DNA from: a virus
Lineage: Duplodnaviria > Caudoviricetes
Length of the DNA stretch: 64,000 bases
Virus record (IMG/VR): IMGVR_UViG_3300029305_003178
Location: 1 to 64,000 of that record
Strand: one strand, 5' to 3'
Shown here: positions 1 through 64,000 of the stretch, in pieces
Numbering within the stretch: position 1 is the stretch's first letter
How the letters are laid out: each line of letters starts with the position of its first letter
Translations under genes and position numbers: made by a program
The notes under the pieces: model-generated
What the model was told of the DNA's origin: nothing
The model's input: only the letters and a program-made list of their open reading frames with translations
Databases searched by the model: none

Positions 1-297
1 CATCCCAATAAAGATAAAATTAATTGGTCTGGTATTTGTCGGTATCAAATCTTGAGTGAATCTTTTATGAAAGAACACCAATTTTATCTTGATTGGGATG
101 CAGTGTCACAATATCAGAAATTATCTGATAAATTTATGAGAGAATTTGATACTGCAGTTAATTTTAATCTAATATCGCAATATCAGATATTAAGTGAAAA
201 ATTTATTATAGACTATCATAAGAAACTAGATTTAGATATTATTGTTAAATATCAAAATTTAAGTAATGATACTATAATGAATTGGTATAGATTATAA
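1..297 (+). CDS. Tryptophan-repeat protein, 5' truncated by window edge
   Basis: Frame open from base 1; ~22-aa repeats (W/F)xxIS(R/Q)YQxLSExF (INWSGICRYQILSESF, LDWDAVSQYQKLSDKF, VNFNLISQYQILSEKF). Confidence 0.75.
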   Translation, partial: HPNKDKINWSGICRYQILSESFMKEHQFYLDWDAVSQYQKLSDKFMREFDTAVNFNLISQYQILSEKFIIDYHKKLDLDIIVKYQNLSNDTIMNWYRL

Positions 298-307
298 AAA
301 AAATAAG

Positions 308-333
308 AGGGATAGGGTTAAAACCCTATCCCT
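308..333. terminator. Bidirectional hairpin terminator
   Basis: AGGGATAGGGTT-AA-AACCCTATCCCT between convergent genes, with A/T tails. Confidence 0.85.
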
Positions 334-337
334 GTTT

Positions 338-721
338 TTATTTGTCATATAACTCCCTATGAACTTCAATAATAATTTTATATGCTCTTGTAATAAGCTG
401 ATTCATTACATTTTTGTATATCGGATTTGTTGTAATATATGTACTTTTTACAGATGTCTCGAAGTTATGACGAATCATATTGATCGCCATTTTAACAGCA
501 CTTCTATCGGGGTGCTTATCATTTCTAAATGTCTGACGATATTTATCCATTAATACAACATGGGATACTAAAGTATCTCTAAAATCTTCCATTGCTGAAA
601 TGACTGTTTTATTATATGATATATTAATCTCATCCATATCTTCGATATAGTTTGTAATTCCATTATTCATCTCATCTACGATTGCCATGAGATATACATT
701 GGGATATTCAAATTTTTTCAT
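338..721 (-). CDS. Hypothetical protein
   Basis: 127-aa ORF with AAAGGAG SD, coupled to upstream gene. Confidence 0.8.
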   Translation of the reverse strand: MKKFEYPNVYLMAIVDEMNNGITNYIEDMDEINISYNKTVISAMEDFRDTLVSHVVLMDKYRQTFRNDKHPDRSAVKMAINMIRHNFETSVKSTYITTNPIYKNVMNQLITRAYKIIIEVHRELYDK

Positions 722-723
722 AA

Positions 724-1185
724 TTATTCTCCTTTCATAACAATAATATCTGGATTAAAGATTAGGATAGAATCGACATCCCATCCATATAATCTCCAGT
801 ATAAACCGTCCATAAATAATTCAGGCTTATCTTCTTCATCTGAAAGATGTAATTGGATAGCGTCAATCCCAGATCTTATACATGCTTCAAAATCAATACA
901 ATAAGAAGATTTTACTATTGCACGGGGATCGTTTGGAAGCGCATATAGATCCATTACACTATAGATATGGTATACTTTAGCACTATCAGTTAATGTAAAT
1001 TTAAAACTGCCACCATTCAGCCAAGACATATTATTAGTATCAATACACCAAGATTTCCAATCTTGCTCAGAGCCTACTGGGGATGCCCAAAAACCTCCAT
1101 ATGGTTTAACAAATCTTTCATTTCTTACTGGATTAAATAATCTCTTATCGAATTCAGTGCATCCATAATGGATATATTCCTTCAT
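724..1185 (-). CDS. Conserved-type phage hypothetical protein (HYG...KPYGGFWASP...YGWDVDS)
   Basis: 153-aa ORF, AAGGGGG SD, TATATATTAT motif upstream on the same strand. Confidence 0.8.
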   Translation of the reverse strand: MKEYIHYGCTEFDKRLFNPVRNERFVKPYGGFWASPVGSEQDWKSWCIDTNNMSWLNGGSFKFTLTDSAKVYHIYSVMDLYALPNDPRAIVKSSYCIDFEACIRSGIDAIQLHLSDEEDKPELFMDGLYWRLYGWDVDSILIFNPDIIVMKGE

Positions 1186-1251
1186 AGTTGTATACCCCCT
1201 TTATATGTCTTAGGAACATAGAAAATTCCATTATATATTAACTTCACAATA

Positions 1252-1304
1252 ATAATATATATTTATTTTTTGATAATTTTACTTAATTTATAAATATATA
1301 TTAT
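1252..1304. promoter_or_regulatory. Divergent pair of early-type promoters (AATATATATTAT)
   Basis: Motif on - strand at 1252-1263 and on + strand at 1293-1304, each facing a gene; same motif recurs ahead of other early units. Confidence 0.65.
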
Positions 1305-1361
1305 AATACCGAATAAAACAAATATAATGAAATTTAAATAAATGAAAGCAGGTGACACACT

Positions 1362-3485
1362 ATGGGAAAAAATTCTAAAGATATACTTCATAAGTTAGAA
1401 AAGCCAATGTCTAATGAGTATATTACAAAAGGAAAGTATATTAATAGAGAATTATCTTGGTTGGAGTTTAATAAAAGAGTTTTAATCCAGTCTATTAGAA
1501 AAGATATTCCTCTGTTAGAGAAAACAAATTTCCTTTCCATCACATCATCTAATATGGATGAATTCATCATGGTTCGTTTCGCAACCGTAATCAATAGATT
1601 ACGCAATAATAAAAAATCCGACGACATTTCAGGAATGAAACCATGGCATGAATATAAAGCCGTATTAGATGGTATTAAAAAATTTAAAGAAGCTCAAGAA
1701 GATTGTTGTGAATTAATTTTGAAGAAATTAACTAATAATAATATTAAATTAGTGACATTCGATGAGTTAAATAATAATGAAAGAAATTATATTAGAAAGA
1801 TTTTCTTAAATAGTATTTATCCATTATTAACACCAATTAGTTATGACACAACAAAGGCTTTTCCTAAAATGGAGAGTGGTCAGCATGTAATAGCAGTATC
1901 TATTGAAGATAAAGTAACTAATAAACAAGGTATTTATTTCATTCCATTATCTAAAAACTTAACTCCAATTTATAAGTTATTGGATAAAAACGGTGTGAAA
2001 TATATTACCTTAGAAGAAATCATTTTTGGTTATCTTAATCATATCTTCCATAATAAAGCTATCCTCGAATATGGTTGTATTAAGGTATTAAAAGAAGCTG
2101 ACTTTGAATTAGATCATAATGAAGATGTTTATATTATTGATAGAATGGCAAATACTTTAGAGGCAAGAAAATATGGTGATGTAATTTACATGGACGTTTC
2201 TAGTAGTTATTCTAAGTCTTTTATTAAATTGCTGACAAAGATTTTTGATATCGATAAGAACCATGTATTTGTATATGATTCTTTATTTAATTTTGCAGCA
2301 TTGAATAAAATCGAACCATTGGATGATTCTATGACATATAAAAAGTTCAATCCTCAGTATCCTACTGAGTTGATTGGTGAACATTCCATGTTTTCTGCTA
2401 TTGATAATGATGATATCTTGATTCATAATCCTTATGAATCTTATGATCCTGTAATTAAATTCTTAGAGCATGCGTCTAATGATCCGGATGTATTAGCTAT
2501 TAAACAAACTCTTTATAGAGTGTCATCTGTAGATTCTCCTATTGTAGAAGCATTGTGTAATGCTGCTAGAAACGGTAAACAAGTTTCAGTATTATTAGAA
2601 ATTAAAGCAAGATTTGATGAAGCGAGAAACTTATCTCTCATTGATAAAATGGATAAATCCGGAATCCAGTTATTATATGGTGATGAAATGCTTAAAACAC
2701 ATTGTAAGTTTATCGTAATTGTAAAGAAATATAAGAATAGATTAAAACTCTATTCTCATGTATCTACTGGTAATTACAATGATAAAACCTCCAAACTGTA
2801 TACAGATATTTCTTATTTCACATCAAATCATAAATTCGGACAAGATCTAATTACAATGTTTAATATCTTATCTAGGTCTTCTGAACCAGTAAGAGTAATC
2901 AATAAGCTGTATTTTGCACCATATAACTTGAGAAGTAAACTCAATGAGGAAATAGATGAATGTATCAAATATGCTAAAAAAGGTGGCAACCCTATTATTA
3001 CAATTAAGGTCAATTCCATCTCTGATAAGGACATTATTGATAAATTATACGATGCATCTAAAGCAGGTGTTCATGTACATATTTTCTGTAGAGGAATTTG
3101 TTCTATGAAACCTATCAATGATCGTATAATGATCAAAAGTCTTATCGGTAGATATCTTGAACATTCTAGAATGTATTACTTCAATAATGGTAAAAACAGT
3201 CGAGTTTACTTATCGTCTGCAGATCTTTTAACAAGAAATCTTGATAAAAGATTTGAGTTACTTGTACCAATAGTTTCAGATACATCTAAGACTAAATTAT
3301 TGAAAATATTATCTTTATATTATAAAGATACTTTCAATTCTTTCCAGATGAATAAACATGGTATATACGAAAAAGTAGAATCTGATAAGAATATTAATAT
3401 TCATGAAATTTTCATGAATGAAGCTATTCAAAACTATAAACTGAAATCTATTCCTAAATTAGTAGGAGTAAATAAAAAGAAATGA
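1362..3485 (+). CDS. ppk1: Polyphosphate kinase 1
   Basis: YINRELSWLEFNKRVL, SSNMDEFIMVR, HNPYESYDPV, AIKQTLYR, EIKARFDE, KTHCK (phospho-His), STGNYN, GRYLEHSR, SSADLLTRNLDKRFE; 707 aa full length. Confidence 0.97.
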   Translation: MGKNSKDILHKLEKPMSNEYITKGKYINRELSWLEFNKRVLIQSIRKDIPLLEKTNFLSITSSNMDEFIMVRFATVINRLRNNKKSDDISGMKPWHEYKAVLDGIKKFKEAQEDCCELILKKLTNNNIKLVTFDELNNNERNYIRKIFLNSIYPLLTPISYDTTKAFPKMESGQHVIAVSIEDKVTNKQGIYFIPLSKNLTPIYKLLDKNGVKYITLEEIIFGYLNHIFHNKAILEYGCIKVLKEADFELDHNEDVYIIDRMANTLEARKYGDVIYMDVSSSYSKSFIKLLTKIFDIDKNHVFVYDSLFNFAALNKIEPLDDSMTYKKFNPQYPTELIGEHSMFSAIDNDDILIHNPYESYDPVIKFLEHASNDPDVLAIKQTLYRVSSVDSPIVEALCNAARNGKQVSVLLEIKARFDEARNLSLIDKMDKSGIQLLYGDEMLKTHCKFIVIVKKYKNRLKLYSHVSTGNYNDKTSKLYTDISYFTSNHKFGQDLITMFNILSRSSEPVRVINKLYFAPYNLRSKLNEEIDECIKYAKKGGNPIITIKVNSISDKDIIDKLYDASKAGVHVHIFCRGICSMKPINDRIMIKSLIGRYLEHSRMYYFNNGKNSRVYLSSADLLTRNLDKRFELLVPIVSDTSKTKLLKILSLYYKDTFNSFQMNKHGIYEKVESDKNINIHEIFMNEAIQNYKLKSIPKLVGVNKKK

Positions 3486-3492
3486 CAAAAGA

Positions 3493-3527
3493 AAAGGTAG
3501 ATAGAGAATCAATCTCTATCTACCTTT
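3493..3527. terminator. Bidirectional hairpin terminator
   Basis: AAAGGTAGATAGAG-AATCAAT-CTCTATCTACCTTT between convergent genes. Confidence 0.85.
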
Positions 3528-3568
3528 ATTTATATTAAGTTACTTTTTTTTGTATATATTAACGAATA

Positions 3569-6500
3569 TTAGAATTCGATAACTTCACCTTCAGCAACTT
3601 CTTTGAACCAGATACCACCGATTGCCAGAGTATCACCAGGATCTGTAGCACCAACGTGGATCAGTTTCTGGTATTTACCATTGCCCAGTAAAGGCATGTT
3701 CTGTTCGCCAGCCTGAGGAGCGGGAACGAAACCAGATTTACCAGCAGCAGATGCTGTAGCACCAACCATAACAACGGGAGCTTCCCATGTACCGTTAGCA
3801 GCCAGGAATTTACCTGTAGAACCATCAGCAGCGGGAACCAGACCGTGTGCAGAACCAGCGAAATCTTCGTATGTTGTATCTGTGATAGCAACACCCAGAC
3901 CAGCGATGTCTTCTTTAGTGATAGCATCACCAATTACAACATGACCTTCAGCGTCATTACCAACTTTAACGAATGCAGCTGTTTTAGCTTCCTGTGTATG
4001 GTGTACATATTTGTTAGCACCATCTTCAACATTCAGGATTGCACGAACCTGTTCAGCTGTCAGATCAGCAGGAGCACCAGCTGTGTCGCCAGCGTTACCT
4101 TTGATTGTTTTAGCAGCCATGTTAGCCAGTTTAGCGTTTGTAACTGTACCGTCAACAACAGCTTCTGTACCGATTTCAGCCCATGTACCATCAGCTTTCA
4201 GGAATTTACCCTGTTCACCAGCCTGAGGAGCAGGAACTAAACCTGTTGTACCAGCAGCACCAGCTTCAGCGCCTACGAATACATCTGTGTTGGACTGAAT
4301 TACGATCCAGTTAGCAGCAACTGTTGTGTAAGTGTCAGCTGTAGCTTCTGCTGTACCATCTACAGTACAGATAACCATGTCGCCAACTTCAACAGCGATA
4401 CCATTGATCATACCAGCAGCAGATACTTTGTAAGCTTCACCAGCATTACCAGCAGGTGTCAGAGCACCATATGCACCAGCAGAACCACCAGCAATAGCAC
4501 CTTTCAGTACCATAGCATCGTTAGCACCTAACAGACTGTCAGCGTATTCTTTAACAGCTTTTTCTGTAGCCAGAGTTTTATCTGTAACTACACCAGCCAG
4601 AGAAGCGCCGCCAATAGCTACATCAGAACCAACGATTGTACCATTAGCATCTGTTACAACGATTTTGTTTACGATACCTGTCAGTTTACCATCGTTTGTG
4701 ATGTTACCATGAACATGTGTATCCAGTTTGTTTTCAACCGCATCAATTTCATTTTCAACTTTGGAGAATGCTTTTGCGATTGTATCTTCAGCAGCTACAG
4801 CACCAGTTGCACTAGCATCTTTGGAGTAACCGCCCAGTGTAATACCAGCGATATCAGCATATGTCAGTTCTGTACCACTTGTAACACCAACAGCAACTTT
4901 ACCTGTCTGAGCAGATTTAACAGCCAGGTATGTGTCGTCGTTCTGAGGAACAGCCCAAGAACCGTCGGCAGCCAGGAATTTACCAGCTTCTGCTGTGGAT
5001 GTAGGAACTAAGCCAGCTTCAGAACCAGCAAATTCAGCATATGTTGTGTCATGAGGAACTGTCCACTGACCGTCAGCACCCAGGTAAGCACCTTCAGCAC
5101 CTTCGGATTCGGGAACCAGACCTGCAGCACTACCAGCGAATTCAGCATATGTTGTTTCTGCTTTCCATGTACCATCAGCAGCCAGGAATTTACCATCAGC
5201 AGCAGTAGGAGCAGGAACTAAGCCGTCTTTACCAACAGCAAACTGTTCATATGTTGTATCCTGAGGTTTTGTCCACTGACCTTTAGCATCCAGGTACATA
5301 CCTTCAGCACCTTCAGATGCAGGAACCAGACCATGAGCAGAACCAGCGAAATCTTCATATGTTGTATCTACAGGAACTGTCCAGTTACCTTCAGCATCCA
5401 GGAATGCACCTTCAGGAGCATCTGTAGCTTCAGGAACTAAGCCATGACCAGCACCAGCGAAATCTTCGTATGTTGTTTCTTCAACCCATTCGCCATTACC
5501 AGCCAGGAACTTACCAGCATCAGCAGCTGTTGCAGTAGGAACCAGACCAGCTTCGGAACCAGCGAATTCTTCGTATGTTGTATCTGTGAATTTAGCGTCA
5601 GCAGGTACGCTTACACCGATTGTGAAACCGGAGTCTTTAACAACTTTACCTGTTGCACCATCAAAGATAGCAACGTGAGCATCAACGGAGCTTGCAGGAC
5701 CTGTTACAGCACCATCAATGTTTGTCTGAACAACTGTCCAGTTAGCAGGTGTATTTTCAGCTGTACCATCTACAGTACAGATGATCATATCACCAATTTC
5801 TACAGCGAAACCACCAATTGTACCAGCTTCGGATGCTTTATAAGCATGACCAGCTTCAGCAGCAGGCAGAGTAGCGCCATTTGCCAGTGTGCCTTTGAAT
5901 ACCATAGCATCGTTAGCAGCGATTCTGCTATCAGCGTAAGCTTTAACAGCTTCCAGTGTAGGCAGAGCAGCTTTTTCAGCATCTGTAGGAGCATCGCCGA
6001 TAGATTCAGCAACTACTCTTTCAGCAGCGTCGCCCAGAACTACAGCACCAGCACCCAGAACAACTTTTTCAGCATCATCTGTTACAGCAACTGTATTTAC
6101 CAGATCGGGTTTACCAGTGATGTTTGCCCATGTCAGGTCAGAGATATAAGCGATTGTGTGTTCTTCGTTATATACCAGATGACCATCTTCAGCTTCTTCG
6201 AACAGCTGTGTGAAATCAACAGCAGCATCGATTTCTGTTACAGTTGCATCAGGAGTACCACTGATAGCATCCCATGTCATTTCAGGCAGGTCTGTAGCAG
6301 CATCGAAGGAAGCTTTCTTCAGAGTTTTATTAGGTTTTACTGTATACAGATCGTATGCATCACCAGCCAGAACTGTCAGTACTGTACCAGCTTCAACGAA
6401 ATCTTTATTCAGTGCTAACCATGCATTTGCAGCGTCTGTGGAAGCAAATACTTTATTAGAACCGATCACCTGAGGTGTTTTATCGGATTTAATTACATAG

Positions 6501-6718
6501 AAGGAATAATCTTTAGCACCGTTTTCAGCACCAACTGTACCGTTAGCAACAGCGATAACCTGACCAGCGTAAGATGTAGGACCAGCCAGATATTCGATCA
6601 TATCCGCATATGTGTTAAATACTGAAGATGGATCCAGAGGAATTGGATTAGTTCTTGTGTACATCTTCAGTGCAGAGAAAATATTATTCTTGTATAAGTC
6701 TGTGTATACCATACTCAT
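3569..6718 (-). CDS. Repetitive virion fibre-like protein
   Basis: 1049 aa, Ala/Gly/Thr/acidic; GLVP...GKFL..DG.W repeats and a duplicated ANDAMV(F/L)KG...GDM(I/V)ICTVDGT domain of phage-fibre type. Confidence 0.8.
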   Translation of the reverse strand: MSMVYTDLYKNNIFSALKMYTRTNPIPLDPSSVFNTYADMIEYLAGPTSYAGQVIAVANGTVGAENGAKDYSFYVIKSDKTPQVIGSNKVFASTDAANAWLALNKDFVEAGTVLTVLAGDAYDLYTVKPNKTLKKASFDAATDLPEMTWDAISGTPDATVTEIDAAVDFTQLFEEAEDGHLVYNEEHTIAYISDLTWANITGKPDLVNTVAVTDDAEKVVLGAGAVVLGDAAERVVAESIGDAPTDAEKAALPTLEAVKAYADSRIAANDAMVFKGTLANGATLPAAEAGHAYKASEAGTIGGFAVEIGDMIICTVDGTAENTPANWTVVQTNIDGAVTGPASSVDAHVAIFDGATGKVVKDSGFTIGVSVPADAKFTDTTYEEFAGSEAGLVPTATAADAGKFLAGNGEWVEETTYEDFAGAGHGLVPEATDAPEGAFLDAEGNWTVPVDTTYEDFAGSAHGLVPASEGAEGMYLDAKGQWTKPQDTTYEQFAVGKDGLVPAPTAADGKFLAADGTWKAETTYAEFAGSAAGLVPESEGAEGAYLGADGQWTVPHDTTYAEFAGSEAGLVPTSTAEAGKFLAADGSWAVPQNDDTYLAVKSAQTGKVAVGVTSGTELTYADIAGITLGGYSKDASATGAVAAEDTIAKAFSKVENEIDAVENKLDTHVHGNITNDGKLTGIVNKIVVTDANGTIVGSDVAIGGASLAGVVTDKTLATEKAVKEYADSLLGANDAMVLKGAIAGGSAGAYGALTPAGNAGEAYKVSAAGMINGIAVEVGDMVICTVDGTAEATADTYTTVAANWIVIQSNTDVFVGAEAGAAGTTGLVPAPQAGEQGKFLKADGTWAEIGTEAVVDGTVTNAKLANMAAKTIKGNAGDTAGAPADLTAEQVRAILNVEDGANKYVHHTQEAKTAAFVKVGNDAEGHVVIGDAITKEDIAGLGVAITDTTYEDFAGSAHGLVPAADGSTGKFLAANGTWEAPVVMVGATASAAGKSGFVPAPQAGEQNMPLLGNGKYQKLIHVGATDPGDTLAIGGIWFKEVAEGEVIEF
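4950..5590 (-). repeat. Six tandem ~35-aa repeats TTYE(E/D)FAGSxxGLVP...GKFLAADGxW
   Basis: Read from the translation; further copies near the C-terminus. Confidence 0.9.
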
Positions 6719-6736
6719 TGTTTACTTCCCCCTCTC

Positions 6737-7651
6737 TTAAATTGTAACAGCGAATGTTGCTGCTGCAGGCAGAGCGGATGTTTTCATTACATATACTTTG
6801 TAATCAACACCAGCATCATCGCCAGCACCTTTAACATTAACCAGAGTGTAATTGAACAGACCCTTGGATTCGTCGTTACCAGCTTCAACGTATTTAACGC
6901 TTGTAACGTCTCTCAGAGTCGCGGGGTAAGCAAACACAACAGTTGTGTCACCAGCTGCAGCAGCTACAGAGAATGTTGTGTTGTTAGCAGCACCTTTTGT
7001 ACTACCTGTCATACCTCTAACGCCGTCGGAATCTGCAGGAGCATCGCCAACCATAGCGCCATAGAAGTATTTTCTGTAACCACTGAATGTGATTGTCTGT
7101 GCAGAGTCTTTAGAACCTGCTTTAATAGATGTAGAAGCATAAGGTTCGCCGAAGTTGTCGTTTTTAACAGCACCAGCTTCATATGCTACTGTGGATGTGT
7201 ATTTAATATCGGATGTACCGATTACGATGGAGTCTGTGAATGTTTCTGTCAGACCTGTGCCACCAGATGTAATAGCAGTACCATTTTTCTTAATTACATG
7301 AGATGTAACTGCACCTGCATCATTTTTTGTGAATGTAGATGTCAGTGTAGGGCTCAGTTTTGTACCTACTTCATAAGAACCTGCTGTTTCGCCACTTACT
7401 ACGATTTTCAGTGAAGGTGCAGAATATGTAGGAGGGATCTGCTGCTGAACCAGTTTTTTAATAATAGAGTTTAAATCTGTACCAGCTGCGATTTTTTCAC
7501 CAGGTTTCATAGAACCCAGAGGTGCGGACAGCATGATTTCGATTTCTTCAGTTGTTTTAATATTCTGGGCTTTGGAGATAGGGAACAGTGTCATTTCTTC
7601 GCCAGAGCCATCAGGATTAGGAACCTTAATTAAGCTATCGATACTAGCCAT
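6737..7651 (-). CDS. Putative virion structural protein
   Basis: 304 aa, beta-rich Thr/Ala/Gly composition, late-type promoter upstream, same codon bias as the fibre gene. Confidence 0.7.
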   Translation of the reverse strand: MASIDSLIKVPNPDGSGEEMTLFPISKAQNIKTTEEIEIMLSAPLGSMKPGEKIAAGTDLNSIIKKLVQQQIPPTYSAPSLKIVVSGETAGSYEVGTKLSPTLTSTFTKNDAGAVTSHVIKKNGTAITSGGTGLTETFTDSIVIGTSDIKYTSTVAYEAGAVKNDNFGEPYASTSIKAGSKDSAQTITFSGYRKYFYGAMVGDAPADSDGVRGMTGSTKGAANNTTFSVAAAAGDTTVVFAYPATLRDVTSVKYVEAGNDESKGLFNYTLVNVKGAGDDAGVDYKVYVMKTSALPAAATFAVTI

Positions 7652-7729
7652 TTAGAATCATCCTTTCTTTTATATACATAACGTATATGTTATTTTGGTT
7701 TTTGTTTAAACCAATATTTCATATTGGTT

Positions 7730-7741
7730 TACAATATTGTT
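7730..7741 (-). promoter_or_regulatory. Late-type promoter AACA-N6-TA
   Basis: AACA-ATATTG-TA upstream of 7651; motif recurs before most structural operons. Confidence 0.65.
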
Positions 7742-7777
7742 TAAAATATTTATTGACGATGATTAATATAATTACGC

Positions 7778-8173
7778 TTAATTTATGATAGTTATATCCA
7801 TATTCATTGCACCACTGGGCATATCTACTGAATACATTGTTATCGTACCATCACCTTCTGTTGATACTGGTAGTAAACCACAATTTGTAGATATATCATA
7901 ACTTATAATATCTGATAAATCTATTGTGACTAAAGAATTTGGTGTAACAACATCGGAACGAAAAATATATTCATAATACCCAGATGTTTCATTAAATGTA
8001 AACCCAGTAATACTTTGATTACTAAGAGTTACTTTATTTACTAATTCATCTTTATTTGCTTTATTTTTAAGCAAACTATCTATATATTCTCTCATATCTC
8101 CATTAGCACTTTCTATTCTAGCAACAATTCTAGTCCAAAAATGCGCTAATCCATTATTGTCTAACCATCCCAT
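7778..8173 (-). CDS. Small virion/fibre-associated protein
   Basis: WLDNNGLAHFW N-terminal fibre motif; C-terminal domain shared with 51811..52197 and 48522..51788. Confidence 0.7.
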   Translation of the reverse strand: MGWLDNNGLAHFWTRIVARIESANGDMREYIDSLLKNKANKDELVNKVTLSNQSITGFTFNETSGYYEYIFRSDVVTPNSLVTIDLSDIISYDISTNCGLLPVSTEGDGTITMYSVDMPSGAMNMDITIIN

Positions 8174-8196
8174 TATATGTACTTCCTTTCAATATA

Positions 8197-9393
8197 TTAT
8201 TCAAATGCAAGACCGGACTCTGTAAGTATTAACCGTTGAGGTTCAAAATCACCATATTTTAACCATATACCATCAGATGGAAAGTTTATAATTTCTGCTT
8301 CATATATGCTATTGGTAGTAGTCCATATCGCACCATCATATGAGTATGATATTTTATTTGAATTACGGCCTATAAATACGAATCTACTACATCCAAAGTT
8401 AATAGATGACCAAGAACTACTCATTTCTAATTCGGATTGATTCCATATTATACCATCATCCGAATATGCAACAACATTAGAGCCTTCTGGAATACATACA
8501 AATCTATTATTTGCAAAAACACTAGAATACCATGTCTGCGATGATGGCATAGTTATTTCTGTCCATGTTTCACCGAAATCATCAGTATATGCTGCATAAT
8601 CGCTGTCACATATTGCAACAACACGACCATTACCACCAACAACAGTATTCCATCCTGCAGCAGATGGTAATGTAAATTCAGTCCAATTTATACCATCTGT
8701 TGATTTTAAGCCAATAGATTGATTATATGGAACTATCATAAACATACCATCGGAATATGACATTGCACACCAACCACCTTTGATTGGTAACTCACCCTTA
8801 ACCCAATCGATACCATTTTCTGAATATGCATATACTTTAGAATTATATGGTATAATTACGAATTTACCATTACCGTAAGCTGACATATTCCAATATGGTG
8901 ATGCTGGAAGAGTACCCTGAGTCCAATTAATACCATCAGTTGAATATACATATCTCGTAATACTACTACCTACACCGATAAATACACCAGATCCATATGC
9001 CGATGTTACCCAGCTGCCTGAACATGGTAATGTTACCTGATGCCATATAATACCATCGTCAGAGTATGCTGCTATATTAGTATTATTTGCAAGACATACA
9101 AATCTGCCATTACCATGTGATATAGTATGCCATTTTGTTTTTGATGGAAGACCTGCTATTCCAGTACCATTAGTGCATTTAATTACACCCGAACCAATGA
9201 TTTTCCCATAGCTACCATAACCTATATCACCATATGGAATATCTACATCGACTATGGTACTTTCGGTCATAATATTATTTATTTTTTCATCCATTTCTGT
9301 TGGGTATATTTTATTAAAATCATTAGTAACATTTTTAATTGCATTGGAGATATTTAGAAGAGTATTTTCATTTATGAAGTACTCCTTACTCAT
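8197..9393 (-). CDS. Beta-propeller (BNR/Asp-box-like) receptor-binding-type protein
   Basis: Repeats W...xxGNGxFV.....YSxDGIxW (about 7 copies). Confidence 0.8.
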   Translation of the reverse strand: MSKEYFINENTLLNISNAIKNVTNDFNKIYPTEMDEKINNIMTESTIVDVDIPYGDIGYGSYGKIIGSGVIKCTNGTGIAGLPSKTKWHTISHGNGRFVCLANNTNIAAYSDDGIIWHQVTLPCSGSWVTSAYGSGVFIGVGSSITRYVYSTDGINWTQGTLPASPYWNMSAYGNGKFVIIPYNSKVYAYSENGIDWVKGELPIKGGWCAMSYSDGMFMIVPYNQSIGLKSTDGINWTEFTLPSAAGWNTVVGGNGRVVAICDSDYAAYTDDFGETWTEITMPSSQTWYSSVFANNRFVCIPEGSNVVAYSDDGIIWNQSELEMSSSWSSINFGCSRFVFIGRNSNKISYSYDGAIWTTTNSIYEAEIINFPSDGIWLKYGDFEPQRLILTESGLAFE

Positions 9394-9468
9394 GATAATA
9401 TAACCTCCTTTCTCATTATATCTATTGAGTATTATTCGGAGATATTTCTAAAGCACTTTATTCATACA

Positions 9469-10218
9469 TTAAAATGCAATATTCTCTGCGATTTCGATAG
9501 ACATATCGCATATTTCGTTAATCTCATCAATAGTAATTGGTATCATATTATCAATCAATTTCTTTAATTCAACACCTTGATTTGCTGATAATGGTTTATT
9601 AGATACAGCCGTAGTTAAGTTATCGACAATATCGGTAACATTGACTTTAGATGTAGTTACACCATCAATCAATGATTTATTGTTTTTAATATAGGATACA
9701 ATTTCTGAAAGTTGATCGAGAGTAGTATCATCACTATCGGCAAGTGTGTTTAATCTTGTACTAAGTTTTTCTATAGAGGACTCAATATTACCTATTTCAT
9801 CATCCATAGATATTTTTTTTAATGTTTTATCTGTATTGATCACGTATAAGTTATATTTACCATCTTCTAATATGGATAATATTGAACCAGGTGTGACATT
9901 TGTACTATTATTAGCTAACCATGTATTAGCCAATGCTTTTGTCTCAAAAATATTTATACTATTTATTGCCTGGATAGATTTATCGGACCGAATGATATAT
10001 AAACCATAATCTTTGTTACCATTGCTAATATCAATAGATCCATTTGCAACAGCGATTACCTGACCAGCATAAGATGTAGGACCCGCTAAATATTCTTCCA
10101 TTTCGAGATATGTATCAAAAATTGCTGATGGATCGAGTGGTATAGGATTAGTTCTAACCCTCATTTTTAATTCTGAAAATAGTGCATTTTTATATTTTTC
10201 AGCATAACATAAGCTCAT
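9469..10218 (-). CDS. Fibre-associated protein, N-terminal paralog of 3569..6718
   Basis: Shared RTNPIPLDPS...EYLAGPTSYAGQVIAVANG; DTTLDQLSEIV and DNLTT...PLSANQG fibre motifs. Confidence 0.75.
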   Translation of the reverse strand: MSLCYAEKYKNALFSELKMRVRTNPIPLDPSAIFDTYLEMEEYLAGPTSYAGQVIAVANGSIDISNGNKDYGLYIIRSDKSIQAINSINIFETKALANTWLANNSTNVTPGSILSILEDGKYNLYVINTDKTLKKISMDDEIGNIESSIEKLSTRLNTLADSDDTTLDQLSEIVSYIKNNKSLIDGVTTSKVNVTDIVDNLTTAVSNKPLSANQGVELKKLIDNMIPITIDEINEICDMSIEIAENIAF

Positions 10219-10259
10219 AATGACTCTATCCTCCTTTATTTGAATATATTAAATGTAAA

Positions 10260-10289
10260 TGGTGTTGGTTATTTTAATAACCAACACCA
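10260..10289 (-). terminator. Hairpin terminator
   Basis: TGGTGTTGGTTATT-TT-AATAACCAACACCA after 10296..10958. Confidence 0.7.
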
Positions 10290-10295
10290 ATCATA

Positions 10296-10958
10296 TTATT
10301 GTTCATTAGATAAATCTGTATCAAATAACAGCTGACCGATGTTAAACTTAGCGGGAGCTTCACCTGCCACTAAGATATCTTCTTGTTCATCTACCTTATA
10401 TTTATAAGAATCAGCAAATGCTTCTTCAACAGAATCAATTGATGCACCTTCACCTTCAGGGTCAAAGTACAGCTTGATATCTGTTTCATCTTCAACTTCT
10501 TCATCTTCTGCAACAGGGAAGTCTTCACTAAACAGAACTGTGAACTTAGTAAAGTCAATATCTTTACCAAATTCTTCCAGAATAGCCTGACTAGCTGTGG
10601 GAATATTAGAAACCTCATATTTATCAACAGGGTAGAGCCAAACAATATTAGATTTATCATCGGGTTGTGTAAGACTGATCATACACAGTTTATCTAAAGA
10701 TATATTTGAAATTGTTTCGCTAATGGATTTTTCATCCCATTTGGTTTCATCAAATGGACCTGTAACACCATCTTCCAAACTCTTCAGAACTACAGTTGTA
10801 CCATCGTCTTTTCTATATAAAATAAGGTCACCCTCATTGTATACATTAGAAGAACTATATTCTTCTACTGGCTTATCGCCAAAAATGTAATTTTTTAATA
10901 ACTGGAGTAATGAAAAATCACCGACTCCCAAATCACGTACTAATCTGATCTGTGCCAT
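10296..10958 (-). CDS. Acidic virion protein with CBM5/12-like motif
   Basis: YSSSNVYNEGDLILY...FDETKW; acidic C-terminus; GGAGG SD. Confidence 0.6.
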   Translation of the reverse strand: MAQIRLVRDLGVGDFSLLQLLKNYIFGDKPVEEYSSSNVYNEGDLILYRKDDGTTVVLKSLEDGVTGPFDETKWDEKSISETISNISLDKLCMISLTQPDDKSNIVWLYPVDKYEVSNIPTASQAILEEFGKDIDFTKFTVLFSEDFPVAEDEEVEDETDIKLYFDPEGEGASIDSVEEAFADSYKYKVDEQEDILVAGEAPAKFNIGQLLFDTDLSNEQ

Positions 10959-10977
10959 AATGCTTTTTCACCTCCTA

Positions 10978-11634
10978 TTATGCAAGAATAATACAAATGT
11001 TGTACATGATTAATCTATATACATTAAGGTCAGGATTCAAATCTGCATTTGGAGTAACCTTAATGCTATTAAGAATAATCTCATTACAAATTGTACCGTC
11101 AGCAATGATACTATCTACATTGATCATCATTCTATTTAATTCATTTACTTTAACTTCTCTAATTACAGAATGTGAATTTAATCCACTATCTCTAATAGTT
11201 AAGTCGAACTGAATAGAAGGGAAATCAATAGCTTTAGATACTTTACCCTCAGCACAAGTTAAGCAGTCCAAATCAACATTGAATACCATTTTTTTACTTG
11301 TAGAAGGAATATTAATGTGTGTATCTAAAATATTATTATTAAATGGAACTAATGCAGGGAATGCATAAGTACCATCATTATCAACTGCATAAACCTTACC
11401 AAACAGACCCATTGTTTTAGCATGGAGTTCTGTATGTTCGATGTGTGACTGCAATCTTGTATTGTAGTCAAATGATACTAAATCTTTTAATGGTGTCTTA
11501 AATAATAATTCACCAGTTAGTTTATCGCCTAATAATTCTTCTTCATACGCCATCGTATGTTTTTCTTTTGATAACGTAGAGATACCGAAACGTTTTTCTT
11601 CGGAACCATTAGTATTTGGCATGGTTTTCACCAC
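10978..11634 (-). CDS. Putative virion protein
   Basis: 218-aa ORF; AACA-TATAAG-TA upstream at 11648-11659. Confidence 0.65.
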   Translation of the reverse strand: MVKTMPNTNGSEEKRFGISTLSKEKHTMAYEEELLGDKLTGELLFKTPLKDLVSFDYNTRLQSHIEHTELHAKTMGLFGKVYAVDNDGTYAFPALVPFNNNILDTHINIPSTSKKMVFNVDLDCLTCAEGKVSKAIDFPSIQFDLTIRDSGLNSHSVIREVKVNELNRMMINVDSIIADGTICNEIILNSIKVTPNADLNPDLNVYRLIMYNICIILA

Positions 11635-11664
11635 CTTCTTTTACAATTACTTATATGTTTAAAC

Positions 11665-14316
11665 TCACTCATCTGTCTCGTTAGCTGCCATAATCTCTTC
11701 TTCTGATCGAGGGGGCATAGCAAAATCATTACCATAATTATCAGGATTTATAAATACAGAGTCGGCTATTTTAAGTTCGCCGAAACCATCTGGATTCATA
11801 TATAAGTTATTAAATTCATCAAATACTTCAATGCTTGTTTCAAGCATTTTGTTTGTAATCTGTTTCTTATCTGGATTAATTAAACCAATAAAGTTTAAAT
11901 ATTTATCAAAGAAATGAAGAATATCTACTACTACATCATCTGTAATATCTGGTAATTCGTCTGGAATTTCAGGAAGATTTTCAATGATATCTTCAATAAA
12001 TTCAGGAATTTTATCAATCAATTCATCTTCAACATCATTTAATGTTAATCTTCTAACAGATGTGTCTAAGTTTCTCTGATAGATTGTCAGATTTAATCTA
12101 GTATTAACATTCTTAATAATCATTCTATCTGATGTTAATATTTCGATGTTAGACTCATTCAATTTGATACCATTTAAGAAAATATCGTACCAGCGTAAGT
12201 CAATTGGTTTATTTAATTTACCTGTTAAGTTAACATAACCAGATTCTGGGATTGTTTCCTGAGAATAAGCAAATATATGTTTATTCAGAGTATACATCAT
12301 AACGAATCTATCTGTTTCTGTTGATGTGGATAAACATCTTACTTTATGAGGGCCTCTAGCATCTTCATTGAAAATTACTTTCATAGCTTTAGGAGGCAAT
12401 AATCTACCATTCTTAAATAATAAGATATTTCTAGTATCATTATTAATAATCTGATTGATAGAGAACTCACCATTACCTGTGCTGGTCATAGTAAAGTTAA
12501 TCTTATTACCATATAAGTAAATTTCATTATTAGCTAAAGAACCATCCAATTTAAGATAGAAATCTGGATATTTAAAGAAGTCATCCTCTTCAACTAATTT
12601 ATATTCACCATCTACTTTAACATACATCTGATATAATGTATCGTCTACATAATACGGAATACCATTTTCTATTTTGCATAAGAATAAATCATATAATGAG
12701 AAATTCTCATTTTTGGGGAGTTCAATATAGATATAATCAGTAGAATAAGAAATTTTCTTATTATAGTATGTATCCAGTAATTTCTCTACTTCGATTACTG
12801 TATCTGGTGTAATCATATCCATAGGTACGTAAATATATCTATAACGATCATCTACATACTGAATATCTGGTTCATACATATAGTTGTCAATGTACATGAT
12901 CATCTGATCATATTTACCATCATGACGGAAGATTAATAAATATCTAGGGGAATCAAATTCAATCTGATTATCTTTGTCTTTAATTTCTTGGAAAGTATTA
13001 TTTCTAATTCTTTCAGGCCAGTTAATTTCGTCATAATAGATATAGTATCTGGGGATATAACCAACTAATTTAGATAAGTAGATATTATAGTGTCTACCAT
13101 ATCTAGTAATAGCCTCTCTTAATTTACCCATTCTATATACCACATGATCAGGATATTTATCAGTAGAGAAATAGTTATTGAAATCATATTTGAATTCAAT
13201 AGCTTTATAGTTTTTAATTAAATCTGGAATAGTCTCATCTTTGTATTTATCAAAGAAGTTTTCTACGAATCTATGATAAAGGTTTAATTCATTGTCATAT
13301 TTAGAACCGATGGCAACTGTGTCATCTGAGTAGAATACAAAGATTTCATAATTACTTTCATCTTTTCTTTCTAATTCATAGATAGAAGGATAATACATCT
13401 TAATTGTAGTCTCATGATCGAATACTAATGTATTACCAACCCATTTAAAAATGATCATACTTTCAACAGGCACTGGCATATCATGAATGCCTAAATTAAA
13501 ATATTTATCTTCTCTACCAAGGCTAATTCTATGTTTCTTATGAAGTAAGAATAATAATCTTGTATCAATATGTGTATTTTCAAATTCTGCTACATGTTCA
13601 GGATTAAAGAATACTCTAGTATCTTTATACTCAGTATCCATTAATCTGTATTTGTATCGTTCACTATCATTAAAAGCTGAGAATGTGAAACAATCTTCAG
13701 TTTTATCAATTTTATTAAAATCAGTAAACTGACCTAATGTAGGTAAACCAGAATTTGGTGTTGTGTTAGTATAATTTTTCAAAGTATGGATATTTAAGTT
13801 AGTTCTAATACTCTGATGACAGTTATACATGAACACAATTGTTACTTTAGGATTTTCTGATAATAGTTTTAAGAAGTTTTCTTGTGTGAAACCATCATAA
13901 GGTGTTTTACCAGAATAGATTTTGAATTCGATTGTTGTAACATCTTCATATGGTTTAACATAGAAGTTACTATATAATACACCATTAATGAATAATAAAG
14001 GTATATATGAAAATAGTGTAGGATTTTCAGCAATCGTATCAAAAGAAACAGACTTACCATAGAATTGAGATTTTCTATACTGGAGTCTATTTGTATCTGT
14101 AATGAATGTAAAATTAACGGAATAATCGTATAAGCTGAAAGATTTTTTATTAAAATCCTTCATATCAAGATCAAACCGAGTAATACCAGCTATAGACTTT
14201 TGAGCTGTATAGAGATTGTGGAAGTTCTTTTCTTTAATATCCCACAAAGTTTCATTCATGAGTTTTAAGTTAAGAGGATTCTCTCCCATGATCTCGAAGA
14301 TGTAATCTCTATTCAT
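11665..14316 (-). CDS. Large virion/baseplate-type structural protein
   Basis: 883 aa; repeated LF(I/K/L)NG strands of baseplate type; AACA-TTACTA-TA upstream at 14345-14356. Confidence 0.65.
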   Translation of the reverse strand: MNRDYIFEIMGENPLNLKLMNETLWDIKEKNFHNLYTAQKSIAGITRFDLDMKDFNKKSFSLYDYSVNFTFITDTNRLQYRKSQFYGKSVSFDTIAENPTLFSYIPLLFINGVLYSNFYVKPYEDVTTIEFKIYSGKTPYDGFTQENFLKLLSENPKVTIVFMYNCHQSIRTNLNIHTLKNYTNTTPNSGLPTLGQFTDFNKIDKTEDCFTFSAFNDSERYKYRLMDTEYKDTRVFFNPEHVAEFENTHIDTRLLFLLHKKHRISLGREDKYFNLGIHDMPVPVESMIIFKWVGNTLVFDHETTIKMYYPSIYELERKDESNYEIFVFYSDDTVAIGSKYDNELNLYHRFVENFFDKYKDETIPDLIKNYKAIEFKYDFNNYFSTDKYPDHVVYRMGKLREAITRYGRHYNIYLSKLVGYIPRYYIYYDEINWPERIRNNTFQEIKDKDNQIEFDSPRYLLIFRHDGKYDQMIMYIDNYMYEPDIQYVDDRYRYIYVPMDMITPDTVIEVEKLLDTYYNKKISYSTDYIYIELPKNENFSLYDLFLCKIENGIPYYVDDTLYQMYVKVDGEYKLVEEDDFFKYPDFYLKLDGSLANNEIYLYGNKINFTMTSTGNGEFSINQIINNDTRNILLFKNGRLLPPKAMKVIFNEDARGPHKVRCLSTSTETDRFVMMYTLNKHIFAYSQETIPESGYVNLTGKLNKPIDLRWYDIFLNGIKLNESNIEILTSDRMIIKNVNTRLNLTIYQRNLDTSVRRLTLNDVEDELIDKIPEFIEDIIENLPEIPDELPDITDDVVVDILHFFDKYLNFIGLINPDKKQITNKMLETSIEVFDEFNNLYMNPDGFGELKIADSVFINPDNYGNDFAMPPRSEEEIMAANETDE

Positions 14317-14370
14317 GTAATACTCACGTCCTTTCTATAATAATTATAGTAATGTTAAAAATTGATAAAA

Positions 14371-14405
14371 TTAGAGATACTAGTATTTATTACTAGTATC
14401 TCTAA
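14371..14405 (-). terminator. Hairpin terminator
   Basis: TTAGAGATACTAGTA-TTTAT-TACTAGTATCTCTAA after the amidase gene. Confidence 0.8.
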
Positions 14406-14408
14406 ATA

Positions 14409-15170
14409 TTATTTTTTGTTAAGACCTAATTTACTGATAAGTCTATATAACATAGCCCATACTTGTTCTCTTGTTACAGGATCTTTAGGGTTTGAACCGT
14501 CTGTAATACCAAGTTTCATTAAAGCCAGTCTAGCCTCTTCAAAATCGGAAATTGCTTTAACTTCTTCTTTTTCTACTACTTCTTCTTTAGGTGTTGTAAC
14601 AATAGGTTTAGTAACTTCAACAGGTTTTACACCTAAGTATGCATTTAAACCTCTAACGATAGCACTAGCCACATCGTTCTGGAAAGCAGTAGACTGCAGA
14701 TTAATAACTTCTTTAGGATTATTAATGAAAGCAGTTTCTACTAAAATAGCAGGCATAGATGTGCTGTTTAATACTGTTAATTTATTATTGAATTTAATAC
14801 CACGGTCTCTTAATTTAGTTGCTGCAACTAATTCTGTCTGTACAGCTTTAGCTAAGTTAGTACTTGAAGTAGAACCTAAATAAGCCAATGTTTCTACACC
14901 ATTAGCAGAGCTCATAGCTGCACTATTACAATGAATGGAGATGAAATAATCTGCACCATATTTATTAGCTTCTTGAGCTTTTGTATAAGGGTCTTCATAA
15001 ACATCTGTAGTTCTAGTCATATATACATCATATAAGCCAGTCTCAATTAATTTAGCTTCCAGCTTCTTGGCAATCTGTAAGTTAATATTTTTTTCATATA
15101 CGTTACCATTAGTGGCACCAGGATCTTTGCCACCATGACCTGCATCTACACAAATTTTATATTTAGCCAT
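14409..15170 (-). CDS. N-acetylmuramoyl-L-alanine amidase (Amidase_3) endolysin with SLH-like C-terminus
   Basis: DAGHGGKDPGA, EK, ISIHCNS, ILVETAFINN; C-terminal GITDGSNPKDPVTREQVWAMLYR. Confidence 0.93.
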   Translation of the reverse strand: MAKYKICVDAGHGGKDPGATNGNVYEKNINLQIAKKLEAKLIETGLYDVYMTRTTDVYEDPYTKAQEANKYGADYFISIHCNSAAMSSANGVETLAYLGSTSSTNLAKAVQTELVAATKLRDRGIKFNNKLTVLNSTSMPAILVETAFINNPKEVINLQSTAFQNDVASAIVRGLNAYLGVKPVEVTKPIVTTPKEEVVEKEEVKAISDFEEARLALMKLGITDGSNPKDPVTREQVWAMLYRLISKLGLNKK

Positions 15171-15214
15171 GTAAATACACCAACCTTTCGAAATTTAACA
15201 ATATTACTTGCTAT

Positions 15215-15264
15215 TACAGTTTTGTTTAGCCATCGAAAAACGATATATTTCAAATATATATTAT
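15215..15264. promoter_or_regulatory. Back-to-back late (-) and early (+) promoters
   Basis: AACA-AAACTG-TA on - (15215-15226); AATATATATTAT on + (15253-15264). Confidence 0.65.
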
Positions 15265-15313
15265 TTTAATAGATAAATTTATCAATAAATAATATTTAAG
15301 GGGGAATTTATAA

Positions 15314-15511
15314 ATGAAACGATTAGGTAGATTTACTGGAAAGGTTTACAATGAACAAGAAGCACTTCGAATCGAAGAGTGTTGTGATGTTATTAGTGAT
15401 GCGCAGGCTAATAACAAAGCATGGCTCGAATCCAAACACAAAAAAGATTTTGAAAAATGTAGAGAGTGTATGAGTTGCAAAGAAGCTAAGAAAATTAATG
15501 GGGGAAATTAA
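15314..15511 (+). CDS. Small Cys-containing hypothetical protein
   Basis: 65 aa, strong SD, CxxCxxC. Confidence 0.75.
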   Translation: MKRLGRFTGKVYNEQEALRIEECCDVISDAQANNKAWLESKHKKDFEKCRECMSCKEAKKINGGN

Positions 15512-15513
15512 TT

Positions 15514-16308
15514 ATGGTTGTTATTAATATGATGAATTTGAACAGATTTAATTCTGATTATAAAGGATTGAATAATGTTTTAATTAATGAGAAAGCATTG
15601 GATAGTATTTGGGAAAAAATTGTATCTAAGTATACTCAAGTAATTAATGAGTATTTTCCATCTCATAGTAAATTCTTATTAGATAAACCGTATAGATATA
15701 AAACGACTGATTGTGATGTACATCATTATGATATAAGATATAATATCATTATTGAGTGTACAAACCGTGTGACAGTATTTAAAGAATCGAATGAAACACG
15801 TGATTTATTAGAGCTCTTTATGAAAAAAATCTTAGCAAAAAGAATCGGTACTGTATTTGGGTATGAGTTTAAAATTAATGGTGATGTGGAACACATGTGG
15901 AATTATCAGCCTAGATTTCGTGTTAAAGGATATAGTAAAAAGTCATTTAATGAATTATTAGAGACTTTCGAAAAAGATAGTACGGATGAAGCGAAGCATT
16001 TTTATGAATGTGTTACAAATGATATCTATCATGAGTATAAATTTAGAACGTCAAAATATGTCAATGATTATGTGGATTTTAGAAGTATGATTGCTGATGC
16101 ATTATTTACAATCACTAGTAATGACGATATTTATACACGTTTCATTATTACAAGCCACGTTAATGGTGAATTTAAAAATACTAAATATGGTGTTGCGAGC
16201 CCATACACATTTATCGCATTCATGGCTAACATTTTTAAAGAATTTAACCTTAATTCTTTAGATAGCTTATGTGTACAAACGTCTTTGCAATTCTATAGAA
16301 ATCATTAA
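15514..16308 (+). CDS. Hypothetical protein
   Basis: 264-aa ORF in early operon. Confidence 0.8.
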   Translation: MVVINMMNLNRFNSDYKGLNNVLINEKALDSIWEKIVSKYTQVINEYFPSHSKFLLDKPYRYKTTDCDVHHYDIRYNIIIECTNRVTVFKESNETRDLLELFMKKILAKRIGTVFGYEFKINGDVEHMWNYQPRFRVKGYSKKSFNELLETFEKDSTDEAKHFYECVTNDIYHEYKFRTSKYVNDYVDFRSMIADALFTITSNDDIYTRFIITSHVNGEFKNTKYGVASPYTFIAFMANIFKEFNLNSLDSLCVQTSLQFYRNH

Positions 16309-16376
16309 GTACAAAATTAAGAATGCTTAAACTCATTCTTAAGTATAAATTATACATAATTTAAGGAGGTAACATT

Positions 16377-16856
16377 ATGAAAGGTATTACAGTAACAGAA
16401 AAGAATATTAATATGATTTATGGAAGAATTGTAAAATTCTTTTCTCCGAATGGGAAGTGCAAAACAACCAGTAATATGTATGACTTCTGGTGTGATTTTA
16501 CTTGCGGAAAAAATAATCGTGTAAAACCACATTTTAGAACTCAGGTCATTTTGGAAAAAGTGACAGGACATTGTACAATTAACGGTGAAATGAAACTCAT
16601 TGAAATTATGGGTTATGATCCATATGATCGTGATAGAGGCACATTTATCTCTATGGGTGATAAAGTCGCATTCTGTGGTAATAGAATTATTATTTGTAAT
16701 AGAAATCTTAATGATGCAGATGCTCCAGAAATCAAAAATGCATATGTTGTGTTTCAGGTAGAGAGTATGTATACACAGAAAGACGTAGATAATTTCTTTA
16801 ATAATATGACTGTCATTACTAAAAAGCCTGATGGTGGTATTAATATTTATTCTTAA
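16377..16856 (+). CDS. Hypothetical protein, MKGITVTEKN family
   Basis: Paralog of next gene (GDKVAFCGNR); GGAGG SD. Confidence 0.85.
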   Translation: MKGITVTEKNINMIYGRIVKFFSPNGKCKTTSNMYDFWCDFTCGKNNRVKPHFRTQVILEKVTGHCTINGEMKLIEIMGYDPYDRDRGTFISMGDKVAFCGNRIIICNRNLNDADAPEIKNAYVVFQVESMYTQKDVDNFFNNMTVITKKPDGGINIYS

Positions 16857-16874
16857 TATAGGAGGTAATTTATT

Positions 16875-17402
16875 ATGAAAGGTATTACAGTAACAGAAAA
16901 GAATTTTAAGTATATTTACGGAAGAGTTTTTAAATTCTTCTTGCCCAATAACAAAAACAAAACAACAGCAATGGCATTTGATATTTGGGCAGATACAAAA
17001 ATCAGACGTAATAATCATGTTAGAGTAAGTGGTAATATCACTCATGCATTTGTTAATAAAATCATCGGATATCATGATGAAGATGGTATTCCTATGGCAA
17101 TCGGTATTCATATCACAGACATCATGATGGGTCAGCGTGATATTTATATTGCTACAGGTAATAAAGTAGCATTCTGTGGTAATAGACTTGTTCTGAAACT
17201 GCTGTTTAAAGATGATATGGATAACGTACAGACAGGCTATATGGTTATCCAGGTAAGTAATGCTATCACAGAAGCAGAATTGCAGGCACTTAGAGCATCT
17301 GTTCCTGTGATGGATACAACAACAGATTTTAGTTTCGTAGACGAAAACGATTCTGTTGATGAAGCTGATGATAATTGTAATTGTGGACAGTATCATGAAT
17401 AA
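16875..17402 (+). CDS. Hypothetical protein, MKGITVTEKN family
   Basis: First 10 codons identical to 16377; GNKVAFCGNR. Confidence 0.85.
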   Translation: MKGITVTEKNFKYIYGRVFKFFLPNNKNKTTAMAFDIWADTKIRRNNHVRVSGNITHAFVNKIIGYHDEDGIPMAIGIHITDIMMGQRDIYIATGNKVAFCGNRLVLKLLFKDDMDNVQTGYMVIQVSNAITEAELQALRASVPVMDTTTDFSFVDENDSVDEADDNCNCGQYHE

Positions 17403-17408
17403 AATTAA

Positions 17409-17436
17409 TGGTGTAGAGTTTAATTACTCTACACCA
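17409..17436 (+). terminator. Hairpin terminator
   Basis: TGGTGTAGAGT-TTAATT-ACTCTACACCA. Confidence 0.65.
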
Positions 17437-17467
17437 GTCTATTAAAATTTTTTTAGGAGGTATTATT

Positions 17468-17947
17468 ATGATAACAAAACATAATGTTATCGCTATGTAT
17501 AATATTTGTGTAACATGTGATAAATGCCAAACAATCATGAATAGCGGTGTGTATGATAAGTATACAAATACATACCTTTCAACATGTCCAAATTGTGGTT
17601 ATGTAGAAAATACTGGTAGTGTATGTTATCCATATACTCAATACGAATACGAAACAAAAGGTACACCTATTATGGATAGCTATAACAATTTAGATGAGTT
17701 ATACCTTAATAAATGGGTTGCATTTACACGTGGTCCTGTTGATACTACTATTTATCATGCTAGAATTATATCAATTGATAATAATAAAGATGGTTTAACA
17801 TTTGAAGTTAAGCCTAATGGACATGGATGGGGAACTAAACTTATCACATATAACGATATTATTGGAATTTATAATAGTAAAAAAGAATGTTATGAATATG
17901 ATCCAGTGCATAAGTTTAGATCCGAGTTAAAAAATAAAGGTAGGTAA
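17468..17947 (+). CDS. Zinc-ribbon-containing hypothetical protein
   Basis: CDKC...CPNCG; AGGAGG SD. Confidence 0.75.
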   Translation: MITKHNVIAMYNICVTCDKCQTIMNSGVYDKYTNTYLSTCPNCGYVENTGSVCYPYTQYEYETKGTPIMDSYNNLDELYLNKWVAFTRGPVDTTIYHARIISIDNNKDGLTFEVKPNGHGWGTKLITYNDIIGIYNSKKECYEYDPVHKFRSELKNKGR

Positions 17948-17953
17948 TTATTT

Positions 17954-18325
17954 ATGAGAGTATATGAAAAAACTGCAATCGTGGGTTCTGATGAAAATAC
18001 AAAAGAATTATTAAAATCTGCGTTTATAATTAAAAATATAATAAAGCATAATCTTAGTGAAGATGAGTATTGTGAAACAGTTGTTAATTTATATAAAGCT
18101 TTACGTAAAGCTTTAGATTTACCAGACAATCATATTTGTGTCGCTAAAGGGAATTTTAAAAATGAGCCAGATACTGTAGTATATATTATTAAGCTTTTTG
18201 AATCTATTGCTGATGGATATATGTATGAAGTTCATATTGACGAAGATGGTAAATGGTATATTGAAATTCCTGATGATGTTGTTGGAGATGGTACTTCGTG
18301 GGATTTAAATGCAAAAGAAGAATAA
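17954..18325 (+). CDS. Hypothetical protein
   Basis: 123-aa ORF, tightly packed. Confidence 0.75.
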   Translation: MRVYEKTAIVGSDENTKELLKSAFIIKNIIKHNLSEDEYCETVVNLYKALRKALDLPDNHICVAKGNFKNEPDTVVYIIKLFESIADGYMYEVHIDEDGKWYIEIPDDVVGDGTSWDLNAKEE

Positions 18326-18426
18326 GTAAATCGAAACGAAAATCTAAAAGCTGTAAAGGATGTAGATATTTACAAAAAGTCCATGATCCTTATAGTAAAC
18401 AGATTAGATGGAGATGTACTTGTTAG
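18298..18426 (+). CDS. Small basic Cys-rich protein (not in ORF track)
   Basis: GTG start after GGAG; VGFKCKRRISKSKRKSKSCKGCRYLQKVHDPYSKQIRWRCTC fills the gap between genes. Confidence 0.45.
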   Translation: MGFKCKRRISKSKRKSKSCKGCRYLQKVHDPYSKQIRWRCTC

Positions 18427-18437
18427 GAGTGGTATAA

Positions 18438-18632
18438 TTGCTAGAAAATATATTAGTATACTTATGTATTTTAAATATACTATCTCTTATTATTGGAATA
18501 TTTTGGTTATTAGCTGAATTAATGGGATGGAAAGAATATACAGTTAGAGAAGGATTAATTTTCGCTTTAATATATTTAGTAACTTCTCCAGCTATACCAA
18601 TTTTAACAGTAGTATATTTATTTGGGAGGTAG
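18438..18632 (+). CDS. Small membrane protein
   Basis: Two hydrophobic segments; AGGAG SD. Confidence 0.7.
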   Translation: MLENILVYLCILNILSLIIGIFWLLAELMGWKEYTVREGLIFALIYLVTSPAIPILTVVYLFGR

Positions 18633-18638
18633 TATACT

Positions 18639-18926
18639 ATGAATATTGAGTTAATTAAAAATATGAGTAGTCCATGTACTCATTGCTCTAAGTCACTATT
18701 TAATGGTAATATCGGGCACGAAGAATTTTGTGAATCGTGCGAGTTTACTATTTTAACTGATGCATTAACACACATTTTAAAAGTTCATGATCATTGTAAT
18801 ATGTGCATTAATTGTGTGAATATAAAAGGCGGTTTTACTGATTGTAAACTGGGCTTTGATAGTGTGTTAGAATGTGGATACATGTTTGAAATAAATTGGG
18901 AAAAATTAATAAAGGAATATTTCTAA
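18639..18926 (+). CDS. Cys-rich hypothetical protein
   Basis: CxxC pairs; GGGAGG SD. Confidence 0.75.
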   Translation: MNIELIKNMSSPCTHCSKSLFNGNIGHEEFCESCEFTILTDALTHILKVHDHCNMCINCVNIKGGFTDCKLGFDSVLECGYMFEINWEKLIKEYF

Positions 18927-18946
18927 GATAGGATTGGGGCGGTATT

Positions 18947-19435
18947 ATGTGTGATTTTTCTAAAGAACGACAGTTTACTATAGATGAAATTAACTGTATT
19001 CTTGAACGAACTGTCGAAATCGAAAATACTAAATTTGATAAGTTAGATTATTTAGTCACATTTATATGTGAATCAATCAAATGTGAGAATTGTCCAGTAA
19101 CAATTCATGGTGTAGACAATAGAAGCGTCGAAGATAAATGTTTATACTTCGAAACTTGTCAGTCTCAATTATGGAATTGGATGAAATCTGAATTTGAAAA
19201 TAAACCATATGTTGGTAGAGAAGCAGAAAAGAAAATGGTTTGTAGATCTAGTGATTGTTTAGGCGAAAGTACTACTGAGTTAGGTGAAATATCTTTGGAT
19301 ATTGAAGATGACAATATGTTTATTCCAGATACACAAGCATCTAAAGATATGATTAGTAATACAAAGTTGTATGAATCTAAACAAGTTGTAACTCCAATGA
19401 GTGATGTTGATATTAAAATTAATATAGGAGAATGA
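18947..19435 (+). CDS. Hypothetical protein
   Basis: 162-aa ORF, CxxCP motif. Confidence 0.75.
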   Translation: MCDFSKERQFTIDEINCILERTVEIENTKFDKLDYLVTFICESIKCENCPVTIHGVDNRSVEDKCLYFETCQSQLWNWMKSEFENKPYVGREAEKKMVCRSSDCLGESTTELGEISLDIEDDNMFIPDTQASKDMISNTKLYESKQVVTPMSDVDIKINIGE

Positions 19436-19438
19436 TAT

Positions 19439-19777
19439 ATGGATATAATGAAATTAACACTAAAACCAACATTAAGAACTTTAATGGAGGAGTTCTATTG
19501 CGATCTTACACGAGATTTAGATATCCTTGCAGGATTTAAAAAAGATAGTATATTTAAACATTACGTTTTGATTGATGATTCTTATATTAAAGAAAAAGTA
19601 TTCCCTATCAGAATTCCTGGTGGGACTGTTGGTGCGATGCACTTTGATGAAAATAATGTAATTACAAATATTCTCATTGATACTACATATGTCGTAAGAA
19701 CATATCCTGACAATGTTAATGAGTATATTTGCAATAAATATATTGGTAGAAAGTTTATTATTGAGGAGGGTAAGTAA
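19439..19777 (+). CDS. Hypothetical protein
   Basis: 112-aa ORF, IRIPGGTVG motif. Confidence 0.75.
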   Translation: MDIMKLTLKPTLRTLMEEFYCDLTRDLDILAGFKKDSIFKHYVLIDDSYIKEKVFPIRIPGGTVGAMHFDENNVITNILIDTTYVVRTYPDNVNEYICNKYIGRKFIIEEGK

Positions 19778-19778
19778 T

Positions 19779-20870
19779 ATGAGTGCTAAAATTATTTCTG
19801 CGTTTCCCGCTTGCGGTAAAACCACATTTTTCAATAAATGTAAAGAAGCTGAAGAACTTTGTTATGTGGTTGATAAATTTAACGTTCTAGATTCCGATTC
19901 TAGTTTATTTAGCTGGATTTATGATGAGAATGGAAATAAAACCAATGTAAGAAATCCAGAATTTCCTAATAACTACATCAACCACATCAAAGAAAATATG
20001 GAAACTGCAGATATTATTTTTGTATCTACTCATAAAGCAGTTAGGGATGCTTTAAGAGAAGAAGGTATTAAATATTATCTCGTTTATCCTGATATTGACC
20101 TGAAACAAGAATGGATTAATCGTTTTGTTAAACGTGGAAATACTTTTGATTTTATCAAACTACAGACAGAAAACTGGGAAAAATTCATCGGTGAATTAGA
20201 AGAAGAAACATTCCCAAATAAGATTATTTTGAAAACCAATGAGGGGATTATTGATAATAGATTAATTACATCTATTATGAATGGGGTTCATGATAATTGT
20301 ACATCAATAATTTTTCCTGAATCAATTATTGGTGATATGCTCAAACAGAATAACATTGTAAAAGGTATGTCCGATGCTAATAAGATTAGAATGATGACAG
20401 GTTCTATCTGGCTAATGAATAATATTTTGATTAATCAGAAAGTTACAGATATTGAAAAGATGTCTGTATTTAATGAGGAAACTCTTTATCCAGATAAATA
20501 CGATAATGATATTGCAAAATATATGTGTCAAGTTTATAGCGATATGAGTAACTTTGTAGATATTTCTAATATGTCAAAAGATGACGCCGATGATTTCAGA
20601 TTCATGACATGGTCTGATGAAGAAAATGCACAAGAAGAATTGACAGCTATTGAAAATGAAAATTATACAGAAGAAGAAAAAGCCAGAAGAAAAGAATTAA
20701 TTATGAATCAGATTAATCTGAAGTTAATTCCATATTACATGATTCCATTACTGAAACCTGGTATGGAATTAATTAATATCTTTGGTGAAAAGATTATCTA
20801 TAATGGTATCGAATCTATTGATACTGATACTAGATTTGGATGTCTTCGTTATGGTATTAAAGTAAAATAA
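19779..20870 (+). CDS. P-loop kinase-like protein fused to a second phage domain
   Basis: Start moved to ATG after GAGGAGG; IISAFPACGKTT Walker A, LDSDSS; C-terminal IDTDTRFGCLRYGI domain. Confidence 0.75.
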   Translation: MSAKIISAFPACGKTTFFNKCKEAEELCYVVDKFNVLDSDSSLFSWIYDENGNKTNVRNPEFPNNYINHIKENMETADIIFVSTHKAVRDALREEGIKYYLVYPDIDLKQEWINRFVKRGNTFDFIKLQTENWEKFIGELEEETFPNKIILKTNEGIIDNRLITSIMNGVHDNCTSIIFPESIIGDMLKQNNIVKGMSDANKIRMMTGSIWLMNNILINQKVTDIEKMSVFNEETLYPDKYDNDIAKYMCQVYSDMSNFVDISNMSKDDADDFRFMTWSDEENAQEELTAIENENYTEEEKARRKELIMNQINLKLIPYYMIPLLKPGMELINIFGEKIIYNGIESIDTDTRFGCLRYGIKVK

Positions 20871-20877
20871 TTATATA

Positions 20878-20910
20878 GTCAAAGAGATAGGATTTAACTA
20901 TCTCTTTGAC
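20878..20910 (+). terminator. Hairpin terminator
   Basis: GTCAAAGAGATAG-GATTTAA-CTATCTCTTTGAC. Confidence 0.75.
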
Positions 20911-20946
20911 ATATATTTAATTATTTTGAAATAGAGGTGAATTATT

Positions 20947-21444
20947 ATAGAAGTATATGTAAAAGCAGTTTTAATTGGATTTTTTACTGTAATAACACTA
21001 TTATTTATTACATATCGTATACATAAACAGTATGAAATCCAACATGAAATGTATGAACGAGGAATTATAAAACAAGAAGAAGATAATCTAGCTAAGTTAG
21101 CTCTTACTGCAGATATTGGTACAGAAAATGACTTGAAACCAATAGCTGCTTTATTGATGTTAAAAATAAATCAATTAACTACTTATACTATGCGAGATTA
21201 TGACCTTAAATCGAATGCGTATAGAAGTATAACTCCAGTTACTAAATGTGTGGATATTGTTATTGACGAATTACTAGAGTACATACGAGAAAACGAAGAT
21301 AAGTATAAATCAGTGAATTGTGATACTATAAGTGAGCAGTATAGATTAATGAGAGAAATTTTCATTAAAAATTACGGTTATTTATACAAGTATATTTTGG
21401 ATTCTTGTATCAATAAAAGAGACGATTGTTGGTTTGATATATAA
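20947..21444 (+). CDS. Membrane-anchored hypothetical protein (probable ATA start; ORF track starts at 21049)
   Basis: GAGGTGAATTATT-ATA mirrors GGGGTGAATTATT-ATG of the next gene; in-frame hydrophobic N-terminus. Confidence 0.6.
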   Translation: MEVYVKAVLIGFFTVITLLFITYRIHKQYEIQHEMYERGIIKQEEDNLAKLALTADIGTENDLKPIAALLMLKINQLTTYTMRDYDLKSNAYRSITPVTKCVDIVIDELLEYIRENEDKYKSVNCDTISEQYRLMREIFIKNYGYLYKYILDSCINKRDDCWFDI

Positions 21445-21457
21445 GGGGTGAATTATT

Positions 21458-22477
21458 ATGGCAATTAGTATAGTTAATAATGTAATTACAACTGATAAAT
21501 TCTCTGAATTAGAGAATAAAATAAATAATTTGTATAATCCAGTTCTGTTAACTGCTTTACGTAAAGGGGATATTAATTTAGTAGATATTGATAAAAAATT
21601 CTGGACAGATGATATGATATTGGCATATCTTGAGCATAAACCAAGTTTCATATATGAGATTAAAGAACCTACTGAAGCCATGTATATTGCAGCAATAGAG
21701 TTTGGTAATCCTCATAGAGTTTTTGAATTTAAAAATCCGACAGAAAAGATGTATATGCATGCTGTAACTAAAGATCCAAACATTCTTAAAGACATTGAAA
21801 ACCAAACAGATAGAATCTGTTATTGTGCAATTGCTATGGATCCGGAGACTATCAAATATGTAAAAAATAAAACAGAGCATATGTGTTTAGCAGTAGTTAG
21901 ACGAGATGGTATGTTAATTAAATATATCGAAGATCCTACTGATATTGTTATTGAAGACGCTATTAAAGAAAATGGTGAAGCTATTAATGTTATTCCTAGA
22001 GAAAAATGGAATTTCAATTTATTTATAGAAGCAGTTAAAAGCAACCCATTCTCAATTAAATATTTCTATGATGCTGTGGATTGTCTTGAGAACTCTCATA
22101 TTGTTATGGACTTTTTAATTAAATCTGCAATTTATTTAAACCCATATGTTATTAATTGCAATTTCTTTGCATTACCTGAATATAGTAGATATGCTAAATG
22201 TGCTATTATGACTGATCCATTTGTATATAGAGATATGCAGACATATTTGAGAAATGAAGAAAATGATAAACTTGCTGTAAAACTTGATGCGAGATTACTC
22301 AGTGATGTGAGTAATTATACAATGGATACAATCATTGAAGCATTTAGAACCAATGGTGATATTGCATGGAACTGTTGGGCTAGACAGGCTTATCCAATTA
22401 AATTCTTTTTCGCTCATTTGTATACAAAACTTGAATGTTTACATAAGTTTACACATACTATCAACTATAAGGACTGA
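21458..22477 (+). CDS. DUF4116-like helical repeat protein
   Basis: ~24-aa repeats of type I.Y(I/V)..(P/Q)TE.(M/I)C..A(V/I)..D. Confidence 0.7.
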   Translation: MAISIVNNVITTDKFSELENKINNLYNPVLLTALRKGDINLVDIDKKFWTDDMILAYLEHKPSFIYEIKEPTEAMYIAAIEFGNPHRVFEFKNPTEKMYMHAVTKDPNILKDIENQTDRICYCAIAMDPETIKYVKNKTEHMCLAVVRRDGMLIKYIEDPTDIVIEDAIKENGEAINVIPREKWNFNLFIEAVKSNPFSIKYFYDAVDCLENSHIVMDFLIKSAIYLNPYVINCNFFALPEYSRYAKCAIMTDPFVYRDMQTYLRNEENDKLAVKLDARLLSDVSNYTMDTIIEAFRTNGDIAWNCWARQAYPIKFFFAHLYTKLECLHKFTHTINYKD

Positions 22478-22501
22478 TATATTATGAATAATAATACATA
22501 T

Positions 22502-22654
22502 ATGGTGTATATATCTACAATGATAATATCACTAGTTGCTGCTATGTGTGCAGGTTGGTTTACCAACCGAGACCATTATACAGTTAAATGGTTCGTAGCA
22601 GTTTTTGTATTTGCAGCGTGTTCTGCTATATTACGAGTAACATTTACATTTTAA
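22502..22654 (+). CDS. Small membrane protein (not in ORF track)
   Basis: MVYISTMIISLVAAMCAGWFTNRDHYTVKWFVAVFVFAACSAILRVTFTF; two hydrophobic segments. Confidence 0.55.
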   Translation: MVYISTMIISLVAAMCAGWFTNRDHYTVKWFVAVFVFAACSAILRVTFTF

Positions 22655-22673
22655 ATTATGGGGGTAAATTATT

Positions 22674-23234
22674 ATGGAAGATAAAAAATATTATGAATCT
22701 AAAATCAGAGTATTAACAATGACTAATAATTTTAAAGAATATAAATTTAAACCGGTATTAGCAATTCCGGAAAATGATATTGATGTAATGAGAGATATTG
22801 TTGATATTTGTGATGAAAATAGACAAGTTGATGCAATATTTTTCAATAAAGAACGAGACGGTATGGGTGATATCTCCGATGGTTATCATACTTTTAATGA
22901 GCTCTATCATCATAGAGCTTTGTTATTTGCAGCATATTGTAATCTTATTAAAGATAAAGATTTTGTAAAATGCTGGAAATCTAAACTCCATCATGATGGC
23001 ACTATGTATGATGGTATGTTTATTGTAGGTATTAGTACACCTATTGGGCAGGCATCTTATCATTATGATATTGAACCATATTGGGATTTATTCGATGTAG
23101 AAGAATTAGATAATGCTCCAGAATGGGATGGTCATACACCAGATGAGGCTATTGAAAGAATCTTTATGATGTCTGAATATGAAAAAGATGATGATGTTTT
23201 ATCAGATTTTTTAAAATCGGAGGTTTACTATTAA
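22674..23234 (+). CDS. WDGH-motif phage protein
   Basis: DISDGYHTFNELYHHR...KSKLHHDG...GQASYH...APEWDGHT. Confidence 0.85.
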   Translation: MEDKKYYESKIRVLTMTNNFKEYKFKPVLAIPENDIDVMRDIVDICDENRQVDAIFFNKERDGMGDISDGYHTFNELYHHRALLFAAYCNLIKDKDFVKCWKSKLHHDGTMYDGMFIVGISTPIGQASYHYDIEPYWDLFDVEELDNAPEWDGHTPDEAIERIFMMSEYEKDDDVLSDFLKSEVYY

Positions 23235-23267
23235 TAAAAACACGATAGGGAAGGGTAAAATGACGAG

Positions 23268-23549
23268 ATGAAAAAGTTAGTAGAAATGTCAAATAAATTA
23301 GTTGACTATATTATTGATATATTTGGTATCGAAGAAGACGATAGATCATCAGATATATTTCTTAAAGTTACAGTGCCGTTACTAATGTGTATATGGTTAT
23401 TCATTATAATAGTAGGTGCTATGTTAGTATTTGGTGGATATGGTTTTTCATATGGATTCACAGAATTCTTAGAAAGAGCTATAACAATATCATTTATTCT
23501 AATAATGATTTGTGGTATTGTAATTGTTGTTACAGATAGAGAAGAATAA
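23268..23549 (+). CDS. Membrane protein
   Basis: Two hydrophobic helices. Confidence 0.75.
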   Translation: MKKLVEMSNKLVDYIIDIFGIEEDDRSSDIFLKVTVPLLMCIWLFIIIVGAMLVFGGYGFSYGFTEFLERAITISFILIMICGIVIVVTDREE

Positions 23550-23567
23550 ACTTGGAGGTATTTAATT

Positions 23568-24065
23568 ATGTATAATATGGTTATATATAAATCCATTGAT
23601 GGTGATGATTATGACGATATGAAACATGGATTAGATAGCTTAATAAATGCTAAAAACGCATTAGTGGCAATTCAAGATACTATGAGATGTCATGACATTT
23701 GTAGACAATATATTCAGACGGCTATTGATTCATTCATAGAACACGATAAAAGAAGAGAACAACCAGTATTTGTTTATCCTAAAGCTATAAGTATGATGTG
23801 TGAAGATATTGATAAATTTAAAAAGAATGAACTACAAGAAGTTAATATTGATCTTCTTAATGCTAGTATCGAAAACTATATGAAAGCAAATAAAATTCTT
23901 AAAGAGAGAATTATAGAATTGGAGACTGAAAACGAAAAATTACAAGGTAAAAATGCAACGCTTATAGCTAATAATATTAAATTACAAGACAAAGTAAAAA
24001 AGCTTGACAAACTTCAAGCAGAAACCGTTAAAGGTTTAGAAGAACTTCATAGTATGTTAAAGTAA
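23568..24065 (+). CDS. Coiled-coil hypothetical protein, family A
   Basis: LDSLINAKNAL...AISMMCEDI plus coiled tail; paralogs at 24090, 24892, 25707. Confidence 0.8.
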   Translation: MYNMVIYKSIDGDDYDDMKHGLDSLINAKNALVAIQDTMRCHDICRQYIQTAIDSFIEHDKRREQPVFVYPKAISMMCEDIDKFKKNELQEVNIDLLNASIENYMKANKILKERIIELETENEKLQGKNATLIANNIKLQDKVKKLDKLQAETVKGLEELHSMLK

Positions 24066-24089
24066 CGGTTAAGAAAGGGTTAATAAATT

Positions 24090-24542
24090 ATGATTATGCA
24101 TGATATGAATGACTATGATAAACAGTTACAAAAATTACCACCTAGACATGAAGTAATAGAGTATAAAATAGCTGAAGAAAAAACCAAGGAATTTCAAAAC
24201 TTAATAAGCTCTAATAATATCTTGTCTATGATCGAAATGAGAATGGTGGATAATCCCATCGGTCAAGAATATTTATCAAAAGCAATTGACAGTAAAATCA
24301 GAGAAGGTAATAATTGCGGATTTGTTTCACTATATGAGCATGCAATTTCTCTTATGATGGAGGATATTGCACTTTATAGTTCCGACGATATTGCTAGATC
24401 TGATAAAATATTCAGATTAGAAAATGATAATAAGCTTTTGAAAGCTGAAAATGAACGACTTAAACATGATAACGAGTATTTGAAGAAAACATGTGAGACT
24501 GTTCACAGATGTTTATATGATGTAGTTAAAGGAGATAAATGA
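24090..24542 (+). CDS. Coiled-coil hypothetical protein, family A
   Basis: LISSNNIL...NPIGQEYLSKA...AISLMMEDI. Confidence 0.8.
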   Translation: MIMHDMNDYDKQLQKLPPRHEVIEYKIAEEKTKEFQNLISSNNILSMIEMRMVDNPIGQEYLSKAIDSKIREGNNCGFVSLYEHAISLMMEDIALYSSDDIARSDKIFRLENDNKLLKAENERLKHDNEYLKKTCETVHRCLYDVVKGDK

Positions 24543-24886
24543 TTATGGAAAAATTTTCTCATTTAAAAATTCAAGAAGCAATTAAAGCTTGGGTTGATAC
24601 ATACTCTATAGAAATTAGTATGTGGGCATCTACAAATGCATTGCAAGTTACTCTTAGTGAAGAGTATTATAATTATCTTAAAGATAATGGTTATTTGTTA
24701 CATAGTGTAACATTCATGAATCGTCATAACTTAGAAATTAGTATGAATATTAAATACGTAATTCATCCAGCTTCTGCTGATGGATTTTTAATTCATCCGG
24801 TTCATGATGAATCCATTGAGCATATTACACCAAAATTCTGGTATGATGGTATTACATATGTGACTACATATAGAAGGGATGATTAA
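24539..24886 (+). CDS. Hypothetical protein
   Basis: 115-aa ORF, overlapping start. Confidence 0.7.
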   Translation: MIMEKFSHLKIQEAIKAWVDTYSIEISMWASTNALQVTLSEEYYNYLKDNGYLLHSVTFMNRHNLEISMNIKYVIHPASADGFLIHPVHDESIEHITPKFWYDGITYVTTYRRDD

Positions 24887-24891
24887 CATCT

Positions 24892-25281
24892 ATGATTAAC
24901 AGAACTAATATAACTGAAAAAGAGTTTAATGATATTAAAGATAAATTAAATTCATTAATTAGTGCTAATAATACATTACAAAGAATAGTTGATGAATTCA
25001 ATACAAATCCTATTATTAAAAGATATTTTGAAAAAGCCGAAGAAGAAGTTTTAGAATCCGGTAATCAAAGTCTATCTTCTATGATGTGTATTGCTCTTAG
25101 AGAAATGGCTTATGATATTGAAGAATATGAACGACGTGAAGAAATAACTGATACTAATGAGTACATCAGAAAATTACAAGTTGAAAATGCTCATATCAAG
25201 TATAAATATACTAATCTTAAAAATCTTACTAATAGATTATATCGTGAAATTGGTTTAAGTATTGAAAAGGATAGTGAATAA
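24892..25281 (+). CDS. Coiled-coil hypothetical protein, family A
   Basis: KLNSLISANNTL...NPIIKRYFEKA...ALREMAYDI. Confidence 0.8.
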   Translation: MINRTNITEKEFNDIKDKLNSLISANNTLQRIVDEFNTNPIIKRYFEKAEEEVLESGNQSLSSMMCIALREMAYDIEEYERREEITDTNEYIRKLQVENAHIKYKYTNLKNLTNRLYREIGLSIEKDSE

Positions 25282-25283
25282 AT

Positions 25284-25706
25284 ATGAGTAAAATTCCTAG
25301 TCCATATTTTGAAAATGTCCCTTTAGTTGGGAATTTACATATGTATTATATTATATTTGAAGATGATTATCCCGTTTTATTTATTTGCTCCGATGAAGAA
25401 TATGAATATAATTTATATATCTGCCTTTGTTGTGATGTAAGATATGAACAGAAATGGATAATTGCACCAATCAGTAGATCTAAAGTAGTTAGTTTAATTA
25501 CCGATAAAATTACTCTTTCGGACGTATTTGAAAAAGCCGAAGGTAATTGTTATATTGCTAGATGGACTCGTAATGATGGAATGTCTTACGAAGTTATTAC
25601 ATCAGATAAATTTCCTAAAGAAGATTTACCAGTAAAAGGTGAATATTTAGAAGCACATGAATATGATGTTTACAATATTGGAGAATTAGTGAAGGATGTA
25701 AATTAA
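25284..25706 (+). CDS. DUF6575-like protein
   Basis: DYPVLFIC...LYICLC...KWIIAPIS...ITLSDVF pattern. Confidence 0.6.
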   Translation: MSKIPSPYFENVPLVGNLHMYYIIFEDDYPVLFICSDEEYEYNLYICLCCDVRYEQKWIIAPISRSKVVSLITDKITLSDVFEKAEGNCYIARWTRNDGMSYEVITSDKFPKEDLPVKGEYLEAHEYDVYNIGELVKDVN

Positions 25707-26237
25707 ATGACTAAAGGGCGTATTAGCACAGAAGAGTTTTATGCGATGAAACAAAAGTTAGATACATTGATTAATGTATATGAAGCATTAAGTAAAGTTG
25801 AAGATGCTTTTGATATTAACACTATAGCTAAAGAATATTTAACTAAAGCTTTTTCTGAGACACATAAAATTGGTGATCCTAATGTGTTCGGTTATGCTAT
25901 TCTTTTAATGGCTACTGATATAAGTTGCTATAGAAATAATGGAATTAGTCCAGTCTTAACAGATATATCATGTAAATCAAATGAAGAAATTGAAGCTCTG
26001 GTTAAAGAAAATATTGAGCTTAAGAAGAAAGTAGAATCTTTTTCTGGTAAAGGTGGATATATTGAAACTGTTGAAAAGAGAATTCATGAAGTTATGGCTG
26101 AAAATAAAAGACTTAAAGTTAAACTTGAAACTGCAGGTATTAATTATCCTGAAGAATGTGATGATGGTGGTAAAATATTAAACAGATGTGATACCATCGA
26201 TGGGTGTGTTAAATTAGAGCAGGTGATTAGATTATGA
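25707..26237 (+). CDS. Coiled-coil hypothetical protein, family A
   Basis: KLDTLINVYEAL...IAKEYLTKA...AILLMATDI. Confidence 0.8.
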   Translation: MTKGRISTEEFYAMKQKLDTLINVYEALSKVEDAFDINTIAKEYLTKAFSETHKIGDPNVFGYAILLMATDISCYRNNGISPVLTDISCKSNEEIEALVKENIELKKKVESFSGKGGYIETVEKRIHEVMAENKRLKVKLETAGINYPEECDDGGKILNRCDTIDGCVKLEQVIRL

Positions 26238-26665
26238 AATTAATGTATACAAAAATACCTCTAGCAACTAGACCAGGTGTACCAAACGTAAACGGAAATA
26301 CATATTCAAAAGAAGTAATTGAGAATGCTTTAAAAGAGTTTAATGGTACTGGTCGCAAATTATATATTGAAAAGAGCTATCCGACTGATTATAGTATAAT
26401 TAATGCTACACAAGTAGACGCCATGAATTGTTGTGGTCATATTGATGCTATTAATTTGGATGACCAGATAGCTGACTGTACTGTATACTCTAATGATATG
26501 GATATTATGAAACTTATAGAAAATAAGTGTTTGGGTCTTAGATATCTGGGCGAAGTTGAGAATAATATTGTAACTAAAATGAAAATAGTTTGTTATTGCT
26601 TAATGGATAAACCAAAAGTAGAATTATCTAGCGAGTATGGTGAATTTGACAATAAAGGAGAATGA
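26234..26665 (+). CDS. Degenerate T4 gp21-type prohead-protease-like protein
   Basis: PNVNGNTYSKEVIENAL...LYIE..YP...GHI...LGLRYLG follows the gp21 motif order but lacks the catalytic His/Ser. Confidence 0.5.
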   Translation: MKLMYTKIPLATRPGVPNVNGNTYSKEVIENALKEFNGTGRKLYIEKSYPTDYSIINATQVDAMNCCGHIDAINLDDQIADCTVYSNDMDIMKLIENKCLGLRYLGEVENNIVTKMKIVCYCLMDKPKVELSSEYGEFDNKGE

Positions 26666-26669
26666 TAGT

Positions 26670-26924
26670 ATGAAAAAACTTATTTTACCAGTATTATTGG
26701 TATTAGCATTCTTTGCAGGTTCTTTTGTTCCTGAAAAAGAAACAGTTGCAGATACATTACCTACGCCGACAAGTGAAAATATGTATGAGTTTGATGATGT
26801 AGTTATTTGGGTTGATCCAGATACAAAAGTTAATTATCTTATTGCAGTTGACTATGTAGATGGTGCTCAGGCTATCACACCTAGATTAAGAGATGCTACT
26901 GGAATTATTTATGTAGGTGATTGA
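26670..26924 (+). CDS. Secreted DUF6440-like protein
   Basis: Signal peptide MKKLILPVLLVLAFFAG; VDPDTKVNYL...AITPRL. Confidence 0.7.
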   Translation: MKKLILPVLLVLAFFAGSFVPEKETVADTLPTPTSENMYEFDDVVIWVDPDTKVNYLIAVDYVDGAQAITPRLRDATGIIYVGD

Positions 26925-27138
26925 CATGATAAACACTAGTCTTATCGCCATATCTATTGCTGGCATTGTGATTATTACATGGTTAATAATAGACCCAATA
27001 ATATCATTCGGTAGTCCTATAAGTAATACAAAGAAAGAAAAAATTATTAGAATTTTTACAAAAGCCGTATTTGTTTTATTAGTTATAGAATTAATTATGT
27101 TAATATTTGAAATAATTGATTTCTTTATAACTGGATAA
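26917..27138 (+). CDS. Small membrane protein
   Basis: Two hydrophobic helices. Confidence 0.7.
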   Translation: MIDMINTSLIAISIAGIVIITWLIIDPIISFGSPISNTKKEKIIRIFTKAVFVLLVIELIMLIFEIIDFFITG

Positions 27139-27149
27139 AAGACAGAAGA

Positions 27150-27183
27150 AATAGAGTATAGGAAATTAATCCTATACTCTATT
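27150..27183. terminator. Bidirectional hairpin terminator
   Basis: AATAGAGTATAGGA-AATTAA-TCCTATACTCTATT plus T-run, between convergent blocks. Confidence 0.85.
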
Positions 27184-27276
27184 TTTTTTAGTATAATCGT
27201 GATTAAACATACCACTGTTATTTTGGAGACTATATCATAGTCTGATAAAATCTATAAATAAACACTCAATGAGTGA

Positions 27277-27582
27277 TTATTCCGCTACGATTGTTTCGTA
27301 AATATCAGCTAAAGCCATAAGCTGTGTAAGCTGTGTTTCTTCGACATTAGAAATCATTTCCACGATTTCTCTGTTTGTTGGTTCAAGAACAATTTCAGTA
27401 GTTTCTTCATTATACTCCTCTATTCTAGAAATGATTTCATTAAATTCCTCATTAGAAATTTGAGTCGCTTCTTCAATTATAATATCTGATTTAAAATAAT
27501 AATAATTGTCAAATGAGCATAAATCACTTATACGTGAAAAATCATCAATATTGGATATATCTGTAGATTTATATACAAACAT
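27277..27582 (-). CDS. Tail-fibre-associated small protein (chaperone-like)
   Basis: Acidic; C-terminal PTN....Q..LMALADIYE shared with 44767 and 45181; follows a fibre-like gene. Confidence 0.65.
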   Translation of the reverse strand: MFVYKSTDISNIDDFSRISDLCSFDNYYYFKSDIIIEEATQISNEEFNEIISRIEEYNEETTEIVLEPTNREIVEMISNVEETQLTQLMALADIYETIVAE

Positions 27583-27600
27583 TATTTATTCACCACCTTA

Positions 27601-28425
27601 TTATATACTAAATCTAGAATTTGATGCGGTTAATGTACCACAAATTGTTAACAAATTGCAATAATTTACTGCATTCGTATTACCTTGTGATACATTAATT
27701 GTAAAATATTCTACATCTGGGGTGATTGTAAAATCTGCAGTTTTTGTAACATATGTTGCACTTGGAAATTTTACATCCAAAGTCGAACTTGTTTGAGTAA
27801 CACCGTATAGACAATGATACATAGAAACACCAGTTAGTGCTGGTCTATATGATGAATTTGTTGATGAGTAATTAGCACCTCTAGCTGACATTGTTATACG
27901 TAAAGTTCCAGATACACCGCGTACATATACTTTAATATGTTCATTACCCGCTAATTGCCTTTCTGATGTTATTACATTCAGTAAAACATTTGAACTTGCT
28001 GTAGATTTACAAAATATACTACTTGTTTGAGCGGTTGGAGAATTACTAATAATATAACTTAATTTCTGAGATAATGTACCAGTACTAGAAGCTGTATTAT
28101 TAGTTGCAGTATTTGTTTTTACTGTAGCGACATCACTAGCCGCAGCAGTTGCTTTAGTTGCAGCTGTACTGGCATTAGTATTAATAGTACCAACTGTTGT
28201 ATTGATACTAGTTACAGTAGATTTAACACTATCTACATTAGTATTAACAGTTCCGACATTTGTTTTTACTGTAGCAACATCATTTTTAACACTAGTAACA
28301 TTAGTATTTACTGTACCAACATCAGTTTTCACAGATGCCACATCAGTTTTAACACTATCAACATTTGTTTTTATTTCATCCTGAGTAGCCTTACTGGGCA
28401 GATAACTCAATAAATCATTACTCAT
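27601..28425 (-). CDS. Heptad-repeat fibre/adhesin-like virion protein
   Basis: Vxx Vxxx heptads (VDSVKTD VASVKTD VGTVNTN), NNTASSTGTLSQKLS linker, variable C-terminal head. Confidence 0.7.
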   Translation of the reverse strand: MSNDLLSYLPSKATQDEIKTNVDSVKTDVASVKTDVGTVNTNVTSVKNDVATVKTNVGTVNTNVDSVKSTVTSINTTVGTINTNASTAATKATAAASDVATVKTNTATNNTASSTGTLSQKLSYIISNSPTAQTSSIFCKSTASSNVLLNVITSERQLAGNEHIKVYVRGVSGTLRITMSARGANYSSTNSSYRPALTGVSMYHCLYGVTQTSSTLDVKFPSATYVTKTADFTITPDVEYFTINVSQGNTNAVNYCNLLTICGTLTASNSRFSI

Positions 28426-28632
28426 TGTTATTTCCTCCTTTATAAAAAAGATTTTTATGGAAGGATTTTATCATATATTAAAAATGACAAATAAGTTGGA
28501 AGTAAACACAAAAATTTGATTGTGTTTACCCTCCTCCTCCCATATGTATTTCATTGTTTATACACACCAAAATCCATTGATGTGTTGAAATTTCTTATAT
28601 AATAGTTCGTCTAAATAAATTATAAAATAATG

Positions 28633-28665
28633 ATAACGGATATAGAATCAATCTATATCCGTTAT
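28633..28665 (-). terminator. Hairpin terminator
   Basis: ATAACGGATATAG-AATCAAT-CTATATCCGTTAT. Confidence 0.8.
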
Positions 28666-28699
28666 ATTTCATTACATTTATTATTATGCTGACTATTAA

Positions 28700-28915
28700 T
28701 TAAGCTTCCATAGGCTGACCGTTTTCGTCCAGACCCATTGCAGCCAGGTTTTCTCTAACTGCATCTTTCAGTTTAGCAGGAACAGAAGCAAATGTTCTTT
28801 TACCTACTACGATTAAAGTTGTGTATACGTCTACCATAACTTCTGCATCTCCTTTCAATATCATATTAAATAATACAATCGTCAGTTTAATACGACGAAT
28901 TATTTTTTTAATCAT
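28700..28915 (-). CDS. CD1375-like small phage protein (second in-frame start at 28837)
   Basis: MVDVYTTLIVVGKRTFASVPAKLKDAVRENL. Confidence 0.8.
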   Translation of the reverse strand: MIKKIIRRIKLTIVLFNMILKGDAEVMVDVYTTLIVVGKRTFASVPAKLKDAVRENLAAMGLDENGQPMEA

Positions 28916-29013
28916 AAGCCGAGCGCCTCCTTAACAGCGTCTCTATATTTAGCAGGTACCTGATCCAGTGTTTTTTTACCAGCATCTACCAGTTTGATAT
29001 ATACTTCTAACAT
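28912..29013 (-). CDS. CD1375-like small phage protein (not in ORF track)
   Basis: MLEVYIKLVDAGKKTLDQVPAKYRDAVKEALGL; AGGTG SD; late motif at 29049-29060. Confidence 0.8.
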   Translation of the reverse strand: MLEVYIKLVDAGKKTLDQVPAKYRDAVKEALGL

Positions 29014-29048
29014 ACGTTCTCACCTACTTTTATAGTTTATTTTTTTAT

Positions 29049-29095
29049 TAATATTATGTTAAAAACTAACAATAAATTTTTAAAATATATATTAT
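29049..29095. promoter_or_regulatory. Back-to-back late (-) and early (+) promoters
   Basis: AACA-TAATAT-TA on -; AATATATATTAT on + at 29084-29095. Confidence 0.65.
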
Positions 29096-29139
29096 TATAA
29101 CGAAAAAGACAATATTATATATAGGAAGGTGAATAAATT

Positions 29140-29364
29140 ATGAAAATACGAGGTAATGCTATATATAAAGCTAAATTTACTAACTTTATAACTAACGAAG
29201 TAGAAATAGTTATTGTAGTTAGTGACGGCTACTATGATATTGAGGGTCTTGCTTGGCAAAAATTCGTTGACCATCATATTAAAAATAATAAAGATATTAT
29301 TGACTGGGAATTAACAGATATGATATATATTGGTGATGTTATGGAAGGATGTAAAATTTTATGA
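29140..29364 (+). CDS. Small hypothetical protein, LAWxxF family
   Basis: IYKAKF.N..T...IEGLAWQKF. Confidence 0.75.
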   Translation: MKIRGNAIYKAKFTNFITNEVEIVIVVSDGYYDIEGLAWQKFVDHHIKNNKDIIDWELTDMIYIGDVMEGCKIL

Positions 29365-29531
29365 AAAGTGAAGATATTAAAGTTGTAGCTAACAAGTACG
29401 CTAATTGGATAATTAGCGGTAAAAGAAATTTCAATACTATCCCACAGTGTATGAAATTAATTGTGGTGAGAGTATTACAAAATAAAGGATATGATATAGA
29501 TGGGAAGGAGATTAATCGTGAGGATATATAA
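29361..29531 (+). CDS. CD1375-like protein, divergent third copy (not in ORF track)
   Basis: VANKYANWIISGKRNFNTIPQCMKLIVVRVLQNKGYDIDG. Confidence 0.6.
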   Translation: MKSEDIKVVANKYANWIISGKRNFNTIPQCMKLIVVRVLQNKGYDIDGKEINREDI

Positions 29532-29739
29532 ATGGAGAGTGAAATATCTTAATAGAAAAACTAGTGGAGTTACTACAATATACATAGATGCAGAAAATAT
29601 TAATACTGCTGAAAAATTAGCATGGAAAGAATTCATTAATATGTATGGTGAAGCATATACTACGGATTGTTACGTGTTTGAAGTAACTAGAGTTAGTGGA
29701 TGTCGTAGTGAGGTTGTTAAAAATTATGAAATTGTATGA
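29518..29739 (+). CDS. Small hypothetical protein, LAWxxF family
   Basis: GTG start after AAGGAG; IYKWRVKY...AEKLAWKEFINMYGEAY. Confidence 0.75.
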   Translation: MRIYKWRVKYLNRKTSGVTTIYIDAENINTAEKLAWKEFINMYGEAYTTDCYVFEVTRVSGCRSEVVKNYEIV

Positions 29740-29917
29740 ATGGAAAGTAGAATTCCGTAATAGTTTTACTGGAGATAGAGTAGTAGTTGATATAATATCT
29801 GTTTTGGAACTTGAAATTATACAACAATTGGCATGGCGTGAATTTATTAAGAAATATGGTGAAGAGTACACAAAAGGATTTTTTATAACTTCTTTTGATG
29901 CGTTATGTGAGGTGTAA
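29726..29917 (+). CDS. Small hypothetical protein, LAWxxF family
   Basis: LYEWKVEF...QQLAWREFIKKYGEEY. Confidence 0.75.
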   Translation: MKLYEWKVEFRNSFTGDRVVVDIISVLELEIIQQLAWREFIKKYGEEYTKGFFITSFDALCEV

Positions 29918-29922
29918 TAATT

Positions 29923-30102
29923 ATGTTAACATATCCGTGGCTAATAGAATTTAAATGTATTGGTAGAAATGATATCGGCATATATGTTGATGCTAAGGAT
30001 ATTTATCAAGCGGCACATTTGGCAGAAGAAAAATTTAAAAATACATATGGAAATGAATTTTTTATAGTGTATTATATAAATGGTATTACTAGACTGTATT
30101 AA
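29923..30102 (+). CDS. Small hypothetical protein, LAWxxF family (not in ORF track)
   Basis: TYPWLIEF...IYVDAKDIYQAAHLAEEKFKNTYGNEF; GAGGTG SD. Confidence 0.7.
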   Translation: MLTYPWLIEFKCIGRNDIGIYVDAKDIYQAAHLAEEKFKNTYGNEFFIVYYINGITRLY

Positions 30103-30127
30103 CTGATAAATAGCAGGGGGTATGAAT

Positions 30128-30286
30128 ATGAAAGATAAACTTATTCATGTACTTATTTTATCGTGTTTTTATGTAGCTATGATATATTTGATTGCAACTA
30201 AAAATATTGTTGATAACGTTTTTGCTAAGTGTATATTAACATTTTCATTAGGTGTATTATTTGCTGCTTCATTAGATGACTTATAA
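30128..30286 (+). CDS. Small membrane protein (not in ORF track)
   Basis: Two hydrophobic segments; AGGGGG SD. Confidence 0.6.
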   Translation: MKDKLIHVLILSCFYVAMIYLIATKNIVDNVFAKCILTFSLGVLFAASLDDL

Positions 30287-30302
30287 AAAGGAGATGTTAT
30301 AT

Positions 30303-30449
30303 ATGCCTTATAAATATGCTGTGTCTAAATCAAATAATTATAGTAGAAAGCGAGTTACTATTAAATTGGATAAAAATATGAATATTTTAAATCTTGAAGA
30401 AGTTGTTGATATAATTTGTGAAAGATTTAGAAATTTTAAGAGAGGATGA
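30303..30449 (+). CDS. Small hypothetical protein (not in ORF track)
   Basis: AAGGAG SD, fills gap. Confidence 0.55.
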   Translation: MPYKYAVSKSNNYSRKRVTIKLDKNMNILNLEEVVDIICERFRNFKRG

Positions 30450-30455
30450 TCATTT

Positions 30456-30689
30456 ATGTATGAGATAGACAAAACTAATGTAATTACAAAATACAATGCT
30501 GATGAGTTATTGGATTTACCATTCGGTGAATGTATTTTGATATATAATAACGAAAATGGAACTATTACATCATGTAATACTGGTGTAATATTTGGAAATA
30601 AGATCGGATTTCCAGATGGTACATATGCATTTTTAGATACGATTCTCATGTATCTTAAAAATGGTAATCTAGAGATTCATGTAGGATAA
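30456..30689 (+). CDS. Hypothetical protein
   Basis: 77-aa ORF; resembles N-terminus of 32614 (xxLPFG). Confidence 0.7.
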   Translation: MYEIDKTNVITKYNADELLDLPFGECILIYNNENGTITSCNTGVIFGNKIGFPDGTYAFLDTILMYLKNGNLEIHVG

Positions 30690-30701
30690 GGATGTGATTG
30701 T

Positions 30702-30905
30702 ATGGACCAAGGAAAGCATTGTCCAGTATGTGGTAGATTTACTGGATTTTATTCTACTAGATGTTTAGAGTGTGGATATGATCATTCCAAACATGAGTTT
30801 GAGTGGATTAAAATTGATGTGAAGTATTTGAAGGCTATAACTCCAGATAGTGTAGTTAAGAAGCTTATAAATATGCATAGAGAAAAATATGTAAAACGGA
30901 GATGA
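30702..30905 (+). CDS. Zinc-ribbon small protein
   Basis: CPVCG...CLECG. Confidence 0.75.
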   Translation: MDQGKHCPVCGRFTGFYSTRCLECGYDHSKHEFEWIKIDVKYLKAITPDSVVKKLINMHREKYVKRR

Positions 30906-30911
30906 ATTATT

Positions 30912-31451
30912 ATGAAAACATTTACAATTACAAAAGAGAATATTACTATGATTTGTGGTCTATTGGATAAATTTTTCAATAATAAACCAAGAGTATTTAT
31001 TGAATGGTCTACATGGAATTGTGGATTTAGAAAAAATACTCCATTAACTGATGATTTCTATGATGATTATGAAATTTATAATGAGCCTCCATATAAAGTA
31101 TATACCGAGGATAATAGAATTTACATCAAAATGGAAAATCATACATATGACGTAAATATTGGTGATAAGGTTAGATTTTACGGTAATAAGATTGTTATTG
31201 CTAGAAAATTAGTATCTAGAAAAAGACCTGTTACCGATTATATTGTATTTAGTATGCTCGGTAACAGTCCATATCAGGCAATTAAAGATCAAACAGATAA
31301 TGATAAAGTAATGCAGTGTTCTATTATGACTGTGAATACCGTAAATAGAAATAAAAGAGTATACCCAAAAGGTATTAATAAAGCAATATTAAGATTTGCA
31401 GATAATTTAATGAGAGAGGATGATAAATTAAATGAACTGGTTATTCGATAA
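30912..31451 (+). CDS. MKGITVTEKN-family paralog with C-terminal NRNKRVYP segment
   Basis: MKTFTITKENI...KFF...GDKVRFYGNKI. Confidence 0.75.
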   Translation: MKTFTITKENITMICGLLDKFFNNKPRVFIEWSTWNCGFRKNTPLTDDFYDDYEIYNEPPYKVYTEDNRIYIKMENHTYDVNIGDKVRFYGNKIVIARKLVSRKRPVTDYIVFSMLGNSPYQAIKDQTDNDKVMQCSIMTVNTVNRNKRVYPKGINKAILRFADNLMREDDKLNELVIR

Positions 31452-31614
31452 ATTAAAACACCATATCGGGCACGAAATTGAATGTGTTGGATATGGTGAC
31501 GGTGATAAAATAGAAGACATTTGTCTTGAATGTGTCGATTGTTGCGAGGTGTTAGTATCAACACAAACAATTGACGAAGAAGAAGACGATGAATATGGTT
31601 GGAAAGGAAAATAA
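31432..31614 (+). CDS. Small Cys/acidic phage protein
   Basis: LKHHIGHEIECVGYG...CLECVDCCEVL. Confidence 0.75.
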   Translation: MNWLFDKLKHHIGHEIECVGYGDGDKIEDICLECVDCCEVLVSTQTIDEEEDDEYGWKGK

Positions 31615-32036
31615 CTATGAAAGGTATAAAAGCCAATGTCATATTATGTAAAAATATACAGGAAAATGACGGTATAGTTTCAATTAATAAAATATTACGT
31701 AAAGCACAATCGTTGCGTAGAGAAAATTTCTGGATGTATTTAGATATTCAAACAACATTAGAGTTTCCTAATGAAACTCCAATTTATTTTGCATTAATGC
31801 CATTAATGACTAAAAGTATCGACTATATTGAAATGGGGAATACTATTTTATATAAGTCGGTAGACACACCTAATACTGAAACTATAACTAAGTTTAAATA
31901 TAGAACTACTATGATCCAGAAATTCTCAAATATTCCAATTTTAAGACATAGTGAATACGAGTTCGTTGTGTATATTTTGGATGACAATACATCTGAGAGA
32001 ACTATATTAGATACATTTAAGTTTGAAGTAGTATAA
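31599..32036 (+). CDS. Hypothetical protein
   Basis: 145-aa ORF. Confidence 0.7.
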   Translation: MERKITMKGIKANVILCKNIQENDGIVSINKILRKAQSLRRENFWMYLDIQTTLEFPNETPIYFALMPLMTKSIDYIEMGNTILYKSVDTPNTETITKFKYRTTMIQKFSNIPILRHSEYEFVVYILDDNTSERTILDTFKFEVV

Positions 32037-32049
32037 TAAAGGTGATTTT

Positions 32050-32610
32050 ATGAGTAGAAAATACGAGGTAGAAATTTGCAAATGCGGTAGAATTCATTTT
32101 ATTGATTGGAATGAAATTAGTACTGCATGTGATGAAGAAAAAGAGCTTCTTGTTATTTGTGGTGGTTGCGGCAAAAGAAGATATATTGGATCGAATAAGT
32201 ATCCCGATTGTGATAATCCAGATGGAATTATTCACAATATGTATTCTTATGAAGGATCACCTAATGAGAATTTCTATATTACAGAAGATTATTTTAAGGA
32301 TAAAAATATCTATAAAGTATTTTATAGTTATGGTATTAAAGTACCAATGATGACAGGATATTTTGCAACATCTTTTATTGATGGAAATTTCTATGATTAT
32401 CATTATCCTAATACGAATGTTATTTATAGAAACAGGACATCCGTAAATTACATTATACAATATTTTACAGAGTTAGAGGATAAAATGTCGACTGTAGATA
32501 TGAAATCGTTAATTGATCATTACTTAACTGATGAACAAGCTAAGGAGCTTTCTTCTTATTATATTAAAGGTCTTAATTGGTCTGGTACCAAGTATGAAAG
32601 AAAGGTGTAA
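32050..32610 (+). CDS. Zinc-finger hypothetical protein
   Basis: CKCG...CGGCG. Confidence 0.75.
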   Translation: MSRKYEVEICKCGRIHFIDWNEISTACDEEKELLVICGGCGKRRYIGSNKYPDCDNPDGIIHNMYSYEGSPNENFYITEDYFKDKNIYKVFYSYGIKVPMMTGYFATSFIDGNFYDYHYPNTNVIYRNRTSVNYIIQYFTELEDKMSTVDMKSLIDHYLTDEQAKELSSYYIKGLNWSGTKYERKV

Positions 32611-32613
32611 TTT

Positions 32614-33015
32614 ATGAAAGAAATTAGTTATAAAGAAATTCGAAATCTTCCATTTGGTACTAGAGTAAACTATGTATCAAGTGATTCGGGTCATATTCGT
32701 GAATGCGTAAAAGTTGATAATGGGCTAGTCTATAAAGATGGTAGTATGTTCGAACTTGACCAACTTGAAGCACATGAGAATTATTGTATTGAACGGCAGG
32801 GCTATTCTATTTATACATATTATGTGGTAGAAGACGAAAATGCATACGAAAAAATGTGGAAACAACTAAAGAAGAAAGTAGTAAATGACAGAGATTATTA
32901 TGGTAGTTCAAGATCTGTTTATAGCTGCTCAGATTACGATGAGAGAAAACATAGAATGTCGACTCTTAACGATATTATTGCTATTATGAGTAGTATAGAA
33001 AAATCACATGAGTAA
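32614..33015 (+). CDS. Hypothetical protein
   Basis: C-terminal N(A/T)YE.MW..LK helix shared with 33034. Confidence 0.75.
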   Translation: MKEISYKEIRNLPFGTRVNYVSSDSGHIRECVKVDNGLVYKDGSMFELDQLEAHENYCIERQGYSIYTYYVVEDENAYEKMWKQLKKKVVNDRDYYGSSRSVYSCSDYDERKHRMSTLNDIIAIMSSIEKSHE

Positions 33016-33033
33016 ATAATGAGGTGAAATAAT

Positions 33034-33378
33034 ATGCAGAAAATGAAATTTAGAAAGAAACCAATAAGTATTGAAGCATATCAAACTGATAAAGAAATGA
33101 TTATTCATACTTTAGAAGGTGATATGTTAGCACATGTAGGTGACTGGATTATCACTGGTGTTAATGGTGAGCAGTATCCTTGTAAGCCAGACATTTTTGA
33201 AAAGACATATGAGTTCGCAGATTCTGAAAGTGTAAATACATATGAAATCATGTGGAACGATTTAAAATCTGTTATACAGAGTGTAACATCCGTGAATATG
33301 GAGCTTCATTCTATTAAAGCATACAAATCTATTTTAAACATTATGGGTGATTTTGAAATGGAAAATATTAAAAAATAA
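33034..33378 (+). CDS. PGDYG-like phage protein
   Basis: [12 protein letters not shown]...[31 protein letters not shown]. Confidence 0.85.
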
Positions 33379-33385
33379 AAGTAAT

Positions 33386-33415
33386 TGGGATATATGCAAT
33401 TAAGCATATATCCCA
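33386..33415. terminator. Bidirectional hairpin terminator
   Basis: TGGGATATATGC-AATTAA-GCATATATCCCA plus T-run. Confidence 0.85.
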
Positions 33416-33425
33416 TTTTTTTTTA

Positions 33426-33962
33426 TCATCTTAAAGCTAAAAAGAAATTTCTTGTGTAAGTTTCAAAAGAAAAATAATGTTCATTAGGAATTCCATCCAC
33501 ACTAATTAATCTCCAATCTGGATAAACATCAATTGTTGGAAAGAATGTATCCGCATTATTGTATGTATCATCAATTCTAGTAACATAGGCATCAGTGCAG
33601 TAGTCTATTAATTGTCTATAAATTTGACCACCGCCTGCTACATAAATCTGTTTATTATGAATTTTATTTAATTCATTATTTAATTCTTCTAAATTATGTA
33701 CGATTATAACATTATCTGCTTTATAGTTTTCATCTCTTGTTAAAACGATATTAATTCTATTAGGAAGAGCTTTTCCATTAGGAAAAGATTCTAATGTTTT
33801 TCTTCCTATAATAATAACATTATTAGTTGTTAATTCTTTGAATCTTTTTAAGTCTTCTGGAATTCTTTTTAAAAGATTTCCCTTGTAACCAATTCCCCAA
33901 TTGTTGTCTGCAGCAACAATAGCAATCATTTTTTTCTCTCTTAATTCTTTAATTGTATTCAT
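33426..33962 (-). CDS. folA: Dihydrofolate reductase
   Basis: IAIVAAD...GIG..G.L...IPEDLKRFKELT, IGRKTLES, LPNRINIVLTR, AGGGQIY, ADTFFP. Confidence 0.95.
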   Translation of the reverse strand: MNTIKELREKKMIAIVAADNNWGIGYKGNLLKRIPEDLKRFKELTTNNVIIIGRKTLESFPNGKALPNRINIVLTRDENYKADNVIIVHNLEELNNELNKIHNKQIYVAGGGQIYRQLIDYCTDAYVTRIDDTYNNADTFFPTIDVYPDWRLISVDGIPNEHYFSFETYTRNFFLALR

Positions 33963-34088
33963 TTTAATACCTCCCCCTGTAATAACAGATAATGTTATAT
34001 ATATTAAAGTTTAATCTATTATAAAAAAATAATTTTTTAAATATATATTATTGATTTGACATAATATAAATAAAGGAGGTTGTTAATT

Positions 34089-34397
34089 ATGTCTAAAAGA
34101 ATATTCATATCTGTTGGTATGCACAGTAGATCTAATCATGAAGTGGCACTTGATATAGATAGAGCATACAGAAAACTTAAAGAAATGTATAATCATGATA
34201 TTATCACTATAGTATCTAATTTATATTGTGAAGCTCCTGTAGATGCAGATAGATTGTATTATCTTGGAGAAGCTATTAAGAAACTTGGAACCTGTGATGC
34301 ATGTTATTTTGTTAAAGGTTGGGATAATAGTAAAGGGTGTTTAATTGAAGCGACAGTTTGTAAACTTTATGAAATTCCAATGATTGAGGAGATCTAA
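34089..34397 (+). CDS. DUF4406 / nucleoside 2-deoxyribosyltransferase-like protein
   Basis: IFISVGM...LGTCDACYFVKGWDNSKGCLIE; early motif at 34040-34051. Confidence 0.7.
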   Translation: MSKRIFISVGMHSRSNHEVALDIDRAYRKLKEMYNHDIITIVSNLYCEAPVDADRLYYLGEAIKKLGTCDACYFVKGWDNSKGCLIEATVCKLYEIPMIEEI

Positions 34398-34399
34398 CA

Positions 34400-34663
34400 A
34401 TGGGTACATTTACAGAAATGGTTTATAGATGTAAGGATTGTAACAGTGATAAATGTAAAGACTGTACATATAATGAAGTTCATCATAATGATAATAATAG
34501 GAGGGTTAAAACTATGAAAACTAAAACTTTTAAATATCATATTACATTTAAAGACGGTAGAGAAATTGATGAAGAATTTGAAGCGGATAACGTATTAGAC
34601 GGACATTATCGTATTTATAGAAAATATGGTAGAACCTATGCTAAAGCTTATTATATTAAATGA
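34400..34663 (+). CDS. Hypothetical protein (possible internal start near 34514)
   Basis: 87-aa ORF with CxxC pairs. Confidence 0.6.
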   Translation: MGTFTEMVYRCKDCNSDKCKDCTYNEVHHNDNNRRVKTMKTKTFKYHITFKDGREIDEEFEADNVLDGHYRIYRKYGRTYAKAYYIK

Positions 34664-34677
34664 GTAGGTGATACAAC

Positions 34678-35016
34678 ATGAAATTTACTGAAAGAATGGA
34701 TGAATTAAATGATACTATCAATAAAGGCAATATATTATCTCCATCTTTATCTGATAGAGAAGCTTTGTTATTTATTGTAGATTATTTACTAGGTGAAGAT
34801 TGGTGTTCTCCTAGCCCAATAAGTACCGAGCAAATAAATACTGAGATAGTTCATACTATTCTTTACAAATATTCTAAAGAATATAAAGAAGAATATGATG
34901 AATGGTCTGGTATAAATAGACAAAAAGAATTAAATTCATTGAAATATGCATTTCATGAGTTTATTGAACGTTTTAAGATAACTTTAAAAGAAAAAATTGG
35001 TATAGGAGATAATTAA
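34678..35016 (+). CDS. Hypothetical protein
   Basis: 112-aa ORF, YLLGEDW motif. Confidence 0.75.
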   Translation: MKFTERMDELNDTINKGNILSPSLSDREALLFIVDYLLGEDWCSPSPISTEQINTEIVHTILYKYSKEYKEEYDEWSGINRQKELNSLKYAFHEFIERFKITLKEKIGIGDN

Positions 35017-35018
35017 TT

Positions 35019-35204
35019 ATGAATGAAAAGACATACTCAATCAAAGTAACATTTAAGAATGGTATAGTTACTACGTTTAATAATATTGTAGATCATGAAG
35101 AAAAAGATGGTAAATTATATGTAAAATGTATTAGAGAAATCGATTTTCCATTAGATGATATTAAATCTATTGAGAAAGTAGATAATAACAGAGAGGATGA
35201 CTAA
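35019..35204 (+). CDS. Small beta-domain protein
   Basis: IKVTFKNG...DGKLYV...FPLDDIKSI; paralog of 36189 and of the C-termini of 35197 and 35705. Confidence 0.7.
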   Translation: MNEKTYSIKVTFKNGIVTTFNNIVDHEEKDGKLYVKCIREIDFPLDDIKSIEKVDNNREDD

Positions 35205-35700
35205 AATTATGGCAATTGTATATCCGTATGTTTGTTCTGGATGTGGTAAGCCCCCAGAATATTATTTTAGTAAAGAAGAAGATCTACATATCTTACAATG
35301 TATAACTAAAGGATGCAAATGGTATGGTATTAAATCATATTATTATGATAGCTTATGTGGTAAATCCATGGCTATCCAAATTTGGAATCAGCATCAAGAG
35401 TTTAGAAATACCATGAAAAAATTATTTGACATGATTGATTCTATCAACGATAGTAATAAAGATAATAATATAGATGATGTAAGAGGTAAGTCTGATGGTC
35501 AATTCTTTGAAATAATTCATCCAGAATATAATAGAGTTGAAATTCTTTTCACAGATAATAAGTTTACTGTGATACATAATGTGATAAGAATTAAAATTGT
35601 TGATGATACATTAGATATTATTAGATACGGTAATGATATGTACTTTAAATTATCTAATATTAAAGAATATTCTATGGGTCCGACTAGAAAAGAGGTATAA
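35197..35700 (+). CDS. Lar-like zinc-finger protein with C-terminal beta domain
   Basis: CSGCGKPP...LQCITKGC...AIQIWN. Confidence 0.6.
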   Translation: MTKIMAIVYPYVCSGCGKPPEYYFSKEEDLHILQCITKGCKWYGIKSYYYDSLCGKSMAIQIWNQHQEFRNTMKKLFDMIDSINDSNKDNNIDDVRGKSDGQFFEIIHPEYNRVEILFTDNKFTVIHNVIRIKIVDDTLDIIRYGNDMYFKLSNIKEYSMGPTRKEV

Positions 35701-35704
35701 AACT

Positions 35705-36184
35705 ATGGATGATAGAAATAGAAATAATGTTGGTATGAATTTATGTTACAGATGTGGGATATCTCCATATCTGTATTATATTCATAATAGTGGTGTTTGG
35801 GCTGTTTCATGTAAGAATCCCAAATGTGATGAATATCATAGACCTGTTGTTGGTATTAATGCTATTCTCGCAGAACAGGAATGGAATAAGAAACAAGAGT
35901 TTATGAAAACCACAGAAACTATTGAAAAAGTATATTCCATGATGAAAAAATTTAGTGAAAATGATGCTGATGACTGCAATGTAGCTGTAAGCACTGAATC
36001 ACATGAACCTAGAACTAATATTTTAGAAATTCATCATGACGATGATAATTATATCAAAATAGATAAAGTATTGAATTACTATTTTGATGGTAAATACTTA
36101 TGTATAAATAGAGTTATTACTGAAAAATATTCTGTCAGTCATAATATTAAAAACTTACATATGTATCCAGATAAAAAAGGGTGA
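35705..36184 (+). CDS. Lar-like zinc-finger protein with C-terminal beta domain
   Basis: Start after AGAGG; CYRCGISP...VSCKNPKC...AEQEWN. Confidence 0.6.
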   Translation: MDDRNRNNVGMNLCYRCGISPYLYYIHNSGVWAVSCKNPKCDEYHRPVVGINAILAEQEWNKKQEFMKTTETIEKVYSMMKKFSENDADDCNVAVSTESHEPRTNILEIHHDDDNYIKIDKVLNYYFDGKYLCINRVITEKYSVSHNIKNLHMYPDKKG

Positions 36185-36188
36185 TATT

Positions 36189-36356
36189 ATGAAAATTGAT
36201 ATAAAATATAAAAAAGGTCACAAAGGAGAAAAATCATTTGCTTGTGTGAACAAATATTGGGTAGACAATAATTGTTTATATATGCAAAAGTTTTCTAGAA
36301 CGGTTGTGATTCCTTTAGATAATATAGAAAATTTCCAAGTAATTGGAAATTGGTAA
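36189..36356 (+). CDS. Small beta-domain protein (not in ORF track)
   Basis: MKIDIKYKKG...VNKYWVDNNCLYM...VIPLDNIENFQV. Confidence 0.65.
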   Translation: MKIDIKYKKGHKGEKSFACVNKYWVDNNCLYMQKFSRTVVIPLDNIENFQVIGNW

Positions 36357-36364
36357 ATAAATAT

Positions 36365-36394
36365 AGCAGTATAGGATTAATTTCCTATACTGCT
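36365..36394. terminator. Bidirectional hairpin terminator
   Basis: AGCAGTATAGGA-TTAATT-TCCTATACTGCT plus T-run. Confidence 0.85.
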
Positions 36395-36405
36395 TATTTT
36401 TTTTA

Positions 36406-38031
36406 TTATTTTACACTAATATCAAATACATCTTTACAAACTTCTGGCATTATTTTATCTAGCTTCATTGTATCTGTAATATCTGGATATTGTTTTTTAA
36501 TAAGATTATCCATACTAATAATATCTTCACTTGGAATACGTTCTTCACCAAATAGTGTTTGTTTTATTATGTCTGCTTTTGCTGGAGATATATCTAATTT
36601 AGGTTTACTATATATTTTAGTAAATTCAGATATAGTTCTACCAGCTTCTTCAAATACAGATTTAACCCTTGGGCATAATTCATTTAATTGCTTTTCCATT
36701 TGTTCTGTTGAGATTGCTGTCATTAGCGGATTATATTCTGCTTTTGCTATAGCCTCTTCAATATTTTTATTTATATCATCTGACATAAGTTTTTCACATA
36801 TTTTAATAAGATCTTCTTCAGAATTCTCGTGTCTAGAATCATTAATTTTCTTAATTTCTTCTTTAATTTCTCTAAGCTCAGTAAGTATAAGTTCATCCGT
36901 ATTAATAATTTCAAAGTTACCATTTTTCATATTTATATTAGTTTTACGAAATTCAAGCTCTTTATTAAAATTCTCCCATTCCGTTTTAGCTGTATCGGAA
37001 TAATTCCCTATATAATGGAACTCAAATTCATTATCATCTGTAATACTTGGTTCAAGACAGCTAGGAACTACAAATACATCTTCTCCATTATATATTGAAA
37101 GAATAGATCTAACTACATCCTGATTAGTTAGTTTTACTATTCCATTAGCTTTCATAGAATTTTCTTTATATATGATAATATATCCATTATTATTAGAAGT
37201 TTCTTCATTTGGAATATCTGGAATTCCTGGATGCATATATTTTATAGATTCTTTACGCTTCTTTTCTTTTGATTCTTTTAAAGCATCCCAGAAATTATAT
37301 CCTGTAGACTCACTAATTTCTTTGATATGTTTATCAATAGTTTCTCGTTCTTCTTTAGTTGCGTCTCTCATATCTTTTGAGATATCCTTAATACTGTCTT
37401 TTATTTTCATATAATCTTCATAAAAACTAAATCCAATTCTTTCTTTACATTTTCTAGATGCCTCTGGCAAATCGATATCGTAGACAGAACTATCAACAGT
37501 ATGCACATTATTAAAGACGGAATCAATCATTTCATACACATCATCTACGCAGAATGTTTCTATATCTGGATAATCTCTACCAGCTAAATTGCCGCCTCTA
37601 TATCTATCGATAGAATTATTTAATCTATCGATTAATTCATTTTTGAATTTAATAACTTCATCATTATTATATTTTTTAGCAACTTCTTCTGGATCTCCAA
37701 TTAATCTATCTACTGCTTCTTGAATATATGGTTCGACTTTCTTAACTCTTTCGTATCTACCAATAATTTCTTCAATAAAACTTTCCCAATGTGAGCGAAG
37801 ACCATAGCTCGGAACATACAAAACATTTGCTGGATCACAATTTAATACGCCACTCTCTGTATATGTATTAACAGATTTAATTTCCATACTACAAGGAGCA
37901 AATTCAATAAATGTGTGACATTTAGTGTCTTGGTTATTTTGTGCTAGGGCAGGTTTATCTTCCTGAACTAATCTAGGATTAGTTGGCTCTTTAAAAAATC
38001 TCTGCTTTATTTCAGCTAATAATTTACTCAT
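36406..38031 (-). CDS. Hypothetical protein, coiled-coil rich
   Basis: 541-aa ORF; GGAGAGATTATTATG start context shared with 39048 and 40079. Confidence 0.8.
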   Translation of the reverse strand: MSKLLAEIKQRFFKEPTNPRLVQEDKPALAQNNQDTKCHTFIEFAPCSMEIKSVNTYTESGVLNCDPANVLYVPSYGLRSHWESFIEEIIGRYERVKKVEPYIQEAVDRLIGDPEEVAKKYNNDEVIKFKNELIDRLNNSIDRYRGGNLAGRDYPDIETFCVDDVYEMIDSVFNNVHTVDSSVYDIDLPEASRKCKERIGFSFYEDYMKIKDSIKDISKDMRDATKEERETIDKHIKEISESTGYNFWDALKESKEKKRKESIKYMHPGIPDIPNEETSNNNGYIIIYKENSMKANGIVKLTNQDVVRSILSIYNGEDVFVVPSCLEPSITDDNEFEFHYIGNYSDTAKTEWENFNKELEFRKTNINMKNGNFEIINTDELILTELREIKEEIKKINDSRHENSEEDLIKICEKLMSDDINKNIEEAIAKAEYNPLMTAISTEQMEKQLNELCPRVKSVFEEAGRTISEFTKIYSKPKLDISPAKADIIKQTLFGEERIPSEDIISMDNLIKKQYPDITDTMKLDKIMPEVCKDVFDISVK

Positions 38032-38163
38032 AATAATCTCTCCCTTGTTATATGTTATCTGGGCTTAGGTGGTTTTTGTGAATTAACTTGTCTTGGATGT
38101 GAACTACTTTTTGCTATTGGTTCCATTATGATACAAAATAATTTTATTAAGATTTTTTTCATA

Positions 38164-39048
38164 TTATTCACCACTTTCTTCAGAATTAGTAATAACTAAT
38201 TCATAACCTTTGGCTTCCATATATTCTTGTGCTTGATCACTCAATGGAGAAACAAATTTTCCATTTAAATAAAAATATCCTAATACATACTCATATCTAG
38301 TTTCTTTGTCCAAATAAATAAAGTCTTTATTACCCATACCAGTATCTGTATCGAGAATGGAGACACATTGCTTGGTATCACTATCAATTTGAGCATATGA
38401 TAATTCATACTTTAATCCATCTTTTATTCGTTTATATTTTTCAGCATCGGATAGTGGTGTATAGTAAATCGGAGTTTTATAAGGTTCATCAAATACTCCA
38501 GTATTACCTTCAGGAACATCATATTCTTCTTCATTTAGAATATCGAGTTTTCTACATATTTTATCGAATTTATCAGATAACTCATTTAATTTTTTTATCA
38601 TTATACTTTTCGTATCTTCTTCTTTATTGTCGTATACATATCCTTTAGGTTTAGTATTATTTTTCTCATAACTAACACTAGAATTATCTGTAACTATATT
38701 AGAAAAACTAATTCTAAAATCAGAGTTATAGATATATTCAAAAGCTCTTGTAGAATATGGATCTACAAATTCTTCTTCTAAATAGAAATATCCAACACCA
38801 AATGGATATCTTGCTGTACTAGATATTTTTGGTAATTTAATAAAATATACTGAATCTCTAAGTTTAATATTATGCTCATACTCAGGATAATATAATCTAA
38901 AATAAATTACTTGATTTGTATCTTTTTCAATTATTGCATAAATTCTCTTACCATCTTTATTTTTATTATTTCTAAGATCATCCAAATCATCAATATGCTG
39001 ATGTAATTCCTCTCTAGAATATAAAATAATTGCTGGGTGTTTTTTCAT
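38164..39048 (-). CDS. Two-domain member of GYFYL family
   Basis: Start moved to SD-associated ATG; GVGYFYL..FVDPYS and LGYFYL..FVSPLS. Confidence 0.8.
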   Translation of the reverse strand: MKKHPAIILYSREELHQHIDDLDDLRNNKNKDGKRIYAIIEKDTNQVIYFRLYYPEYEHNIKLRDSVYFIKLPKISSTARYPFGVGYFYLEEEFVDPYSTRAFEYIYNSDFRISFSNIVTDNSSVSYEKNNTKPKGYVYDNKEEDTKSIMIKKLNELSDKFDKICRKLDILNEEEYDVPEGNTGVFDEPYKTPIYYTPLSDAEKYKRIKDGLKYELSYAQIDSDTKQCVSILDTDTGMGNKDFIYLDKETRYEYVLGYFYLNGKFVSPLSDQAQEYMEAKGYELVITNSEESGE

Positions 39049-39064
39049 AATAATCTCTCCTTTA

Positions 39065-39595
39065 TTATAGACCACGTCTAATACCATATAAATTTTCATC
39101 CATACTCTTCAATGTTTCATTCATTTGATGCATGAATTCTAACATATCATTTTCATATGGACTATATTTTGTCGTAATAGACTCTTCTTTAATATCATTT
39201 ACATTAGATATTGTATATCTTTCTTCAGATTCATCATCTGCAAATCTTATATTAAAATTATTAATGCGCATGTATTCGATACCCTCTTTACTATAAGGAT
39301 GAACGAACCCACAATCTAAATAAAAATACCCAATAGCGATATCAGGATAATCACAATACGCAGATGGTAAATTCATATATCTATAGTTAATACCACCATC
39401 AGGCAGCAATATATTTAATTCTTCGACAGTCTCATGATATAATTTTATAACCTGTCTTGTTTTTCTATCCAGCATAACGCTTTTATACCAAAAATATGGA
39501 TGATTATTACTATCATAGCAACGTCCCATACAGTCTTCATGACTCTTATTTATTGTATCAATTGTATAAATTATTACTGTTCCTTTATCTTTCAT
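39065..39595 (-). CDS. GYFYL family protein
   Basis: AIGYFYLDCGFVHPYS...LKSMDENL. Confidence 0.8.
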   Translation of the reverse strand: MKDKGTVIIYTIDTINKSHEDCMGRCYDSNNHPYFWYKSVMLDRKTRQVIKLYHETVEELNILLPDGGINYRYMNLPSAYCDYPDIAIGYFYLDCGFVHPYSKEGIEYMRINNFNIRFADDESEERYTISNVNDIKEESITTKYSPYENDMLEFMHQMNETLKSMDENLYGIRRGL

Positions 39596-39611
39596 ATTAA
39601 TCTATCCCCCT

Positions 39612-40079
39612 TTATTTAGTAATATTGATAAGACTTAAAGTTTCATCCATACTTTTAAGTACAGAAATTAAATCATTCTCAAATTTAGTCTTATATGAGT
39701 ATTCATTAACATCAGTTAATTTATAAGAAGAATTTTCTAATTCACGTGCTGTAAATCGGATTTCAAACTTATTAAATAATACATGCTTAAATCCAGCATC
39801 TGAATAAGGAAACTCAAATGTATTATTTAAATAAAAGAATCCTATACCAACATTTGGGTGTATTTCAGAATTTTCAATATCCATAAAGTCATAATCATCT
39901 CTATTATACATACCACTAAATATTATATCAATAATACTACGATCAATAATATTTACAACTTGTCTATTAGATTTATTTACTATAGCTGTTACATGTGGAT
40001 AATTTTTTCTCCACTCATTAGTCTTATTAACGCTATTCAGTATTTCATGAATAGAATAATAAACTACAAATTTATTCAT
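39612..40079 (-). CDS. GYFYL family protein
   Basis: GIGFFYLNNTFEFPYS...LKSMDETL. Confidence 0.8.
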   Translation of the reverse strand: MNKFVVYYSIHEILNSVNKTNEWRKNYPHVTAIVNKSNRQVVNIIDRSIIDIIFSGMYNRDDYDFMDIENSEIHPNVGIGFFYLNNTFEFPYSDAGFKHVLFNKFEIRFTARELENSSYKLTDVNEYSYKTKFENDLISVLKSMDETLSLINITK

Positions 40080-40223
40080 AATAATCTCTCCCTCTATAAT
40101 AAAATTATTATAAAGTTTTCATGATAATATAAATGTAAAAATATGGTAAAATGAGCTTATTCGAATATATATTATTATCATGAATATAATAAAATAAGCA
40201 TCTTAGAGAGGAGACTTAAAAAT

Positions 40224-40664
40224 ATGAAAAACATTGACGATATTAAATATATGGCTTTGGCTGCATATAAACTGCTGCAACGAGCTAATAAACTTACCAC
40301 ATTTATGCAAACAGACGATTATCCATATATTGATTATAGTATCTGGGATAAGGTTGATGAATTATATGAGGGATCATCTAAAATCCCATACTGTACAACT
40401 TTCTGGTATCTGTTTGAAGACAGATTTACTGGAAAACGATATGCTGGATACGGTGATTTAAATAGACCATCAATGGGAGTAAGCTCTTTGATGGAACTAA
40501 TTGATGATAATTTTTATTACTATGGTGTATGTGTTCACAATACACCTTATGGAATATATTCGTGTCCTGGTCATACACCCAGATACGATAAAAGAAGATT
40601 TAAAGTAGTGCATCAAACAAAAGTAATTCGTGATAAACGCACGAATGAACAATATTGGGTGTGA
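40224..40664 (+). CDS. Early hypothetical protein (cassette 1)
   Basis: 146-aa ORF behind ATATATTATTATCATGAATA promoter block and GAGGAG SD. Confidence 0.8.
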   Translation: MKNIDDIKYMALAAYKLLQRANKLTTFMQTDDYPYIDYSIWDKVDELYEGSSKIPYCTTFWYLFEDRFTGKRYAGYGDLNRPSMGVSSLMELIDDNFYYYGVCVHNTPYGIYSCPGHTPRYDKRRFKVVHQTKVIRDKRTNEQYWV

Positions 40665-40670
40665 TATAAT

Positions 40671-40806
40671 TAGGTAGAGATTAGACATCTCTACCTATAT
40701 ATTTTTTTTATATGATCCGTATTTTGAGATTATTTAATTATATATTATTATCATGAATATAATAAAGATACCTATAAAAATATATCTTAGAGGAGGATTA
40801 ATTATG
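40671..40806 (+). repeat. Hairpin-promoter-RBS cassette, copy A
   Basis: TAGGTAGAGA-ttagaca-TCTCTACCTA, T-run, ATATGATCCGTATTTTGA, TATATATTATTATCATGAATA, GGAGG; ~135 bp highly similar to 41175-41311. Confidence 0.9.
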
Positions 40807-41166
40807 AGATACGCAACATTTATTACAAAACCAAAAAGCGAAAGACGATATATTGAACAACGATTGTTCAAAGCCATGGATTCCATGAAAGATCATAAAG
40901 TATTTAACGATGTATCTGGCGAAAGCATGGATTGTATTGGCTTGGTATTTTTTAAATATGGTATCGGAGCCCTGCTCTCTACAGGATTCTATACAAGAAG
41001 AATTATCCGTATCAATCCACACGGCGCTCATCTTGAGTGTTGGGGATATGCAAGATTTGATAAAATGCTCGAGTATGATGATAGCTCGAACATTAAACAA
41101 TCACTCAAAAGCTATAATGAACGGTGCTCCGAACATGAACATGCGTTAGCATATGTTCTGTTCTAA
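40804..41166 (+). CDS. Early hypothetical protein (cassette 2)
   Basis: Start moved to ATG after GAGGAGG. Confidence 0.8.
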   Translation: MRYATFITKPKSERRYIEQRLFKAMDSMKDHKVFNDVSGESMDCIGLVFFKYGIGALLSTGFYTRRIIRINPHGAHLECWGYARFDKMLEYDDSSNIKQSLKSYNERCSEHEHALAYVLF

Positions 41167-41174
41167 TATTTAAT

Positions 41175-41311
41175 TAGGTAGAGATGTTTAGTCTCTACCT
41201 ATATTTTTTTATATGATCCGTATTTTGAAGTTATTTAATTATATATTATTATCATGAATAAAAGAAAATACATCTATAAAAATATACATTTTAAAGGAGG
41301 ATTTAATTATG
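41175..41311 (+). repeat. Hairpin-promoter-RBS cassette, copy B
   Basis: TAGGTAGAGA-tgtttag-TCTCTACCTA followed by the same spacer and promoter. Confidence 0.9.
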
Positions 41312-41641
41312 AGAACCATTGATACTATCTTTAACGAAATTAATGACCATATTTTTTCTACATTTTGCTATATGGATACTCTTGATAAAGATGTATTTGG
41401 TGCTTTTACGCTGTACAGGGAGTTTATGTCTCTAACTAAAACTTCATTATATAAATACGGGCGTGTTATTGAAAATGATATCACACTTGTAATTTCAGCG
41501 GTTGAAATTACAAATAGTCATGCCCGTATTATTGCAAATGGACATGAGTCTGCATTATATGGTGAAACCGTTAGGAAATTAGCCGATTCGGTTATTAAGT
41601 TTTGCTATGAACGCAAAGAAGAATTAGGTAAAGTCTTCTAA
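41309..41641 (+). CDS. Early hypothetical protein (cassette 3)
   Basis: 110-aa ORF, AAGGAGG SD. Confidence 0.8.
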   Translation: MRTIDTIFNEINDHIFSTFCYMDTLDKDVFGAFTLYREFMSLTKTSLYKYGRVIENDITLVISAVEITNSHARIIANGHESALYGETVRKLADSVIKFCYERKEELGKVF

Positions 41642-41679
41642 GCGTCTCTACCTATATTTATTTGAAAGGGGATTTGATT

Positions 41680-42060
41680 ATGGAATTTACAAACAATGCT
41701 ATCGAAATGATGAAAAACTGTTATACCAATGAACTCATATTTATTAAAAATGTGATAAATGGTGAATTTATCGATGAGGGTGATTTTGGTGACCCAAAGA
41801 AATGTGACATTCTGGTTATTTTAGGAGATATGACAGTAGTACCTATCGATACAACCAAAAGAGGTTACTACCCTATGCGAAAATTAAGAGTCAGATATGA
41901 TAATTCTGGAAATTCTATGGGTTATCGAGAACGCTATCAAATCTCTGATGTATTTATAAACCTTACAGGGGATATTGCTAACGATATTGAGGAGTATAAC
42001 AAAAATCATATTTCCATATATGGTGATTCAGAAAAAATCATTGCATATATCGAAGCATGA
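41680..42060 (+). CDS. Early hypothetical protein
   Basis: Start after ATTTGAAAGGGGA; preceded by half-palindrome TCTCTACCTATATTT. Confidence 0.8.
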   Translation: MEFTNNAIEMMKNCYTNELIFIKNVINGEFIDEGDFGDPKKCDILVILGDMTVVPIDTTKRGYYPMRKLRVRYDNSGNSMGYRERYQISDVFINLTGDIANDIEEYNKNHISIYGDSEKIIAYIEA

Positions 42061-42089
42061 CAAGATTTCATTTGAAAGGGGAATTAATT

Positions 42090-42551
42090 ATGAAAAAGAA
42101 AATTACACAGGACGAGCTCAACAAAATAGTTGAGCTTCATAAAAAATGGCTTAACACAGAAAAAGAAGGTAAACTAGCTATTTTAGACAACATGGATTTA
42201 TATAGATTAAATCTATGTGGTGCAGATCTTCGCTATGCAAAATGTAGAGGCACCAACTTTAAAAGAGCAAATCTTGTTGGTGTTAATTTTGCTAATGCTG
42301 ATTTATCTAATTCCAATTTAGCTAATGCCAATTTATGCTGTGCATATATGGCATATGCTAAAGTTGATAAAGCCAATTTTGACGGTGCAGATTTCTATAG
42401 AATTGCTGCATTTGGTGTTGATTTCACTAATTCTATTAATATGGGCACAGTTGCCAATTTCAACAATATGGAGTTGGCTAATTGGGTAGATCGTGAAGCA
42501 TTTGTACATGGTGATATGAAGACCAAAATTAAACTTGTTTCTGGTAAATAA
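42090..42551 (+). CDS. Pentapeptide-repeat protein
   Basis: HKKWL...ADLRY AKCRG TNFKR ANLVG VNFAN ADLSN SNLAN ANLCC. Confidence 0.92.
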   Translation: MKKKITQDELNKIVELHKKWLNTEKEGKLAILDNMDLYRLNLCGADLRYAKCRGTNFKRANLVGVNFANADLSNSNLANANLCCAYMAYAKVDKANFDGADFYRIAAFGVDFTNSINMGTVANFNNMELANWVDREAFVHGDMKTKIKLVSGK

Positions 42552-42563
42552 TAAAAAAAGAAT

Positions 42564-42601
42564 TAGGTAGAGACTAAACATCTCTACCTATATTTTTTTT
42601 T
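42564..42601. terminator. Third copy of cassette hairpin, bidirectional terminator
   Basis: TAGGTAGAGA-ctaaaca-TCTCTACCTA plus T-run. Confidence 0.85.
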
Positions 42602-42602
42602 C

Positions 42603-43097
42603 TTAAAATATCTTTGGTGGCACTTTTCTATAATCATCTACAATTCTAGTAATTTTCAATTTATGAAAATACTCAATTTTATCAGAATTTACATTTTCTA
42701 TTCTATTATAAGTAGATTTATGGTTAATATATGTATAAGTTTTAAAATCTTTATTATTCTCTATATCACCATAACCATTTTCATCTAAACATACAAACCA
42801 AATACAAAATGGCATATCATCATTCCATAATTCGGAGCAAATGCATGCACAATAATATCCTTTATATTCTAAATTATCAAAATTAAAATATTCATCTGGG
42901 ATACCTTGTACTTTTACTGGAACTAAATCAGTATAAATAACACCATTAAGTTCTACTTCATATTTATCTTTAATATCAAAATCTGATATAAGTTGTATAA
43001 TATTAACAAAATTATCATCATAATTATCGGAATATGTTTCTCCATCAAACAGTATGGATTTATCGGATGAAATATATTTTTTAGTATTTTCTTCCAT
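42603..43097 (-). CDS. Hypothetical protein
   Basis: 164-aa ORF preceded by a G9 tract. Confidence 0.7.
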   Translation of the reverse strand: MEENTKKYISSDKSILFDGETYSDNYDDNFVNIIQLISDFDIKDKYEVELNGVIYTDLVPVKVQGIPDEYFNFDNLEYKGYYCACICSELWNDDMPFCIWFVCLDENGYGDIENNKDFKTYTYINHKSTYNRIENVNSDKIEYFHKLKITRIVDDYRKVPPKIF

Positions 43098-43216
43098 ATG
43101 GGATCACCCCCCCCCACAATATTTATCCATTATATTATTATATGGTTTTCATATGTAGAGTGTTTACGTAGATCTTAATTTAGTATAAGTTAATATATAA
43201 TTATATAAATAATAAG

Positions 43217-43254
43217 ATATGAAGGTATTAGATTGATTTCTAATACCTTCATAT
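43217..43254 (-). terminator. Hairpin terminator
   Basis: ATATGAAGGTATTAGA-TTGATT-TCTAATACCTTCATAT. Confidence 0.8.
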
Positions 43255-43273
43255 ACTTTTTAGGTATACTATA

Positions 43274-44590
43274 TTACCAGAATTCTACTAATTGCCATAC
43301 AAATGGTTGAGTTTTACTAGATGATGTTGCAGTTAAGGATAATACATTATTTGAGAGCACATAATTTGTAACTGTCACCAAACTATTTGTTGTTGTTATT
43401 GGTATCAATAATGTTTTATTGATATTTATGGAAGCTATATTTATATTATATGTGGTACTTGATGTAGCAGTAGTTAGTAAAACGCCAGTTTGTATACGCT
43501 TAATAATTTTAAGACTGTCTGCATATGCAACTGTTTTTGACATTGTTAACCAGGTACCAGCTTTAAGTTTTATAGTAATTGGTACATCTTTTGTTACACG
43601 GACTATTGCATATTTAAGAGTAACTTGAAGTTGAGTGCTGCTTATATAATTTGCACCATTATCTATTGATACTGAACCCGACAAATTATTATTATATTGA
43701 TGTGACCCAAATGCTATTAAGATATCACCGGTTTCTGTAGGAGTATATGTTGTAACAAGTTTACCGTTATCACCTTCATCTCTACTATAACCAGTTGTTG
43801 AACTTAATCTATAAAATACATTAGAAATCATAGCATAATATATAACTGTATTACCTGTGATCGCTGAGGTTGCAGAATTTGTTGCTTGCAACTTAATAAC
43901 TTGACCTTTATTAACAGGTACGGCATGCCCACCAGCATGACCGCTATAATCATTCCAAGTAGATGACGTAACTACTGAGCCATCCACCAATATTCTATAT
44001 GTACCATTTTTACTAACATAGTCAGTATTAATAGCTATAACACACACACCAGTTGAAGGTGCTGTTATCGAGCATATATCTGTATATGTTGATGGTGTAT
44101 TAGCTGGTATATTTAATGTAGTCGCTACCTTATATGAATATTGTGCATCTATAAAACTAGCATCTGCACTAGCTGTTGCAGTGGCATCTGTTAATAAATT
44201 CAGCATACTATCCATAGTTACATTGCTACTACCAATTTTAGATAAAATATCAGATGTATTAATATATGCATTATATGCATGAAGTTGTGCGTTTGATGCG
44301 TTTACAGCAGCACTGTTAGCATTAGTATTAGCACCAAATGATTGATCTATTGCGGTATTTAATTTAGCCATTATTGTGCCAGATGTAATTGTACCACCTT
44401 GATCAGATGTTGCACCAATTATACTTTTTACACTATCAACATTAGTATTAACACTTTCTACAGTATTTTTAACATTTGCAACATTACTATTTACTGTATT
44501 AACATTAGTTTTAACACTGTCTACACTAATATTAACATTATCTAATGTATCTTTATCAGCTAAATAAGTAACAATATTATTATCACTCAT
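43274..44590 (-). CDS. Heptad-repeat fibre/adhesin-like virion protein
   Basis: N-terminus paralogous to 27601..28425; GTIMAKLN linker; C-terminal IKRIQTG...WQLVEF domain. Confidence 0.7.
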   Translation of the reverse strand: MSDNNIVTYLADKDTLDNVNISVDSVKTNVNTVNSNVANVKNTVESVNTNVDSVKSIIGATSDQGGTITSGTIMAKLNTAIDQSFGANTNANSAAVNASNAQLHAYNAYINTSDILSKIGSSNVTMDSMLNLLTDATATASADASFIDAQYSYKVATTLNIPANTPSTYTDICSITAPSTGVCVIAINTDYVSKNGTYRILVDGSVVTSSTWNDYSGHAGGHAVPVNKGQVIKLQATNSATSAITGNTVIYYAMISNVFYRLSSTTGYSRDEGDNGKLVTTYTPTETGDILIAFGSHQYNNNLSGSVSIDNGANYISSTQLQVTLKYAIVRVTKDVPITIKLKAGTWLTMSKTVAYADSLKIIKRIQTGVLLTTATSSTTYNINIASININKTLLIPITTTNSLVTVTNYVLSNNVLSLTATSSSKTQPFVWQLVEFW

Positions 44591-44766
44591 AAGTTTATTC
44601 CTCCTTATAGTATATTTAAAACAACATTTTTATGGAATATGTAACTGTACAAATAAAAGAGATTTCTAAATATTCTAGTTTCAAAATATCTCCTTCTCCC
44701 ATAAAACATTGTATAATATTATTATATAGTATAAAAATAATTAATTTAAGTTACCATTTAAATTAA

Positions 44767-45048
44767 TCATTCATTAATTGCATTCATTTCATACAAATCA
44801 GCAATAGCCATCATCATGACATACTGATTTTCTAATAATTCGTTGTTTGTTGCCTGTACTTCTTCAGGTTCTTCAGGTTCGGGCTCAATCCAAGTACCAT
44901 TGTCATAAGTCCAACCTAAAGGATTTTCACCATTTTCTAATGAAATCATATCATCACCATTTACCATTTCCGGTAAATTAGATACTGCGAAACAAACTTT
45001 AGTTTCCAAGTCAATCTGTGCATATCTATATGAAGCCATATATGTCAC
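44767..45048 (-). CDS. Tail-fibre-associated small protein
   Basis: YAQID...LGWTYDNGTW...ATNNELLENQYVMMMAIADLYE. Confidence 0.7.
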   Translation of the reverse strand: MTYMASYRYAQIDLETKVCFAVSNLPEMVNGDDMISLENGENPLGWTYDNGTWIEPEPEEPEEVQATNNELLENQYVMMMAIADLYEMNAINE

Positions 45049-45135
45049 ACTCCTTATCTTATTTTATTTAATATAAATGATTTTTAAATTGCATACTTAA
45101 TATATAGTTCTAAATTATAAATATCTGGGTTATAA

Positions 45136-45173
45136 ATATAATGGATATAGAAATTAATCTATATCCATTATAT
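45136..45173 (-). terminator. Hairpin terminator
   Basis: ATATAATGGATATAGA-AATTAA-TCTATATCCATTATAT. Confidence 0.75.
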
Positions 45174-45180
45174 TATTTTA

Positions 45181-45510
45181 TTATAAATTCATTTCATATA
45201 AATCAGTAATAGCCATCATAAGAGCATACTGGTTGTCTTCCATAGATGTTAACTGATTTTGAATATCTTTGTTTGTTGGCTGGGGTTCTGTTATTTCATC
45301 AGACTCTGCTGTATTAATATCAAAATATTCAATACTAATTTCTCCATTGTTATATATAAAATTCTTACCTTTACCTTCAATGACTTCACCGTCAAAGAAA
45401 GAAAATTCACCATCGAACCAAACTTCATTTTTTTCTACATCTACACTCTCTTTATCTCTAGTTGTATTATAAGAAATAATATAATTTTTATCATTCAGAA
45501 ATAAAATCAT
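45181..45510 (-). CDS. Tail-fibre-associated small protein
   Basis: PTNKDIQNQL...NQYALMMAITDLYE. Confidence 0.7.
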   Translation of the reverse strand: MILFLNDKNYIISYNTTRDKESVDVEKNEVWFDGEFSFFDGEVIEGKGKNFIYNNGEISIEYFDINTAESDEITEPQPTNKDIQNQLTSMEDNQYALMMAITDLYEMNL

Positions 45511-45525
45511 TACAATACACCTCCA

Positions 45526-46476
45526 TTACAAATCTTCATATACAAGTCCAATATAAACTGGGTGACCACCAACTGTGGTTGTAGCCGAGTTAGATGCAAT
45601 AGTACAATTGAATGTAATTGTATTATTACATGTAAATTCTATAGGTTCATATGCAGGATTTGATAGATAATCAGTGTCTGAACTTACCACCATCCACTGA
45701 CAAGGGATATTTGTTGGTGTTAAATAGTTATCAACAATATTATTATTAGTAGTAGAAACAAAATAGCTATATTTCGTTCTTAGTATATAAGTTTTACCAC
45801 CCGAACTATAACTACCAGTGCTATTATCCATTAATCTATATGTTGTACCATCAACTGTTACAGTCAAATCAAATGCACATTTGGCAGATGAATATGTTGA
45901 TAAAAGTACATTATAAATTTTTTTTGCACCAGTAAATGTGAATGAAGCTATTTTTGTATCATTAACATTAGTTGGTGTTGTATCTTTACAAAATAATACT
46001 TTTAATTTTTTTGTATCTCTAATATCTGTGGAATTCTGTGTAACTGCAATATTAGAAGTCTGATTAATAATATGACTCAATTTCTGAGATAATGTACCTG
46101 TACTAGAAGCAGTATTATTAATTGCTGTTTGTGTCGCAGCAGCTATAGCTTTTGATGCAGCTGTAGAAGAACTTGACTCAGCAGCAGATGCAAATGCATA
46201 TACCTCGTGGACATCTTCAATAATTGTACTTATACCAGTTTTTACATCGGCGACATTAGTATTTACTGTCGCTACATCAGTTTTAACTGCAGCTACATTT
46301 GTATTAATTATATTTACTAAAGATTCTATATCATCTACATTTTCATCAATTGTATCCATAGTTGTTTCAATGTCACTGATACTTTCAGCATTTGCTGAAA
46401 TACCATCTTCCATATTATTTAAATGCATAGCTTTTAATGTCTGATTTTCTACAAAGTTTTGTTTTTCATAAGCCAT
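45526..46476 (-). CDS. Heptad-repeat fibre/adhesin-like virion protein
   Basis: MAYEKQNF...LNNMEDGI fibre N-terminus; VKTDVATVNTNV; NNTASSTGTLSQKLS. Confidence 0.75.
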   Translation of the reverse strand: MAYEKQNFVENQTLKAMHLNNMEDGISANAESISDIETTMDTIDENVDDIESLVNIINTNVAAVKTDVATVNTNVADVKTGISTIIEDVHEVYAFASAAESSSSTAASKAIAAATQTAINNTASSTGTLSQKLSHIINQTSNIAVTQNSTDIRDTKKLKVLFCKDTTPTNVNDTKIASFTFTGAKKIYNVLLSTYSSAKCAFDLTVTVDGTTYRLMDNSTGSYSSGGKTYILRTKYSYFVSTTNNNIVDNYLTPTNIPCQWMVVSSDTDYLSNPAYEPIEFTCNNTITFNCTIASNSATTTVGGHPVYIGLVYEDL

Positions 46477-46489
46477 GTGTTATCACTCC

Positions 46490-46993
46490 TTATTCTAAAA
46501 TAAAGTTACCTAATTTATCTATATCTAAAATAGAGCCAGGACGTACATCCTCTGCAGTCTTTTTATTAATAACTGTAACACCAATTGCACCAATAGATTC
46601 ATTATATGTGAATGCATAGTTTTTACCACCAGATACAAATGATGATGTGTTTGCAGCGTTTGTTACAAATGCTTTCTTATTTTGTTCATCTATCACAACG
46701 TTCACCACAGCACCTTCAACAAATGCACCTTCAATACTAGCTATAGTCATCATAGTTGAATCAACTAATTCATATAATGTATCGTTATTTGATATTTTTA
46801 AATGTGTAACAGTAGATGAATTTGCTGGTGAAATAAATGATAATTTAGCACCACTGTGTACAGATAAATCATTATCAATTACAATATAGGCATCATCTTT
46901 CCTAGCAGTAATATCCGTTTTAATTCTAGGATAAGCAACCGCATTTTTAGTTTGAGTTTTATTATAAAGTTTCATTAACTTAGGTTTAGGCAT
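46490..46993 (-). CDS. Virion protein, paralog of 47148
   Basis: KPKL.K..N.T...YPRI...IEG.FV.GA; late motif at 47025-47036. Confidence 0.75.
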   Translation of the reverse strand: MPKPKLMKLYNKTQTKNAVAYPRIKTDITARKDDAYIVIDNDLSVHSGAKLSFISPANSSTVTHLKISNNDTLYELVDSTMMTIASIEGAFVEGAVVNVVIDEQNKKAFVTNAANTSSFVSGGKNYAFTYNESIGAIGVTVINKKTAEDVRPGSILDIDKLGNFILE

Positions 46994-47065
46994 TGGTATA
47001 TCACCTCCTAATATAAATTATCATTACTTATATGTTTTATACTAGAAGTTATGACAAATAAAAAA

Positions 47066-47111
47066 GTATTTAGATGTAGAATATAGTAAGAAAGATTCTA
47101 CATCTAAATAC
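47066..47111 (-). terminator. Hairpin terminator
   Basis: GTATTTAGATGTAGAAT / ATTCTACATCTAAATAC, T-run on - strand. Confidence 0.8.
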
Positions 47112-47147
47112 AATTATTTTTTAATTAAAAGGTTTTTATTTTAATAA

Positions 47148-47627
47148 TTACACTTTCTTAATACCAACGGCACCAACTTCTTCGTCATAAACGAATGTAT
47201 AGCCAGTACCATCGAATACAAAGGAAGGTGTAGCAGCAGCATTTTCAATAAATGCACGTTTGTTTACTTCATCAAGTCTTACGTTTACAGCAGCACCACT
47301 TACAAATACACCTTCAATTTTAGAAATATTAATAAGGGATGCGTCAACCATTTCATATAACACATCATTTGTAGGAGATGTATTATCACCTTCTACAGTA
47401 TGACATGTCAGTTTTAAATGAGTTACAGCTGTAGAGTCAGCAGGTGCAACAAATGAAACTAATGCACCATCGTGAATAAAAAATTTATTACCAGCTACAA
47501 TATGTTTATTAGCCTCATCTATAGTTACAGCGATATTTGTTGTAATTCTAGGATAGCCGATAATCATGTCTGAGCCATATTCTTCATGTGTTGTATTAAA
47601 AATTTTCAGTAATTTAGGTTTAGCCAT
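47148..47627 (-). CDS. Virion protein, paralog of 46490
   Basis: Co-linear similarity over the whole length. Confidence 0.75.
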   Translation of the reverse strand: MAKPKLLKIFNTTHEEYGSDMIIGYPRITTNIAVTIDEANKHIVAGNKFFIHDGALVSFVAPADSTAVTHLKLTCHTVEGDNTSPTNDVLYEMVDASLINISKIEGVFVSGAAVNVRLDEVNKRAFIENAAATPSFVFDGTGYTFVYDEEVGAVGIKKV

Positions 47628-47645
47628 TTTATCTCGCCTCCAATT

Positions 47646-48323
47646 TTATCCTAAATATGTGCAAGATAAGGTGTCTTCATCTTCAGCAGCATAACCTAAT
47701 AATTTAATAGATTTACTACCGTCACCATTATCTATAATTGTATATTCAAAGCCTTCTTCGATCATCAAACCATTGTGGTATACTACCAGTTTGGAATTTT
47801 TGAAACCGTTAATATCGGTAATTTCTGTAGGAATAGCAAATGTATCGATACCGTCTTCAGTAACTTCAAATCTAGCACGAGGTAAACCATCAGGAAGTGC
47901 ATAATATACGAAAGAAATTGTATCACTAATAGCAGCAGTATAGTCAATAAATTCAATTGACATACTAGCACCATTTACTACTAAATCATAGTTAAGACCT
48001 TCTTCCAGTAATAAGCCATCCTGATATACTAATAACATTGATTTATCAAAGTCAGCAATACCAGAAATTTCTGTAGGAACAGCTACAGAACTAGAAACCG
48101 CAGTTATATTTACTCTGCTACGTGTCACAGAACCTTTATTACCACCTAAGCCACTTACAATAGACTGTACAAAGGCTGTAGATGCAGCTCTATTACTATT
48201 ATCTGTGATATCGGTGCATGTACCTGTTAACAGATAACCTTCTGCATCGTATCTCGCGATAACATTGGGTTTAGGTTCACAAGCAGTTTGTTTTCTTGTC
48301 AAACCTGTATTAATAACACCCAT
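47646..48323 (-). CDS. Virion protein with two LVYxxGL domains
   Basis: DNSNRAASTAFVQ fibre motif; LLVYQDGLLLEEG / LVVYHNGLMIEEG; late motif at 48355-48366. Confidence 0.7.
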   Translation of the reverse strand: MGVINTGLTRKQTACEPKPNVIARYDAEGYLLTGTCTDITDNSNRAASTAFVQSIVSGLGGNKGSVTRSRVNITAVSSSVAVPTEISGIADFDKSMLLVYQDGLLLEEGLNYDLVVNGASMSIEFIDYTAAISDTISFVYYALPDGLPRARFEVTEDGIDTFAIPTEITDINGFKNSKLVVYHNGLMIEEGFEYTIIDNGDGSKSIKLLGYAAEDEDTLSCTYLG

Positions 48324-48477
48324 TAGAGTCAGCTCCTTTCTTATAAAAATATTTTATATTATTGTTAAATTTAAATATTTTCACGCTTTGAATCTTAATT
48401 TTTCTTATTATATAGCATAAAAAATTATGATTAAAGTACCTAATATATTGTGCTAAAAATATTTACACTATTAAAAT

Positions 48478-48512
48478 ATTCCACTTGGTATAGATTGAAT
48501 ACCAAGTGGAAT
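48478..48512 (-). terminator. Hairpin terminator
   Basis: ATTCCACTTGGTAT-AGATTGA-ATACCAAGTGGAAT. Confidence 0.8.
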
Positions 48513-48521
48513 TATTATATT

Positions 48522-51500
48522 TTAGTTAATAATAGTGATATTCACAAAGAAAGAGCCTGTGGGTAAATCTACTGCATAGATTTCAGAATACCCATTATAC
48601 TCTGTGGTGTTACTAATAACAGATGCATTATTTGCAATTTCGGCACCTAAAACACCAATTACGTCCATCATAACTGTAGATGTAGATTTAATTAAGTCGG
48701 ATTTGATTGTATAAACATAATAACCTAATGTATCAAGTTTATTAACCCAACCATCTGTAGTAATTTCTACATTTTCAATTACATCTTTAGTAACGACAGA
48801 TCTATTATTCAGTAATTCATTTGTATTAGATTCAACTTCTTTGATGTATTCATACAGGTTAGTATAGTCACCACTTGTTAAGAAATCACCAAAGGAAACT
48901 TCATATTTAGTATCAATATTAGATACACCCTGGTATGTGATTCTATCGATACTTACATAACCTTCAAACCATGTATCATATTTAGGAATAATTACAATAC
49001 AAGCTCTACCAGTTTCTTCATTGTAAGTTAAGTAAATATTTTCGATATTAGCATCATTACTTGATGTAATAATTGCATTTGTCCAACTATTAGTTGCTTT
49101 ATCTAACTTACCTTCGATATGGATAGATGTTGTTGCAGGAATTTCGGTTGTTTTAAATACATGAGCATAAGGTCTAGTATCATCCTTTTCGATGAGTAAA
49201 TTTTTAGTTTCATCAAAGTCTGGACGTTTTATACTACTATTTATAATAGCATCATCTAACTTACCAGATTTAATAATAGCTAACTTACTACCTGATACTG
49301 TACCAAAGTAATATTCTTTTGGTGTACCATTTTTACAGAATAAAATATATTTACCACCGTAAATTAATTTACTCCACTGTAAAGGTACTGTAGGTAAATT
49401 TACATGTGTTGAATCGTCGATCTTTGCAATTCTATGATCAAGATTATTACCAACATCTGTTAATGTAAATACTTCTACATATGGAGCAGTATTATAAGTA
49501 ATAATCATTGTTTTAGCAGATGTATTTATCTGAATAGATGTTGGTGCTGCACCTAATGACAGACTAGTATTGTATGTTGTTTCAGGTGTAGAATATCCAT
49601 TGCTACCATCAGCATATTTAAGAATTTTAATATATGGTGATGCATTATACAGAACTACCATATAGCGTTTATAGAATGCTACATCAATAATTGTTGCATT
49701 AGGATTCCAGCCTGCACCATATTTGATATTATCTATAATTGTACCAGATGTTGTATTTGTAAGTTTGTAGAAATGGATATAATCACCATTGTTAACAATA
49801 TATGTTAACCAAGCTGTAGATTCAATATATTCGGATCTAATAAAATCTGTTACAATCATTGAGTTTATATAATCAGTAGTATTCACTAATATAAGTTTAT
49901 CAGTGGATTCTACGTATCTATAAATAGATACTCTATTTTCTGAACCACTGGCACTTGTAAATGTATGAGAAATGAACAGCATATTATCAATCCATTTAAC
50001 TGCATGAATTGTTGGATTATTAGTTGTTGTAACGCCGCTAATATTGTTTAATGGTAATTTATCTGTTTTAAAATGTAACATGCTACCATCATCTATAACT
50101 TTATAGAGATTTATTGTACCTGAAATACCATCATTACCATATGCAGATACGGACGCACAGTATTTGCCATCATTAGACATAGCAATCATTGGAGAAATAA
50201 ATGTGCCAGAAGACATAACAACGTCTTCTAAAACAATACCATTACTAATAAATGGTGTAATATTACCATGACCATTATGTAATACATAACCACAATTTGT
50301 AGTTGGAGAAATTAAAATATCTGTAACATCTTCAACATCATTTATGAATGTATGTGTTCTAGAACTATCAGCAATAACACCAGTTGCTGGATCTAAGTTG
50401 AATACCGAAACAACTCTTTTTGGTTCACCATCAGTTCTATAACCAAATCCGACTAAAGCTTCACTACCATATGTGAATGCACATGACTGATATACGACAT
50501 TATCTATAATGATATCCCTCATTCTACCAGGAGATCTAAAATTCTCAATACTATAGAATGTAAACCAGTTCTCTTGTGAGCATACGCCGACATATTTTAA
50601 ATCTTCGCTAATAGCAATATCTGTAATAGTTAACCCAATTGCTTGGAAATATACACCATAATATGATGCGGTCGCCGTTTCGCTTGTTGTGTATACAAAA
50701 ATATAGCCACCTTTTTCACCCGTAGCAAATACAAGATATTCACCGTTCTTAGATGTTATACATCGAGTTACTGAGAAGTTTGTAATTACTCCAGTAAAAT
50801 ATGTGCTGCTAATATCTGTGCATGTAATAGATGGAATAGCATCATTATATGCTGTTGTCATAGATAATGCAAAAGGTTTTAATGTATTATTATTAACACC
50901 AATAATAATATTTGGATTAGCTGTATAGCTAATAGATTTTGCGTAAATGGTAGAGATTGTATTGCTCATGTAAATAAAAATACTATCATCTGCACTTCTA
51001 TATGCAACATGAATACCAACACTATCTGCAATCAAGATACATCTATTATCTTTTGTAAAATTACATGAACGATCAGAAGTTAAATCAGTGAATGACATAA
51101 CTGTATTCATATATGTTAATTTTGTACCATTGACATTATAGACAATACCTTTACCAATAGTACCATCAGATACTTCTACATACATATATAAACCATTAGG
51201 GGACAGACAACTTCTAAGAGTTTGTGTAAATTTATCCTGTTCTGGGAAAGTACCAATAACACGCTGGTTGATATAATCAAAATTAACAGTATTGGCATTT
51301 TTAACTGTCATATCGATGTTAACAGTACCATCTTCTAAGCCTTTAGGCATATCGATAATCATATCACCGTATGTTACTGTATTAGAAGGGCTTTCACCAA
51401 CAAAAGCATCATTAATAATTGTAGTACCGCCTTCTTCACCAGTACCGTTTTCTTTACTTACAAATTTATTAGGATCCACAAAAGGTGTAAAACCTTCTTC

Positions 51501-51788
51501 AGTACCTAATTTTTCAATATCAGTTACATAGTATAAAGCATTTTTATCACCAGTAACTTTAACTACGTCCATCAACTTAACAGTAGCAACTGTTAAAGCC
51601 AATCTATCTTCATCTGTCTCTACTGTGTGCATAATACCACCAGGGGTAATAGTAGACAGATATTTTTTCAATGTTACATTATTTTCAATGTCATAATAAA
51701 CTTCATTTGTTGTATTAATAGGAAAATGAAGTCTATATGTGCCATCAGACTGCTTAATATAATTAAGAGCTACTAAAGCATTAGCCAT
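48522..51788 (-). CDS. Large beta-propeller virion / receptor-binding-type protein
   Basis: 1088 aa; WD40-like blades (LSPNGLYM, SKNGEYL, ISEDLKYV, MSNDGKYC); termini related to 51811..52197. Confidence 0.7.
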   Translation of the reverse strand: MANALVALNYIKQSDGTYRLHFPINTTNEVYYDIENNVTLKKYLSTITPGGIMHTVETDEDRLALTVATVKLMDVVKVTGDKNALYYVTDIEKLGTEEGFTPFVDPNKFVSKENGTGEEGGTTIINDAFVGESPSNTVTYGDMIIDMPKGLEDGTVNIDMTVKNANTVNFDYINQRVIGTFPEQDKFTQTLRSCLSPNGLYMYVEVSDGTIGKGIVYNVNGTKLTYMNTVMSFTDLTSDRSCNFTKDNRCILIADSVGIHVAYRSADDSIFIYMSNTISTIYAKSISYTANPNIIIGVNNNTLKPFALSMTTAYNDAIPSITCTDISSTYFTGVITNFSVTRCITSKNGEYLVFATGEKGGYIFVYTTSETATASYYGVYFQAIGLTITDIAISEDLKYVGVCSQENWFTFYSIENFRSPGRMRDIIIDNVVYQSCAFTYGSEALVGFGYRTDGEPKRVVSVFNLDPATGVIADSSRTHTFINDVEDVTDILISPTTNCGYVLHNGHGNITPFISNGIVLEDVVMSSGTFISPMIAMSNDGKYCASVSAYGNDGISGTINLYKVIDDGSMLHFKTDKLPLNNISGVTTTNNPTIHAVKWIDNMLFISHTFTSASGSENRVSIYRYVESTDKLILVNTTDYINSMIVTDFIRSEYIESTAWLTYIVNNGDYIHFYKLTNTTSGTIIDNIKYGAGWNPNATIIDVAFYKRYMVVLYNASPYIKILKYADGSNGYSTPETTYNTSLSLGAAPTSIQINTSAKTMIITYNTAPYVEVFTLTDVGNNLDHRIAKIDDSTHVNLPTVPLQWSKLIYGGKYILFCKNGTPKEYYFGTVSGSKLAIIKSGKLDDAIINSSIKRPDFDETKNLLIEKDDTRPYAHVFKTTEIPATTSIHIEGKLDKATNSWTNAIITSSNDANIENIYLTYNEETGRACIVIIPKYDTWFEGYVSIDRITYQGVSNIDTKYEVSFGDFLTSGDYTNLYEYIKEVESNTNELLNNRSVVTKDVIENVEITTDGWVNKLDTLGYYVYTIKSDLIKSTSTVMMDVIGVLGAEIANNASVISNTTEYNGYSEIYAVDLPTGSFFVNITIIN

Positions 51789-51810
51789 AGCTTACAACTC
51801 CTTTCATTTT

Positions 51811-52197
51811 TTAATTAATAATTGTGATGTCCATATTCATTGGACCGGAAGGCATTTCTGTAGCATACATTGTGATTGTACCATTACCTTCTGTTGATAC
51901 TGGTAATAAACCACATTCTACTGAAATGTCATAACTTGTAATATCAGATAATTCAATTGTTACATGAGATGTTGGTTTTACGTTTTCGTTAGTAAAAATA
52001 CATTCATAATAACCAGATGTTCTATTGAGCATAAAATTACTAATAGACTGATTCATTAATGTAATTTTTTTAACTAAAATTTCTTCTAAAGTTTCACCAC
52101 CAACTTTATCAGTAAATATTTTACTTGTTGTTGTGGCCTGACCTAAAGGTTTAAAAGAACCATCGGTCTGTTTCTGTAAAGGGACGAAGCTCGCCAT
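51811..52197 (-). CDS. Small virion protein
   Basis: C-terminal ~80 aa highly similar to 7778..8173. Confidence 0.75.
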   Translation of the reverse strand: MASFVPLQKQTDGSFKPLGQATTTSKIFTDKVGGETLEEILVKKITLMNQSISNFMLNRTSGYYECIFTNENVKPTSHVTIELSDITSYDISVECGLLPVSTEGNGTITMYATEMPSGPMNMDITIIN

Positions 52198-52215
52198 AAC
52201 AATATCATCCTTCCA

Positions 52216-53166
52216 TTATTTATCTATATTCAGTAAATCATTATAAATCTTAGCACCATGACTATCTACAATGGTCTCTAAAATATACTGGTTATTGATA
52301 TAACCACCATTAGTCACAGACATAACATTGTAAATAAAATAAGGGAAAGATTCTAATGATAATAAGTTACTATCATAATACATTGAAATGAATGCTTCAA
52401 GATAGTTTCTAGTATTTAATCCTTTAAGATTTAATCCATATTTAGGATCAGCTATTGTTGTGATGAATGTATTGATATCATTATATGCTTCATCAGGGAT
52501 TAAATCATTAATTTCTTTTAAGCTATATAAATTACCATTAGGGCAATTTTTAATAGCATAATTGAAAGTTAATTCACTATTTTTCATACCAAGAATATTA
52601 ATCATAAAGAATTTACTAGAAAGCATTAAAATCTTATGATATTTAGTTTTATCAACATTTAATGCATATCTTTTATTCAATGTACGAGTAAACATCATTG
52701 AGTAGATTGCAGAACCATGAGTAATTAATGCTGTTCGTGTAGATAACTGGTGCTGATTTTCGTAGCATAATCTAGCTAAGTAAGCACCTTCTAATAAACA
52801 GTATAATTTTTTAGGATCAATTTTAATTGAACCGGTTTCTTTATCCATGGAACCATATGTATCTAATGCAACTACTGCAATAATAAGACCATTAGTACCC
52901 TTAGTTAAAAAGAAGGGTAAACATGTTGGAAGCTTTGCCTGTGTTGTGCAAAATTTTAATAAAATTTTACCACTATTAACAGCTTCCAACACTTTATATT
53001 TCAATGGATATTTGAAGTTCTTATTAATAATCATCAGTGGTTCATCAATCTGATCTTTTGTTACCGTAATACCATTATGTAACAAACCACTAATGTTAGT
53101 AGTTAAAGCACTTGATTTGTTTAAGTGAGTGTATATAAATGTAGATTCAAGGGATTTAAGTGCCAT
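52216..53166 (-). CDS. Putative virion protein
   Basis: 316 aa; late motif at 53198-53209. Confidence 0.65.
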   Translation of the reverse strand: MALKSLESTFIYTHLNKSSALTTNISGLLHNGITVTKDQIDEPLMIINKNFKYPLKYKVLEAVNSGKILLKFCTTQAKLPTCLPFFLTKGTNGLIIAVVALDTYGSMDKETGSIKIDPKKLYCLLEGAYLARLCYENQHQLSTRTALITHGSAIYSMMFTRTLNKRYALNVDKTKYHKILMLSSKFFMINILGMKNSELTFNYAIKNCPNGNLYSLKEINDLIPDEAYNDINTFITTIADPKYGLNLKGLNTRNYLEAFISMYYDSNLLSLESFPYFIYNVMSVTNGGYINNQYILETIVDSHGAKIYNDLLNIDK

Positions 53167-53254
53167 AGAATCACGAACTCCTTTCTATTAAAACTTTTAT
53201 TATATTGTTTCCAGTGTAAAAAATAGAGAGAATACGAAAAAAAAAAGAAAGTCA

Positions 53255-53842
53255 TTAAGACTTTCTTTTTACATTTCTAATTTTATATGATACTACTTGA
53301 TCTTTAGTGATTTCCCAGAATGTGGCTTGTACGTAACGACCATTCCAACAAAAATCATTTTGAAATGGTGTAATATCAAATACATCTTCCCATGAAGATT
53401 TAGTAACTTTTTCTTGCATATCTCTAGATAAAGAATCAAACCATTCTTCTACTTTCCAAAAAGATTCTTCATTCGTAGATGTATTATAAAATCTATTATT
53501 CAATACATTATGCCAAGAATTATAATCGCTTAAAACAACTTTGTCATCGGGAATTTCAAATTCTATACATACTTCAGGTTCTTTACTTTTAAAAAGTAAA
53601 GTTCTGAAGTCTGGTTTTTTATTTTCCCAATCAATCTTATACCATGCCCATAAAGGATAAAATGCTCCATAAGGAGATTCGCCAATTTTATCATACATTC
53701 TCATTACCAGCCATTTATATGCATCGAGATGTCTATGATGATTTTTATATAAATCCTCTACAATATTAGCAGGACATCTAAGTACTCCCGTTTCCATCAA
53801 TTCATTAAATGCTTCTATTGTTTGTACTGTCCATAATCTCAT
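53255..53842 (-). CDS. DUF3841-family protein
   Basis: LWTVQ...YKWL...YPLWAWY...PDFR...VVLSDYNSWHNVLN...QATFWEI; early motif at 53869-53878. Confidence 0.85.
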   Translation of the reverse strand: MRLWTVQTIEAFNELMETGVLRCPANIVEDLYKNHHRHLDAYKWLVMRMYDKIGESPYGAFYPLWAWYKIDWENKKPDFRTLLFKSKEPEVCIEFEIPDDKVVLSDYNSWHNVLNNRFYNTSTNEESFWKVEEWFDSLSRDMQEKVTKSSWEDVFDITPFQNDFCWNGRYVQATFWEITKDQVVSYKIRNVKRKS

Positions 53843-53887
53843 TTCATATTACCCCCTTTATTAATTGTATAATATATAAATGAAAAA

Positions 53888-53919
53888 TAGAGAGATTGGA
53901 AAATAATCCAATCTCTCTA
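53888..53919 (-). terminator. Hairpin terminator
   Basis: TAGAGAGATTGGA-AAATAA-TCCAATCTCTCTA. Confidence 0.8.
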
Positions 53920-53931
53920 AATATATTTAAA

Positions 53932-55281
53932 TTAAGCTTTAACAACATCTTCGAATACAACGATAAATTTACCATAGCCAACGCTAGGAATGTATACATA
54001 GTATTCATAAGAACCAGAAGCAGCTTTTTCCAGTGGTGCACCTGTATAGTTTCTAGCTTTACCAATTACATTATCAATTGTACCCAGTTTTTCCAGGGGT
54101 ACCAGACCGTAACTGATTTTACCATTTTCTACAGTTTTTGTATAACACACTGTATCTCTCATAATCTGTTCTTCACCTGCAAACAGTTCGAATGCGATGT
54201 AGGACTGACCATGTTCTCTTCTATGTGTAATGACATCAACATCACCTTCAACGGATTTGGAGATTTCATTTGCATAGCCATTTATTGTACCCAGAGCATA
54301 AACTTCACCAGCTCTCAGTACCTTACCATATTTAATACCTGCTTTGATCAGGAAATCATAACCATTTACAGTTACTTTGATATCACCATCAACTTCAGCA
54401 CTTGTAAAGATTACAGGAACTGCAACGAACAGTGTACCATCTTCTACTTTAAATGCAGGTGCAACAATAAAGCTATTATTACCAACACTCAGTCTAATTG
54501 TCTGATCTTTTGTGAATGTTAATTCACCGACTGTGATTTCATCAGCATCACTAATACCAGAAGCTACTTCTGTATAGAAAGATTCAGAAGCTTCTAATGT
54601 CTTGTTGCTACCAGATTTATTATAGTATGTGTCTTTCAGTTCAACTGTTTTAGCTGCTGTTTTTTCAGCAACTACTGCAGAGCGTTCAACTTCTGGAACA
54701 AAACCATCTACAGAGAATACTTCTCTATCGGATGTATTAAACATAATCAAACTATTTACTTTTTTCATTACTCTAGCAACGAATGTATATTCGCCGGGAT
54801 CGTTGACTGTTTCAACAGCTTCAACCAGTTCACCATTCCACATTACACAAACAGGTTTGGATGTGGATCTAAATGTTACCATTGTAGCATCTACAACTTT
54901 AATATCGGAAATAATCATATCTTCAGCAGTATCTACAGCCAGATCAACAATTTTGTCCATAGGTACTACATGAATGTCAGATGCATATACATCAGAACAG
55001 TCAACTACGATAGCTGTAGGAGTTACTTTTTTAGCAAAGATAGATTCTGTGCTGTGTTCACAATCGTTAGCAGTATTAATAACTTTTTCTGTTGTTTTAA
55101 TTACTTTAACGATACCATCGATAGTAACTTCTTTACCTTCAGCATTAACATATACTAAGTTTTTAATCAGCTGACCTTCTTTAAGTTCAACCATTTTATA
55201 GGAACCGTTTTCATAGTTAAGTTTAACTTCAACTAAAATTTTAGAAATCGGTGTAACAGATTTCAATTTTAAATTAGCCAT
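53932..55281 (-). CDS. Putative virion protein
   Basis: 449 aa, beta-rich; late motif at 55320-55331. Confidence 0.65.
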   Translation of the reverse strand: MANLKLKSVTPISKILVEVKLNYENGSYKMVELKEGQLIKNLVYVNAEGKEVTIDGIVKVIKTTEKVINTANDCEHSTESIFAKKVTPTAIVVDCSDVYASDIHVVPMDKIVDLAVDTAEDMIISDIKVVDATMVTFRSTSKPVCVMWNGELVEAVETVNDPGEYTFVARVMKKVNSLIMFNTSDREVFSVDGFVPEVERSAVVAEKTAAKTVELKDTYYNKSGSNKTLEASESFYTEVASGISDADEITVGELTFTKDQTIRLSVGNNSFIVAPAFKVEDGTLFVAVPVIFTSAEVDGDIKVTVNGYDFLIKAGIKYGKVLRAGEVYALGTINGYANEISKSVEGDVDVITHRREHGQSYIAFELFAGEEQIMRDTVCYTKTVENGKISYGLVPLEKLGTIDNVIGKARNYTGAPLEKAASGSYEYYVYIPSVGYGKFIVVFEDVVKA

Positions 55282-55319
55282 AATTATGAGCCTCCTTTAT
55301 AATAAAAATAATTATTTTT

Positions 55320-55385
55320 TACTTTATTGTTTCAATATTAAGAATTACTGTATCCGTATTTATTAGATTTTTAAATATATATTAT
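55320..55385. promoter_or_regulatory. Back-to-back late (-) and early (+) promoters
   Basis: AACA-ATAAAG-TA on -; AATATATATTAT on + at 55374-55385. Confidence 0.65.
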
Positions 55386-55389
55386 TATT

Positions 55390-55731
55390 GTGAATGAAAG
55401 ATGTATAATGCATTTTATCATTCAAATGTAACTAATTATCATTATTTATTAAAAGTTTTAAAATTAAAATGACACACCAAATGATTAATTGTACTATGCT
55501 AGCGGGCAATTGATCACCAAGGATTATTATTGTATCGTGCACATATAATAATATCCAGGCAATCTGGTCTCCCTATGGAGGTATATTCAAAAATCCCAGA
55601 ATATATGAACGGTGTGGTGCATTATACGTATGCATTCTAAAACCAGGGGACTAAGTAAAAGCAAGATCAGCTTTTAAGAGACAACCTAAATATGACTTCT
55701 CAATTTCGATGGGTGGTTGTCTTTTTTTTTT
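55390..55731 (+). ncRNA. Candidate structured non-coding RNA, family not recognised
   Basis: No ORF in the track; own early promoter; consecutive stem-loops; AGACAACC/GGTTGTCT plus T10 terminator. Confidence 0.55.
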
Positions 55732-55795
55732 GTTTTAAATAGTATTTTCTATCTCACATTAATTATAAGACAGAAATAGAAAGGTGGTGCTATAA

Positions 55796-56446
55796 ATGAA
55801 ATATAGTTCTCATAGCACTTATTATAATAAAGAAGGTATAGAAGTTCCTAGTGTAACTACTATACTTAAAATATTAAATAAACCAGCATTAACCACATGG
55901 GCTAATAATCTAGGCTGGAATAGAAAAAGCGTTAAAAAAGTATTAGAAGAAGTTTCTGATATTGGAACAGCTGTACATGAAATTATTAACTGTATATTAG
56001 CTAAAAAGAAATTAGAATATAGTAAATCACATATTCCATTTGATGTATTGTATCCGTATGTAATGAACTTTATGAAGTTCTATAATGATCATACATTCGA
56101 ACCAATTATATTAGAAGAATCTCTTAGTGTAGATAATTTTGGTGGCACAATAGACTATTATGGTAAATTAGATGGAAAATATACAATTATAGATTTTAAG
56201 ACATCTAAACAGATAAGAATGTCGATGTTTTTACAACTTGCTGCATATTGCATTATGTTGGAAAAGTATGGTCATACTGTAGAGCAAGTGGGTATATTAC
56301 TAGTAAATAATAAAAATGGCGGATTTAGATGTATATCTAGAGAAGAATTAGATCCATATATAGAAGTATTTAATGCTTTAGTAACTTTATTTCATTTGTA
56401 TTATAATCTTAACGAAAATGAAAATTGGCATGAAATGATTATTTAA
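55796..56446 (+). CDS. PD-(D/E)XK (RecB/Cas4-like) exonuclease
   Basis: PSVTTIL, GTAVH, GGTID, IIDFKTS, LQLAAY. Confidence 0.9.
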   Translation: MKYSSHSTYYNKEGIEVPSVTTILKILNKPALTTWANNLGWNRKSVKKVLEEVSDIGTAVHEIINCILAKKKLEYSKSHIPFDVLYPYVMNFMKFYNDHTFEPIILEESLSVDNFGGTIDYYGKLDGKYTIIDFKTSKQIRMSMFLQLAAYCIMLEKYGHTVEQVGILLVNNKNGGFRCISREELDPYIEVFNALVTLFHLYYNLNENENWHEMII

Positions 56447-56498
56447 TAAAAATAAATTCAGATATATATTATATAATCAGAAAGGTTAGTGATATAAT

Positions 56499-57662
56499 AT
56501 GAAAGAAGAAAAAGTTTATATAGGAGCAGTAATCTCCGATATACATTACGGAGCTACTAATGCAGATGATTTAATGAAAGAATTAGATGAATCTTTTATT
56601 AAACATTTGAAATCATTAAAAATATTAGATTATATCGTAATTGCGGGAGATTTATTTGACTCTAAATTATCCCTCAATTCGGATCATACAAAAAATGTAT
56701 TTATTTTCATGAAGAAAATAATTGACATTTGTCGAGATAAGAACACTAAATTGAGAATCATTAAAGGAACAGAATCGCATGATAATTCTCAATTAAATAT
56801 ATTAAAATTCTTTGATGGTATTGATATGAAGATTATAGAAACTGTAACATCAGAAGAATTATTTCCTAATTTTAAAGTATTATATATACCAGAAGAGTAT
56901 GTACAGGATCAAAATGAGTATTACAAAGAATATTTTAATAATACTTATGATATGGTATATGGGCATGGTATGATTAATGAAGTATCATTCGTTAGTAAGA
57001 ATCAAGAGAGCGAAATGACTATGAATAAAGCACCAATATTTAAATCAGATGATTTATTACGAATATCTATCGGTCCTGTATTCTTTGGTCATATTCATAC
57101 GACTCAATGTATTAAGAAAAGATTTTTCTATTGTGGTTCATTCTCTAGATGGGTATTTGGTGAAGAATCTCCAAAAGGATTTTATATAGTAGCATATACT
57201 CCAAAAACAGGTAAATATAAAGTCGAGTTTATAGAAAATAAACTTGCTAAAAAATATATTACTGTAAAGGTAGAGGATGGTTCATCATTATATAAATTAG
57301 ATGGTGATAAACAATTAGAATATATTTTAGATATATCTAAAAGAATAGACTTTTATAAACTTCGATTAATCTTTAATATTCCAGAAACGTACGAGAATCC
57401 TGCAGCACTGACAGCATTAATTACAGATATATTTGCGAAACAGTCTAATATAAAGGTTATTGTAAATAATAATTCTAAAGATATATTAAAGAGAAAAGAA
57501 AATGAAGAAAAAATAAAAAATCTATTAACTGCATATGGATTCATATTTGATAAATCTGTCAACATAGATGAAAAGATATGTCGGTTTATAAAGATAAAAA
57601 ATAATAAAGATATATCTACAAAGAAAATGAGAAAGTACCTATATGAGAAGATAAATTTATGA
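56499..57662 (+). CDS. sbcD: SbcD/Mre11-like metallophosphoesterase nuclease
   Basis: ISDIHYG, IAGDLFD, GTESHD, GHG, FGHIH, GSF; early motif at 56463-56472. Confidence 0.85.
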   Translation: MKEEKVYIGAVISDIHYGATNADDLMKELDESFIKHLKSLKILDYIVIAGDLFDSKLSLNSDHTKNVFIFMKKIIDICRDKNTKLRIIKGTESHDNSQLNILKFFDGIDMKIIETVTSEELFPNFKVLYIPEEYVQDQNEYYKEYFNNTYDMVYGHGMINEVSFVSKNQESEMTMNKAPIFKSDDLLRISIGPVFFGHIHTTQCIKKRFFYCGSFSRWVFGEESPKGFYIVAYTPKTGKYKVEFIENKLAKKYITVKVEDGSSLYKLDGDKQLEYILDISKRIDFYKLRLIFNIPETYENPAALTALITDIFAKQSNIKVIVNNNSKDILKRKENEEKIKNLLTAYGFIFDKSVNIDEKICRFIKIKNNKDISTKKMRKYLYEKINL

Positions 57663-57692
57663 TATTCTAATATAGGGAGGGGGAATCTAATT

Positions 57693-59007
57693 ATGATGTT
57701 TAAAACAAACTCTAAAAATAATTATATTAAAGAGCATGATAAAATTCCATTGAAATTCGATATTTCAATGTTAAATATGTTTATAGGCTACTTATTTAAA
57801 AAGGCTCCTGGTATTACTAGAAAGTCTTTAAATAATATGAAAAAGCTTATAGATATTATAGATGAGACAATTTATGACGGTAATGATCAAATGAGTGAAA
57901 GATTAGAGTTTATTAAGAATGCATTAGATGCAAAACTCAATCAAGGATTTGAAAATGATGAAATGATCATCAACTATTGTCGTAGCGATATAGACAATAA
58001 AGAAAATAAAGAAATTATTGAAAATATTCCGTTATATACAAAGATAAATTATGATGAGATAACATATATCAATAAAGCAGTAGAAGATAGATTAAAATTC
58101 TTCTATTTATATTATTATAAAGATAGAATTTATAATGTTATGGAAAAATTAGATAGTGGTAATTATAAATCTTTCTTTGAAATTAATAATGAAGCAATTG
58201 ATGTATGTACTCAATTAGTTAATGCTGCAAGAAAAGTCAAATCAGTTGATGAAACGGATACATTTTCATTATCTGATGAAAATTTTGAAGATAATATTAT
58301 TGACATTGCAGAGAAATTAAAAAATCCATCAAGCATATTACAAACTGGTATACAGAAATTAAATCAAATGTTTGCACCTGGACTAATGTCTGGTAGACTC
58401 TATATGTTTCTTGGTCTCCCTGGTGGATATAAATCTGGTATACTTCTTAAAATAGCAAGAGATATTAGAAAATATAATAAAAATATTATAGGTAAAAAAC
58501 TCGGTAAACGACCATGTGTATTACTTATAACAATGGAAAATTCACTTCAAGAAACAGTAGAACGATTATTTAATATGACTATAACATCCACTAATATTAG
58601 AGATTATACTCCTAATGAAGTGGTTGATCTTATTAAAAAATCCGGAGAGTTTGAACTAACAGATGAGAACGATATAGATATAATTATTAAATATTATGCG
58701 AATAGAACTATTGATACATCTGATTTATACACCATAATAGAGGATTTATCAGATGATGGTAAAGAGGTTATAGCATTAGTATTAGACTATATCAAAAGGA
58801 TTCGTTCTTCGGAAAAATCAAAAGATGAAAAAGAAGAATTAAAAAATGTCACTAATGAATTAAAATCTATTGCTCAATATTATGATATACCTGTGATAAG
58901 TGCTTCACAGTTAAATAGATCCGGTGCATCTACAGTAGATGCGGCGTTACAGTCTAATAAAGAGGATCTCGGCAGACTATTGGGTAGATCTAATGTTGGT
59001 TCAGCCT
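57693..59007 (+). CDS. dnaB: Replicative DnaB-like helicase, exon 1
   Basis: GLPGGYKS Walker A, ITMEN, VLDYIKRI, SASQLNR; interrupted after GRSNVGSA. Confidence 0.9.
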
Positions 59008-59982
59008 TAAAGATTTATAGGGCTGATTAAATCTTTTTAATTGCTGGAAACTCCTTAGAGCTTAAGATACCAAAGAGTAACAATTCTTAAGATTGGACAA
59101 TCAGCAGCCAAGCTTTTGTAAAATATTGTATTAAAAAAGTATTTATTATTTATTCATTTATATATTATTTATAGGAAGGAGTTGATATTTATGAATTGCA
59201 CAATTGATATAGGTAATGAGTTATGGACTAATTTAGTATATAAAGATATTAAACCAATGTATGAAATTAGTACATATGGAAATATTAGAAATAGAAATAC
59301 TAAAAAAGTTCTTAAAAAATCAGTTAGTGAAAAAGGTTATATTCAAATTGGGTTAATGGTATATAGTAAGAAGAAAAGTAATAAGACATTTAAATTGCAT
59401 GTACTTGTTGCTCATACATTTTTATCAAAACCGCCCAATTTCTACTCAGAATACTATACTGTTAACCATAAGAATGGTAATAAGAATGATAATTCTATTT
59501 ATAATTTAGAATGGATAACATTTACTGAAAATATACAGCATTCATATAAACTCGGTCTTAATAAGCCAAGAAAAGGTTCTTTGAATGGTAGAAACAAGTA
59601 TGATGAAAAAATAATAGAATATGTATGTGAACTTATGTCTAAGAACTATAAAAATAAATATATTATAAACTGTGTGCTTGATAAATTCTCAATACAAATA
59701 TCAAAGCATGTCATTCATGATATACGACGTAAAAAGACCTGGACACATATTAGTAATAAATATTTTACAAAAGAAGGTTCAACGACTATCGAAAATTCTA
59801 ATAAAGATGAGTATCGTTATGATATTATAATCGAATTTAGAGATTAGTAGAGTACATCCAAGTGGATGGAAACGGAAGACATCTTATAATTATAAGATGA
59901 AGATATAGTCTGGTCTTTATGGAAACATAAAGAAGTTCATAAGAGAACTGCATAGAATTAACGACTCTATGTGAACATATCG
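59008..59982 (+). mobile_element. Group I intron in dnaB with homing endonuclease
   Basis: P1 TCAGCCT|T...AGGGCTGA with U-G at the splice site; P AATTGCTGGAAA, Q AATCAGCAG, R GTTCAACGACTA, S AAGATATAGTCT; terminal G; removal restores GSA-W-EIIENSDW. Confidence 0.93.
59191..59847 (+). CDS. NUMOD4/HNH homing endonuclease (intron-encoded)
   Basis: YEISTYGNIRN, LHVLVAHTF, VNHKNGNKNDNSIYNLEWITFTENIQH; own early motif at 59159-59168. Confidence 0.92.
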   Translation: MNCTIDIGNELWTNLVYKDIKPMYEISTYGNIRNRNTKKVLKKSVSEKGYIQIGLMVYSKKKSNKTFKLHVLVAHTFLSKPPNFYSEYYTVNHKNGNKNDNSIYNLEWITFTENIQHSYKLGLNKPRKGSLNGRNKYDEKIIEYVCELMSKNYKNKYIINCVLDKFSIQISKHVIHDIRRKKTWTHISNKYFTKEGSTTIENSNKDEYRYDIIIEFRD

Positions 59983-60308
59983 GGGAAATAATAGAAAATA
60001 GTGACTGGTGCTGTATTATTAATATTGAAAGAAAGAAAGATACTGGTCAGTATTATCTTACTTTCAAGAGAGTAAAAATTCGTTATGGTGATCCAACAAA
60101 TTTAGATTACATAAATCATCCTTTTAATATGGACAATAGAATGCAGTTAATTGATGATATAGAATTAGCCCGTTCTTTATCTGAGGACAGTTTAGCATCT
60201 AATTTTGAAGGTATTGAATTATTGAATAAAAAAGGTAAAAGACATGCAGTTGAAAGAGAGACTGTAGATGATGAAGGATTATTTGATTTTTCAAAATCTA
60301 TAACTTAA
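59983..60308 (+). CDS. dnaB: DnaB-like helicase, exon 2 (not in ORF track)
   Basis: WEIIENSDWCCIINIE...LTFKRVKIRYG; spliced CDS 1641 nt, 546 aa. Confidence 0.88.
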
Positions 60309-60328
60309 TAATAATTTATAATTTATAT

Positions 60329-60340
60329 AACATAATGATA
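60329..60340 (+). promoter_or_regulatory. Late-type promoter for tRNA cluster
   Basis: AACA-TAATGA-TA ~60 bp before the first tRNA. Confidence 0.5.
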
Positions 60341-60396
60341 GGAGAGAAAAATATTCTATTCTCTCCTATCCATCTAAAACTTTTTATTCATTATGC

Positions 60397-60484
60397 GCCG
60401 AAATACCCAAGTGGTTGAAGGGGGCGGTCTTGAAAACCGCTAGGCGGGTTAAACCGTGCGTGGGTTCAAATCCTACTTTCGGCG
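60397..60484 (+). tRNA. tRNA-Ser(TGA)
   Basis: GCCGAAA/TTTCGGC acceptor, GCGGT-CT-TGA-AA-ACCGC, long variable arm, TTCAAAT loop; no encoded CCA. Confidence 0.95.
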
Positions 60485-60570
60485 TTCTCCTTTTCATGGG
60501 AAATTTGCTGGTCTGTATATGTGGTGGTATATATTAATATATCACCACTATATACGAATTAATTCATTTT

Positions 60571-60644
60571 GGGTCTTTAGCTCAGTTGGTTAGAGCAACC
60601 GGCTCATAACCGGTCGGTCCCGGGTTCGAGTCCCTGAAGACCCA
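60571..60644 (+). tRNA. tRNA with CAT anticodon, Ile2 (lysidine) type
   Basis: GGGTCTT/AAGACCC acceptor, ACCGG-CT-CAT-AA-CCGGT; overall pattern of Bacillota tRNA-Ile2; lacks initiator features. Confidence 0.9.
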
Positions 60645-60685
60645 TAACATTATTTTTTAATATTAACATAACATATTTCTAATTA

Positions 60686-60773
60686 GGAGATGTACTCAAG
60701 AGGCTGAAGAGGTGCCCCTGCTAAGGGTATAGGTCGTGAGAGCGGCGCGTGGGTTCAAATCCCACCATCTCCG
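60686..60773 (+). tRNA. tRNA-Ser(GCT)
   Basis: GGAGATG/CATCTCC acceptor, CT-GCT-AA loop, long variable arm. Confidence 0.95.
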
Positions 60774-60866
60774 TTTTGCATTATATAATTAAATGCAAAT
60801 GTGATAGTTTCTTCTTTGGTGTATGGAAACAATATTGATGAGGTTGCGTGAATTCCTCATCATTAT

Positions 60867-60949
60867 GCGGCTGTGGCGGAACTGGCAGACGCGCGGGACT
60901 TAAAATCCCGTTCCAGTAAGGAGTATGGGTTCGATTCCCATCAGCCGCA
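60867..60949 (+). tRNA. tRNA-Leu(TAA)
   Basis: GCGGCTG/CAGCCGC acceptor, CGGGA-CT-TAA-AA-TCCCG. Confidence 0.95.
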
Positions 60950-60997
60950 TTTTTAGAAAATTCTTCTTCCAAGCAAACACCAAATTTCTTAACAATA

Positions 60998-61024
60998 GGG
61001 AATAGCGAAATAATCGCTATTCCC
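60998..61024. terminator. Bidirectional hairpin terminator
   Basis: GGGAATAGCGA-AATAA-TCGCTATTCCC between tRNAs and convergent gene. Confidence 0.85.
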
Positions 61025-61034
61025 AATATTTTTT

Positions 61035-61472
61035 TTAGATTGATTCGATATATTTTTTATTTCGTCTTATATCTGGATCTTCTATAATTAATATCTCTTC
61101 TAATAATTTAATTATACCATCATCAAATACTTTAATAGTTTTTTTATTAAAGTCTAATATTGATGTCATATGATTAACTTTTAATAAAAATGACCATAAT
61201 TCTAAATTACCATAAAATTCATAACAGAATAATTTTGGTTGATATTTATATCTAAGATAATCTTTATCTGAAAATGTATATTCGATACATCTTTTCATAA
61301 GATAATCCCAATATTTATTTGGTAAGCTAGTAGTATTAATGATCAGTGCAGTATTATTAGAAGTCATTGTTAATTTATCTTTAAGATGTAATTTATGCAT
61401 AGTTATATCAACTTTATTATTATATTGACCATAGTCTGATAAACTATGGCAATTTTTAATATCTACTGCCAT
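61035..61472 (-). CDS. Baseplate-wedge-like (T4 gp53/LysM-like) protein
   Basis: YKYQPKLFCYEFYGNLELWSFLLKVN. Confidence 0.6.
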   Translation of the reverse strand: MAVDIKNCHSLSDYGQYNNKVDITMHKLHLKDKLTMTSNNTALIINTTSLPNKYWDYLMKRCIEYTFSDKDYLRYKYQPKLFCYEFYGNLELWSFLLKVNHMTSILDFNKKTIKVFDDGIIKLLEEILIIEDPDIRRNKKYIESI

Positions 61473-61485
61473 AATATTTCACCTC

Positions 61486-61848
61486 TTATACAGAGTCTAT
61501 AATATTTAAATCTCTTATATTATTATTCATACAGTTACAAGTTAATTGTAAATTTTTATATACCCAACCATACTTATCAGCTTTATGTTGTAAACTACAG
61601 TTTGGTGATCTTGGTATAGTTATATATCCTTGTGTAGATACACTATTTGATACAGATGGTTTGCAAGCGTCATCATTAATAAAAATATTTTTATTAAATG
61701 TTTTTCTTGAACCACTCTGTGGAACTTTAGGCATTAGTTTAGGAACTCTTACTTTAAAATTTCTTGCATAATATTTTTGTTTTTCATATAGATAACAGTA
61801 TTCACCTTGATTAATAATCAAATCTTTTAAGTTTTGTATAGTTTTCAA
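61486..61848 (-). CDS. Putative virion protein
   Basis: TTG start after GGGGTG; late motif at 61872-61883. Confidence 0.65.
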   Translation of the reverse strand: MKTIQNLKDLIINQGEYCYLYEKQKYYARNFKVRVPKLMPKVPQSGSRKTFNKNIFINDDACKPSVSNSVSTQGYITIPRSPNCSLQHKADKYGWVYKNLQLTCNCMNNNIRDLNIIDSV

Positions 61849-61956
61849 ACAATCACCCCACAATTCTGTATTAAATAAATGTTAAACTACTTAAATTATA
61901 GATAATATAAGATGAAACATAAATAAATAAGACTAAATAGAAAGATGTGATGCTTA

Positions 61957-64000
61957 ATGGGACTAACTCTAACTAAGCAACAACGAGAAGGTTTGATATT
62001 GGCTAAATTATGGTGGCCTAATAGATATAAAAGACAAGTATTTGAAATTTCTGGTGCTGCTGGTACAGGTAAAGCGCAACCAATAACTACTAAAATTCCA
62101 ACACCGAATGGTGTTATTGAATTAGGTAAATTAAAAGTTGGTGATTATGTATTTAATAGACATGGTAAACCTGTAAAAGTATTAGGTGTATTCGATCAAG
62201 GTGAATTAGATGCATATAAAATAACATTCGATGATGGACGAAGTACGATATGCAATGATGAGCACTTATGGTCTGTATATGATTCACATAAACCTAATAA
62301 AAAAATAAAAACTCTAACTGTCAGAGATATGTTAAATAAAGGATTATTTAAAAACGATGGTACTCATAGATATCGTGTGCATATGAGTAAAGCAGTTGAA
62401 TATGATGAAAAAGAATTACCAATTGATCCATATGTCATTGGAGCATTTATAGGAAATGGTTGCTGTACTGAAAACATATTATCATTTTCATCTAATGATA
62501 TAGAAGTAGTTGATAGTATAAGTAAATTAATTGGTGCTAAAGGTTATTATAAATTACCATCAAATAATTATACGTATGTATTTTTATTGAATGATAATGA
62601 GAGAGGTCACAAGAATCGTAAATATTACCAAACAGAATCATTTTTTAGGGATGTCCCAGAATTAATAGGATATTCATATACAAAACGAATACCTAAAGAT
62701 TATTTATATTCTAGTATTGAACAGCGTTGGGCGTTGGTTCAAGGATTGTTTGATACAGATGGTTCGATATCATGTAATTCCAGATTCAATATTTCATATT
62801 CTAGCATTAATTTAGGATTGATATTAGATATTCGCGAATTATTATTTAGTTTGGGCTATGCGTCAACTATTAGTATAGATAAACGAAAAGATAAGTATAA
62901 AAAAACTGGTGCATGTTATACATTATATGTTAAAGCGGATAATCAAATTAAACCAAAATTTTTTAGATTAACTAGAAAGCACAAATTTGCAGAAATTGCT
63001 AAAGATATTAAAAAACGACATGATTATAGTTTAACTTATATTCATAACATTGAAAAATTAGATTATAAGACAAAAATGCGCTGTATATATGTAGATGACC
63101 AAGAACATCTTTATTTAACAAATGATTATATAGTAACTCATAATACAACCTTGATATATCATTTAATTGATGAATTAGGATTATCTGAACGAGATGTATT
63201 ATTCGTAGCATATATTGGTAAAGCAGCATTACAGATTACACTAAAAGGTAATTCAGCGCAGACAATACATTCTGCAATATATAATAGAATTGAAGTACCA
63301 TTAATGGAAGGTGATAAACCTGTTCTTAGTAATGGTAGACATGTTACTAGATTTGAATTTGTTAAAAAGGAAACATTAGATTATCCATATAAATTGATAG
63401 TAGTTGATGAAGCCGCAATGGTTCCAGTCAATATTGCCGAAGATTTAAAATCATTCGGTGTACCAATCATTGCATTAGGCGATAAAAATCAGTTACCACC
63501 AATATTTGGTAAATCTTATTTTCTAAATAAACCAGATATCCATTTATCTGAGGTAATGAGACAATCTGCAGATTCACCAATAATTAAATTAGGGCAATTT
63601 GCAATGCATGGTAAACCTATAAAAACTGGAGATTATGGTGATTCTAAAGTAATATATAGAAGTCAATTAACTGATGAAATGTTATTAGATGCAGATGTTA
63701 TATTATGTGGTAAAAATAATACTAGGCAAAATATAAATAATCATGTAAGAAACGATATATTAAAACGGACAAAAGATTATCCATGTATAGGAGATAAATT
63801 GCTCTGTAAGCAAAATAATTGGCAGAAATTTGTTTGTGATAATATTTATCTTGTTAATGGTATGCTGGGATATTGTACAGATGTATACTTGGACTCATTT
63901 AATGGAAAATCTTTAGATATAGATTTTATGCCAGAATTTTTATCTGATGAATATTTTAAAAAACTAAAAATAGATTATAATCATCTATTAAATCCACAAG
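61957..64000 (+). CDS. RecD/Dda-like SF1 helicase with intein, 3' truncated (not in ORF track)
   Basis: Open frame to window end; GAAGTGK|TT, AYIGKAA, TIHS, VVDEAAMV, LGDKNQLPP, LSEVMRQ. Confidence 0.92.
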   Translation, partial: MGLTLTKQQREGLILAKLWWPNRYKRQVFEISGAAGTGKAQPITTKIPTPNGVIELGKLKVGDYVFNRHGKPVKVLGVFDQGELDAYKITFDDGRSTICNDEHLWSVYDSHKPNKKIKTLTVRDMLNKGLFKNDGTHRYRVHMSKAVEYDEKELPIDPYVIGAFIGNGCCTENILSFSSNDIEVVDSISKLIGAKGYYKLPSNNYTYVFLLNDNERGHKNRKYYQTESFFRDVPELIGYSYTKRIPKDYLYSSIEQRWALVQGLFDTDGSISCNSRFNISYSSINLGLILDIRELLFSLGYASTISIDKRKDKYKKTGACYTLYVKADNQIKPKFFRLTRKHKFAEIAKDIKKRHDYSLTYIHNIEKLDYKTKMRCIYVDDQEHLYLTNDYIVTHNTTLIYHLIDELGLSERDVLFVAYIGKAALQITLKGNSAQTIHSAIYNRIEVPLMEGDKPVLSNGRHVTRFEFVKKETLDYPYKLIVVDEAAMVPVNIAEDLKSFGVPIIALGDKNQLPPIFGKSYFLNKPDIHLSEVMRQSADSPIIKLGQFAMHGKPIKTGDYGDSKVIYRSQLTDEMLLDADVILCGKNNTRQNINNHVRNDILKRTKDYPCIGDKLLCKQNNWQKFVCDNIYLVNGMLGYCTDVYLDSFNGKSLDIDFMPEFLSDEYFKKLKIDYNHLLNPQ
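62074..63144 (+). mobile_element. Intein (357 aa, Ala1, class-3 type) with LAGLIDADG endonuclease
   Basis: AQP...IPTPNG...LKVGDYV; CNDEHLW; PYVIGAFIGNG; LVQGLFDTDG; MRCIYVD; IVTHN|T; inserted in Walker A. Confidence 0.93.

Follow-up and report, generated by a model that had tools for sequence, protein, structure and literature searches.

A 2.4-kb locus (40,164–42,601) of an uncultured, AR9-like gut jumbo phage is, we think it likely, a small array of terminator and early-promoter units like the PeSLs (promoter-early stem-loops) of T4-type phages, though with a promoter of the phage-polymerase type, and its transcription signals would double as points at which genes are swapped. The window analysed here is a stretch of 64,000 nucleotides from the record of this phage (227,229 bp; 92% complete). 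The locus forms an islet of five + strand genes between − strand genes, and holds two full units, one promoter-only copy and two hairpin-only copies, one of them decayed.

The palindrome of the array, TAGGTAGAGA-N7-TCTCTACCTA, has three copies in the whole record, each of them within the locus: at 40671, 41175 and 42564, with the loops TTAGACA, TGTTTAG and CTAAACA, respectively, just as an earlier note on this DNA had described (the pattern gave no match in 100 shuffles). What might such hairpins do? All three have stems of 10–11 bp, folding energies of about −15 to −16 kcal/mol and z-scores of −4.7 to −6 (−15.3 kcal/mol and −4.7 for hairpin 1; −16.1 kcal/mol and −5.95 for hairpin 2), lie 3–13 nt beyond a stop codon and are directly followed on the 3′ side by a run of seven to nine T residues. 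Genome-wide, 102 of the 228 hairpins with a stem of at least 8 have a T-run on one side. A G+C-containing stem-loop, an adjacent U-run and a position downstream of a stop are the attributes of intrinsic (rho-independent) terminators, and it seems from these that the palindrome is a terminator stem at which transcription would end. Hairpin 3 (42553–42602, stem-loop 42564–42590), correctly recognised earlier as a palindrome-only copy, has an A-run on its 5′ side as well as a T-run on its 3′ side and scores as a terminator on both strands; it is a candidate two-way terminator, placed where the + strand islet meets the − strand gene (42603–43097) that converges on it. What had been taken for a right-arm-only remnant at 41645 proved to be a decayed fourth whole hairpin (41625–41654, + strand), whose left arm (TAGGTAAAGT) has two changes and is followed by three extra nucleotides and the loop CTAAGCG; the right arm is intact. 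Gene 3 now has its final codons and TAA stop in the left arm and loop, and the hairpin, at −7.9 kcal/mol (z −0.66), probably no longer terminates.

The palindrome is found neither elsewhere in the phage's own genome nor in its relatives G001 and G003, and its pattern had no match in IMG/VR. A metagenome search for the pattern gave 12 matches, ten of them in contigs that are unrelated or distant, whose loops differ and which lack the unit; these ten are compatible with chance, given the abundance of terminator hairpins in such a collection. The locus as a whole had no blastn match among the INPHARED phages.

The promoter-only copy reported at 40164 is also real: P1 (40166–40182, + strand) has the core TATATATTAT beginning at 40166, six further nucleotides and a predicted start at G40182, with a degenerate upstream box and no hairpin, and is 72% identical to unit 1. 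A 21-nt promoter core is present in exactly three copies, at 40166, 40739 and 41240, and ATATGATCCGTATTTTGA in exactly two, at 40710 and 41211. The locus promoter reads AATTATATATTAT-TATCAT-G, and so matches 12 of 13 positions of the AR9 early consensus, AAATATATATTAT-(6N)-G+1, transcription from which needs no new protein synthesis (PMC5312081). Exact early cores number 34 genome-wide; 31 of these are intergenic, though intergenic DNA makes up 9.8% of the genome, and 28 lie within 150 nt of an ORF start on the same strand. A sigma-70-like promoter pair was also scored, but pairs of this kind are not enriched (30 found against 34 expected from shuffles), and the conserved element of the locus is the AR9-type core-6N-G motif rather than the sigma-70-like early promoter of PeSLs. 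The motif match, together with the genome-wide intergenic enrichment, points to early promoters of the AR9 virion-RNAP type, and we infer that a virion RNA polymerase injected by the phage reads the locus promoters, early in infection and from the predicted starts. Promoters of this type belong to phages that encode multisubunit RNA polymerases, and one RNAP beta-like gene is present in the genome (PF00562, 8e-25). A hairpin with a T-run precedes 10 of the 34 cores, but all these hairpins differ except the two at the locus, which is the only place where one hairpin is reused across promoters. The box-plus-promoter part of the unit had no match in IMG/VR.

Repeated units of about 135 bp, each comprising palindrome, T-run, early promoter and SD and lying between unrelated genes, had been proposed, and are in place. 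Unit 1 (40668–40803, + strand) runs from its hairpin (40671–40697, loop TTAGACA) and T-run through the box CCGTATTTTGA (40717–40727) and core (40739–40748) to a predicted start at G40755, a 5′ UTR and the SD GGAGG; unit 2 (41172–41308, + strand) has the same order, with its hairpin at 41175–41201 (flipped loop TGTTTAG), a T-run, the box at 41218–41228, the core at 41240–41249, a predicted start at G41256, a 5′ UTR and an SD. The two are 87% identical over 106 nt including the loop (48/50 in the promoter part), and no other intergenic duplicate in the genome is better, if repeat arrays at 107–108 kb are excluded. Both contain the complete composite by which PeSLs are defined, from an upstream stop via terminator and early promoter to SD and start (PMC2839356). 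Lesser joints precede genes 4 and 5, which, as had been noticed, share ATTTGAAAGGGGA, a sequence with exactly two occurrences in the genome. These RBS-only joints (both + strand) are 86% identical over 29 nt; that upstream of gene 4 (41657–41679) is fused directly onto the T-run of the decayed hairpin, and that upstream of gene 5 lies at 42067–42089. A separate promoter copy precedes each of genes 1, 2 and 3. The terminator-promoter-SD unit has probably been duplicated locally, and the layout would be one of three transcription units: P1, gene 1 and terminator 1; P2, gene 2 and terminator 2; and P3, genes 3, 4 and 5 and the two-way terminator 3, with the decayed terminator inside.

The cargo of the array is indeed unrelated, as claimed: no blastp similarity was detected among the five proteins at E<=1. 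Gene 1 (40224–40664; 146 aa) is an ORFan whose sole clear relative is gene 1′ of a sister strain (137 aa, 38–40% identity), its profile otherwise matching just short unnamed proteins at E 1e-5 or weaker. Genes 2 (40804–41166; 120 aa), 3 (41309–41641; 110 aa) and 4 (41680–42060; 126 aa) gave, like gene 1, no match to Pfam or PHROG, and gene 4 no lead in the ESM Atlas. Gene 5 (42090–42551; 153 aa; all five on the + strand) encodes the pentapeptide-repeat protein that had been recognised among the cargo (PF00805, 8.2e-13, with PDB matches too). The surrounding region of about 37 kb has almost no homologues in the related phages G001 and G003 (six of about 65 ORFs called in 15.3–52.2 kb, and none of those in 35–48.3 kb), whereas core genes are 50–65% identical. 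The flank genes, for proteins of 541 and 438 aa, have no relatives in IMG/VR or in G001–G003. Thus, the array lies in a hyperplastic region, beside ORFans, as PeSLs do.

The idea that the units are involved in gene exchange comes from a sister strain, represented by two metagenome contigs of 3.6 and 1.5 kb (JAEIGA010147264.1 and JAEIGA010747733.1 being the accessions of the pair) that may stem from different genomes, here called L031 and L037. Their flanks show 93–96% DNA identity to our phage and their units 85–97%, but the cargo is different. L031 aligns with 42564–45602 (95.8% DNA identity), beginning at the very first base of hairpin 3; DNA similarity is lacking in its 595 nt upstream of that hairpin, and the pentapeptide protein encoded there is longer than that of gene 5 and only 38% identical to it. 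In L037, a − strand neighbour (protein 100% identical over 107 aa) is followed by genes X1 and X2, which were not found in the 227-kb genome, then by an intact unit with the loop CTAAATA and by gene 1′. This unit is chimeric: its hairpin-to-start part matches unit 2 and its 5′ UTR matches that of P1, which places the joint inside the 26-nt promoter core. Fixed gene content in relatives had been named beforehand as the sign of a mere duplication; since the cargo differs in a near-identical strain while the units persist, content is not fixed. In these two short contigs, replacements end in the units, as in relatives of PeSL-bearing phages, which adds to the likeness already evident in the repeated terminator, early promoter and SD. 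Any mechanism that preserves a shared unit should, though, leave a similarity break at its edge, and such a break does not in itself prove a crossover there.

Could the units then be plain duplicated terminator-promoters with no role in gene exchange, the islet having been exchanged as one block or through illegitimate recombination and the likeness of the units reflecting descent and selection on their signals? The identities of flanks and units just given are compatible with vertical descent, there is only a handful of copies, and neither circles nor recombinant reads were seen in four sequencing runs (contigs of 150–925 nt at about 3x). Nevertheless, we consider this explanation rather unlikely: the internal unit of L037 is flanked by cargo that is either unrelated or 38% identical, from which it follows that units and cargo have separate histories; that same unit combines parts of unit 2 and P1; and identity at the locus extends to spacers and arms beyond what the consensus needs, unlike the other 31 promoters.

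The run data deserve a word of their own. Twelve runs matched, none of them from RNA, and six faeces-metagenome runs from 2018 contain 37–71% of the sampled words of the window. The four examined gave identical low-depth Logan contigs with no letter variants, which may not cover the loop of hairpin 2. Neighbouring PeSLs can recombine to release mini-circles; at the contig joints here all sides were 20–31 nt long, and none linked two units. One joint that goes back 2727 (42889 to 40163) was present in a single run at a depth of 7.9, against about 3 for the phage; we treated it as a cross-match from other DNA, and not as evidence of a circle.

The arm-core-arm geometry of the palindrome had led the earlier note to suggest an integron-like platform for capture or shuffling, and a phage recombinase was sought accordingly. 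In the 92%-complete 227-kb record neither the tyrosine recombinase family PF00589 nor the serine recombinase family PF00239 gave a match, although 14 and 12, respectively, of 14 control genomes were positive. The genome does encode a RecA-superfamily ATPase (PF06745 above the cut-off, RecA below), for which we make no claim of recombinase function. If the palindromes were sites for a tyrosine recombinase of phage or host, with core orientation deciding between excision and inversion, then the 10-7-10 geometry, which resembles that of lox, FRT and dif-type sites, the one inverted core and the coincidence of a strain difference in cargo with the exact edge of a palindrome would all be accommodated. 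Weighed with the recombinase searches, however, the T-run after every palindrome, the strong terminator folds, the promoters that the cassettes bring with them, the left-hand joints in promoter or UTR, outside the palindromes, and the absence of the palindrome from the rest of the genome, from IMG/VR and from G001 and G003 leave us giving the platform hardly any credence. A variant in which some phage or host enzyme cuts and rejoins extruded hairpins or cruciforms at the edges of the arms, swapping cargo and sometimes flipping the loop, is also very improbable; if true, it would make the palindrome a structure-specific joint, and the first-expressed genes would be captured on an integron-like platform that needs no tyrosine recombinase.

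What, then, of the flipped loop? The loops TGTTTAG of unit 2 and CTAAACA of hairpin 3 are, as stated earlier, exact reverse complements (a chance of about 4^-7 for one pair), and the flanks do keep their orientation, three nucleotides on each side (AAT...TAT) and the T-run being the same in all copies. The arms, too, are unchanging as had been claimed, being perfect in four copies and both strains. The flip is confined to unit 2, one of five known copies, the other four sharing one orientation (TTAGACA, CTAAACA, CTAAATA, CTAAGCG) and the two copies of the sister strain being unflipped. An exact reverse complement, unchanged length, perfect stems and undisturbed flanks are the marks of a hairpin-loop micro-inversion, and template switching at perfect hairpins is known to invert the loop alone, including loops of 7–8 nt (PMC8794818). 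A single historical micro-inversion fits these observations: the perfect 10-bp inverted repeat would permit a template switch or intra-hairpin exchange, and the flip would be a passive by-product that the terminator tolerates. In G000 and G001 there are further hairpin “families” whose loops are reverse complements, but these share only eight inner stem bases, differ in their flanks and were uninformative on flipping. Might loop orientation instead carry information, the palindrome acting as an operator bound by a protein, or as a programmed switch, for example for differential termination of unit 2? The perfect arms would be in keeping with this, and the flipped loop does gain one U-G pair in RNA. 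But the energies differ negligibly (−16.1 against −15.3 to −15.7 kcal/mol), the loops drift freely and the decay of one copy has been tolerated, so that we regard such a function as exceedingly improbable.

On the PeSL-like reading, ordinary homologous recombination could place its crossovers in the units, which offer long tracts of near-identical sequence between genes, and a crossover there would insert, delete or replace a cargo of UTR plus gene with expression unbroken, as with T4-type PeSLs; recombination at the units is our inference from the sequence comparisons. The case is a small one, drawn from two short sister-strain contigs with the interior of the array outside them. PeSL-type shuffling has so far been described for T4-type phages with host sigma-70 promoters; the locus suggests that it extends to an AR9-like jumbo phage, whose small early genes might be swapped yet still expressed. 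If so, this would help to explain the turnover of ORFan-rich regions of jumbo phages, where genes for anti-defence and host takeover are to be expected. The terminator of unit 2 is also a clean and datable case of a micro-inversion restricted to the loop; it warns against reading a recombinase into every core that is found flipped between perfect arms.

How does the locus compare with known systems? With integron attC/attI arrays it shares a row of unrelated small genes and imperfectly repeated palindromic elements between them. Integron cassettes are mostly promoterless and are expressed from a common Pc, and an IntI-type tyrosine recombinase lies beside the array; here no integrase was found, each cassette is equipped with its own promoter and terminator, each palindrome is the short, perfect stem of a terminator with a T-run, and some joints lie in the promoter rather than in the palindrome. 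Template-switch micro-inversions (PMC8794818, PMC5453318) share the perfect inverted repeat, reverse-complement loop of the same length and intact flanks, but the published cases are rRNA and miRNA hairpins, whereas ours is a phage intrinsic terminator that, unlike them, belongs to a paralogous hairpin family, which makes the ancestral orientation inferable. With the early units of AR9/PBS1 (PMC5312081) there is agreement in the core, the six-nucleotide spacing and the G start, in number (about 34 per genome) and in intergenic position before small early genes; the CGTATTT-type upstream box of 14 of the 34 promoters of our phage has no counterpart in the AR9 early consensus quoted there. The closest likeness is to the PeSLs of the T4-type phages RB49/phi1, PST/T4 and nt-1/KVP40 (PMC2839356, PMC4122927), in the composite that extends from stop codon via stem-loop terminator and early promoter to SD and start, and in the hyperplastic setting beside ORFans, where close genomes differ in the genes flanked and similarity ends in the units. 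PeSLs have a sigma-70 promoter with the stem-loop interleaved with its −35 and −10 elements, whereas the locus has a motif of the AR9-type virion RNA polymerase downstream of a separate canonical terminator; RB49/phi1 have about 50 PeSLs genome-wide, against some five related copies within 2.4 kb here, one of them with an inverted loop.

The islet at 40164-42602 of this IMG/VR virus record (227,229 bp, of which the window is the initial 64 kb; 29% G+C, completeness estimated at 92%) comprises five small + strand genes, with - strand genes on both sides. A hairpin, TAGGTAGAGA-N7-TCTCTACCTA, is present at 40671, 41175 and 42564, with the loops TTAGACA, TGTTTAG and CTAAACA, respectively, just as the earlier note had described; shuffled sequence gave zero matches, and there is no further copy in the genome. 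Similarly confirmed were the 18-nt box, three exact copies of the 21-nt promoter core, and the ATTTGAAAGGGGA joint that precedes genes 4 (41680-42060) and 5 (42090-42551). Two of the hairpins begin full units (unit 1, 40668-40803; unit 2, 41172-41308), ahead of genes 2 (40804-41166) and 3 (41309-41641); gene 1 (40224-40664) follows a promoter-only copy, P1 (40166-40182), and hairpin 3 (42564-42590) lies 3' of gene 5. What had been taken for a remnant of the right arm alone, at 41625-41654, is an entire, though decayed, hairpin, with two substitutions in its left arm and three extra bases before its loop, CTAAGCG; the coding sequence of gene 3 runs through this left arm to a TAA stop within the old loop. 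The cargo genes are indeed unrelated (the five proteins share no similarity with each other), and gene 5 does encode a pentapeptide-repeat protein, while the products of genes 1-4 gave no Pfam or PHROGs match. On the neighbouring - strand (38164-40079) are three paralogous genes in tandem (311, 176 and 155 aa; pairwise blastp E values about 1e-5 to 1e-15), sharing the motif G-x-G-[FY]-F-Y-L ... F-x-x-P-Y-S in a domain that occurs twice in the 311-aa protein, and likewise lacking any Pfam or PHROG match.

The palindrome appears to be a terminator. The three intact hairpins have folding energies of -15.3 to -16.1 kcal/mol (z -4.7 to -6). A run of 7-9 T follows every one of them within two bases, and a stop codon lies 3-13 nt upstream. 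Hairpin 3, at the junction of the islet with the converging gene 42603-43097, is also preceded by an A-run and so has a terminator score on either strand. The decayed hairpin (-7.9 kcal/mol, z -0.66) folds no better than shuffled sequence, so genes 3, 4 and 5 probably form a single transcript. In every copy, left arm and loop together contain stop codons in all three frames (chance about 4%, as a rough estimate for equally A+T-rich DNA), an observation to which we attach no weight. Nearby, the - strand genes 42603-43097 and 43274-44590 are separated by a perfect hairpin with a 16-bp stem (43217-43254), which is unrelated in sequence to this family and also has a terminator score on both strands.

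In phage AR9, the injected virion RNA polymerase recognizes early promoters of the consensus AAATATATATTAT-(6N)-G+1 (Lavysh et al., PMC5312081). The promoter of the locus (AATTATATATTAT, then TATCAT, then G) would, from its sequence, belong to a genome-wide class of this type, and the genome has an RNAP beta-like gene (PF00562, 8e-25). The exact core TATATATTAT-N6-G occurs 34 times genome-wide, with 31 copies lying in the mere 9.8% of the genome that is intergenic and 28 having a same-strand ORF start within 150 nt. A CGTATTT-type box lies upstream in 14, and a hairpin with a T-run precedes ten. As these ten hairpins all differ, except for the two of this locus, a terminator followed by an early promoter seems to be normal punctuation in this genome; peculiar to the locus is the reuse of one hairpin and one promoter version with identical spacers. 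If the repeat arrays at 107-108 kb are set aside, the best intergenic duplicate of the whole genome is the pair of units 1 and 2. The upstream box, (T)CCGTATTTTGA, ends about 11 nt 5' of the core and is found at 40717-40727, 41218-41228 and 12 other positions (e.g. 55355, 93995, 129959, 137965 and 163490). It forms no part of the AR9 early consensus quoted in PMC5312081, and may be an upstream promoter element or a binding site. A similar box, CGTA(A/T)(A/T)T, is present in the IMG/VR relative G003.

A single metagenome scan for the hairpin pattern yielded 12 contigs, including two short ones, L031 and L037, from which alone a near-identical sister strain is known. The alignment of L031 with 42564-45602 (95.8% DNA identity) starts at base 1 of hairpin 3, whose loop is unchanged. 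The 595 nt of L031 upstream of this point have no DNA similarity to our genome; their product, a pentapeptide protein longer than ours, shows 38% identity with the end of gene 5 and has an additional C-terminal domain. This domain (within L031 3043-3627) has a weak resemblance to a 122-aa ORF at 138616-138984 of the present genome (33% over 52 aa) and a very weak one to gene 4 (23%, E 0.01-0.02, in a comparison with 41680-42551), which hints at domain shuffling among cargo genes. Further on, a - strand G-run (43104-43112), at the expected ribosome-binding site 7 nt upstream of the start codon of 42603-43097, is G9 here and G11 in L031, and could reflect slipped-strand expression variation or an assembly artefact.

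In L037, the - strand neighbour gene is 100% identical over 107 aa, and a promoter at the P1 position is followed by X1 and X2, paralogous small CxxC genes without counterpart in our genome. These (L037 571-1097, - strand of the locus) replace the start of the array and encode two basic proteins (89 and 80 aa) that share 32-35% identity and have paired, zinc-ribbon-like CxxC motifs; they are absent also from G001 (another IMG/VR relative) and G003. X2 runs through the left arm of the hairpin and stops within the loop. An intact hairpin (loop CTAAATA) comes after X1 and X2, with T-run, box and promoter, and finally a 137-aa protein that is only 38-40% identical to gene 1. When all joints were aligned, the L037 unit proved to match unit 2 over its upstream part, hairpin through predicted start, and the P1 5' UTR over the remainder, the joint falling inside 26 nt of promoter core common to all copies; the P1-like 5' UTR precedes the homologue of gene 1, as P1 precedes gene 1 here. 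From this chimeric unit and the different cargo of the two strains, it seems likely that units and cargo have had different histories, which is the pattern of promoter-early stem-loop (PeSL) cassettes in T4-type phages (PMC2839356; PMC4122927).

The unit 2 loop, TGTTTAG, is, as previously noticed, the exact reverse complement of CTAAACA, with flanks and T-run not inverted. Among the five loop variants known only this one is flipped, TTAGACA, CTAAACA, CTAAATA and CTAAGCG sharing one orientation with 1-2 substitutions. Since the L037 unit, the most like unit 2, is unflipped, the flip would most simply be a single derived event in this lineage. Template switching at perfectly paired hairpins can invert the loop alone, including loops of 7-8 nt (PMC8794818), and the flip changes folding energy only trivially.

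No close match to the locus was found in INPHARED or IMG/VR. Three IMG/VR relatives were found via a virion protein, and in the two complete ones, which were compared, core genes share 50-65% identity with those of this phage. Between 15.3 and 52.2 kb only six of about 65 called ORFs have a homologue in either, and around the locus (35-48.3 kb) none has, so that the islet sits within a hyperplastic region of about 37 kb. In G001, families of long repeated hairpins (stems of 26 bp, 16-18 bp and 14-20 bp; 2-4 copies each) are clustered within about 18 kb at 115-133 kb, which suggests a larger repeated-cassette array.

The earlier proposal of a shuffling platform is supported in that cargo differs between strains while the units persist, but its integron-like form, in which genes would be captured at the palindromes, we regard as very improbable: the 92%-complete record has no tyrosine or serine recombinase domain (control searches were positive), full cassettes each have their own promoter, and it is the promoter, not a palindrome, that contains the left-hand joints. 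Four sequencing runs, examined for mixed loop orientations and circles, gave only short, low-depth contigs identical to the window, and 'joints' with sides of just 20-31 nt. The locus is better read, on its sequence features, as a PeSL-like array of modest size, made up of terminator/early-promoter joints of an AR9-like jumbo phage, in which one copy has decayed and one loop has undergone a passive micro-inversion. Three features set it apart from published PeSLs: a promoter of the phage virion polymerase type instead of sigma-70, a separate canonical terminator, and a small, local copy number.

Follow-up and report, generated by a model that had tools for sequence, protein, structure and literature searches.

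An uncultured giant phage from ruminant-gut samples carries, directly upstream of an exonuclease gene, a stretch of about 340 nt that is free of open reading frames (ORFs), that lies between an exact match to the early promoter of the Bacillus giant phage AR9 and a strong intrinsic terminator, and whose body is replaced by non-homologous, non-coding sequence in the closest different lineage. The unit (55392-55731, + strand) is an orphan candidate for a phage non-coding transcription unit and, in our reading, an early RNA cassette that can be exchanged within a variable slot for RNA genes.

Genomic context of the locus

The window, that is the whole stretch of DNA analyzed, comprises the first 64 kb of a virus record of 227 kb with a GC content of 29%. 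The phage is present in the JGI ruminant-gut samples 3300024303, 3300018493 and 3300032167 and in the ENA buffalo/ruminant sets from which L082-L086 derive. The unit lies in an ORF-free gap of 514 nt (55282-55795) that holds a GC island and divides two divergent genes:

53932-55281, - strand: orphan gene of 449 aa, probably late (ORF)
55796-56446, + strand: PD-(D/E)XK / Cas4-like exonuclease gene, with the RBS AAAGGTGGTG at 55780-55789 (ORF, family match)

The 449-aa protein has no Pfam or PHROG family, and a search of 5.8 billion proteins returned one other cluster only, at 76% identity; this probably late orphan gene is confined to the lineage. The nuclease belongs to phrog_298, a conserved phage exonuclease family, and is followed downstream by genes for a Mre11-like phosphoesterase and then a DnaB-type helicase. 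The slot between the two genes lies between a late structural module and an early recombination/replication module. No Bacillus phages were present among the organism names listed in the nuclease search. A related giant-phage contig of 213 kb (L138), whose nuclease is 43% identical, is binned in a Herbinix sp. MAG, a weak hint that the hosts are Lachnospiraceae or other Clostridia. Rfam matches to group I introns adjoin the DnaB genes of two relatives (L087:6956-7326 and L088:7536-8159); at the Rfam gathering threshold, Intron_gpI is absent from the window, including 57693-60308, and the only matches in the window are four tRNAs.

No credible ORF was found in the gap under code 11, under code 4 or with TAG read as Gln. 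A 61-aa frame under code 4 and a 90-aa minus-strand frame under TAG=Q were rejected because both lack an RBS and code 11 leaves the flanking genes intact. GC content is 0.13-0.20 in the flanking spacer and reaches 0.39-0.41 at 55500-55650. Of the 14 ORF-free gaps in the genome that measure 250 nt or more, this one has the highest 150-nt GC (0.40), the tRNA region excepted, and the island falls within the top 4% of all 150-nt windows genome-wide. An earlier note on this DNA had described the stretch as GC-richer than the other spacers, and this is borne out (0.40 against 0.13-0.25 in the spacers of this phage); every element that the note had placed within 55390-55731 was also located at its claimed coordinates when the sequence was checked.

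Transcription signals and predicted start

The following signals were recognized around the unit:

55320-55331, - strand: predicted late promoter AACA-ATAAAG-TA, 39 nt upstream of the start of the 449-aa gene (AR9 late consensus AACA-(6N)-TA)
55354-55361, + strand: CCGTATTT box upstream of the early promoter, common to a sub-class of early promoters (sequence)
55373-55385, + strand: early promoter AAATATATATTAT, followed by 6 nt and the predicted start G55392 (exact AR9 consensus)
55392-55731, + strand: predicted ORF-free early transcript of ~337-340 nt (promoter, terminator, ORF scan)
55437-55464, + strand: direct repeat 75% identical to 55351-55378, possibly a decayed promoter duplicate (repeat search)
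55677-55731, + strand: intrinsic terminator, an interrupted stem of -12.9 kcal/mol followed by T10 (sequence, fold)
55754-55773, + strand: degenerate early-promoter-like element TCACATTAATTAT-aagaca-G, matching at 8/13 positions (sequence)

The early genes of AR9 are read by an injected virion RNA polymerase from the consensus AAATATATATTAT-(6N)-G+1, defined by dRNA-seq and primer extension (PMC5312081). At 55373-55392 the 13-mer, the 6-nt spacer and G+1 are all equal to this consensus. The early promoter that the earlier note had placed ahead of the non-coding stretch is therefore an exact match to a defined consensus, with 22 perfect copies genome-wide, 55373 among them. An ORF start preceded by a Shine-Dalgarno (SD) sequence follows 15 of these 22 copies at 19-72 nt from the predicted start; from 55373 the next SD-preceded ORF is 404 nt away. 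The late-promoter consensus of AR9 is AACA-(6N)-TA (PMC5312081). Since the late motif is on the minus strand and the early promoter on the plus strand, the gap lies between a late unit running leftward and an early unit running rightward. Judged by its promoter, the stretch classifies as a predicted early transcription unit of the AR9 type, read by a virion RNAP.

Several observations concern the early promoters of this phage at large. Positions with the early consensus include 1264-, 1292+, 29083+, 34039+, 68309+ and 76666+. A yCGTATTT(T) box located about 11-14 nt upstream of the 13-mer marks a sub-class (40736, 41237, 55373, 94013, 129977, 137983, 163508, 202907, 205625 and 120205), which may represent a separate regulatory class. 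Among the predicted early transcripts with long leaders, seven of the eight inspected begin with a hairpin at +1/+2 (for instance those at 55392, 129996, 155332 and 220258, and also that of L086), and this hairpin may be a 5' stabilizer. Both the early and the late AR9 consensus are used by this phage although it is not close to AR9 by protein similarity, which suggests that the AR9-like transcription system is wider and reaches giant phages of the ruminant gut.

Predicted fold of the transcript

The transcript was folded in full, and its main elements are as follows:

55392-55413, + strand: 5' arm of a long-range closing helix, pairing with 55617-55636 (full-transcript MFE)
55473-55616, + strand: multibranch core in the GC island, in which P1 (CACACC/GGTGTG) closes five hairpins (RNAfold)
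55581-55606, + strand: hairpin P6 with the loop AAAAAUCCCA (fold)
55656-55676, + strand: penultimate hairpin AAAAGC/GCUUUU, with AAAAAC/GUUUUU at the corresponding position in L086 (fold)

In the predicted ensemble the closing helix stacks on P1 (strands CACACC 55473-55478 and GGTGTG 55611-55616), which encloses P2 (55482-55516), P3 (55521-55556), P4 (55555-55567), P5 (55569-55580) and P6, and is followed by a single-stranded linker, a small hairpin and the terminator. Pair probabilities in the full transcript are 0.70 for P1, 0.96 for P2, 0.93 for P3, 0.35 for P4, 0.95 for P5, 0.86 for P6 and 0.93 for H8. The hairpin at the 5' end and that at 55617-55635 reach only 0.06 each because the long-range helix 55392-55413/55617-55636 replaces both; when the downstream leader is included in the fold, a local 5'-terminal hairpin (55392-55423) forms instead of the closing helix. 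The stems tiled by the earlier note all occur in RNAfold MFE structures, but P4 and the two hairpins just named are poorly populated in the ensemble. The two long-range pairs that it had proposed to cross as a pseudoknot are short complements and gained no further support; CTGGT/ACCAG, of 5 nt, found none.

The arms of the terminator are AGACAACC (55679-55686) and GGTTGTCT (55715-55722), T10 extends over 55722-55731, and the stem forms with a pair probability of 0.97 in the full transcript. Arms and T-run lie where the earlier note had put them and the stem is strong; a simple terminator scanner missed it because its loop is long. The plus strand folds with an MFE of -79.4 kcal/mol against -69.0 kcal/mol for the minus strand, includes 10 G-U pairs among 99 and is the only strand with the T-run, which favors it as the predicted sense of the unit.

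Against dinucleotide shuffles the z-score is -3.18 for 342 nt and -2.2 for both 267 nt and 168 nt. Forty random 267-nt segments of the same genome gave a mean z of -1.43 (sd 1.39), and 8 of the 40 scored at or below the -2.16 of the unit; fold stability is not distinctive here, since about one in five random genome segments equals its z. Sliding-window folds across the locus were unremarkable. The expectation that the stretch folds better than shuffled sequence therefore holds (z -2.2 to -3.2), but not beyond the genomic background. On the minus strand, two overlapping 170-nt windows within 55665-55919 scored z -4.3 and -3.6, and a hairpin TTTCTATCT / AGAAATAGAAA lies within 55746-55782, just ahead of the nuclease RBS.

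Searches for known families, homologs and targets

Rfam 15 at gathering thresholds returned, across the 64-kb window, only four tRNAs at 60.4-60.9 kb, and a permissive scan of 55200-55900 with E up to 10 gave noise, the best score being 17 bits against a threshold of 62.6 bits. This agrees with the earlier observation that T-box, tmRNA, SRP, RNase P and intron signatures are missing from the locus; riboswitches, 6S, group I and II introns, pRNA and CRISPR repeats were among the Rfam families without a match there. Neither tRNA nor tmRNA was detected in the unit by ARAGORN or Rfam RF00005, and an origin of the insert by tRNA decay was rejected as it gave no tRNA-model signal. A T-box leader was likewise discarded, with no RF00230 match at E up to 10; the conserved GGGTGG sits in the 3' arm of the terminator and not in an antiterminator. 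Neither tandem repeats nor iterons occur in the unit.

The covariance model R1, built on the core (168 positions, 52 pairs), gave no match in 33 related loci or in the whole genomes of 9 relatives, and in the genome of the phage itself it found its own locus and no paralog. Searches with the RNA gave no blastn match among 50,697 phage records and AT-rich noise only (blastn and nhmmer) in 80 related loci. Exact-word scans of viral and GTDB genome collections with the core sequence gave no match, and a scan of viral and metagenome collections with the terminator arm gave 45 loci, all chance matches. Within the phage genome, self-BLAST for paralogs or antisense targets returned chance matches of 12-17 nt only, no significant complementarity of the RNA to the genome was found and the terminator (55677-55731) is unique. 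No coding remnants were detected by tblastx in the loci of relatives or in the phage's own genome. The only copies of the RNA that were found, in L084 and L085, are identical ones; over ~2 kb the locus in two short JGI contigs differs by 1 and 3 mismatches, all of them outside the gap.

Conservation and covariation in syntenic relatives, which had been named as a check, were thus not observed: identical copies apart, R1 detected nothing. The RNA is not a conserved family, and the evidence for a conserved structured RNA is weak. Of the proposal of a novel phage ncRNA, what stands is a promoter-terminator unit free of ORFs and without a known family, and what does not is conservation or a fold out of the ordinary. 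Absence of conservation and folding no better than shuffled sequence had been set beforehand as refuting outcomes, and the results, with identical copies only and folding at background level, come close to both.

Exchange of the body in the sister lineage

The closest different lineage (L086, L082 and L083) shares 85% identity in the nuclease, 76% in the 449-aa protein and 82% at the nucleotide level in the flanks. It keeps the left part of the gap with the promoter as ATTTATATATTAT, a variant which also precedes genes in the genome of the window, as well as the stretch down to the start of the nuclease gene and the terminator, which carries a compensatory A>G / T>C change. The sequence between them is different:

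55395-55710, + strand: block for which the sister lineage has non-homologous sequence (L086 686-955; BLAST breakpoints)

With breakpoints at 55394 and 55711, about 316 nt are swapped for a non-coding insert of 270 nt, and the two inserts align no better than shuffles (z about -0.4). Given these breakpoints, the exchange spans the transcript from +3 to the 3' arm of the terminator. The L086 insert appears ORF-free by eye, begins with a 5' hairpin and folds with a z of -2.3. Three TCCC motifs occur in inserts of this type, and one lies in a clear hairpin loop. A hairpin loop in the unrelated L086 insert also contains the 8-mer AAAATCCC of P6; by itself this match carries no significance, as about 2.6 shared 8-mers are expected by chance, by our own estimate. 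In the sister lineage the body of the unit is dispensable or at least replaceable.

At a contig end, L082 (1-50) diverges from L086 (905-955) over its first 35 nt. A minus-strand ORF (MKKEIWGFYPPPLGG...) starts at this divergence and is cut to 12 codons in L086. The end of L082 represents a third version of the slot, unless it is a chimera created by assembly.

The slot in distant relatives and the link to the nuclease

In more distant relatives, in which the nuclease is 44-58% identical, the slot upstream of the nuclease gene varies. It holds a tRNA-Gln and a second tRNA-like 3' end that is cut off, with hairpins and an early promoter close to consensus after it, in L152; a tRNA-Pro with a terminator and a promoter in L087; a tRNA-Leu in L088; a tRNA-Leu and a tRNA-Gln in L005; an ORF-poor stretch of 470 nt (z -5.3) in L089 and L090; and small ORFs, or nothing, in the others. 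The cargo can be exchanged, but the frame around it is conserved: an early promoter plus a terminator, set in a slot that serves stable-RNA genes. The stretch of L089 (3520-3990, + strand; identical in L090) has 37-42% GC, lies directly upstream of a nuclease ortholog (56% at the aa level), has no Rfam match and terminates with a hairpin of 17 bp some 25 nt ahead of the RBS; as a structured RNA or leader it is better supported than the RNA of the window.

More than 100 nuclease orthologs were gathered by alignment-based search, and the RNA was absent upstream of the nuclease in all of the ~30 loci inspected. The tie between RNA and nuclease that had been suggested is not upheld by these loci, nor by the 85%-identical ortholog with its unrelated insert. 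Since the family is widespread without the RNA and the nearest ortholog has a different insert, the RNA is not tied to the nuclease, and a nuclease-specific partner is unlikely.

Proposed role and alternative explanations

The explanation preferred here, although tentatively and at a likelihood somewhat short of even, is a stand-alone, immediate-early, lineage-specific accessory RNA that acts in trans, with leakage through the terminator feeding the nuclease gene. The virion-borne RNA polymerase would start at G55392 right after DNA entry and make an ORF-free RNA of ~337 nt ending at the strong intrinsic terminator. This RNA, if stable, would fold into the 5'/3' closing helix, the five-hairpin junction, the linker, the small hairpin and the terminator, and would serve as a regulator or decoy aimed at RNAs or proteins of the host or the phage. 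Its exposed loops, such as the AAAAAUCCCA loop of P6 and the palindromic loop CGUGCAC of P3, may be the acting parts. The nuclease gene has no consensus promoter of its own, and leakage through the terminator probably supplies a low level of its mRNA. As far as sequence can tell, the promoter match, the distance of 404 nt to the next ORF and the T10 terminator with its compensatory change support a stand-alone cassette, as do the GC island, the bias to the plus strand, the exact swap of the body and the stable-RNA genes in the slot of relatives. Giant phages are moreover known to make intergenic and 5'UTR-derived sRNAs by early termination (PMC11512511). Against it stand the lack of covariation, conservation or a paralog, the ordinary z-score and a body that is replaceable in the sister lineage.

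The main alternative is a cis-acting leader or attenuator, in which 55373 would be the promoter of the nuclease gene, the 340-nt body with its terminator a dosage valve and the terminated RNA a by-product; this is possible, although on the less likely side. The interval from the terminator to the nuclease gene contains no AACA-N6-TA and no repeated promoter motif, its best match to the early consensus is only 8/13, and the next consensus-like early promoter, at 56460, serves the gene after the nuclease and not the nuclease itself. In AR9, a single mismatch at some positions reportedly inactivates the virion RNAP (PMC5312081). In addition, the structured 470-nt stretch of L089 leaves no room for a promoter before the nuclease RBS, and in 201phi2-1 premature termination gives rise to 8 of 11 sRNAs (PMC11512511). 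However, visual inspection reveals no antiterminator pairing with the arms of the terminator, signals of known riboswitches or T-boxes are lacking even when E is relaxed to 10, and one would not expect a sensor leader to give way to unrelated sequence next to a nuclease that remains 85% identical. Furthermore, L087 and L152 have a near-consensus nuclease promoter (TTTATATATTAT) after the terminator, at the position of the degenerate element at 55754-55773, so that this element may still function.

It is unlikely, but should be weighed, that the body is non-functional filler, either debris of cassette exchange or a decayed gene, which is transcribed because it sits between a live promoter and a terminator. 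Its restriction to a single lineage, the different body in the sister lineage and a fold ordinary for this genome agree with filler, as do the apparent cut-off 5' end of a minus-strand ORF in the L086-type insert, which continues in L082, and the decayed duplicate of the promoter-upstream segment inside the unit. Yet AT pressure should erode junk, whereas the GC island stands well above the spacers (0.13-0.25) and falls in the top 4% genome-wide; tblastx of the relatives' loci and the phage's own genome revealed no coding remnant, and a perfect consensus promoter and a strong terminator are kept. The T4 origins oriF and oriG use a promoter-driven RNA that forms an R-loop primer, and the position of the unit directly upstream of the nuclease, Mre11-like and DnaB genes, the AT-rich stretch after the promoter (55395-55470) and a local minimum of the cumulative GC skew would suit such a replication-origin transcript. 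When the GC-skew check proposed for this idea was run, the minimum only tracked the switch in gene orientation, with the global extremes at ~14 kb and 114 kb, and so offered no positive evidence; the unit has no iterons, its transcript ends at a strong terminator, and the sister lineage has another body in its place and most relatives have none, which leaves an origin very improbable. A role of the RNA as partner, guide or antitoxin-like inhibitor for the neighboring PD-(D/E)XK nuclease is extremely improbable. The order of promoter, RNA, terminator and nuclease resembles type III toxin-antitoxin loci in architecture only, but there are no tandem repeats, relatives without the RNA have the phrog_298 nuclease with the same Mre11-like gene next to it, and an 85%-identical nuclease has a different RNA upstream. 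A type III toxin-antitoxin system of the ToxIN kind was itself rejected, as the tandem antitoxin repeats are missing and the downstream gene encodes a PD-(D/E)XK/Cas4-like exonuclease and not ToxN/AbiQ.

An extension of the preferred trans-acting RNA, which we consider improbable, is that the slot is a dedicated site for exchangeable RNA genes in this group of giant phages, bounded by a virion-RNAP promoter and a terminator and filled by different lineages with tRNAs or unrelated structured RNAs. Its non-tRNA occupants (this RNA, the L086-type RNA and the 470-nt RNA of L089) would be immediate-early decoys or inhibitors of host RNA-directed defenses. Decoys against defenses that cleave tRNAs or sense RNA would explain both the company of tRNA genes and the rapid turnover.

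Comparison with known systems

Small RNAs of Firmicutes with C-rich (UCCC) loops include RsaE/RoxS and hairpins of RNAIII. The P6 loop of the predicted RNA exposes UCCC in the same way; it differs from the RsaE/RoxS type in having one exposed motif, with an enrichment that is weak and not significant, and in being much larger. RNAC and RNAD of phage T4 are encoded with the tRNA cluster and measure ~120-140 nt. They resemble the unit in being non-tRNA phage RNAs that occupy tRNA-gene territory, but they are late and processed from tRNA precursors, whereas the unit has its own early promoter and terminator and is unrelated in sequence. Both have been described as small RNAs without assigned function (PMC9697503).

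The early units of AR9 (PMC5312081) are identical in promoter 13-mer, spacing and G+1; in AR9, too, the late motif AACA-(6N)-TA, found here on the divergent gene, is used and intrinsic terminators delimit units. The passages of the AR9 report that were searched describe early promoters heading protein-coding operons, whereas the present unit is ORF-free for 404 nt. The sRNAs of phages 201phi2-1 and phiKZ likewise have a terminator between their start site and a gene and are short non-coding transcripts (PMC11512511, PMC8244752), but they are <250 nt, supported by transcripts and in one case conserved across genera, while the unit is ~337 nt, predicted from sequence and confined to one lineage. 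Compared with the 5'UTR-sRNAs of 201phi2-1, it has the layout of start, terminator and CDS by sequence, and its ~337 nt exceeds their cut-off of <250 nt.

In T4-type phages, PeSL cassettes combine an early promoter with a stem-loop terminator and undergo modular shuffling (PMC2839356, PMC4122927). As in these, the breakpoints of exchange coincide with promoter and terminator and a variable region lies between conserved modules; a variable cargo bounded by the two signals is indeed exchanged between close relatives. PeSL elements differ in that they flank protein-coding ORFans and are repeated sequences, while the cargo here is non-coding; as for a repeated motif that could provide recombination homology, the promoter has its 22 perfect copies and the terminator none besides itself.

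Implications for giant phages

Folding z-scores do not discriminate in this AT-rich genome and call for caution. Giant phages with their own RNA polymerases are known to produce a few non-coding RNAs, none with an established function. The present locus indicates that an AR9-type early promoter can head a transcript predicted to be gene-free, and that close relatives can swap the cargo of an early unit as a module, within a slot otherwise occupied by tRNA genes. Should the RNA be functional, it would rank with the earliest molecules to appear after DNA entry, when host takeover and counter-defense are decided.
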